Shown here: piece by piece, positions 1-32,000 of the stretch
How the letters are laid out: each line of letters begins with the position of its first letter
How positions within the stretch are numbered: the stretch's first letter is position 1
NCBI RefSeq assembly: GCF_900232105.1
Contig: NZ_LT934425.1
Location: forward strand, 3,240,001 to 3,272,000
Length of the DNA: 32,000 nt
Source of the DNA: Candidatus Kuenenia stuttgartensis
GTDB taxonomy: Bacteria; Planctomycetota; Brocadiia; Brocadiales; Brocadiaceae
Direction of reading: 5' to 3'
Translations under genes and position numbers: made by a program
The notes under the pieces: model-generated
Databases searched by the model: none
Seen by the model: only the letters and a program-made list of their open reading frames with translations
Told to the model about the DNA's origin: nothing

Positions 1-861
1 GAAACCCTGGAATATTTTCGCGATGGTGTTGTACATTGTAACAATGACGCAGAACTTAATGCGTTTATAGCGGAACATTTCAGAGTCTTTCAGGCGGTTG
101 GCAAGAAATTTTACGGGGAAGTGCACTATACTGGCTATGGGACGCCGATTTATCAAGGGAGCCTTACCGCGGATAGTGAATTTAAATACCCTCTTTACAA
201 AAAACCTGCTGATTTCAGAAAACCCTACTTTAAAAGAAAAGAGATTCAGGAAAATAATCTCTTGAAAGGAAATGAGATTGTCTATCTTAAATCGAAATTG
301 GACGCCTACCTTATCCATGTTCAGGGATCAGCGCAAATTGATCTTATATCGGGCAATAAGCTTTATATAGGATATGCTGCGGATTCCGGACATGAATACA
401 CCAGTATCGGCCAGCAGTTGATTTTGGATGGAAAAATACCTGAAGAAGAACTAACGCTATCTGAACTCATAAGCTACTTCGACCGGCATCCCGACGAGCT
501 GGATTTTTATATTAATAAAAATGACCGTTTTATTTTCTTTGAAGTGGTAAATCATGCAGTGCCTCATGGGTGTATTGGCGTGCCTGTTACCCCGATGAGG
601 AGTATTGCTACGGATAAGAAACTGTTTCCTGCCGGCGGTTTGGCATTTGTAGTCTTAGAATCGAGGACGGCAAAAAAAACAGGCTGGTTTACTAAAAAAA
701 ATGTGGTGGAAAAGCTTTTTTTTGTGTCGGACCAAGACACGGGAAGCGCCATACAGACTGCTGCCCGGGCGGATATTTATTTTGGAATCGGGGAGCGGGC
801 AATGTCGGATGCGGGTAGTTTGAATACCTATGGAAGGCTTTATTATTTATTAAAACGTTGA
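1..861 (+). CDS. mltA: Membrane-bound lytic murein transglycosylase A (MltA family), 5'-truncated by the window edge
   Basis: Frame 1 is open from base 1 with no stop before the first listed Met at 121, so the gene enters from the left edge. The translation shows MltA-like blocks (HVQGSAQIDL, IGVPVTPMRSIATD) and a C-terminal 3D-domain-like DTGSAI...RADIYFG motif. Confidence 0.8.
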   Translation, partial: ETLEYFRDGVVHCNNDAELNAFIAEHFRVFQAVGKKFYGEVHYTGYGTPIYQGSLTADSEFKYPLYKKPADFRKPYFKRKEIQENNLLKGNEIVYLKSKLDAYLIHVQGSAQIDLISGNKLYIGYAADSGHEYTSIGQQLILDGKIPEEELTLSELISYFDRHPDELDFYINKNDRFIFFEVVNHAVPHGCIGVPVTPMRSIATDKKLFPAGGLAFVVLESRTAKKTGWFTKKNVVEKLFFVSDQDTGSAIQTAARADIYFGIGERAMSDAGSLNTYGRLYYLLKR

Positions 862-982
862 GTTCTTTTTAATCCTTGCTAGTTATTTTTTGCAAAAAAT
901 CGGGAATACTCTCATTTATCATGGCAAAATGTTTGCTCTGCAATAAGCTTTTAGGGACTTGAAATACTCTATTGTACCGTAG

Positions 983-1045
983 CAATCGGCAATCGGCAGT
1001 CGATAGTCGGCAATCTACAGTCGGCAAATTGCCGATTGCCAATTG
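983..1045. repeat. Degenerate heptamer tandem array (AATCGGC-like, about 6 units) followed by two inverted units; the outer arms form a 15/16-bp inverted repeat
   Basis: Read in 7-mers from 984: AATCGGC AATCGGC AGTCGAT AGTCGGC AATCTAC AGTCGGC, then AAATTGC CGATTGC CAATTG. The arm 983-998 (CAATCGGCAATCGGCA) is the reverse complement of 1030-1045 (TGCCGATTGCCAATTG) except for one base. Confidence 0.7.
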
Positions 1046-1122
1046 AGGAATCTGGTAGAAATGACAGTTACAGGTATATTAAATTCTTCTATGTCCCTTC
1101 TTAGTGCTACAAATGAATGTCC

Positions 1123-1151
1123 TTGACAACCTTTAACCAGTGTGTTAACAT
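1123..1151 (+). promoter_or_regulatory. Possible sigma70-type promoter for the gcvH-like operon
   Basis: TTGACA at 1123-1128, a 17-nt spacer, then TAACAT at 1146-1151 (4/6 match to TATAAT). It lies about 48 nt upstream of the ATG at 1199. Confidence 0.3.
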
Positions 1152-1198
1152 TTTGCCTGTGCCTTGGCGAGTTATAATTTATTGTGAGGTATGGTTTT

Positions 1199-1639
1199 AT
1201 GGAAATTCCTGAACGGTATAAATATTCTGTGGATCATGGATGGTTTTTTGATAACAAAAAATCGATTACCTTTGGTCTCACAGATTTTTTTATTAAAGAT
1301 TTGGGCAAGCTTTTGTTTTTAGACCTTCCGCGATCAGGAGATGAAATTCTCTCCGGGATATCTTTTGGGGAAATAGAATCCCTGGATAATCTGATAGATA
1401 TTATACTCCCTATAAATGCTGAAGTAGTTGCTGTTAACGAGCGTTTATACGAAGATTTGGAAATATTGAGCAATGATCCTTACGTCCGTGGCTGGTTGAT
1501 AAAGTTTAGGATAGAAGATGTTAATATTTTTGATGAGTTGTTAAATGCACGGGAATATGCCGAATGTATTCGTAAGTATAAGGGATTTTCCAAACAAAGA
1601 CTCCAAAGAAAAATTAAGGAAAAGAAGAGTAAAAAATAA
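1199..1639 (+). CDS. Glycine-cleavage H-protein-fold protein lacking the lipoyl-lysine (GcvH-like)
   Basis: The protein is colinear with GcvH (YKYSxxHxW start, PYxxGWLIKF end). The lipoylation motif ESVK reads ESLD (Asp codon GAT at 1385-1387). ATG 1199 is preferred over GTG 1184 because GAGG (1186-1189) sits about 9 nt upstream of it. The C-terminus is Lys/Arg-rich. Confidence 0.8.
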   Translation: MEIPERYKYSVDHGWFFDNKKSITFGLTDFFIKDLGKLLFLDLPRSGDEILSGISFGEIESLDNLIDIILPINAEVVAVNERLYEDLEILSNDPYVRGWLIKFRIEDVNIFDELLNAREYAECIRKYKGFSKQRLQRKIKEKKSKK

Positions 1640-1647
1640 CCTTCCCA

Positions 1648-2694
1648 ATGATTTCAACATCGAAACGCCGTCTTGTTATTCTAACAGAGGGAAAACTTGA
1701 TATCCATAGTGCAAAGACTGCCGTCAGCATTGTTCGTTATTGCAAAGACGAAGTCGTTGCCATAATAGATCTCTATAATGCCGGAAAAGATCTTGAGGCA
1801 ATCATTGGGATAGGAAAAGACATCCCGATTTTTAGTACGGTTAAGGAAACATTGCACCTCAAACCTGATTCACTCCTTATTGGAATTGCTCCTTTGGGTG
1901 GAGTATTGCCCATTGAATGGCAGATACACATCAGAGATGCCCTGCAGAATAAACTCAATGTTATCAGCGGGCTTCATACCTATATCAGTGATGACCTTGA
2001 GTTTGGCAAACTTGCACAAAAGAATCAGTTGAACATTTATGACGTTCGAAAACCACCTGAAAAATTATCCATTGGCACAGGAAAGGCAAAAGAGGTAAAG
2101 ACATTTCGTGTGCTTACTGTCGGTACGGATTGCAATGTTGGCAAGATGGTTACCTCTATAGAGATTGCAAATGCCGCAAAAAAACGAGGTATTGACGCCT
2201 GTTTTGTCGCAACCGGACAAACAGGTATTCTTATTGAAGGTAGCGGAATCGCCATAGACCATGTCCTGTCTGATTTTATCTCCGGCGCAACAGAAAAACT
2301 CATTCTTGACCGCGCTCAATACAATCTCTTGTGCATTGAAGGACAAGGCGCGGTAATACATCCTGCATATTCCGGTGTAAATGTAGGTTTGCTGCATGGT
2401 GCGCTTCCGCAGGGTATTATTATGTGTCATCAACCAACCCGCAAAACACTGCGTCATTTTGAAAACTTTCCTATTTTGCCTATTCAGCATATCATTGAAC
2501 TTAACGAAAAACTGGTGCAACCGTTTCAATCCTGCAAGGTACTCGGTATATCGCTTAATTGCTATGGCATGTCTGATGAAGAAGCATTGCGGGAAATAGA
2601 AAAAACAGAACGGGAAATAAAACTGCCGGCTACCGACCCCATTAGATTTGGCGTTGACAAATTTTTAGAGGTCATTCAGCCCCTATTACCATGA
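1648..2694 (+). CDS. DUF1611-family protein (DgcN-like putative N-acetyltransferase / P-loop-like)
   Basis: 348 aa with the family-typical GTDCNVGKMVT motif and overall DUF1611 architecture. It starts 8 nt after the gcvH-like stop, and its stop overlaps the next start (ATGA at 2691-2694). Confidence 0.8.
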   Translation: MISTSKRRLVILTEGKLDIHSAKTAVSIVRYCKDEVVAIIDLYNAGKDLEAIIGIGKDIPIFSTVKETLHLKPDSLLIGIAPLGGVLPIEWQIHIRDALQNKLNVISGLHTYISDDLEFGKLAQKNQLNIYDVRKPPEKLSIGTGKAKEVKTFRVLTVGTDCNVGKMVTSIEIANAAKKRGIDACFVATGQTGILIEGSGIAIDHVLSDFISGATEKLILDRAQYNLLCIEGQGAVIHPAYSGVNVGLLHGALPQGIIMCHQPTRKTLRHFENFPILPIQHIIELNEKLVQPFQSCKVLGISLNCYGMSDEEALREIEKTEREIKLPATDPIRFGVDKFLEVIQPLLP

Positions 2695-3713
2695 ACATTT
2701 CTTTTCAGCCGTTAGACCTGGAACTAAAACATACATTCAGGATTTCAAGGGGAGCAAAAGACACCCAGAGCAACGTCATAGTTTCTTTAACAGAAGAAAG
2801 CGGTGTCTCGGGCATTGGGGAAGCGGCTCCGTCTCTTTTTTTTAAAGAGAATTCAACAAGTGTTGTGGAAGCGTTTCGCCAATTCGCCGGCTTATTGAAA
2901 AACAGCGACATTTTTCATATTGAAGATATTACCAATCAGTTAAAAAAACATTTTACAGCGAATGCAGCGGCACGCGCTGCAATTGACATAGCCCTCCATG
3001 ATCTTGTATGTAAAATACTTAAAATACCTCTCTCCGCATTATTAGGGTTAAACCCTCATCACACAATGGCTACATCCTTTACAATAGGCATGGACACGAT
3101 GGAAAAGATGTGTGAAAAGATTGAAGAGGTGAAGGACCTTCCCGTCTTGAAAATAAAAGTTGGCTGTGATAATGATATAGAAATCCTTGAAGAGCTGCGA
3201 AAAATAACCCGGGCGATTTTTCGTGTGGACGCTAATACCGGATGGAACAAAGAAGGGGCAATCAAAAGGTTGCATCGTATGGAAGAGCTTGGCGTTGAAT
3301 TGGTGGAACAGCCTTTTCCTGTTGGCGATTTTGAGGCATTGGCATATATTAAAAATAAAGTAAAAATTCCCATTTTTGCCGACGAAGAAGTGGTAGATTC
3401 AAAAGACATACCGCGATTGGCGGGTATGGTGGACGGAATTAATATAAAGCTGATGAAATGCGGTGGCATTCGGGAAGCGCTGCGTATGATTCATACCGCA
3501 AGGGCTCATAGGCTCAAAGTTATGATAGGCTGCAATATAGAGAGTTCTGTGTCTATTACTGCGGCAGCCCATTTAATGTCGTTGGCAGACTATGTTGATC
3601 TCGATGGAAACCTGCTTGTTTCAAATGATCCGTATGAAGGAGTACATTTTGAGAAAGGACGGTTATCTTTGCCGGAAAGGGATGGTCTGGGTGTTCGATT
3701 GAAGGCTGGATAA
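2691..3713 (+). CDS. Enolase-superfamily dipeptide / N-acyl-amino-acid epimerase (L-Ala-D/L-Glu epimerase-like)
   Basis: It has a KxK motif (VLKIKVG), metal ligands in FRVDAN / ELVEQP / FADEE, and a second catalytic Lys in NIKLMKCGG. These are typical of the MLE-subgroup dipeptide epimerases. Confidence 0.85.
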   Translation: MNISFQPLDLELKHTFRISRGAKDTQSNVIVSLTEESGVSGIGEAAPSLFFKENSTSVVEAFRQFAGLLKNSDIFHIEDITNQLKKHFTANAAARAAIDIALHDLVCKILKIPLSALLGLNPHHTMATSFTIGMDTMEKMCEKIEEVKDLPVLKIKVGCDNDIEILEELRKITRAIFRVDANTGWNKEGAIKRLHRMEELGVELVEQPFPVGDFEALAYIKNKVKIPIFADEEVVDSKDIPRLAGMVDGINIKLMKCGGIREALRMIHTARAHRLKVMIGCNIESSVSITAAAHLMSLADYVDLDGNLLVSNDPYEGVHFEKGRLSLPERDGLGVRLKAG

Positions 3714-3895
3714 CTATTTTTAAAGAAAGTCTTGTGTTTAGGCGCTAAACACCTAAACTGGCATAGCCAGAACCAAACAAGCAATATATAAAAAACACGA
3801 AATCCGAAACAAATCCGAATAACAAAGTATAAAATTCAAAACAAATCCAAAATATCCCCGTGCCTTTTTTCTTTTACATTGAGCATTGAATGGGA

Positions 3896-4834
3896 TTATT
3901 CAATTGATTTAGCACAACGAAACCCTATGATATCGCTTTTAAATGAAGGCTCATCATAATCCCTGTTTGCGCAACGAATATGCACAATACCAGACCCATT
4001 CCAGGAACCGCCGCGAATGACCTTGCAGGTGGCGAGTGTTTTACTGAGGGAGGGTTTCAATTCATAAATAGAAACGCCTACCTCTTCCGGTCTTCCGGAA
4101 TAAGGCTTTTCTTCAGGGACATCAGGCCCTTGAGGGTTTTTATCCGGGGCATTATGGTAGTATTGACTATCATACCAATCCTTAATCCATTCCCAAACGT
4201 TTCCAGCCATATCAAAACATCCGTAAACGCTTTGTCCTTGTGGATATTGCGTCACCGGGGTTGATTTTTCAATTTTTGCTTCGGCGCAATTCAGACGTGT
4301 TTTGTCAAAATCATTTCCCCACGGATATATTCTTCCGTCAGCGCCCCGGGCCGCTTTTTCCCACTCCGCTTCAGTAGGCAGCCTTTTCCCAGCCCAATTG
4401 GCAAATGCTTCCGCCTCATACCACGAAATATTTACTGCCGGACAATCTTTATCACCTTGTAATATGGCGTCTATGTCATTACTACCCGACGGATTGAAAT
4501 CAAGAACATACTGCCATCCCGCTTCTGACCAATACAACTTTTTTTTATACCCGTTCGCCTCAATAAATTGAGAAAATTGTGCATTGGTGACAGGGTATTT
4601 ATCAATATAATAAGCACTCAAAAAAATCTCTCTCTGCGGAATTTCATTATTTAACCGATACGTTTCGATACTTTTATCCTGTTCCAATAATTTCTCTATG
4701 TCTTCCTTTGTACTCCCCATCAAAAACGTACCTTCAGGAATCAGGATCATATCTTCGAATAAAACATTTCCAGTTTCGTAAACCTTTATCATACTTTCGC
4801 AATCACCCCTTTCTGCAACAAAAAATTCAGCCAA
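3896..4834 (-). CDS. Formylglycine-generating-enzyme (SUMF1/EgtB/PvdO) family protein
   Basis: FGE-sulfatase domain motifs are present: YPVTNAQF, NISWYEAEAFANWAGKRLPTEAEWEKAARG, GNVWEW, RGGSW and GFRCA. The start is TTG at 4834, preceded by GAAGG. No signal peptide is evident. Confidence 0.8.
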   Translation of the reverse strand: MAEFFVAERGDCESMIKVYETGNVLFEDMILIPEGTFLMGSTKEDIEKLLEQDKSIETYRLNNEIPQREIFLSAYYIDKYPVTNAQFSQFIEANGYKKKLYWSEAGWQYVLDFNPSGSNDIDAILQGDKDCPAVNISWYEAEAFANWAGKRLPTEAEWEKAARGADGRIYPWGNDFDKTRLNCAEAKIEKSTPVTQYPQGQSVYGCFDMAGNVWEWIKDWYDSQYYHNAPDKNPQGPDVPEEKPYSGRPEEVGVSIYELKPSLSKTLATCKVIRGGSWNGSGIVHIRCANRDYDEPSFKSDIIGFRCAKSIE

Positions 4835-4946
4835 TAAAACCTTCTTTCCGGAGATTGTTTCCCCCTAAAAAAGGAAAAGATAAACGATAATTCCAAAAAC
4901 CGATATTATACCGAGAAAAACAAGGGATATATGGAATTCATCATCC

Positions 4947-5237
4947 TTACGCTGGCATCTCCTGGAGTTTATAACCAGCCCTGTAATGCTTACACAAAGC
5001 CAAACGATCATTATTATGAAAAAGATACGATGACAATTTCCGGTTCCATGTGCTGATTAACTGCATACTAAATTTCCTATCAAAGAACGATTCTACTTCT
5101 GGTATTGCTGCCCCAAAAATCAGTAATGCAGTAATCATAAGTATCCAACTCGTCACAACAAACCACCGAAGAGACCTAATCCAAAAATCCGGTTTTCTGC
5201 GTCTATTTTGGTGCTTGATTGCTTCGTCTTCTTCCAT
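4947..5237 (-). CDS. Hypothetical small membrane protein (one predicted TM helix)
   Basis: This is the only ORF in a 550-nt gap. A basic stretch (RRRKPDFWIRSLR) precedes a roughly 21-aa hydrophobic helix (WFVVTSWILMITALLIFGAAI), following the positive-inside pattern. It has no clear SD and no recognisable family. Confidence 0.35.
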   Translation of the reverse strand: MEEDEAIKHQNRRRKPDFWIRSLRWFVVTSWILMITALLIFGAAIPEVESFFDRKFSMQLISTWNRKLSSYLFHNNDRLALCKHYRAGYKLQEMPA

Positions 5238-5386
5238 GGTTATAACAGTTTAGTATTTTGAAAAAACTTCAACTTTTATGAACACACCCCACATAAGCCT
5301 ATGGAAGGTCTCTACATCAAAAGGGCATTGAGCGTTGAATATTGAACATTAATTTTCAAATACGAAAGATGTACTTGTTTAGCATT

Positions 5387-6529
5387 TCAAATCATTTTTT
5401 CATTAGAATTTGTTTCGGACTTCACCATTAAATATTCTACGACCTTGTCTCCCATCTGGGAGGTTAAAAGGATTTTTCCCTCTTGCGTAGTTTTATTTGC
5501 GAGATCTGCTGTCCGATAACCATTTTCCAGCGCCTTCATTATTGCCTCTTCAATAGCCTTTGATTCCCTGTTAAGGCCGAATGCATATTTTAACAGCATT
5601 GCCCCCGAGAGTATTTGCGCTAACGGATTGGCCTTATTCAGTCCGGCAATGTCAGGGGCGGAGCCATGAATGGGTTCGAAAAGCCCGAAGCCTGTTTTCG
5701 CAAGACTTGCGCTTGGAAGCATGCCAATGGAACCGGTAATGGCGGAAGCGAGATCTGACAATATGTCCCCAAACATATTCTCGGTAACTATCACGTCGAA
5801 TTGTTTTGGATTCGTTGCCAGTTGCATGGCAGCATTGTCCACATACATGTGATTAAGTTGTATCTGGGGAAAGTGGGACTGAACGTAGTCAGTGACTACC
5901 TTTCGCCATAATTTTGAACTTTCAAGGACGTTTGCTTTATCAACGGAGGTGAGTTTTTTGTTGCGTTTCATGGCGGCGTCACAGGCGACAGCCGCAATCC
6001 TTTCGATTTCCGGTACGGAATAAATCATGTAATCTACCGCGTAATTCCCCTGCAGGGCACCTTCGTGGAGGGTGAGGGTTTTTACCTTGTTTCTCCCAAA
6101 ATATATTCCTCCCGTAAGTTCCCTAACAATCAGTATGTCAAGACCTCCTTCGAGACGTTCTGATTTTAATGATGCCGCATCAGCCAACGGACCGAAAATT
6201 ATTGCGGGACGCAAGTTTGCAAATAGATTATATGTGCCCCTTAAGGGAAGCAGCGCCCCGCGTTCCGGGGTAAGTTCCGGAGGTAAATTTTCCCATTTGG
6301 GGCCTCCAACTGCGCCAAAATAGATAGCATCTGAATTGTTGCAAACTTCTTTGGTTTCATCGGGCAGGGGGTGTCCGTATTTATCGTAAGCACAACCGCC
6401 TACCAGCGCTTCTTTGTAATCAAAGATATGGTTGAATTGTTTTGCTATTGCATCCAATACTTTCAAACCCTCTTTCATTATTTCAGGGCCTATTCCGTCT
6501 CCTGCAAGCACCGCAATGCGTTTTTTCAT
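5387..6529 (-). CDS. leuB: 3-isopropylmalate dehydrogenase
   Basis: The N-terminus [13 protein letters not shown] and the internal NLRP, FGDILSD and GSAPDIAG blocks are typical of LeuB. Length is 380 aa. Confidence 0.95.
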
Positions 6530-6659
6530 TTATAAATCTCCATCTTTCATGTCATCAGCAATTAATAATTAAAAATAGAGTTTTATCTTATTTGATTAAA
6601 TAAGATTTTTTAGATAAATCGTAAACAGTGGTATTGTTCAAAAAAAACAGTGAATATGA

Positions 6660-7283
6660 TTATCGGTCGTCTTTGATTATTTCAACGGTAAAGGTATACA
6701 TTTCGATGTCTCTGTGTTTCCAGGCTTCTTTGGGCAAACCCGCTTTGCCGGAGCAACAGTGGGAAAGGAATTCTTCTTTGCTCCATCCGGTTTCAGTTGC
6801 CACCTGGGGAAGAAAACATCCTGATTGAAAGCCTTTTTTGACGTACATGCCATGTTTTCCTAATTCAAAATCAAAGGGGTCTGTGATACGTTTTAGCGGA
6901 GATAGGATGGAGAGTTCAATGTTAATTTGGTCAAGTTCAGACGAGGTAACCGGATTGTCGAAAAAACGTGAATCTTCAGTCGCTGAGGAAATTGCCACCT
7001 CAGAAACAAGCTTGTAGAGTGGAATATCAGATACAAACCGGCCAATGCAGCCACGAAGCTTTCCCCGGTTTTTTATAGTGACAAAAACACCCTGTTTTGC
7101 CTGAATATCAGGATGATCATAGGAAAAGTCCGGGGCAGGTTCTTTTTTTACCGCGGACGCGACGCTCTTTCTGGCAATTTCCAAGAGTATTTTTTTTGCA
7201 GTTTCTTCCAATAATATACTCCGATAGAGAAAAATCTGTTTAATAAGAAGCTTCAATACGTTTTGGGCAAAAACTGCAGGCAA
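6660..7283 (-). CDS. AMMECR1-domain protein (AmmeMemoRadiSam system protein A-like)
   Basis: It has the GVFVTIK...LRGCIG core motif and a C-terminal CFLPQVA...GW block. The apparent start is TTG, 6 nt after the stop of the upstream gene. Confidence 0.8.
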   Translation of the reverse strand: MPAVFAQNVLKLLIKQIFLYRSILLEETAKKILLEIARKSVASAVKKEPAPDFSYDHPDIQAKQGVFVTIKNRGKLRGCIGRFVSDIPLYKLVSEVAISSATEDSRFFDNPVTSSELDQINIELSILSPLKRITDPFDFELGKHGMYVKKGFQSGCFLPQVATETGWSKEEFLSHCCSGKAGLPKEAWKHRDIEMYTFTVEIIKDDR

Positions 7284-7289
7284 ACTATT

Positions 7290-8888
7290 TTAAATTCCTA
7301 TTGCCTCGTGAAATATGTCTGCCGTGAAAACAAAGAACTCCATATCGTTGTCTCTCCATGCATTTATGGGTAATCCGGCTTTTTTGCAGAGATGTTGAAG
7401 GGTTTCCGTTTTGTCCCACCCCTGTTCAGCGGCAATGTGTGGAAGAAATACTGCGTTTGCATATCCTTTACGAATTACTATGCCTTCCTGTCCAACGGTA
7501 AACCCTTCAGGTCCGCTTATTTTTCTTGGCTGACTCAAAACGGAAATTTCTATATCAATGTCATTCATTTCTTCATGGGTTACCGGCAGAAATCTATTGT
7601 CTTTTGCAGAGGAGTTGATGGTATTTTCAACTACCGCCTGGCAAAGGGAGGTTTTGGGAAGGATATACCCAATGCACCCGCGCAATTGCCCCTGTTCTTT
7701 TAATGTTACAAACACGCCATATTTTTCGAAAAGCCTTGGCGTTTGTGTGAAAAGCTGCAAATCAATTTCAGGAGAAGCACCTGTATTTGCATACGTTTCC
7801 AAAGTGTTTCTGGCAAGCGATAAGAGTGTTTTCTTTTCTTTTTCTGAAAGACAAATGGATTGCCCTTCCGTTTGTGGTTTTTCTTGCGGGTGATATTCGC
7901 CTGATTTGATTTCCGCCTCTTTTGTGAAAAGAATGGATGCATAGCTAACGGAATAGACGAAATTATTTGTCTGATGCCCTGACGTATCGTAATGAAGAAT
8001 TTGTCCTTTTGCACTATCTGGCAGTAGTTTTAAAAGAATTGAAATAGGCAATATTCCACAGGCATTTATTCCCGTTTGTTTTCTATATTCCCTGAGTCCG
8101 TCAAAATCTTTATTAAGAATCTTTTCAAAAGCGCCATAGTCAAGAATCTTTATGTTTTCTTCCACATTTTCTCTGAATGGTACATATCGGTACGCATCGC
8201 CGTAATGGGTAAAATCAGAACTGACGACGAGCAGTGTTTTGTCGTCCAGCAATGGCCGAATGGCTTCTGCAACTTTGTCAAAATCATTATCGATCAATAT
8301 GCCAATCATGATGGGTACCAGATTAAAATCCCCCAAGGTCATTTGCAGGAAGGGTAGTTGCATTTCTAAAGAATGTTCTCCCTTGTATGCGCCGTCATAA
8401 TCTCCGAATAGCTTCAGGGGGCTGCTGTTGCGTTTATTTTTTGATTCTGCGGTGAAAGAGGTGTTAAGCAAATAATCACATGCTTCCTGGTCAATAGAAA
8501 TTTTCCCTAGAGGCGTTTTATAGCTGGTTGCTTTTAATATTGAGGCGCCCCGGTATCTCCTCCCACTGTGGGAAGGGGAAAGCACAATCACCCTCTTAAA
8601 TCCATGTCCCTTTATAGCGCTATAACCATAGGCTGCAACTTGTCCGGAATAAACATATCCAGCATGGGGGGATATGATCGCAAGGGGTCTTCCATTTGAT
8701 TTTTGACTGGAAACCTCATTTAGAAATTCATTTATTTGGCCTTTTAATGCCGCTTCATTGCCAGGATAAAACCTCCCTGCAACTTGTGACTCCCACGTCT
8801 GAGGTGGTTCCGTTTCCGCAAGCAGTAAGGAAAAGGAAGATATTAAGGTAAATATGAAAAATGTGAATATAACCATTGTGTGTTTCAT
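7290..8888 (-). CDS. Memo-like (AmmeMemoRadiSam protein B) / AMMECR1 fusion protein with an N-terminal signal peptide
   Basis: The N-terminal half has Memo motifs (ISPHAGYVYSG, VVSSDFTHYG, INACGILP). The C-terminal half has AMMECR1 motifs (GVFVTLK..LRGCIG, VFLPHIA). ATG 8888 is preferred over TTG 8921 because AAGGA lies about 7 nt upstream and the upstream dedA stop is at 8899. The N-terminus is MKHTMVIFTFFIFTLISSFSLLLA|ETE. Confidence 0.8.
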   Translation of the reverse strand: MKHTMVIFTFFIFTLISSFSLLLAETEPPQTWESQVAGRFYPGNEAALKGQINEFLNEVSSQKSNGRPLAIISPHAGYVYSGQVAAYGYSAIKGHGFKRVIVLSPSHSGRRYRGASILKATSYKTPLGKISIDQEACDYLLNTSFTAESKNKRNSSPLKLFGDYDGAYKGEHSLEMQLPFLQMTLGDFNLVPIMIGILIDNDFDKVAEAIRPLLDDKTLLVVSSDFTHYGDAYRYVPFRENVEENIKILDYGAFEKILNKDFDGLREYRKQTGINACGILPISILLKLLPDSAKGQILHYDTSGHQTNNFVYSVSYASILFTKEAEIKSGEYHPQEKPQTEGQSICLSEKEKKTLLSLARNTLETYANTGASPEIDLQLFTQTPRLFEKYGVFVTLKEQGQLRGCIGYILPKTSLCQAVVENTINSSAKDNRFLPVTHEEMNDIDIEISVLSQPRKISGPEGFTVGQEGIVIRKGYANAVFLPHIAAEQGWDKTETLQHLCKKAGLPINAWRDNDMEFFVFTADIFHEAIGI

Positions 8889-8898
8889 GGTACTTTCC

Positions 8899-9528
8899 TT
8901 ATTTAAGTAATTTGATGACAAAAAAACCGGCTACTATCAATACGACAAAGGCAATGGAGATAATATTAAAGTATTTTTCTATAAAATGTTTTATCTTTGG
9001 CCCAAAAATACAAATGAGAGCGGCAACTATGAAGAATCTTCCCGACCGGCTGATTGCTGACGCAATTAAAAATGTCCACAAATTAATTTTGCAAGCCCCG
9101 GCCGCAATGGTAAAGACTTTGTATGGGATTGGGGTAAACCCCGCAATGGCAACGGCGGAAAAGGCATTGGTGTTGTATTGTTCTTTTACATAATCAAATT
9201 TTTCTATAAGCCCAAGGGTGGTGAGGATTGGTATTCCAACAAAATCAAACAACCCGAAGCCTATAAAATATCCAAAACCACCGCCCAATATGGACCCCAC
9301 GGAACAAATGGCGGCATATTTAAAGGATTTTCTTGCGATTGAGAATGCAAGCGCCATTAAGAGTACATCCGGGGGAATGGGAAAGAAAGAAGATTCACAA
9401 AACGCCAGTATAAATAAGGCAATGGAACCATAGGGAGTATGTGCCCAATGTAGCGTCCAATCATACAGCCTTCTATGCAACCCCGCCCTTTTTATCTGTG
9501 ATATTTGCAATTGCTCAGTATGGTTCAT
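8899..9528 (-). CDS. DedA/YqaA-family integral membrane protein
   Basis: It is multi-pass hydrophobic and carries the family-typical FCESSFFPIPPDVLL motif. Confidence 0.8.
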   Translation of the reverse strand: MNHTEQLQISQIKRAGLHRRLYDWTLHWAHTPYGSIALFILAFCESSFFPIPPDVLLMALAFSIARKSFKYAAICSVGSILGGGFGYFIGFGLFDFVGIPILTTLGLIEKFDYVKEQYNTNAFSAVAIAGFTPIPYKVFTIAAGACKINLWTFLIASAISRSGRFFIVAALICIFGPKIKHFIEKYFNIISIAFVVLIVAGFFVIKLLK

Positions 9529-9942
9529 AAAATGCTCCTCGAATTTCCAGGTATTAATAATTTAGTAATGAAATGAATGTTTATCCGGCTAGTTGTGTGA
9601 GACTTTCTCTCCAGTTATACTCAAGAAGTTCACAAAATGTGATTTCAGAAATGCTATACCTATTTATGTCAACAAAAGTAAATCTAATTTAGAAATCTCT
9701 ATTTGTGAACCCTTACAGTACCTATACGGCGCTAAACTCTTAATGTTAAAATATATACGGAATAAGCATCATTGCCGCTCAAAAGTTTAAACGTGGTGTT
9801 ATAGGGAAGTCAAGCGAAAATCCAGTTGTGGAAATATATTAGGGTAATTATTATTAAAATAGTTGATCTAAAAGAGGGGGAATCTCCATATTATTTTTGG
9901 TTTGTAGCTAATTATACTGCCAAAGCATAAGGTAGTTTTGAT

Positions 9943-9970
9943 TTGACAATAGTAAGCTTTTCGCTATAAT
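9943..9970 (+). promoter_or_regulatory. Consensus sigma70-type promoter upstream of ilvD
   Basis: Perfect TTGACA (9943-9948), a 16-nt spacer, then perfect TATAAT (9965-9970). It lies about 50 nt upstream of the ilvD ATG. Confidence 0.5.
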
Positions 9971-10021
9971 GAAAATTCACAATATTATAGGCAGATAAAG
10001 GTTTACATAGATTGGAATGGC

Positions 10022-11686
10022 ATGGAATTGAGAAGCGATAAAATTACGAAAGGTCTTGAGCGTGTTCCTGCACGGGCACTTTTATACGCAACTGGTTTAA
10101 GCAAAGAGGATTTAGATAAACCGTTCATTGGAATAGCGAGCAGTTTTACCGACCTTATTCCCGGACATGTCCATATGCGTCCGCTGGAGAGGGCCATTGA
10201 AAAAGGCATCCATGCGGGAGGAGGGGTAAGCTTTGTTTTTGGTATACCGGGTATCTGTGACGGCATTGCAATGGGGCATAGCGGAATGCATTATTCTCTT
10301 GTGTCAAGGGATCTGATTGCAGACATGATAGAGTGTGTGGTAAGTGCTCACTGTCTGGATGGGTTGGTGATGCTTACAAATTGCGACAAAATAACGCCGG
10401 GAATGTTGATGGCCTGCGCAAGATTGGATATCCCCGGGATTGTTGTTACTGCTGGCCCTATGATTTCCGGACGTTATGGAAAGCAAAAGTTATCCCTGGT
10501 GAAAGATACCTTTGAAGCGGTAGGGAGAAGACGTAAAGGCGAAATTGACGATAAAGAATTGTCGTGTTTAGAGATGGATGCTTGTCCCGGAGCTGGATCG
10601 TGTCAGGGGTTATATACGGCCAACACGATGGCATGTGTATCGGAGGCGTTAGGTATGTCTCTGCCAAGATGCGCCGCTTCTCTTGCAATTTCGGCGGAGA
10701 AGGAACGTATTGCCTATAAAAGTGGCCAACGGGTTGTAGATCTTGTAAGAAAAGATATTACTTCGAGAAAGATTATGACGCGTAAAGCATTTGAAAATGC
10801 GATCATGGTAGATATGGCGCTTGGCGGGTCAACAAATTCCTGTTTGCATATTCCTGCGATTGCAAACGAGGCTGGCGTGGAAGTAAATTTGAAGTTGTTT
10901 GACGAAATTAGTGCAAGAACACCTCATATAACAAGCTTGCAGCCTGGTGGCGAATATTTGCTTGAAGATTTATATTATGCGGGCGGCATTCCCGCCGTAA
11001 TGAATCGATTACAGGATGACCTGTACGATTGTATTACCGTAAGCGGGTTTAATACAAAAGAGATAGCGAAATCCGCCATAATTAACGATGACGAGGTGAT
11101 AAGGTCAAAGGATGCCGCATATCATAAAGAAGGTGGGATAGCTGTTTTATATGGTAATTTATCTCCCGATGGTGCCGTGATAAAGCAGAGCGCTGTATCC
11201 GAAAACATGATGCAGTTTACTGGGAAGGCAAAGGTTTTCAATAGTGAAGAGGCTGCAATGAATGCAATTATGGATTCCATGATTAGCAAAGGCATGGTGG
11301 TCGTGATACGATATGAGGGTCCGCGCGGGGGGCCTGGGATGAGAGAGATGTTGTCTCCTACGGCGGCGCTTGTGGGACTTGGGTTAGGAGAGTCCGTTGC
11401 TTTAATTACGGATGGGCGTTTTTCCGGGGGAACGCAAGGTCCCTGCGTTGGGCATGTATCGCCTGAAGCAATGGTTGGGGGTCCCATTGCCTTGGTGGAG
11501 GATGGTGATGAAATAACGATAGATATTCCAGGTCGCACATTAAATTTGAATGTTTCGAAGGAAATTCTTACTCGTAGAAAGGAAGCATGGAAACCGCCAA
11601 AACCAAAAATAACACATGGGGTGTTGTCCCGGTATGCAAAATGTGTTACATCGGCGGATAAAGGCGCTGTGTTAACGGCGGAATAG
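10022..11686 (+). CDS. ilvD: Dihydroxy-acid dehydratase
   Basis: 554 aa. The N-terminus [16 protein letters not shown], the ITPGM block, the Fe-S Cys context (NCDK, CPGAGSC) and the C-terminal [11 protein letters not shown] are all typical of IlvD. Confidence 0.95.
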
Positions 11687-11748
11687 TACAGAATAACGCG
11701 ATGTGCAATCCATAGTATCATTGTATAAAAAATAGTAGAGCAGAATGC

Positions 11749-11822
11749 TACCCGGTGGTGTAATGGTAACACTAGAGATTTTGGTTCTCTCATTGGAGGT
11801 TCGAGTCCTCCCCGGGTAGCCA
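11749..11822 (+). tRNA. tRNA-Gln (anticodon UUG), CCA encoded
   Basis: Hand-folded cloverleaf. Acceptor stem: TACCCGG/CCGGGTA. D stem: GTGT/ACAC. Anticodon stem: AGAGA/TCTCT with loop TTTTGGT, giving anticodon TTG. T arm: GGAGG-TTCGAGT-CCTCC. Discriminator G followed by CCA. The U1:A72 pair is typical of bacterial tRNA-Gln. Confidence 0.9.
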
Positions 11823-11885
11823 TTCTATTTTTAGGGAATGAGTAAGTTGCAGTAGTTTTATGATTTTGTGTATTGCAATACAAAG

Positions 11886-12857
11886 ATGAAAAAGATTACG
11901 GCAGTTATTTTGGCTGCTGGCAAGGGTACGCGAATGCGTTCACAATTGCCAAAGGTTTTGCATGAAGTATGCGGCAGCACCCTTCTTGAATGTGTTATTT
12001 GCTCTGTGCAAAAGGCTGAAATTCCCCGGATAATCATAGTAGTTGGTGACAAAAAAGAAGAAGTAGGAGAAAGTTTAGAGGGATTACCTGTTGAAATAGT
12101 AGAACAACGGGAACAATTAGGAACAGCACATGCCGTTATTGCGGTAAAAGAGAGAATTAATAGTTCGGCGGACATCGTTTTAATTTTAAATGGCGACGCG
12201 CCTCTTATTAAACCCCGGACACTGAAAAGGCTGATAAGCATAAATAATGAAACGGCGGCTGATGTTGTATTATTAACCGCACGCCTGGAAAAACCAAAAG
12301 GGTATGGGCGGATATATAGGGATAAAAATGGTAGTATAGCGAAAATTATAGAAGAAAGTGAAGCCGACGGTGATGTATTAGCAATTAATGAAATCAACGC
12401 GGGAATATATGCATTTAAAACGAAAGCCCTTCTTGAAGGATTGAGCGAGGTTCAGCCACACAATAAAAAAGGGGAGTTTTATCTAACCGACATCATTTCA
12501 ATATTACACAATAAGGGGAAAAAAATAGAGGGAATTGAGGCGGATGACGCTGTTGAGGTATTAGGGATAAATACCCAGCAAGAATTGGCAATCGTTAACA
12601 AAATAAGGCATGATGAGATTCTGCAGGGTTTTATGGAGAGCGGGGTAACTATAGTAGACACAGGAAGCACATTTGTTGAAAATAATGTGGAAATTGGGGC
12701 GGGAACGAAAATTTATCCCTTTTCTTATATAAACAAAAATGTAGTTATTGGCCGGTATTGTCGTATAGGACCATTTGCATATTTGGAATCTGGCACGAAA
12801 GTGAGCGATGGTACAGTTGTAAAAAGCAGTGGGAAGAATGGAAAACAAGTTTTTTAA
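11886..12857 (+). CDS. glmU: UDP-N-acetylglucosamine pyrophosphorylase (GlmU N-terminal domain) with a severely shortened left-handed beta-helix domain
   Basis: It has VILAAGKGTRMRSQLPKVLH at the N-terminus and a nucleotidyltransferase fold through about aa 230. Only about 70 aa of hexapeptide repeats follow before the stop, and prs begins 10 nt later. ATG 11886 is chosen over GTG 11868 by comparing N-terminal length with GlmU. Confidence 0.85.
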   Translation: MKKITAVILAAGKGTRMRSQLPKVLHEVCGSTLLECVICSVQKAEIPRIIIVVGDKKEEVGESLEGLPVEIVEQREQLGTAHAVIAVKERINSSADIVLILNGDAPLIKPRTLKRLISINNETAADVVLLTARLEKPKGYGRIYRDKNGSIAKIIEESEADGDVLAINEINAGIYAFKTKALLEGLSEVQPHNKKGEFYLTDIISILHNKGKKIEGIEADDAVEVLGINTQQELAIVNKIRHDEILQGFMESGVTIVDTGSTFVENNVEIGAGTKIYPFSYINKNVVIGRYCRIGPFAYLESGTKVSDGTVVKSSGKNGKQVF

Positions 12858-12866
12858 GGTAGAGAA

Positions 12867-13835
12867 ATGGACAAAAAGAGAAGGATAGAAGAGTTAGATC
12901 ATTTGAAAATTTTTTCCGGAAATGCAAATCCTGATTTGGCAAGAAAAATTTGCGAACACCTTTCGATCAATCTGGGGAATGCCTACGTTGGCCGTTTTCC
13001 CGATGGCGAAATTGACCTGAAGGTCAATGAGGATGTTCGGGGTGCTGACGTATTTTTGGTTCAACCAACATGCGCACCTGTCAATGAAAGCTTAACGGAA
13101 CTTCTTATATTCATAGACTGTCTAAAGCGGGCATCTGCCGCGCGTATTACTGCGGTGCTGCCGTATTATGGTTATGCGCGAAAGGATAGAAAAGACGAAG
13201 GGCGTGTACCAATAACGGCAAAATTGGTAGCAAATCTCATAACTACGGCAGGGGCTGACAGGGTTCTAACCCTTGATTTACATGCCGCTCAGATTCAGGG
13301 ATTTTTTGACATTCCTGTAGACCATCTGCTGGCATTTCCTGTAATGATGAAATACTTTGAACAATTAAAGACAGAAGATTTGGTGGTGGTTACTCCCGAT
13401 GTCGGAGGTATAAAACTCGCCAGGAATTATTCAAAGGGCTTGGGTGTGAAGATGGCAATCGTTGACAAGAGGCGGGTAGGGCCTGAAGAGACAGAGGTAG
13501 GATTTATAATCGGAGAGGTAGCAAATAAAAATGTGATTATGATCGACGATTTAATTGCAACGGGTGGGTCTATTGCACAAGCGGCGTATGTCCTGAAAGA
13601 AAAAGGCGCCAGAGAAATATATGTCGGAGCGACTCATCCGGTTTTTTGCGGTTCAGCGATAGAAAAATTGTCAGCTGCCCCGATAAAAGAAATAGTGATA
13701 ACTGATTCGATACCGCTTTCTGAAAAAGCAAGAGCGACTGGCGATAAGTTTAAAGTGCTTTCTATTTCAGGTCTGTTAGGAGATGCGATCATGAGAATAC
13801 ATCATCATGAATCGGTAAGCTCTTTATTTGTTTAA
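12867..13835 (+). CDS. prs: Ribose-phosphate pyrophosphokinase
   Basis: It has the PRPP synthetase blocks (RFPDGE, YYGYARKDRK, DLHA.QIQGFF) and the PRPP-binding loop MIDDLIATGGS. Confidence 0.95.
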   Translation: MDKKRRIEELDHLKIFSGNANPDLARKICEHLSINLGNAYVGRFPDGEIDLKVNEDVRGADVFLVQPTCAPVNESLTELLIFIDCLKRASAARITAVLPYYGYARKDRKDEGRVPITAKLVANLITTAGADRVLTLDLHAAQIQGFFDIPVDHLLAFPVMMKYFEQLKTEDLVVVTPDVGGIKLARNYSKGLGVKMAIVDKRRVGPEETEVGFIIGEVANKNVIMIDDLIATGGSIAQAAYVLKEKGAREIYVGATHPVFCGSAIEKLSAAPIKEIVITDSIPLSEKARATGDKFKVLSISGLLGDAIMRIHHHESVSSLFV

Positions 13836-13862
13836 TAGGTTATTTTTAGGAGTTGTAAAACG

Positions 13863-14501
13863 ATGGAAGTTTTAGAATTGAAGGCGGAAAAAAGAACATT
13901 AAAAAGAACCAAGGCGGTGAGAAAACTGAGGGCGACCGGACATATACCTGCAGTGGTTTACGGCCACAAAGAAGATAATGTGCTTTTGAGTGTTGATGGC
14001 GGTGAATTCGGGCGTGTTTTAAATGCCGGTGCTCGTATGATCAGTCTGGCTTACGACAGGACAAAGGAGTCTGTTCTTATAAAAGATGTCCAATACGATA
14101 ATCTTTCAGACAAGGTATTGCACGTAGATTTTGCGCGTGTCTCTATGGATGAAAGGGTAACTTTAAAAGTGCCAATAATACTGTCAGGGAGTGCTGTTGG
14201 AGTGAAAGCGGGCGGTGTGTTAACCCAGACTATGAAAAATATAGAGATAGAATGTTTCCCTGCGGCTGTTCCTGAGGATATTAAGGTAAATGTATCTGAA
14301 CTTGAAATGGGTAAGTCTATACATGTCAAAGAATTACCTTCTATAGCAGGTATTAAATATTTATCCGATGCAGAATCGGTTGTTGTTTCTGTGCACCATG
14401 CTGCGGAGGAAAAAGCGGCATCAGAAGAAGAATTGATTGCCGGACCTGAAGTAATCACTAAAAAGCCGAAAGAAGAAGCTGGTGCTTCAGAAAAATCGTA
14501 G
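13863..14501 (+). CDS. rplY: 50S ribosomal protein L25 / general stress protein Ctc (long form)
   Basis: The N-terminal RxxGxIPAVVYG motif, the two-domain length (212 aa), the acidic tail and the conserved position between prs and pth all fit L25/Ctc. Confidence 0.9.
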   Translation: MEVLELKAEKRTLKRTKAVRKLRATGHIPAVVYGHKEDNVLLSVDGGEFGRVLNAGARMISLAYDRTKESVLIKDVQYDNLSDKVLHVDFARVSMDERVTLKVPIILSGSAVGVKAGGVLTQTMKNIEIECFPAAVPEDIKVNVSELEMGKSIHVKELPSIAGIKYLSDAESVVVSVHHAAEEKAASEEELIAGPEVITKKPKEEAGASEKS

Positions 14502-14515
14502 TATGGAATTTGTTG

Positions 14516-15070
14516 ATGAAGATGATAGTTGGACTGGGAAATCCCGGCGAGAAGTATTTAAGGACGAGGCATAACCTGGGTTTTATGGTAATTGATGAAT
14601 TTTCCCAACAACTGGGAATGGGAGGGTTTCAGCATAAATTTCAATCTCTGTTTTGTAAAAAAGAAGTGGAACATGAAGAAATTATATTGCTAAAGCCACA
14701 AACATTTATGAATTTAAGCGGCATTGCAGTTCAGGAAGCGGTAAATATGTACAAATGTCAACCTAGGGATGTTATGGTCGTATGTGATGATTTAGATCTC
14801 CCATTCGGCAAATTACGTATTCGGCGCTCCGGTGGCTGCGGTGGGCATCGTGGTTTGGAATCAGTTGCGTCATCTTTAGGGACTGCCGATTTCCCCCGTT
14901 TGAGAATAGGAATAGGACGTCCCAAATTTAATGATACGAGCCGTTTTGTCCTTTCAATGTTTTCTGCAGAAGAAGATGTTGAAATAGCGAAATCCCTTCA
15001 GGAAGCATGCAAAGCCTTGAAAACATGGGTTTACAAGGGGATAGAAAGTTGTATGAATGAAAATAACTAA
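14516..15070 (+). CDS. pth: Peptidyl-tRNA hydrolase
   Basis: It has IVGLGNPG..Y..TRHN.GF and the DDLDLPFGKLRIR block. ATG 14516 is preferred over TTG 14510. Confidence 0.9.
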   Translation: MKMIVGLGNPGEKYLRTRHNLGFMVIDEFSQQLGMGGFQHKFQSLFCKKEVEHEEIILLKPQTFMNLSGIAVQEAVNMYKCQPRDVMVVCDDLDLPFGKLRIRRSGGCGGHRGLESVASSLGTADFPRLRIGIGRPKFNDTSRFVLSMFSAEEDVEIAKSLQEACKALKTWVYKGIESCMNENN

Positions 15071-15121
15071 TTTTTTTGTTTTATGTAAGGTTTTTATGAA
15101 TAATGTTAGGAGGAAGAGAAT

Positions 15122-15535
15122 TTGAGATTGTATGAGGGTTTGTTTCTGATTGACAATGTCCCCGCCAATTCCGACTGGGACGGCGTAGTAAAAAGTATTC
15201 ACGATATTTTGGCAAAGAATGGTGCGGAAATTTTAAAGACTGAAAAATGGGGAGAGAAAAAATTAGCTTATAAGATTAAAAGTCACAAACGCGGCACATA
15301 CTTATTGATACATTTTAATGCTGAAAACACATCCATTACGCAGATGAAAAGGGATTTTCAGTTATCCGAGTTTCTTATTCGGTCTTTAATACTAAGAGAT
15401 ACTGTAATTGAAGAATTATCTGCTGCCGGCATTGAGGAAGGTTTTTCAGATAAAGAAGCTGAAAAAGAGCCTAAAACGGAGGAAGTATTATCAGCAGAAA
15501 AATGTGAACCTGTTTTAGCTGTTGGAGACGTTTAA
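15122..15535 (+). CDS. rpsF: 30S ribosomal protein S6
   Basis: TTG start with AGGAGG 8 nt upstream. The N-terminus MRLYEGLFLI and the WGEKKLAYKI block are S6-like. It has an acidic C-terminal extension. Confidence 0.9.
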   Translation: MRLYEGLFLIDNVPANSDWDGVVKSIHDILAKNGAEILKTEKWGEKKLAYKIKSHKRGTYLLIHFNAENTSITQMKRDFQLSEFLIRSLILRDTVIEELSAAGIEEGFSDKEAEKEPKTEEVLSAEKCEPVLAVGDV

Positions 15536-15638
15536 CTTTAAATCTAGTCTTATTATAGAAAAGAAATCATCTCGTACTATAGATACTGACGGTCGTTTAA
15601 ATAAGAAAAATTTTAGTTAGAGATAAAAGGAGTAAGGA

Positions 15639-16079
15639 ATGGCAAGCCTTAATAAAGTATTTCTTATGGGAAACCTTACGAGAGATCCTGAACTGAGATA
15701 TACCGCAGGAGGGTTGGCAGTGGCAAGTTTTGCGATAGCTGTGAGTAGCAAATGGACGTCCAAAACCGGGGAACAAAAGGACGAAGTTTGTTTTGTAGAT
15801 GTCAGTATGTTTGGCAGGAGAGCTGAAGTTATTGGCGAATACTTCAGCAAGGGAAGCCCTATCTTTATCGAAGGCCGCTTGCAATTTAATCAGTGGGAAA
15901 CAAAAGAAGGACAAAAGCGTAGTACATTGCGTGTAGTTGCGGATAATTTTCAGTTCATTGGCGGCGGTGCAGGCAAACGGCCAAAAGACGATTTGGGGCA
16001 ATCACTGGATAGCGCAAATTCAGATACGACGTCTGAAAATATGGTTTCGGACATCAATGGTGAAGAGATACCGTTTTGA
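15639..16079 (+). CDS. ssb: Single-stranded DNA-binding protein
   Basis: It has an OB-fold N-terminus (LNKVFLMGNLTRDPELRYT), a Gly-rich linker and an acidic tip ending EEIPF. Confidence 0.95.
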   Translation: MASLNKVFLMGNLTRDPELRYTAGGLAVASFAIAVSSKWTSKTGEQKDEVCFVDVSMFGRRAEVIGEYFSKGSPIFIEGRLQFNQWETKEGQKRSTLRVVADNFQFIGGGAGKRPKDDLGQSLDSANSDTTSENMVSDINGEEIPF

Positions 16080-16117
16080 TGTAAACGTAGACATTTTTTA
16101 TAAGAAGGTTAAATACT

Positions 16118-16339
16118 ATGACAAGAAAAATATTTAATAAAACAAGCAAATGCAGATTTTGCAGAATGGGGGTCGAGGAGGTTGATTATAAGGACATCCA
16201 AAATTTACAGAAACTTGCAACTACCCGGGGGAAACTTTTTTCAAGAAAACGGTCGGGGAATTGTGCCCGGCATCAACGTTCTGTTAAAATGTCCATTAAA
16301 AGAGCAAGGTTTATGGCTTTGCTTCCATACGTAACTTAG
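16118..16339 (+). CDS. rpsR: 30S ribosomal protein S18
   Basis: It has the DYKD...L..., CARHQR and IKRARFMALLPY motifs. Confidence 0.9.
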   Translation: MTRKIFNKTSKCRFCRMGVEEVDYKDIQNLQKLATTRGKLFSRKRSGNCARHQRSVKMSIKRARFMALLPYVT

Positions 16340-16353
16340 GAGGTTATTTTTCC

Positions 16354-16812
16354 ATGGAATTATTATTGACAAAAAATATTGACACGCTTGGCAGGATCGG
16401 TGATGTTGTTAAAGTAAAAAAAGGGTATGCGAGGAATTATCTGTTGCCCAGGGGAATGGCCACTTACGTTACCGAAGGGAATTTGAAGCAACTGGAGAAG
16501 GCAAAAAAGAAAATTGAAATACAACTGAAAGAAGAATGCGAAAGATTGCGGGAAATTTTGGAGACTATTTCCAACGCCGTTTGCAGGATTCCTGCAAAGG
16601 TGAATGAAGAAGGAAGGTTGTTTGGTTCCGTTACGTCTGTTCATATAGCCGATGTGCTGAAGAAACAGGGGATACCAATTGATGTGGATATGATTAAACT
16701 GGAAAATCCTGTAAAGGAATGCGGCGAATATGATGTTGCGGTTGTATTAAGCGCTGAAATGAAGACAACATGTAAAGTGCAAGTGGTGAATGAAGAAGAG
16801 GATGTTGTCTGA
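16354..16812 (+). CDS. rplI: 50S ribosomal protein L9
   Basis: It has GDVVKVKKGYARNYLLPRGMA at the N-terminus and AGGAGG upstream. Confidence 0.9.
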   Translation: MELLLTKNIDTLGRIGDVVKVKKGYARNYLLPRGMATYVTEGNLKQLEKAKKKIEIQLKEECERLREILETISNAVCRIPAKVNEEGRLFGSVTSVHIADVLKKQGIPIDVDMIKLENPVKECGEYDVAVVLSAEMKTTCKVQVVNEEEDVV

Positions 16813-16831
16813 TTTTTAAAGGGACAAATAT

Positions 16832-18175
16832 ATGGCAGTAGAATCGGTGCTTGAACGTACGCTGCCTCAAAGTCTGGACGCCGAAATGAGTGTTATTGGC
16901 GCCATGTTGCTTGACAATGAGGTTATAAATGTAGTTGTGCCAATATTGAATAAGCAAAGTTTTTATAAAACGGCGCACCAGAGCATATACCAGGCCATAA
17001 TAGATTTGTATGATAAGGGGCAGGCCATTGATTTGGTTTTGTTGCGGGAAGAATTAAAGAAGCGTTCCTTACTTGAGAATGTTGGCGGAGCAGAGTATTT
17101 GGTGGAACTTGAGGAAGCGGTTCCAACTATTGGGAATGTAGAATATTATGCGAATATAGTACGGGAAAATGCCATAAAAAGAAATCTCATTGAAGTTGCC
17201 GCAAATATTCAAAAACAGGCATTTGAAGGTGCCGTTGATACCGGCTTTTTACTTGATTCCTCTGAGAGGGCGATCTTTGAGATTACGCAGAAAAAATTTA
17301 ACGCATCGTCCATTAAATTAAATGAAATACTGAAAGAAACCTTTAGCCGTATTGAGAATCTGCATGACAGGGAAAGCAGGTTAACGGGGTTATCTACCGG
17401 ATTTTACGATTTCGATGACCTTACCTGCGGATTGCAGCCTTCCGAACTTGTTATTGTTGCCGCAAGGCCCAGCATGGGGAAAACAAGTTTTGTTATGAAT
17501 ATTATCGAACATATTGGGGTGGTAGAAAAAAAACCGGCGGCAATATTTTCTATGGAAATGTCTGCCCAGCAGTTGGCGCAAAATATGCTTTGTTCTCACT
17601 CAAAGATCGATGCGCATAAACTAAGAAAAGGATTTCTGGAAGATGATGATAGATTATGGAGTGCACTTTCAAATGGGTTAGGGTCTCTTTCCGAAGCGCC
17701 TATTTTTATTGAAGATACACCGGGGCTGACAGTATTGGAAGTGCGTGCAAAGGCAAGGAGATTAAAAGCTCAATACGATATTCAACTAATTGCGGTAGAT
17801 TATTTGCAATTGATGGAATCGCCTCGTGGAGAAAATCGCCAGCAGGAGATTTCTATAATTTCCAGGGGTTTAAAATCTCTTGCCAGAGAACTGGCAATAC
17901 CGGTAATTGCGGTATCCCAGTTGAACAGGTCTGTGGAGTCTAGGGAGGGGCACAGACCAAGGATGTCAGATCTTCGTGAATCAGGATCGATTGAACAGGA
18001 TGCGGATGTTATTGCTTTGTTACACAGAGAAGATTATTTTAATCCCGAAAAAAAGGATGGTACCGCAGAACTGATTATAGCAAAACAGCGGAATGGGCCT
18101 ACAGGAACGATAAAATTGACTTTTCTCTCACATTGTATGCGTTTTGAAAATTTCTCGTCTTCAGGAATCGAATGA
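16832..18175 (+). CDS. dnaB: Replicative DNA helicase DnaB
   Basis: It has the N-terminal PQSLDAEMSVIGAML block, Walker A (ARPSMGKTSF), the LIAVDYLQLM block and the QLNRSVE / SGSIEQDAD motifs. Confidence 0.95.
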   Translation: MAVESVLERTLPQSLDAEMSVIGAMLLDNEVINVVVPILNKQSFYKTAHQSIYQAIIDLYDKGQAIDLVLLREELKKRSLLENVGGAEYLVELEEAVPTIGNVEYYANIVRENAIKRNLIEVAANIQKQAFEGAVDTGFLLDSSERAIFEITQKKFNASSIKLNEILKETFSRIENLHDRESRLTGLSTGFYDFDDLTCGLQPSELVIVAARPSMGKTSFVMNIIEHIGVVEKKPAAIFSMEMSAQQLAQNMLCSHSKIDAHKLRKGFLEDDDRLWSALSNGLGSLSEAPIFIEDTPGLTVLEVRAKARRLKAQYDIQLIAVDYLQLMESPRGENRQQEISIISRGLKSLARELAIPVIAVSQLNRSVESREGHRPRMSDLRESGSIEQDADVIALLHREDYFNPEKKDGTAELIIAKQRNGPTGTIKLTFLSHCMRFENFSSSGIE

Positions 18176-20550
18176 AACCGGACAAGGTTTTATTAACTAC
18201 CGCTAAGACAATTGTGGCACTTGTTTTGGTCTTGTGTTTTGTAAATGTTAAGGTTTCTTGCGATGAAAATCTGGATAAAAACACGCATATTCTAAAAAAA
18301 ATTGAAGTCAGAGGAAACAAAAGGATTAGTGATGCTGCAATAAGAAGCATCATTCGGTCGAAGGAAGGTGACGTGTATGACCCTAACCTAGTAAGTCAGG
18401 ATGTGGATGCTATTTGGTCACTGGGGTTCTTTGAAAACATAGAGGTTGAAATAGAAGAGACAGCCGATGGGTTAAACCTGATTTTCCTTGTCTCTGAACG
18501 TGCAGTAATTGACAAGATCCTGTTTTCGGGTAATAAAAAGATTAAATCCAAAAAATTGGCAAAAGAAATTGGGATAAGAGAGGGAGACGTATTAAAGCAT
18601 CATCTGCTGAAGTTGGATGAAGATAAAATACGGGATTTATATAAGAAAAAATGTTTTTCCAGAATGCAGGTACATGCGGAGTCCAAGGTGGTAAATGGAG
18701 AAACAACGGTTATCTTTAATATAGAAGAAGGTCCCCGTATACGTATTGCCGATATTGATTTTAAGGGTAATACCAGTTATAAACCCAGAAAACTCCTTAA
18801 GCAAATGGAAACCCGCAAGAAGAGATTCCCGAAAATAATGTTTCCCGGAAGATTTGAACAAGATGTATTTGCATCTGATATGGTTAAAATCAAAGAGTTT
18901 TACATGAATAATGGATGGCTGGATGTTGATGTTGGATGGGAGATAACATATGAAAACGATGACAGTGAGATGTACATTACCATACACGTAAAAGAAGGGG
19001 AAAGATATTATGTAGATACATTAGAAATAAGTGGTACAACAATATTTACCGCAGATGAATTGAAAGCTGCATTAAAATTGAAGGAAGGCGCCCCTTTCTC
19101 TTTAGACGCGGTGGAAAAGGATACATATCAAATCCGGCTTGCTTATGGTGCGCAGGGATATCTTGCAACTAGTGTTAATGAAAAACACATATTTGCTGCT
19201 GATGAAACTAAAGTAAAGGTGTTTTTTGATATTGAGGAGCGTGACAGGTACTATATAGACAAAGTAAAGATTATCGGAAACGATAAGACAAGGGACAATG
19301 TTATTCGCAGGCAGCTAACCTTTAATCCGGGTGAACGGTTAAATGTCGAAAAAATACGTGATAGCCAGAGACGATTGGCAAACACGGGGTATTTTGATAT
19401 GGATTCTGGAATGCCTGCGGGAATTAGTTTTGAACAAGGCTCTGTGCCAAACAAGAAAAATTTAATAGTTGAAGTAAGAGAAGGAAGGACCGGCATGCTA
19501 AGGTTTGGCGGAGGGTATGGGGCAAATGTCGGCGCTTTTGGCGATATTTCATATACAGATAGAAATTTTGATGTTCTTGATTTTCCAAAGGGCTGGAATG
19601 ATTTTCTGAGCGGGAATGCATTTCGCGGCGCAGGACAAATATTAACGTTGCGTTTCAGTCCCGGCTTTCAGAGAACTGAAATCCTTATTTCTTTGACGGA
19701 TCCCGCGATATTTGATTCCCCTTATAGTGCAGGAGCAAGCTTATCCAGCTATAGCAGGTGGTATAACCTTTATCAGCAAAAAAGCGCCGGAGCGCAGATC
19801 TCTGTGGGGAGAGAACTGGTGAGGGATGTTTATGTGAAAGTGAGCCCGTCATTTGAATTGATCGGTATTGAAAGAAGGAAAGATAAGAATGACACACCGC
19901 AGGATGTGTTAGATGTCGAGGGGGGTAATTGGAAAACGGGAGTTACCTTTTCTGCACAGGCGAATAAAACAGATAATATATTCATGCCAACAAAAGGATA
20001 TGCAATTAATACATCGTTCGAGGTTGCAGGCTTAGATGTGGATATTGTAAAATACGATGTAAAGGCAAAAAAATATACTACAGTTTTTGAGGTACCTAAG
20101 TGGGGAAAACATGTTGTCGCTTATGGGGGAACCATTGGGGTGGTCGAGTCCACATCGGGAGAAAACGTTCCGATATTTGAAAGATTTTATGCAGGAGGTT
20201 ATGGGTCTATTCGGGGTTTTAAATACAGAGGCGTCGCACCCATTGATGAGAAAACAGATGAACAGGTAGGTGGGGAACTTTTAATGTTGCTTAATACTGA
20301 ATATTTGGTGCCTTTGTATAAAGATATTGTTCGTATGGCAGTATTTGTTGATGCAGGAAAAGCAGATGAATCTTTGGCGGATTTCAATTTTGATCGTTTC
20401 AGGATGTCGGGAGGGCTTGGTTTAAGGTTGAATATTCCTTTCCTCGGCCAATCAACTGTTTCAATTGATTATGGTGTTCCAATAATGAAAGAAGAAGGGG
20501 ATGAAACCCAGGGATTTTCATTTAATTTTGGAGGGGGCGGCAGCTTTTAA
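18172..20550 (+). CDS. bamA: Outer membrane protein assembly factor BamA (POTRA repeats plus Omp85 barrel)
   Basis: It has a signal peptide, repeated POTRA-like units (I..I.F.GN, V..I.I.GN..T.D.VIRR), a C-terminal barrel with the RGF/Y motif (GSIRGFKYRG) and a terminal aromatic residue (GGGGSF). The ATG overlaps the dnaB stop (ATGA). Confidence 0.9.
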   Translation: MKPDKVLLTTAKTIVALVLVLCFVNVKVSCDENLDKNTHILKKIEVRGNKRISDAAIRSIIRSKEGDVYDPNLVSQDVDAIWSLGFFENIEVEIEETADGLNLIFLVSERAVIDKILFSGNKKIKSKKLAKEIGIREGDVLKHHLLKLDEDKIRDLYKKKCFSRMQVHAESKVVNGETTVIFNIEEGPRIRIADIDFKGNTSYKPRKLLKQMETRKKRFPKIMFPGRFEQDVFASDMVKIKEFYMNNGWLDVDVGWEITYENDDSEMYITIHVKEGERYYVDTLEISGTTIFTADELKAALKLKEGAPFSLDAVEKDTYQIRLAYGAQGYLATSVNEKHIFAADETKVKVFFDIEERDRYYIDKVKIIGNDKTRDNVIRRQLTFNPGERLNVEKIRDSQRRLANTGYFDMDSGMPAGISFEQGSVPNKKNLIVEVREGRTGMLRFGGGYGANVGAFGDISYTDRNFDVLDFPKGWNDFLSGNAFRGAGQILTLRFSPGFQRTEILISLTDPAIFDSPYSAGASLSSYSRWYNLYQQKSAGAQISVGRELVRDVYVKVSPSFELIGIERRKDKNDTPQDVLDVEGGNWKTGVTFSAQANKTDNIFMPTKGYAINTSFEVAGLDVDIVKYDVKAKKYTTVFEVPKWGKHVVAYGGTIGVVESTSGENVPIFERFYAGGYGSIRGFKYRGVAPIDEKTDEQVGGELLMLLNTEYLVPLYKDIVRMAVFVDAGKADESLADFNFDRFRMSGGLGLRLNIPFLGQSTVSIDYGVPIMKEEGDETQGFSFNFGGGGSF

Positions 20551-20552
20551 GT

Positions 20553-21188
20553 ATGAAATATAAAAATTATTTGAATGGTATAAAGTGTATTTGTGTTTGT
20601 GTTGTAATTATGGCGAGTTTATGTATGGTTTTGACGAATCAGGTACAGGCTCAAAATGTTAATACCCCTGCAAGTGGTTTAAAAATCGGAGTGGTAGATT
20701 TAAACATTGTGTTTGAAAAATATGAAAAACGAAAACAATATGATGCTGATTTAAGAGAAGAAGAAAAATCATATCAAACCAAAATCAATGATAAAAAAAA
20801 GGAACTGGTGGGCCTGAAGGACAAAATACAACTATTGGATCTTGGCAGCAAGGATAGAAAAAAGTATGAAGAAGAATTTGAAAGGAAAAATATAGAATTG
20901 GAATCTTATGCGAAAGTTGCTGAAAAGAGTCTGATGAGAACGTATAAAGAATCGTTTGAACGGTTGTATTCGGAAGTTTTAAGGGAGATAGAGGCAATAG
21001 GAAAACAAAATCGTTACGATTTAATTATTAAAAAGGAAGATGCTGAATTACAAAGTGGGGGTATTTCTGAAATGCAATTTAAAGTAGGGATAAAAACTGT
21101 TTTATATCACTCTGATGGCGTAGATATTACAAATCATGTAATAGATCTGTTAAACAAAAAATATTCCAAAGCAGACAAAGGGAAATAG
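20553..21188 (+). CDS. skp: OmpH/Skp-family periplasmic chaperone
   Basis: It has a signal peptide and a long charged coiled-coil region, and it sits in the conserved position right after bamA. Confidence 0.8.
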   Translation: MKYKNYLNGIKCICVCVVIMASLCMVLTNQVQAQNVNTPASGLKIGVVDLNIVFEKYEKRKQYDADLREEEKSYQTKINDKKKELVGLKDKIQLLDLGSKDRKKYEEEFERKNIELESYAKVAEKSLMRTYKESFERLYSEVLREIEAIGKQNRYDLIIKKEDAELQSGGISEMQFKVGIKTVLYHSDGVDITNHVIDLLNKKYSKADKGK

Positions 21189-21191
21189 TTT

Positions 21192-22061
21192 TTGGATAAC
21201 TTGCAAAAAACAATTGGGCAACCTGCAGAGTGTTCTGGTTGGGGCATGTTTCGGGGGGAAAGTGTCCGAATAAAGTTTAAACCAGCCTCGGTGAATTCCG
21301 GAATACATTTTGTGCGTGTCGACCTGCCATCTCGTCCAATAATACCCGCGAATGTTCACTTCTTATCAAACACTGCAAAACGCATTTTTTTGAAGAAGGA
21401 TGATGCCGAAGTTGAAGGGATAGAGCATGTAATGGCCGCTCTTGCCGGATTAGGCATTGACAATATAGAAATTGAAATCCATGGACGGGAAATGCCTGCA
21501 GGCGATGGAAGCGCCAAATATTTTATGGATATCCTGAAGGAGGCCACCATTGTTGCATTAGCAGGGGAAAAACATATATTCATAATTCGAGAGCCTATTA
21601 TGGTGAGCAATGGAAATGCAAGTATTATAGCGTCGCCTATTAATGAGGGATTGTTGCTTTCCTATACCCTGGACTTTGATGGTTTTTTTATAGATCCGCA
21701 AACATATGAATATGAAATTGAATTTAATGAAGAAAATTTTTCCAGAGAAGTTGCTTCCGCCAGAACGTTTGGTCTGAGTACCTACGTAGAAGAATTCAAA
21801 AAGCTTGGGCTGGGAAAAGGCGTCACGGACGATAATAGCTACGTAATACAGAAAGATGGAAAGATAACAAAACCTCTTTCTATGAGTCCTGCAGAATTAC
21901 GGTTCCCGAATGAACATGTTAGGCATAAAATTTTGGATCTTATCGGAGATCTTTATTTGGCCAATGTTGTTGTTAAGGGACACATCGTGGCAAAAAGATC
22001 CGGACATTTCCTGAACGCAGAATTGGCAAGAAAAATAGCAAATATCGCATGTAAGGCATGA
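21192..22061 (+). CDS. lpxC: UDP-3-O-acyl-N-acetylglucosamine deacetylase
   Basis: TTG start. The N-terminus is colinear with LpxC (T...........G.G...G..V.....PA..N.GI.F.R.DL). Zinc-site contexts IEHVMAAL and HKILDLIGDL are present. Confidence 0.9.
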   Translation: MDNLQKTIGQPAECSGWGMFRGESVRIKFKPASVNSGIHFVRVDLPSRPIIPANVHFLSNTAKRIFLKKDDAEVEGIEHVMAALAGLGIDNIEIEIHGREMPAGDGSAKYFMDILKEATIVALAGEKHIFIIREPIMVSNGNASIIASPINEGLLLSYTLDFDGFFIDPQTYEYEIEFNEENFSREVASARTFGLSTYVEEFKKLGLGKGVTDDNSYVIQKDGKITKPLSMSPAELRFPNEHVRHKILDLIGDLYLANVVVKGHIVAKRSGHFLNAELARKIANIACKA

Positions 22062-22316
22062 ATTATTGTCTGAATCTTACATAATATTTTTGGTATCTTC
22101 CTTTATAATCGTTAATAAATGAAGGTTTAGAGAGAATACGCTGTTTCAGGTTTTTAAACAAATGGATTAAATTCACCTTTTGTATAAAACGATGGCAGCA
22201 ACTGTTCGAGGTAGCGTTTACAAGGTACACTATTCAGTGGTAAGCAATGAGGCAAGATTCAGGTATGAATAAAATGGCCTGATCATTTCAAGAAAACAAA
22301 GAAACGGGGAGACGCA

Positions 22317-23135
22317 ATGAAAATTCATCGATGGGCACTTGTTCACCCCGGTGCTAAATTAGGCAGCGATGTCGAAATTGGTCCTTTTTCTGTTGTCGGT
22401 GAACATGTTACCATCGGTGATAGGACCGTAATAAAGAATAATGCAACGGTAATTGGACATACTACTATAGGGAAAAATAGTGTTATTCATCCAAATGCGG
22501 TATTGGGCGCTGAACCACAAGATCTTAAGTATTGCGGCGAACAATCTTTGCTGCTTATGGGAGATAATAACATTGTGAGAGAAGGGGTCACCATTAACAG
22601 AGGTACCGCTGGCGGTGGTGGGAAAACGGTAATAGGCAACAATTGTTTTTTTATGGCTTGTTCGCATGTTGCCCATGATTGCATAATAGAAAATAACGTC
22701 CTTCTGGCGAATGGTGTGTTATTGGGAGGACATGTTGTATTGGAAAAAGGGGTTAAACTTATGGGTTTAGTAGGTATACAACCATTTGTGACGATAGGTC
22801 GTTATGCTTATGTAGGCGGACACACAAGAATCGTTCAGGATGTGCCTCCATACGTAATAATTGAAGGGCACCCGGCAAGAATAAGGCAGGTTAATGTAAT
22901 CGGGCTGGAAAGAGAGGGGTTTTCCGGAGAGCAAATTGATAAGATTAAAGATTCATTCCGTGTATTATTTCGTTCTGATGAGTTGAATAGAAATAAAATT
23001 TTGGGGCAATTAGAGAAACAAGAATACATTTCACCTGAAGTTGAATATCTGATTACATTTCTGAGAAATATTGAAAAAGGTAAGCATGGGCGTTATAGAG
23101 AAATACTGAGAGTTTCACCCCAAGTAGTAATTTAG
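22317..23135 (+). CDS. lpxA: Acyl-ACP--UDP-N-acetylglucosamine O-acyltransferase
   Basis: It has N-terminal hexapeptide repeats (IHPGAKLG.DVEIGPFSVVG), the LpxA-type G.H.H.DC catalytic region (CSHVAHDC) and a helical C-terminal domain. Confidence 0.9.
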   Translation: MKIHRWALVHPGAKLGSDVEIGPFSVVGEHVTIGDRTVIKNNATVIGHTTIGKNSVIHPNAVLGAEPQDLKYCGEQSLLLMGDNNIVREGVTINRGTAGGGGKTVIGNNCFFMACSHVAHDCIIENNVLLANGVLLGGHVVLEKGVKLMGLVGIQPFVTIGRYAYVGGHTRIVQDVPPYVIIEGHPARIRQVNVIGLEREGFSGEQIDKIKDSFRVLFRSDELNRNKILGQLEKQEYISPEVEYLITFLRNIEKGKHGRYREILRVSPQVVI

Positions 23136-23344
23136 TTTTTTGAAAAACTCCAATAAAAGCAATGTCTTTTTATATTCCGTGCACCCCGCGCAAAGGCCTC
23201 CCTTACCCTCTACTTTTTCAAAAAAATAAATTGTTACCACAAAACCAAAAGTCGCCGTCCGCAATTGTTTCGTAGTCTGGTGTATTCTCAACCACGTTAA
23301 GGAGAAGAAGGGTGGTTTGTTTTTGGCAATATTAGAAGGTAAGT

Positions 23345-24373
23345 ATGCATAAGTTAAAGGTTGCGGTAATAGGTGTCGGCCATTTAGGGAAAGAGCATGC
23401 CAGGGTATTTGCCGAATTACCAGGCGTCGAATTGGTTGGAGTGGTTGATGCACTGAACAAACAAGCAGAAGAAATAGCCCGGCGCTATAATACACAATGG
23501 TATGTAAATTATCAGGATGTAATAGATAAGGTTTCTGCCGTAAGTATTGCTGTTCCCACAAAATCGCATTACGCAATTGCAAAAGACTTCCTTACTCATG
23601 GTGTTCACGTCCTCGTTGAAAAACCAATGACAGGAACTGTATCTGAAGCGAAAGAATTAATAAGTCTAAGCAAGAAGAAAGGACTTGTGCTTCAGGCGGG
23701 GTATATTGAGAGGTTTAATCCGGTTATTGTTGCAATAAAAAAAATCTCTTCCAATCCAAGATTTATAGAGTGCCACCGTTTAAGTCCCTTCACGTTTCGA
23801 TCTGCCGATATAGGCGTTGTCCTAGATTTAATGATACATGACATAGATATAATACTGAATATGACAGGCTCAAAGGTAAAAAAAATTGATGCTGTTGGCG
23901 TAAATGTTATTGCCGACAAAGAGGATATTGCAAATGCACGCATTCAATTTCAGAATGGCTGCGTGGCAAACATCACTGCCAGCAGGGTGTCTATTCAGCC
24001 TATGCGGAAAGTGAGATTATTTTCCGAAGACTCATATATTTCCATTGATTATCAGAAGAAAGAAGGGTTAATATATAAAAAATCCCCCAAACTAACCCTC
24101 AGTGCGCTTAATATTTCAGAGATGGATGTTTCGACCATTGCAGACCTAAAAAGCCATGTGTTTGGAGATTTGCTAAAGGTAGAACATATTAAAATGGATG
24201 ATTACGAACCACTAAAAAAAGAACTAGAGTCTTTTGTTACGTGTGTTTTGGAAAACAAGGAACCGGAAGTTTCCGGAGAAGAAGGTTTAAAGGCAATAGA
24301 GGTTGCAAATGATATTTTGCAGGAGATAGAAAGAAATCTTGCGCACTCACGCGCACAATGTATGGAGGATTAA
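23345..24373 (+). CDS. Gfo/Idh/MocA-family NAD(P)-dependent oxidoreductase (possible UDP-GlcNAc 3-dehydrogenase, GnnA-like)
   Basis: It has a Rossmann N-terminus (KVAVIGVGHLGKEH) and the EKP motif (LVEKPM). The specific substrate is inferred only from its position after lpxA. Confidence 0.8.
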   Translation: MHKLKVAVIGVGHLGKEHARVFAELPGVELVGVVDALNKQAEEIARRYNTQWYVNYQDVIDKVSAVSIAVPTKSHYAIAKDFLTHGVHVLVEKPMTGTVSEAKELISLSKKKGLVLQAGYIERFNPVIVAIKKISSNPRFIECHRLSPFTFRSADIGVVLDLMIHDIDIILNMTGSKVKKIDAVGVNVIADKEDIANARIQFQNGCVANITASRVSIQPMRKVRLFSEDSYISIDYQKKEGLIYKKSPKLTLSALNISEMDVSTIADLKSHVFGDLLKVEHIKMDDYEPLKKELESFVTCVLENKEPEVSGEEGLKAIEVANDILQEIERNLAHSRAQCMED

Positions 24374-24376
24374 ATT

Positions 24377-24604
24377 ATGGAGAAAGAAGTTCTTATTACA
24401 AAAAAAATGAGTACAGGGGAAGTGACAAAGAAATACCCTGCGACTAAAGAAGTTTTTGCAAAGTATTTTGGAAAGGGTTGTTTTGATTGCCCCTCTTTTG
24501 GTACGGAGGATATAAATTTGGCATGTATGATGCATAATACGGATGTTGATAAATTTGTGCAGGAGCTAAATGAAGCCGCATATAAGGAAATAAATAAGAC
24601 ATAA
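24377..24604 (+). CDS. DUF1858 / hybrid-cluster-protein-associated redox-disulfide-type small protein
   Basis: 75 aa matching the family pattern: I.....I.E...KYP....VF...G..C..C......T.E.A...H..D...F..ELN, with a CxxC-like pair (CFDC). GGAGGA is upstream, and the gene starts 3 nt after the preceding stop. Confidence 0.7.
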   Translation: MEKEVLITKKMSTGEVTKKYPATKEVFAKYFGKGCFDCPSFGTEDINLACMMHNTDVDKFVQELNEAAYKEINKT

Positions 24605-24697
24605 TAGTTAAATAGCCTGTGCGTCTATAAACGGAAAAATAGTTGATAAGTATATAATTTAATTTTTAAAAAGATTTAAGAGGACGATAGATAAACA

Positions 24698-25003
24698 TTG
24701 AAACATATTGACCTGCAAGAAAAAATAACATTCCACAAAGATCATTTTATTCCCAATATTCTGTATGCCTCCCCGAAAGTTAAAATGCCTCTCATTTGCA
24801 TGGAGCCGGGGCAAGTAATTCCTCCACACGGCGGGAATTCTGCAGGTATATTTTATGTGAAGGAGGGCAAAGGGATTTTTACCTTGGATGATGAGAAAAT
24901 CACAATGGAAAAAGGAATGGTTATTGTTGCGCCTGAGGGTTCTTCTCGGGGGATGAAGTGTCTTGAAAGAATGGTCGTTTTAGCAGTAAGCGCAGGAGGG
25001 TAG
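24698..25003 (+). CDS. Small single-domain cupin protein (metal-site His largely missing)
   Basis: About 100 aa with a beta-barrel cupin pattern (MEPGQVIPPHGG....IFYVKEGKG...........G..I..P). Only one His remains where the G(x)5HxH(x)3-4E motif is expected. The start is TTG, which is the only option after the in-frame TAA at 24689. Confidence 0.6.
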   Translation: MKHIDLQEKITFHKDHFIPNILYASPKVKMPLICMEPGQVIPPHGGNSAGIFYVKEGKGIFTLDDEKITMEKGMVIVAPEGSSRGMKCLERMVVLAVSAGG

Positions 25004-25013
25004 AGGTATTAAC

Positions 25014-25322
25014 ATGGGTAAAATAGTTTTAGAAGAAAAAGTAAAATTTTCACAGCAGAGTTATTTATCGGACACATTATTTAAGAGTAACAACCTCCTG
25101 CTGGAATTGTTGTGCATGGAAGAAGGCCAGGAAGTTATTTCGAAAATAACGAATTCGCAGGTAATTCTCTTAGTTGTTTCGGGCAATGGTTCTTTAACGC
25201 AGGGGTCTGATACCAGTACCCTTAAGGCGGATTCGTTAGTAATTTTTGAAGGCGTTGAACAGTTTGAAATAAAAGCAAGTAAACAAATGACTATATTGCA
25301 GTATGTTATACCGCAACCGTAA
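25014..25322 (+). CDS. Small single-domain cupin protein, paralog of the preceding gene (no His in the cupin motifs)
   Basis: It is colinear with the preceding ORF (I.L.EK..F, L.CME.GQ, V.G.G). No His is present in the motif region. Confidence 0.6.
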   Translation: MGKIVLEEKVKFSQQSYLSDTLFKSNNLLLELLCMEEGQEVISKITNSQVILLVVSGNGSLTQGSDTSTLKADSLVIFEGVEQFEIKASKQMTILQYVIPQP

Positions 25323-25347
25323 GAAATATTTTTGAGAAGGAGAATAG

Positions 25348-25584
25348 ATGAATATTGAAGACCGAATTATACTGGACGTGAGAAATATTATACCAAGAGA
25401 GCGACATCCAAAAATTTTTAATACGTTTGATGGATTAAGAGCGGGAGAGATGATGGTATTGATAAATGATCATGACCCAAAACCTTTAAAGTACCAATTA
25501 GAAGCGGAGCGTCCCGGTCAAATGGAATGGAAATATATCGAGCAAGGACCGGATATCTGGAAGGTTGAGATAGTAAAAAAATAA
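25348..25584 (+). CDS. DUF2249-domain protein
   Basis: 78 aa matching the DUF2249 pattern: LDVRN..P..RHP.IF..FD.L..GE......NDHDPKPL.YQ........W.Y...GPD.W.V.I. AAGGAG is upstream. Confidence 0.8.
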   Translation: MNIEDRIILDVRNIIPRERHPKIFNTFDGLRAGEMMVLINDHDPKPLKYQLEAERPGQMEWKYIEQGPDIWKVEIVKK

Positions 25585-25632
25585 TGGTTTTCAGCAAGGA
25601 AAATTAATTAATGTACAAAGGAGGCATAGAGT

Positions 25633-27408
25633 ATGTATAAATTTTCAAAAGTCGCAGTGGTGGTGTGCCTGTTCGTCCTTTTTGTTGGCGCATGGTTTGG
25701 TTTCAGGTCTGTACACGCAGATGCGGAAATTAACGTAAAGGAAAAAAAAGAAAAGAAAGAAAAAATTTCTTCCAAATCTGAAAAATCAGAAAAAAGGGAT
25801 GCTACCGCAGAGATAAAAGATACAAAAACCGAACAAAAGACTGTGACTCCAAAAGAAGAGAAAAAAGAAATTGTAAAGCAGGAAAAACCAGAAGAAAAAG
25901 CAGAACCACCTGCTTCTGAAAAACAGGAAGAAAAACATGCCCCTGTCGTCAAAGAAGATATGGCTGACACTCATCCTAAAGATGCCAGAACCATACAACA
26001 AATTATTTCCGAACTTACCGGAGAGAAAATCGGGCCAGACAACTCCGGAGATGTGTATCATTTAGGTTTAACAGCGACATATACGCCGCCAAAGGAATTA
26101 TTGCCTGGCGAAGGCAAATTTGGGAAATTATTTAGTTTTTTACCTCTTATGAGATGGTACGATCCTGATCATTATTATACACCAAACCAGGCAATTGGAG
26201 GTGAATTCACGCACGGCGAATGTCTTATGTGCCATACGATCCAGACCCCCGGTATTGTAGCTCAATGGAAGAAGAGTAAACATGCTGCGGTAGAACAGGT
26301 GGTTGGCTGTGATAAATGCCATGGCAACAATCACCAGCAATTATACATGCCTTCATGGCAACACTGCGGGGAGTGTCATCCGGAGCAAAAAGAAGGGCAT
26401 CGTGGTGGGGCAATGGCTTCGCACACCTATGCCTTTCATGTGAGTACAATCGAAGCCCCGTGGCAGATTGCAAAGCCTGCAGCCGAGGTTACTGCCTGTG
26501 CTACATGTCATGGGATAGCGGAGAACAGGTGTGACGGATGTCATACCAGGCATGATTTTTCCTTAGCTGAAGCAAGAAAACCAAACAATTGTGGTATTTG
26601 CCACACAGGTTTGGACCATTATGAATACGAAATGTACAGGGAATCCTATCATGGGATGATTTATGAGTCGGAGCAGCATACGTGGGACTGGACAAAACCC
26701 ATGAAACCTGAAAATTACAAAACGCCCACTTGTGCATATTGTCATATGAGAGATGGCGAACATAATGCACAGAAATTCTCCACAGTTAATAGTCACATGG
26801 GCACATCATTGGTCGACAGGGGCGCCCCAAAATATAAGGAGGCCAGACAGAGTTGGATAAACACATGCAAAGGGTGCCATTCTCCAAGATTTGCGGCTGA
26901 TCAACTTGAGGCGATGGATGAAGCGATAAAAGTCAGTTTTACAAAATGGCGTGAAGCCATGAAAATAGTGGTTGACCTTTATAATGACGGGATGCTGGAT
27001 CCGATGCCGAAAGATTTGGCGCCTGACTACGCAGGACATTATACCTTTAGTCTCATTGGTGGTGAAGGCAGGATGTATAATGTATCCGATATAGAGCGGA
27101 CGGCATTTGAGATGCTGGTGTATATTACCAATGCCGTTTACAAGGCAATGGCACACGGAGCAATGTATGGCGCTACTTATGGTAAAGGCGCTTTTCTGCA
27201 GGACCGCTGGTTGATTCAGGTAAAGGCGGAAGCAAGCAAACTTAGAAGAATAAGGGCGTTGGAAGAAAGAGTGGGGATAAAGCATAAGGCATACGATTTC
27301 TGGAAGCACGGTGAATATACCGACTTGCTCCTGGGTTGGAAGAGAAAGCCGGGAGACGTGGACAAGGCAGCATGTAAACACGAGGGCGCTGATTGTTTGG
27401 TTGAATAG
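25633..27408 (+). CDS. Octaheme hydroxylamine-oxidoreductase (HAO)-family cytochrome c, exported, with a Lys/Glu-rich N-terminal spacer
   Basis: It has eight CxxCH motifs: CLMCH, CDKCH, CGECH, CATCH, CDGCH, CGICH, CAYCH, CKGCH. The block CDGCHTRHDFSLAEARKPNNCGICHTGLDH is colinear with the HAO core. The signal peptide has a VHA|DA cleavage site. AGGAGG is upstream. Confidence 0.9.
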   Translation: MYKFSKVAVVVCLFVLFVGAWFGFRSVHADAEINVKEKKEKKEKISSKSEKSEKRDATAEIKDTKTEQKTVTPKEEKKEIVKQEKPEEKAEPPASEKQEEKHAPVVKEDMADTHPKDARTIQQIISELTGEKIGPDNSGDVYHLGLTATYTPPKELLPGEGKFGKLFSFLPLMRWYDPDHYYTPNQAIGGEFTHGECLMCHTIQTPGIVAQWKKSKHAAVEQVVGCDKCHGNNHQQLYMPSWQHCGECHPEQKEGHRGGAMASHTYAFHVSTIEAPWQIAKPAAEVTACATCHGIAENRCDGCHTRHDFSLAEARKPNNCGICHTGLDHYEYEMYRESYHGMIYESEQHTWDWTKPMKPENYKTPTCAYCHMRDGEHNAQKFSTVNSHMGTSLVDRGAPKYKEARQSWINTCKGCHSPRFAADQLEAMDEAIKVSFTKWREAMKIVVDLYNDGMLDPMPKDLAPDYAGHYTFSLIGGEGRMYNVSDIERTAFEMLVYITNAVYKAMAHGAMYGATYGKGAFLQDRWLIQVKAEASKLRRIRALEERVGIKHKAYDFWKHGEYTDLLLGWKRKPGDVDKAACKHEGADCLVE

Positions 27409-27440
27409 TATTTTAGACTTTTGATAAAGTATTGTAATAA

Positions 27441-27486
27441 ACAGAAGGTATAATGCTTAATAAAAGGTTATGCCTTCTGTTTTTTT
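27441..27486 (+). terminator. Rho-independent terminator after the HAO-like gene
   Basis: A 13-bp stem pairs ACAGAAGGTATAA (27441-27453) with TTATGCCTTCTGT (27468-27480), with one G-U pair. A T6 run follows at 27481-27486. Confidence 0.7.
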
Positions 27487-27581
27487 ATTGTTGTTTTGAC
27501 AATACAGAGATAGAATCGGGACTCCACTTTAAGCAGATTTTTGGTTATGCATGTATACGATAATAATTACAGGAGTAATAA

Positions 27582-27944
27582 ATGAAAAATTATCAATATT
27601 GTTTTTTATTCATCGCTTTTTTTTCCTCCTGTTTTTTGGGATGCTATAAAAAACAGACAATTTTACTGGAAAGAGAAGCTATTTGGGAAGTATTCGAAAG
27701 AGAATGCCAAAAATGTCATAAGATGAATGGAAAAGGGAGTCTTGTTGGCAGATTATTCTTTAATATTCCTGATTTTAACAATGTGAAATGGCAGGATAAT
27801 GCTTCGGATTCGAGATTGATTATTCATGTAGGAAATGGATTAAGAAAAATGCCAGGCTTTAAAGGCAAGCTAAAAGATGAAGAGATTGTGGACTTGGTAA
27901 AAATATGTGTTCGGAGTTTCTATCCGCCCGTCGGGCAAAGATAA
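27582..27944 (+). CDS. Monoheme class-I c-type cytochrome, probable lipoprotein
   Basis: It has a single CQKCH heme motif and a distal Met context (RKMPGF). The N-terminal hydrophobic segment ends in the lipobox-like FLGC. AGGAG is upstream. Confidence 0.75.
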   Translation: MKNYQYCFLFIAFFSSCFLGCYKKQTILLEREAIWEVFERECQKCHKMNGKGSLVGRLFFNIPDFNNVKWQDNASDSRLIIHVGNGLRKMPGFKGKLKDEEIVDLVKICVRSFYPPVGQR

Positions 27945-28075
27945 TACTGCATGAATTTTAGTTGAAACAATAGTGATTTTTCACCGATTTTATGATATCA
28001 TTCTTGCTTATTTGAGAGTATTTCATTTCTTTATTTTGCTGTCGATGACGGCTTTTTCATTTTTTGAGGCAAATT

Positions 28076-28438
28076 ATGCTGCGAGAGATGTGTAAATCCA
28101 AAATACATGGCGCTACGGTAACTGAAACCAATCTGGAATATAACGGAAGCATTACCATCGATAAGTCTCTTCTCACTGCGGTAGATATTCTGCATTATGA
28201 GCGGGTGCAGGTTTTGAATATAAATAATGGAACAAGAGTAGAAACATATGTCATTGAAGGAGAACAAGACTCCGGGATAATTTGCTTAAACGGGGCAGCT
28301 GCAAGATGGGCGCAACCTGGAGATCGTGTTATTATTATTGCATATTGCCTTATCAATAACAAAGACGCTATAGGATGGAAACCAAAGATTATTTTGGTTG
28401 ACGCAAAAAATAAACTCATCAAAAACCTGCCAACATGA
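28076..28438 (+). CDS. panD: Aspartate 1-decarboxylase (pyruvoyl-dependent)
   Basis: It has [23 protein letters not shown], including the self-processing Gly-Ser site. ATG 28076 with GAGG 6 nt upstream is preferred over TTG 28064. Confidence 0.9.
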
Positions 28439-29304
28439 GACGGATTTTATTCGAAATCCCTATCCCTTTTTTCTCCCAAAGCGTACCTATATACTCCTAT
28501 GGGTTCATGTTAATGGTGGCATTTCTTGTTTCCATAGCCGTTGCGCGCTGGAGGGCGAAGAAAGAAGGTATCGACCCTAATGCCATCACAGATTTGGGGA
28601 TATATCTGATTTTTGCCGGAATAGCAGGGGCAAGGTTGTTTTTTGTAATACAATTTTATGAAGATTATAAAAATAATTTATTAAATATATTCAAAATTTA
28701 TGAAGGTGGTCTGGTGTATTATGGTGGATTGTTTGCCGCAATTATTATGCTATTCGTTTTTGTTAGAAAACGAAAGTTGCCCGTATTAAAGGTGATAGAC
28801 ATTATTGCGCCATCTACTGCACTGGGATTAGCCTTTGGACGTATTGGATGTTTTTTGAATGGATGCTGTTTTGGCAAGATTTCACTTAATCTGCCGTGGG
28901 CAGTTTATTTTCCCAGGACAGTTGATAGTCAAGGCATGGTTGATGGCAGCCCGGTATTTATTTATCACTATCAACATGGGTTGGTTCTCCTTTCCGCTCT
29001 GCATTCATTACCGGTTCATCCCGTACAATTGTATGCTTTTTTTTCAAATATAGCATTATTTTTTATTCTCAACAGTTTTTTCAGATTTCGAAAAAGAAAT
29101 GGAGAGATTGTGCTCCTTTTTGGCATGGTGTATCCCATTATAAGATTTTGTATGGAAGCACTTCGGGGAGATAATCAATTATATTTTAACTGCTTTACCA
29201 TTGCGCAGATAATAAGCATTATACTATTTGCCGTTTCAACTACTATTTTTGTTTTGTTCAGAATAAAAACAAGTAAAAACATTTCGCATATTTCTTCCTT
29301 GTAA
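28435..29304 (+). CDS. lgt: Prolipoprotein diacylglyceryl transferase
   Basis: It is multi-pass with YGFM.....[15 protein letters not shown] and [13 protein letters not shown] motifs. The start overlaps the panD stop (ATGA). Confidence 0.9.
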
Positions 29305-29314
29305 AGATATTTTG

Positions 29315-30610
29315 CTAAGGGACTAATTCCTTTATTTGAATATCATCATGCAACTTCAGTAATTTACTAAGGAACTTATCTTCTATCTGAAGATGGAATG
29401 TTAATCGGCGGTCGTCTGATGTGCGGTTTAGAATGTGGGCATTTTCATGAAGGGTGGCTATTAATTTGCCATTTTCCTGACTACATGAGATTTCTATATT
29501 GAGAAGTCTCTTTTCCAGTATTTCGGCAATCTTTTGTTTCAGCGCCGGTATCCCCTGGCATGTTTTTGCAGAAATGACAATACAATTCTTATAGCGATTT
29601 TTCAGTAAAGGGATAACAGATTCATCTTTCAGTGCATCGATTTTATTCAATACAATAATTGTTGGTTTTTTTTCACATCCAAGTTCTTTTAATACTATAT
29701 TTACGGATTCTATTTGTTTATGAATATGCGGGGAGCTGATATCCGCGACATGCAATAAAATATCCGCGTTTCGGGTTTCTTCGAGCGTTGCCTTGAATGA
29801 AGAAACAAGATAGTGCGGCAATTTTTGTATAAACCCAACAGTATCACTGATAAGAATATTTTTGGAATTTTCAAGTTTGCATATACCTGTTTTTGTATCT
29901 AATGTTGCAAAGAGTTTATCTTCTACCATGGCATCAACATCGGTTAGGGCGTTCATTAGGGTAGATTTTCCGGCATTAGTGTAACCGACGATGGATACGG
30001 TAGAAAATTCTTTTCTTGAAGCAACTACTCTCTGTTGCCGTTTTTCTATTTCACCCAATCGTTTTTTAAGATCATGTATTTTTCTTGAAACAATACGATT
30101 ATCTACTTCAAGTTGTTTTTCTCCTGGCCCCCTTGTGCCTATTCCTCCTTCAATTCGTGAAAGATGTGTCCACATCCGTTTAAGTCTTGGTTTTGTGTAT
30201 TCCAACTGAGCTAATTCTACCTGAAGTTTTGCCTGGTGGGTCTTTGCCCTTGTGGCGAATATGTCTAAAATCAACTCACTACGATCAATTACCTTTTTTT
30301 CAATGATTTTTTCCAAATTTTTTACCTGTGCGGGGGTAAGGTTATCGTCACAAATGAGTACATCTGCGTCCATTTCAACCGCTATTTTTTGCAGCTCTTG
30401 CGCCTTTCCTTTTCCAATATAATACAATGGGTCTATGTGCGCTCTTTTTTGGATTACTGTATAAATTACGTTTGCTCCTGCAGTTTTTGCCAATCTGCTT
30501 AACTCTTCCAAAGGTTCTTCATCAAGGTCAATAATATTGGGATAAGAAAGCGCTCTGAATAGGATAGCGCGTTCCGCCCTGACAGAAAAACTGGTATCTT
30601 TTAATTTCAC
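29315..30610 (-). CDS. hflX: GTPase HflX
   Basis: It has the HflX N-terminal domain plus a coiled linker (QVELAQL), and G motifs GYTNAGKST, DTVGF and NKID. Confidence 0.9.
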   Translation of the reverse strand: MKLKDTSFSVRAERAILFRALSYPNIIDLDEEPLEELSRLAKTAGANVIYTVIQKRAHIDPLYYIGKGKAQELQKIAVEMDADVLICDDNLTPAQVKNLEKIIEKKVIDRSELILDIFATRAKTHQAKLQVELAQLEYTKPRLKRMWTHLSRIEGGIGTRGPGEKQLEVDNRIVSRKIHDLKKRLGEIEKRQQRVVASRKEFSTVSIVGYTNAGKSTLMNALTDVDAMVEDKLFATLDTKTGICKLENSKNILISDTVGFIQKLPHYLVSSFKATLEETRNADILLHVADISSPHIHKQIESVNIVLKELGCEKKPTIIVLNKIDALKDESVIPLLKNRYKNCIVISAKTCQGIPALKQKIAEILEKRLLNIEISCSQENGKLIATLHENAHILNRTSDDRRLTFHLQIEDKFLSKLLKLHDDIQIKELVP

Positions 30611-30619
30611 GTAATCAGT

Positions 30620-31348
30620 TTACTCCCTTTTCGATAAGACAATTCTTGCGTCAACGGTTTTTGTCCCTTTCGGGTAAATAAGGATTGGGTTAAGATCTAT
30701 TTCTTTAATTTCCTCATTAGAAATCATGATATCTGATACCCGAATAATGATATGGCATATTTCTGAAATATCCAGTGGCGCTGCATTTCTAAATCCGCTT
30801 AAAAGTCTGGCGCCTTTTACTTCGCGAATCATGTCAAGCGCTTCGTAATCTTCTACGGGAGCGATACGAAAGGAAACGTCCTTAAAAAGCTCAACAAAAA
30901 TACCTCCTATCCCGAACATCACTGTTGGTCCGAATTGCGGATCTCTCAGGCCGCCTACAATAATTTCGGTTGAGGGAGTTGACATTTCTTCCACGAGGAT
31001 TCCATATATCCTTGCATCCGGTACAGTTTTACTAATGTTTTTAAAGATTTTTTCGTATGCAGCCGCAACTTCTTTATCATTTTGTATGTTTAACATTACT
31101 CCGCCTGCATCCGTTTTGTGGCTGAGGTCAGGGGATATGATTTTGAGAACGACAGGGTATTTTATGGAATTTGCAGCCTGGATTGCTTCATGGGCAGATG
31201 AGGCAACTAAAAATCTGGTAGTAACGATTCCGTATGTTCCAAGTAGTTGTTTTGCTTCCGGCTCTAAGAGTTCATGCCGGTTTTGCTCCAAAGCGTTTTG
31301 TATTATCTTTTGAGCATTACGGGCGGTATGCGATAAAAATATATTCAT
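30620..31348 (-). CDS. ADP-forming acetyl-CoA synthetase (ACD) beta-subunit-like ATP-grasp protein
   Basis: It has LLEPEAKQLLGTYGI, YPVVLKIISPDLSHKTDAGGV and EIDLNP, typical of the ATP-grasp_5 / ACD-beta family. ATG 31348 is chosen by N-terminal colinearity with stand-alone beta subunits. The start is uncertain because the SD is weak and the ORF stays open up to the TTG at 31441. Confidence 0.75.
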   Translation of the reverse strand: MNIFLSHTARNAQKIIQNALEQNRHELLEPEAKQLLGTYGIVTTRFLVASSAHEAIQAANSIKYPVVLKIISPDLSHKTDAGGVMLNIQNDKEVAAAYEKIFKNISKTVPDARIYGILVEEMSTPSTEIIVGGLRDPQFGPTVMFGIGGIFVELFKDVSFRIAPVEDYEALDMIREVKGARLLSGFRNAAPLDISEICHIIIRVSDIMISNEEIKEIDLNPILIYPKGTKTVDARIVLSKRE

Positions 31349-31441
31349 CCTTTGTGTTTGTAAAGAATCCACCCGCGGAGCAGGTGGCTTTGGGATAACC
31401 CCTATAAGGGGATGAAAATGCCTTCCTTCCAAAGGAAGCAA

Positions 31442-32000
31442 GGTTGAGTTGTCCCCATTTTAAATTTACCGTTGTGACTCTTCTTGGCGCTCTTTCTGCT
31501 CTTGATATTTCACATATTTACGTATCTTTTCCGTATCCAAACCAACGGTATCGACACAGTAACCTCTCGACCAGAAATGATTACCCCAATAAGGTTTTTG
31601 CTTCAAATGTCGAAACTTATTGAAAACTCGAATAGCTGTTCTGCCTTTGATTATACCTACAAAATCGGATATCGATATCTTGGGTACTACCATGACAAGC
31701 AGATGAACATGGTCAATTTGTACATTTAACTCAACAACTTCACAGCCTTTTTGTTCAGAAAATGCTCTGATACACTTACCTACTTCTTCTGCTACTTGAC
31801 CAGTAAGTATTCTTAGACGATATTTTGGTGTCCAAAGAATATGATATTGACAATGCCATATCGTATGCGATAATTTGCGAAATCGACTCATTTGTTACTC
31901 CTTTGTTGATGTTGTGGGACAACTCAACTTAGATTGTAACAATGAGTCGTTTTACTGGCAAAGCCTTTAAACTCTGACCACGCCCACAGGGCGTGGTTTT
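31442..32000 (-). mobile_element. IS200/IS605-family insertion sequence (ends not defined; may continue beyond the window)
   Basis: It contains tnpA and a 13-nt perfect inverted repeat flanking the gene (31444-31456 GTTGAGTTGTCCC versus 31916-31928 GGGACAACTCAAC). There is also a 9-bp GC-rich hairpin at 31977-31997 (ACCACGCCC-ACA-GGGCGTGGT) followed by T residues. Confidence 0.55.
31466..31891 (-). CDS. tnpA: IS200/IS605-family Y1 (HUH) transposase TnpA
   Basis: 141 aa with the HUH motif (IDHVHLLV), a C-terminal catalytic Tyr context (KYVKYQ) and W..KYR near the N-terminus. AAAGGAG is upstream. Confidence 0.9.
   Translation of the reverse strand: MSRFRKLSHTIWHCQYHILWTPKYRLRILTGQVAEEVGKCIRAFSEQKGCEVVELNVQIDHVHLLVMVVPKISISDFVGIIKGRTAIRVFNKFRHLKQKPYWGNHFWSRGYCVDTVGLDTEKIRKYVKYQEQKERQEESQR

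Follow-up and report, generated by a model that had tools for sequence, protein, structure and literature searches.

A conserved cassette of small DUF1858, cupin, and DUF2249 proteins beside the HAO paralog kusta0043 of Brocadiaceae: a candidate NO-associated module

In the anammox bacterium Candidatus Kuenenia stuttgartiensis, a cassette of four small genes of the DUF1858, cupin, and DUF2249 families lies immediately upstream of the HAO-family gene kusta0043. The explanation that we favor, and to which we give about an even chance on the strength of the sequence evidence, is that these genes form a pre-existing, NO-associated cytoplasmic module, functionally tied to an exported, NO-generating HAO. 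Such a pairing would be an addition to the known associations between NO enzymes and DUF1858–DUF2249 proteins, and it provides a testable lead on the role of an orphan paralog, kusta0043, and of small proteins of unknown function.

Gene Content of the Cassette

A preliminary description of the window (the whole stretch of 32,000 nucleotides that was analyzed) had located six open reading frames on a single strand, and all six are present there, on the plus strand:

24377..24604, plus strand: DUF1858 / TIGR03980 redox-disulfide-domain protein, 75 aa (HMM matches)
24698..25003, plus strand: cupin A, 101 aa, TTG start (Cupin_2, 39.3 bits)
25014..25322, plus strand: cupin B, 102 aa (sub-threshold cupin matches only)
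25348..25584, plus strand: DUF2249 protein, 78 aa (PF10006, 101.7 bits)
25633..27408, plus strand: kusta0043 (KsCSTR_40830), octahaem HAO paralog, 591 aa (Multi-haem_cyto and Hao_C)
25633-25719, plus strand: signal peptide of kusta0043, approximately residues 1-29 (hydropathy and motif inspection)
25720-25986, plus strand: K/E-rich linker of kusta0043, residues 30-118
Residues 119-591 of kusta0043: catalytic core
27439..27490, plus strand: intrinsic terminator, probable end of the HAO transcription unit (hairpin and U run)
27582..27944, plus strand: monohaem cytochrome c, 120 aa (Cytochrome_CBB3, 40.8 bits)

Successive gaps, from the Gfo/Idh–DUF1858 junction to the HAO–cytochrome c junction, measure 3, 93, 10, 25, 48, and 173 nt, and a Shine-Dalgarno sequence precedes every gene. 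The families first proposed for the small proteins were borne out by HMM search, with cupin B matching only below threshold (Pfam cut-offs, in bits: DUF1858, 32.2; Cupin_2, 27.2; DUF2249, 29.5; Cytochrome_CBB3, 27; and, for TIGR03980, 44.95). Signal-peptide and lipoprotein calls were made by inspection of hydropathy and motifs. As had been described, the N-terminus is hydrophobic in just two of the proteins, the HAO (Kyte-Doolittle maximum over 15 residues, 2.88) and the cytochrome c (2.23); the four small proteins reach at most 1.65, with no peak at the N-terminus, and look cytoplasmic.

The DUF1858 protein matches its Pfam family (E 3.9e-13, 49.7 bits), the TIGR03980 "hybrid cluster protein-associated redox disulfide domain" (53.4 bits) and, weakly, ScdA_N. 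Its sequence is near-invariant among 40 distinct anammox sequences, with C35-x-x-C38 and C50 invariant in the anammox orthologs, and its nearest PDB relatives are two NMR structures of uncharacterized proteins (2k53, 2k5e). A CxxU selenoprotein version of DUF1858 exists, and the motif is therefore argued to be redox-active (PMC9312934). Operon membership of this gene had been called ambiguous, a point that comparison settles: in 13 of the Brocadiaceae species genomes, only 1-2 nt separate it from the cupin A gene downstream, and it is a member of the cassette. An AhbD/NirJ-like radical-SAM/SPASM gene is found immediately 5' of the cassette throughout the Brocadiaceae, with K. stuttgartiensis as the one exception, and the 3-nt Gfo/Idh–DUF1858 junction is thus due to a deletion of this gene that is specific to K. 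stuttgartiensis. Since the radical-SAM gene and Gfo/Idh overlap by 4 nt, with the largest gap falling before DUF1858, the former belongs to the upstream unit. The TATAAT reported in the gap downstream of DUF1858 (24653-24658) is present, but without a usable -35 element, and a promoter scan missed it.

In cupin A, which is 72-86% identical among Brocadiaceae, the metal site is degenerate: H44 alone is left of the canonical His/His/Glu/His set, and the HxH...E...H of its top PDB match, 2q30, is replaced by HGG...R. The cupin HMM matches of cupin B have E-values of 0.012-0.055, although its Jettenia ortholog does match Cupin_2. Judged by its sequence, cupin B is a fast-evolving, degenerate cupin paralog without metal ligands; its identity to cupin A is 25-30%, and its orthologs are 40-67% identical. 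Of the 36 cassette loci of Brocadiaceae, 10 retain it (three Kuenenia, Jettenia, Loosdrechtia, and five other Brocadiaceae); it is missing from the other 26, which include all named Brocadia species. The DUF2249 protein has invariant residues at H20, D28, N40-D41-H42-D43-P44, Y49, E54, W61, and Y63, and homologs that are 55-70% identical occur in other phyla. A TusA/SirA-like alpha/beta fold is predicted for it from an AF2 model (pLDDT 88), whose best same-size matches, 3hz7 and 1jdq, are weak (E 0.03-0.08, TM 0.62-0.67).

The HAO Paralog and Its Transcription Unit

With its eight CxxCH motifs and a tyrosine, Y516, that aligns with the cross-link residue Tyr467 of NeHAO, kusta0043 is an oxidative-type HAO. 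Lysine and glutamate make up 46% of its linker. Its PDB matches are stronger to HOX (6t5e and 4n4j, E ~1e-180) than to HDH (1e-119), it scores 444 bits against the HDH HMM, whose cut-off is 900, and in a neighbor-joining tree its clade is distinct from both. Both 4n4j (kustc1061) and 6t5e are hydroxylamine:NO oxidoreductases. Being nearer to HOX than to HDH, kusta0043 has hydroxylamine as its likelier substrate, and the choice between hydroxylamine and hydrazine that had been left by the preliminary description tilts accordingly. From these features, it is most likely an exported, Tyr-cross-linked (P460) octahaem enzyme that converts hydroxylamine to NO. In one metatranscriptome, its expression was about one tenth that of HOX. 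The name kusta0043 was assigned by the length given in one study (PMC3482989) and the tag mapping in another (PMC12053348).

The terminator noted earlier downstream of the HAO is real: a hairpin at 27439-27482 is followed by a U run, and its interrupted 19-bp stem (16 + 3 pairs; -23.2 kcal/mol) has a z-score of -3.77, with none of 200 shuffles equally stable. No comparable hairpin is found in the gaps at 24605-24697 and 25585-25632, and a single transcript probably spans the cassette and the HAO and stops at the 27439-27490 terminator. The cytochrome c, which had been counted with the cassette, has to be removed from it, as it adjoins the HAO in Kuenenia only (loci L001-L005 and L010-L012) and lies beyond the terminator. 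Its N-terminus is hydrophobic, with a conserved lipobox-like ..F[LWF]GC.. motif, and its transcript is probably separate from that of the HAO.

Conservation of the Neighborhood

When the neighborhood was followed through related genomes, a check that had been proposed for this locus, 36 of the 37 informative species genomes of Brocadiaceae proved to have the cassette immediately 5' of the HAO. This order has outlasted the loss of cupin B, the deletion of the radical-SAM gene, insertions, and a full turnover of the downstream genes; at one locus (L058), an upstream rearrangement has left the DUF2249–HAO pair alone. A reversed order occurs in GWA2_40_7 and MHYQ01, where an HAO of a different sub-clade is followed, after about 90 nt without a terminator, by DUF1858, cupin A, cupin B, and DUF2249. 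Counted as a second, independent adjacency, this arrangement suggests a link, but the two orders could come from one ancestral HAO–cassette–HAO arrangement and not from two events.

The earlier idea of an HAO-coupled module therefore stands as regards the conserved adjacency, but the cassette is autonomous, widespread, and not specific to HAO. It adjoins dnaA, without HAO, in two relatives of these genomes (L076 and L077), and it also has no HAO neighbor in Subterrananammoxibius (whose HAOs are on another contig), GCA_040961595.1, and L068; a Trueperaceae metagenome contig carries DUF1858, cupin, DUF2249, and cupin genes without HAO. Conversely, no cassette was found within 8 kb of the kusta0043-clade HAOs of Scalinduaceae, Subterrananammoxibius, and other Brocadiales. 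The module is most likely self-contained and older than its placement beside HAO. In addition, conservation in Brocadiaceae is equally strong for the lipid A genes farther upstream (lpxC-lpxA-gfo), and within this family synteny by itself cannot tell functional coupling from inheritance. Lipid A synteny, cassette-free HAOs, and HAO-free cassettes all weigh against our explanation.

The same observations could mean that cassette and HAO are neighbors with no functional link, the former being a general cytoplasmic redox/nitrosative-stress module with its own regulation and an inherited gene order like that of the lipid A genes. Consistent with this, AT-rich, promoter-like stretches precede DUF1858 in most genomes, and the DUF2249–HAO gap reaches 80-180 nt in some. 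We nevertheless regard this possibility as rather doubtful: synteny is broken right after the HAO but never between cassette and HAO (36 genomes), no terminator separates them, the DUF2249–HAO pair survived rearrangement in L058, and the reversed adjacency involves another HAO sub-clade. Moreover, with about 10 HAO among about 4000 genes, we roughly infer that random placement beside an HAO has a probability of about 0.5% per event.

NO-Related Contexts of DUF1858 and DUF2249

HMM searches, gene loci, and the literature all support the association of DUF1858 and DUF2249 with NO, hybrid-cluster-protein, and RIC-type contexts that the preliminary description had named. It was also not aware of any described partnership with HAO, and indeed the searchable literature yielded none, in anammox bacteria or for any HAO. 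Among related loci, one groups a NorB-like COX1, NnrS, and two DUF2249 genes (L063); another combines Crp/Fnr, DUF1858, DUF59, a DrpB-like protein, DUF2249, and hemerythrin; and a third (L154) contains Rrf2, NirK, DUF2249, DUF1858, and DUF2249, adjoining cupin, DUF59, IscS, and IscU. Across 73 non-anammox metagenome loci, DUF59 is present in 30, a DrpB-like protein in 26, and Crp/Fnr in 14. We know of no ligand or activity for any of the four small-protein families. We take COG4309, from its COG annotation, to be DUF2249. COG4309 is co-transcribed with norB in the NnrR and NsrR regulons (PMC1274295). Similarly, the DUF1858 gene bsl7085, which adjoins nirK, is NnrR-dependent (-29-fold in the mutant; PMC6710368), and DUF2249 genes are induced by 3-9 log2 during denitrification in Haloferax (PMC11218638).

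In DrpB, DUF1858 is fused to two DUF2249 domains, a Rosetta-stone case that supports a partnership of these domains. In Thermus, drpAB mutants are deregulated in nitrate respiration, and deletion of drpA/drpB makes nar and dnr expression nitrate-independent (PMC6282519). This raises the alternative that the DUF1858 and DUF2249 proteins are N-oxide sensors that regulate the transcription of HAO and other N-cycle genes, as has been proposed for DrpA/DrpB, with no protection or repair. Many related modules are flanked by Crp/Fnr or Rrf2 regulators, and the strong conservation of both proteins suggests conserved partners. However, a transcription factor gene was in or beside the cassette at none of the anammox loci examined, the cassette proteins have no DNA-binding domain, and DUF59, IscS/IscU, and hemerythrin, all frequent partners, suggest the handling of metal centers rather than signaling. 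Purely regulatory action is thus improbable in our estimation.

Proposed Mechanism

According to the explanation that we favor, the core of the module would be the DUF1858 redox-disulfide protein and the DUF2249 protein, together with one or two metal-site-degenerate cupins. Such modules accompany NO-making or NO-consuming enzymes in bacteria and archaea, and in Brocadiaceae the module would have been set immediately 5' of the kusta0043-type HAO. As the NO-generating HAO is expressed outside the cytoplasm, a cytoplasmic DUF1858–DUF2249(–cupin) complex would be co-expressed and would sense or buffer membrane-permeant NO (or NH2OH) by means of CxxC/Cys thiols in DUF1858 and a His/Asp pocket in DUF2249. 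Fe-S/metal centers might thereby be protected or repaired, or a signal passed to regulators, as proposed for DrpA/DrpB. It speaks against this explanation that, to our knowledge, such neighbors are known neither for the dominant NO-forming HOX (kustc1061) nor for HDH.

Of the three roles first suggested (sensing, protection, and maturation), maturation is the least supported. C-type haem is attached after export, and the Tyr cross-link is formed between subunits of the assembled trimer; both steps are therefore beyond the reach of cytoplasmic proteins. That the small proteins and the radical-SAM/SPASM enzyme ready the HAO cofactor or polypeptide before export is highly improbable, despite the position of the latter gene and the DUF59 and Fe-S assembly genes of related modules, because that gene belongs to the upstream unit and was lost from K. 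stuttgartiensis with the HAO still intact and expressed, the cassette occurs in contexts without any multihaem protein, and HOX and HDH bear the same cofactor with no such partners known.

Comparison with Known Systems

HOX (kustc1061, PDB 4n4j; Brocadia fulgida, 6t5e) and kusta0043 have a common fold and haem set, with eight CxxCH motifs, the cross-link tyrosine, and the Hao_C tail in both, and they are about 51% identical over the trimmed catalytic-core alignment. In contrast to HOX, kusta0043-type HAOs have an extra low-complexity N-terminal linker of 60-100 residues, and those of Brocadia, Jettenia, and Loosdrechtia may also be lipid-anchored; kusta0043 is a predicted enzyme that has never been purified.

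The di-iron Fe-S repair proteins RIC/ScdA/YtfE are part of NO stress regulons, and their N-terminal ScdA_N is related to DUF1858. There is no hemerythrin-like di-iron domain in or near the anammox cassette, which therefore does not represent a RIC protein.

Thermus thermophilus DrpA (DUF2249) and DrpB (DUF1858 and two DUF2249 domains) resemble the cassette in that both domain families are encoded together; the drpAB operon lies 3' of the nar operon, and both systems adjoin a respiratory N-oxide enzyme (PMC6282519). Loss of DrpA/DrpB changes N-oxide-dependent regulation in Thermus. In Kuenenia, by contrast, each domain is a protein of its own, there are two cupins besides, the partner is an octahaem HAO instead of nitrate reductase, and DnrS/DnrT-type regulators are not near the cassette. 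The Kuenenia proteins also look cytoplasmic, whereas DrpA is reported to be periplasmic and DrpB membrane-bound (PMC6282519), which argues against a Drp-like sensor; the periplasmic DrpA also counts against our explanation.

In the NO regulons of denitrifiers, the small proteins likewise adjoin NO-making or NO-consuming enzymes, with bsl7085 beside nnrR-nirK in Bradyrhizobium and DUF2249 genes in the nirK/nor/nar clusters of Haloferax (PMC1274295; PMC6710368; PMC11218638). This pattern recurs at L063, with NorB-like and NnrS genes, and at L154, with Rrf2 and NirK. The small genes of the denitrifier regulons are co-regulated with their NO enzymes, which are Cu or haem-copper proteins, unlike the octahaem HAO of Kuenenia.

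Gene Content of the Locus and Identity of the HAO

The window is from Candidatus Kuenenia stuttgartiensis. All six open reading frames that the preliminary description had claimed for a single strand were found, and the locus reads as follows:

24377–24604 (+), DUF1858 protein
24698–25003 (+), cupin A
25014–25322 (+), cupin B
25348–25584 (+), DUF2249 protein
25633–27408 (+), HAO under study, 591 aa
27439–27490, terminator
27582–27944 (+), monohaem cytochrome c

The 591-aa HAO adjoining the DUF2249 gene is KsCSTR_40830, or kusta0043. A motif scan identified eight CxxCH motifs in the HAO arrangement (residues 197, 226, 245, 289, 300, 320, 367, and 412), and profile HMMs scored 143 bits for Multi-haem_cyto and 44 bits for Hao_C. 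Counted from the alignment, Y516 corresponds to residue 467 of chain 4fas_A of NeHAO; it also matches the equivalent tyrosine in the hydroxylamine:NO oxidoreductase kustc1061 (HOX) and in hydrazine dehydrogenase (HDH), and is kept in all 23 sequences compared. Tyr467 of NeHAO forms the cross-link with the catalytic haem on the adjacent subunit. The cross-link tyrosine is a marker of oxidative HAOs (PMC8042395). By its haem motifs and this tyrosine, kusta0043 is a predicted member of the oxidative (P460) subclass of the HAO family.

A hydroxylamine- or hydrazine-oxidizing activity had been proposed; of the two substrates, hydroxylamine is the more likely for kusta0043. Among solved structures, it is closest to two hydroxylamine:NO oxidoreductases, 6t5e and 4n4j (E ~1e-180), with HDH farther away. 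Identification as HDH was rejected: the score was 444.5 bits against an equivalog cut-off of 900 for NF052343, and in the trimmed core kusta0043 shares 41% of its residues with 6hif. Nor was kusta0043 retained as a HOX ortholog: in a neighbor-joining tree, it forms with its Brocadiaceae orthologs a clade apart from kustc1061, to which it is 51% identical.

The kusta0043-type HAOs (window and loci L016, L018, L015, L007, and L040) carry a low-complexity N-terminal linker of 60–100 residues, rich in K/E/P/A, that is missing from HOX; in Kuenenia it spans residues 30–118 (window 25720–25986) and is 46% Lys+Glu. In the HAOs of Brocadia, Jettenia, and Loosdrechtia, the linker is preceded by a conserved lipobox-like cysteine (..LFGCIQ[FL]GCEQ..), which suggests that these enzymes are tethered via a putative lipoprotein anchor. 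The Kuenenia protein has a VHA↓D-type cleavage site in place of this cysteine. In one published metatranscriptome, expression of kusta0043 was about one tenth of the HOX level, and in a published transcriptome KsCSTR_40830, the sole gene of the neighborhood listed, was down by ~1.8 log2 on hydrazine exposure. In assembly GCA_015075145.1 (L005, 10286–12061), the HAO DNA is 100% identical to that of the window, yet the gene table of that assembly has no called gene there.

The Small Proteins of the Cassette

Profile HMMs agreed with the family assignments made previously for DUF1858, DUF2249, cupin A (Cupin_2), the HAO (Multi-haem_cyto and Hao_C), and the class I cytochrome c; the second cupin fell below threshold in Kuenenia. 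The DUF1858 protein scored 49.7 bits with PF08984 (cut-off 32.2) and 53.4 with TIGR03980 (cut-off 44.95), the latter being the "hybrid cluster protein-associated redox disulfide domain." Its C35xxC38 motif is invariant in 40 sequences of anammox orthologs, in which a third cysteine is also kept. A CxxU selenoprotein form of DUF1858 exists (PMC9312934), which supports redox chemistry at the CxxC.

The DUF2249 protein matched PF10006 with 101.7 bits (cut-off 29.5) over profile positions 2–70 of 70. The same 78-aa sequence, whose cluster is named KsCSTR_40840, recurs with unchanged gene order in strain CSTR1 (CP049055.1), in GCA_900232175.1, and in further assemblies. Identity across phyla is 55–70%, with H20, D28, N40-D41-H42-D43-P44, Y49, and E54 invariant. 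AF2 gave a confident model (pLDDT 88) of beta-alpha-beta-alpha-beta-beta topology, for which Foldseek returned weak matches throughout, among them SirA/TusA-like proteins; matches to methyltransferases were set aside as partial Rossmann-like overlaps, and a search of the PDB with the sequence gave no match.

Cupin A scored 39.3 bits with Cupin_2 (PF07883; cut-off 27.2). Kuenenia cupin B reached 13.9 bits against the same cut-off, which its Jettenia and Subterrananammoxibius orthologs exceed, and by its sequence it is a diverged paralog of cupin A. Of the canonical His/His/Glu/His metal ligands, cupin A retains only H44 (compared with 2q30) and cupin B none. The TTG start of cupin A at window 24698 is backed by ortholog alignment; a Shine-Dalgarno-like AAGAGGA lies unusually far from it, ~15 nt on the 5′ side.

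Export and Transcription Signals

Hydropathy supported the expectation that, among the six proteins, only the HAO and the cytochrome c are exported. The terminator described after the HAO gene is a stable hairpin followed by a U run, and no comparable hairpin was found in the internal gaps of the stretch from DUF1858 to the HAO. The signals in 24377–27408 are consistent with a single transcript: the genes share a strand and are closely spaced, and the only terminator is the one behind the HAO. Cassette and HAO probably share a transcript in Brocadiaceae. Upstream of DUF1858, no FNR- or NsrR-like palindrome was recognized by eye in 40 loci, which contain only AT-rich, lineage-specific stretches in this region. 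In a sigma-70 scan, sites were no more frequent than in shuffles (26 vs. 23.3), and an Rfam scan of the window returned only the tRNA at 11749–11819.

Conservation of the Locus in Brocadiaceae

Among GTDB species representatives, a scan identified 53 HAO loci. Conservation of the neighborhood in related genomes was upheld: the order lpxC, lpxA, Gfo/Idh, radical-SAM/SPASM gene (rSAM), DUF1858, cupin A, (cupin B), DUF2249, HAO is kept in 36 of the 37 informative Brocadiaceae loci, which cover Kuenenia, Brocadia, Jettenia, Loosdrechtia, and unnamed genera. The Gfo/Idh protein is UDP-GlcNAc 3-dehydrogenase-like. Cupin B is missing from 26 of 36 Brocadiaceae loci, including those of all named Brocadia species. 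At one locus (L058), a rearrangement swapped everything upstream, and the DUF2249–HAO pair stayed together.

The membership of DUF1858 in the operon, previously considered ambiguous, is settled by the pattern of gaps across Brocadiaceae. A 4-nt overlap of the Gfo/Idh and rSAM genes is the rule, the widest regular gap is that from rSAM to DUF1858, and DUF1858 and cupin A are separated by 1–2 nt in 13 Brocadiaceae species genomes; DUF1858 therefore belongs to the cassette. Every Brocadiaceae genome but that of K. stuttgartiensis has the rSAM gene in the interval from Gfo/Idh to DUF1858 (41 loci; for example, 5447–6688 in the Jettenia locus L007). In K. stuttgartiensis it has been cleanly deleted (junction at window 24374–24376), and Kuenenia sp. 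Bin_40 (L010) has a 73-aa remnant. With 158 bits for AhbD and 140 for NirJ2, its best matches, rSAM stays below the cut-off of 500, and it was not accepted as a genuine AhbD or NirJ.

The monohaem cytochrome c had been counted in the cassette, a placement that did not hold: among the Brocadiaceae loci compared, it follows the HAO in Kuenenia only, and it lies outside the conserved unit because it is genus-specific and behind the terminator. In that genus, it might accept electrons from the HAO.

More generally, the genes 3′ of the HAO vary among Brocadiaceae genera. In Jettenia (L007/L008, 10599–14708), they encode a SLAC1/TehA-type transporter and two FocA/NirC nitrite/formate channels, along with a small, oppositely oriented ScdA_N/DUF1858-like gene, a set that is not kept in other genera. 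In many Brocadia and Jettenia assemblies (L013, L014, L017, L018, L020, L021, L025, L027, L028, L030, and L037), the contig ends 0.3–1 kb past the HAO, and there may be a repeat or variable region directly 3′ of it. Farther on, at window 31466–31891 (−), is an ORF of 141 aa for an IS200/IS605-type Y1 transposase, also present in GCA_900232175.1 (L003, 16119–16544); it is absent from the same site in strain CSTR1 (L002), so this insertion varies between strains.

Cassette and HAO Outside Brocadiaceae

The cassette had been regarded as an accessory coupled to HAO, and this specificity has to be abandoned. In Scalinduaceae, Subterrananammoxibius, and other Brocadiales, no cassette was found within 8 kb of the HAOs of the kusta0043 clade, HMM search included. 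In Subterrananammoxibius it is on a different contig from the HAO; elsewhere it occurs alone (GCA_040961595.1), beside dnaA (L076/L077), or in a version without DUF1858 (L068). This separation in other lineages favors the main rival explanation, namely that cassette and HAO are adjacent without any functional relationship, as does the fact that the upstream lipid A genes are equally syntenic. However, in GWA2_40_7 (L151) and MHYQ01 (L152), an HAO lies ~90 nt 5′ of DUF1858–cupin A–cupin B–DUF2249, on the same strand and with no terminator in the gap. This HAO belongs to a different sub-clade, with eight haems and the tyrosine kept and the linker absent. Because two gene orders occur with two HAO sub-clades, inheritance alone is hard to accept as an explanation, although both orders could possibly have come from one ancestral HAO–cassette–HAO arrangement by differential loss. 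We consider adjacency without function unlikely, while still a serious contender.

Association with NO-Related Genes

The association of DUF1858 and DUF2249 with NO-related genes, noted in the preliminary description, is borne out by metagenome contexts and by published studies. Non-anammox contexts of the closest DUF2249 genes include an adjoining NorB-like oxidase and NnrS; a group with Crp/Fnr, DUF1858, DUF59, a DrpB-like fusion, and hemerythrin; and a Trueperaceae metagenome contig with DUF1858, cupin, DUF2249, and cupin. On one metagenome contig (L154, 4798–8066), an Rrf2 regulator, a NirK-type copper nitrite reductase, DUF2249, DUF1858, and DUF2249 are divergent from genes for an unknown protein, DUF59, a cupin, YwiC, IscS, and IscU, a content that links the module both to the making of NO and to the assembly of Fe-S clusters. 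When all ORFs of 73 non-anammox metagenome loci were searched with probes, the recurrent partners were DUF59 (30 loci), DrpB-like proteins (26), a ~450-aa unannotated protein (23), and Crp/Fnr (14). The unannotated protein (440–460 aa) is encoded between the DrpB-like and DUF2249 genes (L065, 5646–7004; L066, 4543–5865 (−); L153, 5532–6908); it has no Pfam family and a faint match to cbb3 oxidase subunit I.

Similarly, norB and COG4309 are co-transcribed in NO regulons (PMC1274295), a DUF1858 gene adjoining nirK depends on NnrR (PMC6710368), and haloarchaeal denitrification induces DUF2249 genes (PMC11218638). In line with the preliminary description, which was aware of no partnership with HAO, no paper in the searchable literature ties the DUF1858/DUF2249 families to anammox or to the neighbors of kusta0043.

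A Possible Role for the Cassette

To our knowledge, roles have been assigned to only three (HDH, HOX, and HAOr) of the approximately ten HAO paralogs of anammox genomes. kusta0043 is a conserved, expressed orphan, and its family-wide link to an NO-associated module leads to the hypothesis of an NO- or NH2OH-responsive unit. In the reading that we prefer, and for which belief and doubt are about evenly balanced, an old, autonomous cytoplasmic module associated with NO would have been joined in Brocadiaceae to an exported, NO-forming HAO, with a transcript that is probably shared. Production of the HAO would then go along with that of a cytoplasmic NO-sensing or NO-protecting complex. The original observation is thereby confirmed, and its interpretation, a sensing, protection, or maturation module for an N-oxide coupled to an exported HAO, is partly supported: NO sensing or protection is favored and maturation least so, with corrections on HAO specificity, DUF1858 membership, cytochrome c, and substrate.

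A wider proposal, speculative and rather doubtful in this full form, is that DUF1858–DUF2249(–cupin) is a universal cytoplasmic companion complex for respiratory enzymes that generate or consume NO (NirK, NorB, and anammox HAO). It would bind NO or NO-derived iron/thiol species and either protect Fe-S centers or signal the flux of NO. Brocadiaceae would express it along with a membrane-tethered hydroxylamine-to-NO oxidase, which would depend on it to run safely. If true, this would assign a first function to kusta0043 and to two large DUF families.

Comparison with Known Systems

The cassette is not a RIC/ScdA/YtfE system: FeS_repair_RIC scored 14 bits against a cut-off of 204.7, and a hemerythrin gene was present in none of the anammox loci examined. 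Its domain families are those of the Drp system of Thermus, in which DrpA and DrpB modulate nitrate respiration (PMC6282519). However, DrpB fuses DUF1858 to two DUF2249 domains and is adjoined by nar/dnr, whereas the window encodes separate proteins in a locus without nar/dnr. A purely regulatory, Drp-like role of the small proteins is improbable, and a role in maturation still more so; both are less supported than the preferred joining of an NO-associated module to the HAO, and than adjacency without function. With the HAO, the known partners of the widespread DUF2249 and DUF1858 families extend from denitrification enzymes to an octahaem HAO, which adds weight to the view that NO itself, and not one particular enzyme, is what these proteins handle. 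The locus is of an already known kind, that of DUF2249/DUF1858 accessory genes beside N-oxide enzymes, and here the partner is an HAO.

Follow-up and report, generated by a model that had tools for sequence, protein, structure and literature searches.

Gene identity and content of the locus

The window, a 32,000-nucleotide stretch of the Ca. Kuenenia stuttgartiensis genome, carries an octahaem HAO-like gene preceded by a small gene cluster and followed by a monohaem cytochrome gene (Table 1). The octahaem gene is kusta0043, since the length of the reading frame equals the 591 aa given for this hao gene in the 2012 gene table (PMC3482989). It is one of the ten HAO-like genes catalogued for Kuenenia, and an identical protein was found on 276 contigs. 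In Pfam the protein matches Multi-haem_cyto (1.1e-41) and Hao_C (1.6e-11). Antisense ORFs over the gene (e.g. 25608-25970 and 26806-27381, minus strand) were treated as artefacts; the first is a Phe/Ser-rich reverse reading of Lys/Glu codon repeats.

Table 1. Coordinates of features in the window.
Feature	Position	Strand	Basis
DUF1858 protein (hybrid-cluster-protein-associated redox disulfide domain), first gene of the cluster	24377..24604	+	Pfam 3.9e-13; NCBIfam TIGR03980
Cupin_2 protein	24698..25003	+	Pfam 5.2e-10; 75-87% identical, syntenic
Second, divergent cupin-like protein	25014..25322	+	Synteny; Jettenia ortholog called Cupin_2
DUF2249 protein, directly upstream of kusta0043	25348..25584	+	Pfam 2e-29
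Shine-Dalgarno GGAGG, 8 nt before the kusta0043 ATG	25620..25624	+	Read from sequence
kusta0043, octahaem HAO-like gene	25633..27408	+	ORF list; 591 aa + stop
Signal peptide or signal anchor, residues 1-29	25633..25719	+	Sequence, AF2, ortholog N-termini
Lys/Glu/Pro/Thr-rich low-complexity linker, residues 30-118	25720..25986	+	Sequence, AF2
HAO catalytic core, residues 119-577	25987..27363	+	phmmer, AF2, Foldseek
Haem motif 1, CLMCH (C197)	26221..26235	+	Sequence, register alignment
Haem motif 2, CDKCH (C226)	26308..26322	+	Sequence, register alignment
Haem motif 3, CGECH (C245), canonical	26365..26379	+	Sequence, register alignment
Haem motif 4, CATCH (C289, proximal His293), putative P460 haem	26497..26511	+	Register with HOX/HDH/AOB HAO
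Haem motif 5, CDGCH (C300)	26530..26544	+	Sequence, register alignment
Haem motif 6, CGICH (C320)	26590..26604	+	Sequence, register alignment
Asp328-His329 (GLDH), predicted proton-abstracting catalytic pair	26614..26619	+	Alignment
Haem motif 7, CAYCH (C367)	26731..26745	+	Sequence, register alignment
Met389, distal pocket, equivalent to KsHOX Met323 / HDH Met319	26797..26799	+	Alignment
Haem motif 8, CKGCH (C412)	26866..26880	+	Sequence, register alignment
Tyr516 (TAT), predicted cross-linker to haem 4 of the neighbouring subunit	27178..27180	+	Alignment
C-terminal tail, residues 578-591 (KAACKHEGADCLVE), C581-x-H583-x4-C588	27364..27405	+	Ortholog alignment
Monohaem c-type cytochrome (CQKCH), lipoprotein-type signal (..FLGC)	27582..27944	+	Pfam Cytochrome_CBB3 2.9e-10

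In the HAO1-HAO10 nomenclature (Okubo et al.), kusta0043 is by deduction HAO4, because HAO8 and HAO9 are missing from Kuenenia and HAO10 is confined to Scalindua. The literature searched, including the supplements of PMC12758564, did not contain a published equation of the two names. The HAO4 clade is described as a Brocadiaceae core gene within the HOX/HDH subclade that is unidentified in Scalindua (Okubo et al.). In our distance tree the clade of kusta0043 contains sequences from Kuenenia, Brocadia, Jettenia and Loosdrechtia. A Scalindua sediminis homolog (L012) shares 67-70% identity and lacks the upstream gene cluster.

Haem motifs and catalytic residues

The protein contains exactly eight CxxCH motifs (first Cys at 197, 226, 245, 289, 300, 320, 367 and 412). 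All eight are in register with a KsHOX-like protein, HDH and the HAO of ammonia-oxidising bacteria (AOB), which bears out an earlier note on this DNA that had read them as lying in HAO order. Motif 4 presumably bears the catalytic P460 haem, by NeHAO numbering. Seven additional His columns (H217, 234, 264, 307, 340, 377 and 508) are at least 96% conserved, judged from alignment columns, and seven is the number that seven bis-His haems need.

Residues were aligned with phmmer against PDB sequences and in a 107-sequence MAFFT alignment, and the two agreed. The earlier note had taken the Asp328-His329 pair of GLDH for the catalytic pair and had placed Tyr516 on the Tyr that cross-links to the catalytic haem. 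Both placements hold in these alignments. The Asp-His pair aligns with those of all three solved oxidative enzymes: HOX D262-H263, HDH D255-H256 and NeHAO precursor D291-H292 (mature Asp267/His268). Tyr516 aligns with HOX Tyr451, HDH Tyr462, NeHAO Tyr467 (precursor Y491) and Y490/491 of the AOB HAO sequences. The surrounding segment AMAHGAMYGATYGKG runs free of gaps, from the FEM helix on, against GLAHVNPGGWTYTEG of N. europaea HAO, and it aligns with AYAHMSMYNQTYGNG of HOX and GMAHGSWNDATYSDG of HDH. The Tyr is kept in every member of the orthologous clade except P0029, a sequence of the Loosdrechtia lineage. In all orthologs other than P0029 the Tyr, the Asp-His pair and the AHxxxYxxTYG segment are invariant.

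Whether a protein of this family has the cross-linking Tyr is accepted as the genomic sign of its catalytic direction. A 2016 account by Kartal and Keltjens is reported to count kusta0043 with the Tyr-bearing paralogs. In the open papers that mention the gene, no explicit statement that it carries the Tyr was found. A 2025 ancestral reconstruction predicts the HAO4/HAO9/HAO10/HDH/HOX subclade to be oxidative (PMC12758564). The reading of the Tyr and the Asp-His pair is correct, yet already known. The claim that kusta0043 is an additional oxidative paralog stands as far as sequence and tree place it in the oxidative subclass, but not as a new recognition, since the gene is catalogued and its subclade predicted to be oxidative. 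Two recent preprints concern other genes. The "multidomain HAO-like protein" of a 2026 preprint refers to MCO-HAO fusions of the kuste2479 type, which have Trp at the Tyr position, and the up-regulated HAO of an EET-anammox preprint is an ortholog of kustd2021 and hence irrelevant to kusta0043.

Relationship to HOX

The closest solved structures are those of HOX. With phmmer the E-values are 1.9e-179 to KsHOX (kustc1061; 4N4J) and 1.4e-180 to Brocadia fulgida HOX (6T5E), values that exclude chance similarity. The AF2 monomer (mean pLDDT 84, mostly above 90 over the core) superposes on 4N4J in Foldseek with a TM score of 0.92 and an rmsd of 1.5 Å, so that the structure model speaks for the reading in the earlier note. 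These HOX enzymes likewise have eight haems in register, and they share with kusta0043 the Tyr (Tyr451/Tyr449), the Asp-His pair and, in the pocket, Met323 and a Trp. The Hao_C domain is also common to both proteins.

In the distance tree kusta0043 is nested among the Tyr-bearing HOX/HDH-related paralogs, nearer to HOX than to HDH, and the Tyr-less sequences fall outside its group; the phylogeny thus sides with the assignment in the earlier note. Alignment, structure model and tree all came out for that reading, and no outcome named in the note as refuting it was seen in them. The HOX group (P0070, P0074-78) forms a separate clade, and Kuenenia carries HOX kustc1061 as a separate gene. By this placement kusta0043 is not an ortholog of HOX (kustc1061 / HAO1). 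KsHOX comes from the same organism; its genomic context differs. In HOX the signal is short and a linker is lacking, and the mature N-terminus corresponds to the linker-core joint of kusta0043; the C-x-H-x4-C tail of kusta0043 is missing from HOX. The core is 53% identical to the KsHOX-like protein, and HOX Phe209 is replaced by Ala275. Because of this replacement, and since identity is only 53%, the substrate preference of kusta0043 could differ from that of HOX.

Alternative functions

A second hydrazine dehydrogenase, oxidising N2H4 to N2 as a membrane-proximal backup to HDH, is an unlikely identity for kusta0043. HDH (kustc0694; 6HIF) is a P460-type octahaem enzyme whose Tyr462, Asp255/His256, Trp204 and Met319 all have equivalents in kusta0043 (the pocket residues being Trp277 and Met389), with the HDH pocket taken from PMC6469936. 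HDH is also the only NCBIfam model that kusta0043 matches (4.7e-133), and the kusta0043 transcript responds to hydrazine exposure, having been reported as down-regulated (PMC12053348). However, the score against the HDH equivalog (NF052343) is 444.5 bits and the cut-off is 900, which places kusta0043 outside that equivalog. With phmmer the match to HDH (5.7e-119) is weaker than the match to HOX, and the tree agrees. The haem-linking Cys202 of HDH, which forms a thioether, is Ala275 in kusta0043; the CxxxxCH of HDH haem 3 is a canonical CGECH; and the free N-terminus that HDH has at the Val33 position is lacking. HDH is inhibited by NH2OH and NO at low micromolar concentrations. The equivalence of Met389 with HOX Met323, the canonical haem 3, Ala275 and the HDH score below cut-off make kusta0043 HOX-like rather than HDH-like.

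N. europaea HAO (1FGJ, 4FAS) is the prototype of P460 trimers with the cross-link. It is about 26% identical to kusta0043 with a TM score of 0.68-0.70, and its Tyr467 and Asp267/His268 align. In the distal pocket the kusta0043 Met389 corresponds to a Phe in the AOB homolog P0104. In place of an N-terminal tether, the AOB homologs P0103-P0105 have a hydrophobic segment at the C-terminus.

It is very improbable that, despite its Tyr, kusta0043 acts in vivo as a reductase of nitrite, NO or NH2OH, or that the Tyr forms no cross-link. The reductive HAOr (kustc0458/0457; 6H5L) has the octahaem HAO fold in common with kusta0043, but the match is weak (E = 5.6e-42, rmsd 9.4 Å). HAOr, which forms NO from nitrite, has no Tyr cross-link, and the published data tie the Tyr to oxidative tuning, with Tyr-bearing HAOs oxidative and Tyr-less HAOs reductive (PMC8042395). 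A switch of direction seems to be tolerated in the clade, since P0029 has lost both the Tyr and the Asp. Strong reductants can force HOX to reduce in vitro (PMC12485887), and the neighbouring genes are of a kind linked to NO/hydroxylamine stress. Against these points stand the invariance of the catalytic residues in all other orthologs and the strong purifying selection on the gene.

The core has a dN/dS of 0.03, and the protein is 74-86% identical across four genera. Together with the strong Shine-Dalgarno sequence and the reported transcript, this low ratio marks kusta0043 as a functional gene. Biochemical data, protein-level data and a purification of kusta0043 were not found in the searchable literature. 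Nothing in the analysis favours a decaying or silent HOX duplicate with no role of its own, a reading effectively refuted by the selection data, by the synteny kept over the four genera and by a reading frame intact on hundreds of contigs.

N-terminal linker and C-terminal tail

The N-terminus of kusta0043 consists of MYKFSK, a hydrophobic core and RSVHA/DA, with a putative cleavage site; AF2 predicts a helix over residues 2-39. No lipobox is seen, as the hydrophobic core of kusta0043 is not followed by a Cys (..FGFRSVHA/DAE, read from sequence). In the orthologs from Brocadia, Jettenia and Loosdrechtia a lipobox-like (L/F)(G/S)C-(E/K/N)Q is seen, also read from sequence.

The linker that follows has an AF2 pLDDT below 50 over residues 36-104, its DNA holds short A-rich tandem repeats, and it ends in a conserved HPKD(A/K)R junction motif. 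All orthologs have a linker, of about 40-120 aa and of differing sequence, and its dN/dS is 0.13 vs 0.03 for the core. It meets the core where the free N-terminus of HDH enters the active site of the neighbouring subunit. The continuation of the chain at this point in kusta0043 could change how the pocket is reached.

The C-terminal tail follows the pattern C-x-H-[ED/A/V]-G-x-x-C-[LMIA]-x-[ED], which is kept in all full-length orthologs but one that is apparently frameshifted. Three further paralog clades bear a C-x-H-x(3-5)-C tail; HOX and HDH do not. Compared with other Kuenenia species, the kusta0043 tail has 0 nonsynonymous changes in 14 codons at a dS of 0.77; its AF2 pLDDT is 66-80. The earlier note had called the N-terminal spacer (about residues 30-118) and the tail KAACKHEGADC (578-588) non-canonical extras. 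Both are present, but they are the norm for the orthologs of four genera. The literature searched yielded no description of the tether/linker, the Cys-His-Cys tail or the upstream cluster.

Gene neighbourhood

The DUF1858 protein has syntenic counterparts of 83-89% identity in Brocadia, Jettenia, Loosdrechtia and other Kuenenia. The DUF2249 protein is 78-88% identical and always lies immediately 5' of the kusta0043 orthologs. Between these two, the second cupin-like gene is found in Kuenenia, Jettenia and Loosdrechtia and is missing in Brocadia; its product in the window gave no Pfam match. A NirJ/AhbD-like radical SAM/SPASM gene lies alongside in most genera and has been lost in K. stuttgartiensis. 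The synteny of the DUF1858 and DUF2249 genes fits NO/NH2OH chemistry for kusta0043.

Downstream, the monohaem cytochrome gene follows the HAO gene only in Kuenenia species (L006, L007). A terminator-like hairpin lies at 28038-28052, 3' of the cytochrome gene, and none was found between this gene and kusta0043. The cytochrome is a candidate electron acceptor of kusta0043.

Proposed function

To our knowledge, anammox bacteria have about ten HAO-like octahaem paralogs, and functions have been assigned for only HOX, HDH and HAOr. Most probably (roughly 80%), kusta0043 is a P460 enzyme of the HOX type, oxidising NH2OH to NO. The protein would be exported by its N-terminal signal and would carry c-type haems attached at its eight CxxCH motifs. 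It would then form a homotrimer in which a covalent bond links Tyr516 to the adjacent subunit's haem 4 (C289ATCH), giving the P460 cofactor and its spectrum, with a band at 460-475 nm when reduced. NH2OH, and perhaps slowly N2H4, may bind to the five-coordinate iron of haem 4, with Asp328/His329 taking the protons. Three electrons would then pass along the haem chain to a c-type cytochrome, with release of NO as in HOX. The disordered linker of 90 residues may hold the enzyme on or near the membrane, following the lipobox-like Cys in Brocadia and Jettenia and a cleavable signal or signal anchor in K. stuttgartiensis.

The full oxidative module in kusta0043 adds nothing new to the catalogue of anammox HAO paralogs, but the alignments give a residue-level basis for treating it as a predicted second NH2OH- or N2H4-oxidising enzyme. 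A modest added value comes from the tether of the orthologous group, the Cys-His-Cys tail and the conserved DUF1858-cupin-DUF2249 operon, which hint that, besides the abundant soluble HOX, the cell has a separate hydroxylamine oxidase close to the membrane. A more specific model can be offered only tentatively. HAO4/kusta0043 might be a membrane-tethered P460 hydroxylamine oxidase and not a redundant HOX copy, held by a lipid anchor at the lipobox Cys in Brocadia, Jettenia and Loosdrechtia and either held by a signal anchor or released in K. stuttgartiensis. The linker would leave the core at the site which in HDH lines the substrate pocket of the neighbouring subunit, and the C-x-H-x4-C of the tail might tune or gate the enzyme, either as a redox-active disulfide or as a small metal site. 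With the strictly co-conserved cytoplasmic DUF1858-cupin-DUF2249 proteins, and the radical SAM/SPASM protein in most genera, HAO4/kusta0043 may form a module dedicated to handling NO and NH2OH. A pairing of the loss of the radical SAM/SPASM gene with the loss of the linker Cys was considered and dropped as weak, since the Brocadia-type sequences P0008 and P0022 also lack the linker Cys.

Gene identity and phylogenetic placement

The octahaem HAO-like gene is kusta0043; its ORF matches the published length of 591 aa, and a Shine-Dalgarno sequence, GGAGG, precedes the ATG by 8 nt. The exact protein is present on 276 contigs. An earlier note had proposed an additional oxidative paralog. The oxidative assignment is upheld by alignment, fold and tree, but the paralog is not newly recognised: the anammox literature has listed it at least since 2012, when a gene table gave it as a 591-aa hao gene (PMC3482989). 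Another paper pairs it with kustc1061 as the two HOX-type paralogs of K. stuttgartiensis (PMC3655542). As KsCSTR_40830 it is among the ten HAO-like genes catalogued in Kuenenia, and its down-regulation under hydrazine stress has been reported (PMC12053348).

In the HAO1-HAO10 nomenclature, hao1 is kustc1061 (hydroxylamine oxidase, HOX), hao2 is kustc0458 and hao3 is kuste4574; the core genes are hao1-hao4 and hao5B, hao8 and hao9 are missing from Kuenenia, and hao10 is Scalindua-specific (PMC7814187). By elimination, kusta0043 is HAO4; no explicit statement of this was found in the literature searched. A 2025 phylogeny joins HAO4, HAO9, HAO10, hydrazine dehydrogenase (HDH, kustc0694) and HOX in one subclade and did not find HAO4 in Scalindua. 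Its ancestral reconstruction already predicts the HAO4-containing subclade to be Tyr-bearing and oxidative, with the Tyr acquired at the root of the major anammox clade and lost only in the HAOr/HAO3/HAO7 subclade (PMC12758564). Since the paralog is catalogued and its subclade so described, the oxidative-paralog finding is already known. The only potentially new points, of modest interest, are the presumed N-terminal tether, the tail with its Cys-His-Cys motif and the conserved cluster of small genes, of which no mention was found in the searchable literature.

A neighbour-joining tree without support values (101 sequences, 489 columns, BLOSUM62 distances) covered homologs with E <= 1e-20 to the kusta0043 protein, the remaining Kuenenia paralogs not included. 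The protein groups tightly with Kuenenia, Brocadia, Jettenia and Loosdrechtia sequences (74-86% identity). This clade adjoins other Tyr-bearing groups and the HOX clade; HDH is more distant, and the Tyr-less 'PH' sequences P0094-P0102 fall outside, which places kusta0043 with the Tyr-bearing paralogs.

Catalytic residues and predicted fold

A phmmer search against all PDB sequences matched HOX of Brocadia fulgida (6T5E, E = 1.4e-180) and K. stuttgartiensis (4N4J, 1.9e-179), HDH (6HIF, 5.7e-119), N. europaea HAO (NeHAO; 4FAS, 1FGJ and 6M0P, about 1e-46) and the reductive Kustc0458 (6H5L, 5.6e-42). Both phmmer and a MAFFT alignment of 107 sequences pair AMAHGAMYGATYGKG of kusta0043 without gaps with NeHAO GLAHVNPGGWTYTEG, where precursor Y491 is mature Tyr467, and also with HOX AYAHMSMYNQTYGNG (Tyr451) and HDH GMAHGSWNDATYSDG (Tyr462). 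The cross-linking Tyr named in the literature is Tyr467 in NeHAO, Tyr449 in B. fulgida HOX and Tyr462 in HDH (PMC6469936 for HDH). Tyr516 therefore occupies the cross-linking position. Asp328-His329, within GLDH, share columns with the catalytic pairs of NeHAO (D291-H292, mature 267/268), HOX (D262-H263) and HDH (Asp255/His256). There are exactly eight CxxCH motifs (first Cys 197, 226, 245, 289, 300, 320, 367 and 412), all in register with HOX, HDH and HAO of ammonia-oxidising bacteria (AOB). Conservation also reaches at least 96% in seven additional His columns, the count required by seven bis-His haems. Because the Tyr, the Asp-His pair and the haem motifs align, what had been seen in the sequence by eye is confirmed in every detail. 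Pfam adds Multi-haem_cyto (1.1e-41) and the HAO C-terminal domain (1.6e-11).

An AlphaFold2 monomer model built from the MAFFT alignment has a mean pLDDT of 84 and a pTM of 0.77, with pLDDT mostly above 90 in the core (about residues 120-580) and below 50 at residues 36-104. Foldseek against the PDB ranks K. stuttgartiensis HOX first (4N4J/4N4M; TM 0.92 normalised to target, rmsd 1.5 A, about 489 columns), followed by 6T5E, HDH, NeHAO and then the reductive 6H5L. Since the cross-link is inter-subunit and the model is a monomer, the trimer geometry is inferred from homology.

Likely function

By the accepted criterion, an HAO that has the Tyr is oxidative and one that lacks it is a reductase, as tested experimentally for HAOr (PMC8042395). 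All sequence and fold criteria that could be tested here point to membership of kusta0043 in the oxidative P460 HAO family, and we put the probability that it is an oxidative P460 enzyme at about 0.8.

With lower confidence as to the exact substrate, a HOX-type enzyme converting NH2OH to NO is favoured, because of the Tyr, the pocket, the low HDH score and purifying selection. In the alignment, distal Trp277/Met389 correspond to HOX Trp211/Met323 and HDH Trp204/Met319, and the pocket is HOX-like. BLASTP gives 53% identity between residues 120-577 and a K. stuttgartiensis HOX-like protein. Against orthologs in other Kuenenia species, dN/dS is 0.03 in the core and 0.13 in the linker, and the 14-codon tail has zero nonsynonymous changes (dS 0.77), indicating strong purifying selection. 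Sequence and model together favour a protein that would work like HOX, and minor N2H4 oxidation is possible. Orthology to HOX was rejected. Nor is the protein an HDH: the NCBIfam HDH equivalog scores 444 bits, far under the cut-off of 900, the position of HDH Cys202, which gives a third thioether to haem 4 (PMC6469936), is Ala275 (Phe209 in HOX), and the haem 3 motif is the canonical CGECH, whereas HDH has CxxxxCH.

N-terminal linker and C-terminal tail

The N-terminal spacer and two-Cys tail described as non-canonical extras are both present, but they are not exceptional within the clade. In every ortholog a variable linker (about 40-120 aa, with abundant K, E, P, T, A and Q) comes after a signal sequence and closes with a conserved (S/T)HPKD(K/A)R-T-[IV]-Q-[QE]-I junction. 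Orthologs from Brocadia, Jettenia and Loosdrechtia have a lipobox-like (L/F)(G/S)C-(E/K/N)Q at the end of the signal, and most carry C(C/P)xxKK(E/D) late in the linker; K. stuttgartiensis has neither Cys position, with RSVHA/DAE there instead. Neither HOX nor HDH has the linker, and their mature N-termini (Glu37 and Val33) align at Asp117. The free HDH N-terminus lines the active-site pocket of the adjacent subunit (PMC6469936), whereas the kusta0043 chain runs on at this point.

The tail KAACKHEGADC (residues 578-588) belongs to a C-x-H-[ED]-G-x-x-C-[LMI]-x-[ED] pattern kept in essentially all orthologs. C-x-H-x(3-5)-C also occurs within roughly the last 10-20 residues in another three clades of anammox HAO paralogs, Scalindua and Anammoxibacter included (P0051/52, P0055, P0062/63, P0066, P0064-P0069, P0072, P0075, P0079, P0080 and P0082), but is missing from HOX, HDH and AOB HAO. 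The tail may be a disulfide or metal site. Many other HAO paralogs finish with His-rich tails (..HH).

Gene neighbourhood

The conserved order is lpxC, lpxA, GFO-type dehydrogenase, (radical SAM/SPASM), DUF1858, cupin, (second cupin), DUF2249 and HAO4. It is seen in Brocadia pituitae, other Brocadia, Jettenia, a Brocadiaceae MAG, Loosdrechtia aerotolerans and other Kuenenia species, and the small proteins are 75-89% identical across syntenic loci. It is absent around the out-of-clade homologs (Scalindua sediminis, RIFCSP Planctomycetes). NCBIfam describes DUF1858 as a 'hybrid cluster protein-associated redox disulfide domain'. Together with the N-terminus and C-terminal tail, the synteny suggests, by association, a membrane-proximal enzyme tied to NO/NH2OH handling.

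The radical SAM/SPASM gene (413 aa) lies between the dehydrogenase and DUF1858 genes in Brocadia, Jettenia, Loosdrechtia and other Kuenenia species. Identity across these genera is 88-95%, and its best NCBIfam matches are AhbD/NirJ-like, far under cut-offs. At the K. stuttgartiensis position it is cleanly missing, leaving a 3-nt gap, as likewise on 24 contigs.

A monohaem cytochrome gene sits 3' of the HAO gene only in Kuenenia species (77-79% identical at loci L006 and L007); its product is possibly a dedicated electron acceptor. The panD-lgt arrangement recurs in K. hertensis (L007); the proximity of lgt to nearby lipoprotein-like signals is probably coincidental. Several long ORFs run antisense to the HAO gene; the first two mirror the linker Lys/Glu codon repeats as Phe/Ser-rich readings and are almost certainly spurious.

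Coordinates of features in the window and at relatives' loci (L0xx)
Feature	Position	Strand	Remark
Radical SAM/SPASM gene, missing	24373-24377		3-nt gap; junction of GFO-type dehydrogenase and DUF1858 genes
Antisense ORF	25608-25970	-
Antisense ORF	25786-26061	-
kusta0043 ORF	25633-27408	+	591 aa
Antisense ORF	26806-27381	-
Tyr516 codon	27178-27180	+	TAT
Monohaem c-type cytochrome	27582-27944	+	CQKCH, cbb3-type domain; lipoprotein-type signal FSSCFLGC
Terminator-like hairpin	28038-28052		After cytochrome gene
lgt	28435-29304	+	Prolipoprotein diacylglyceryl transferase; about 1 kb 3' of HAO gene, past panD
Radical SAM/SPASM gene	L001:2732-3973		Equivalents in L002, L003, L006-L011
Second HAO4-like copy	L004:5001-6683, L005:5001-6683		P0029
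Second HAO4-like copy	L019:5001-6737		P0026

Divergent relatives

A second HAO4-like copy in Loosdrechtia-like genomes neighbours a Rieske/cytochrome b complex and is not accompanied by the DUF1858-cupin-DUF2249 genes. One such protein, P0026, retains the Tyr and the Asp-His pair. Another, P0029, present in each of two independent assemblies, no longer has either Tyr (AMAHGAMQGAA-GNG) and shows Glu-His at the pair; it may represent a recent oxidative-to-reductive switch within the oxidative clade.

A sister clade (P0041-P0050, P0053, P0054 and P0056-P0060), with loci such as L016 and L017 from RIFCSP Planctomycetes and Brocadiales MAGs, keeps the cross-link Tyr and has Glu-Gln for the catalytic Asp-His and a Trp after TYG (AKAHGAVYSPIYGYW). 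With these residues the clade departs from the simple equation of Tyr with HOX/HDH-like chemistry.
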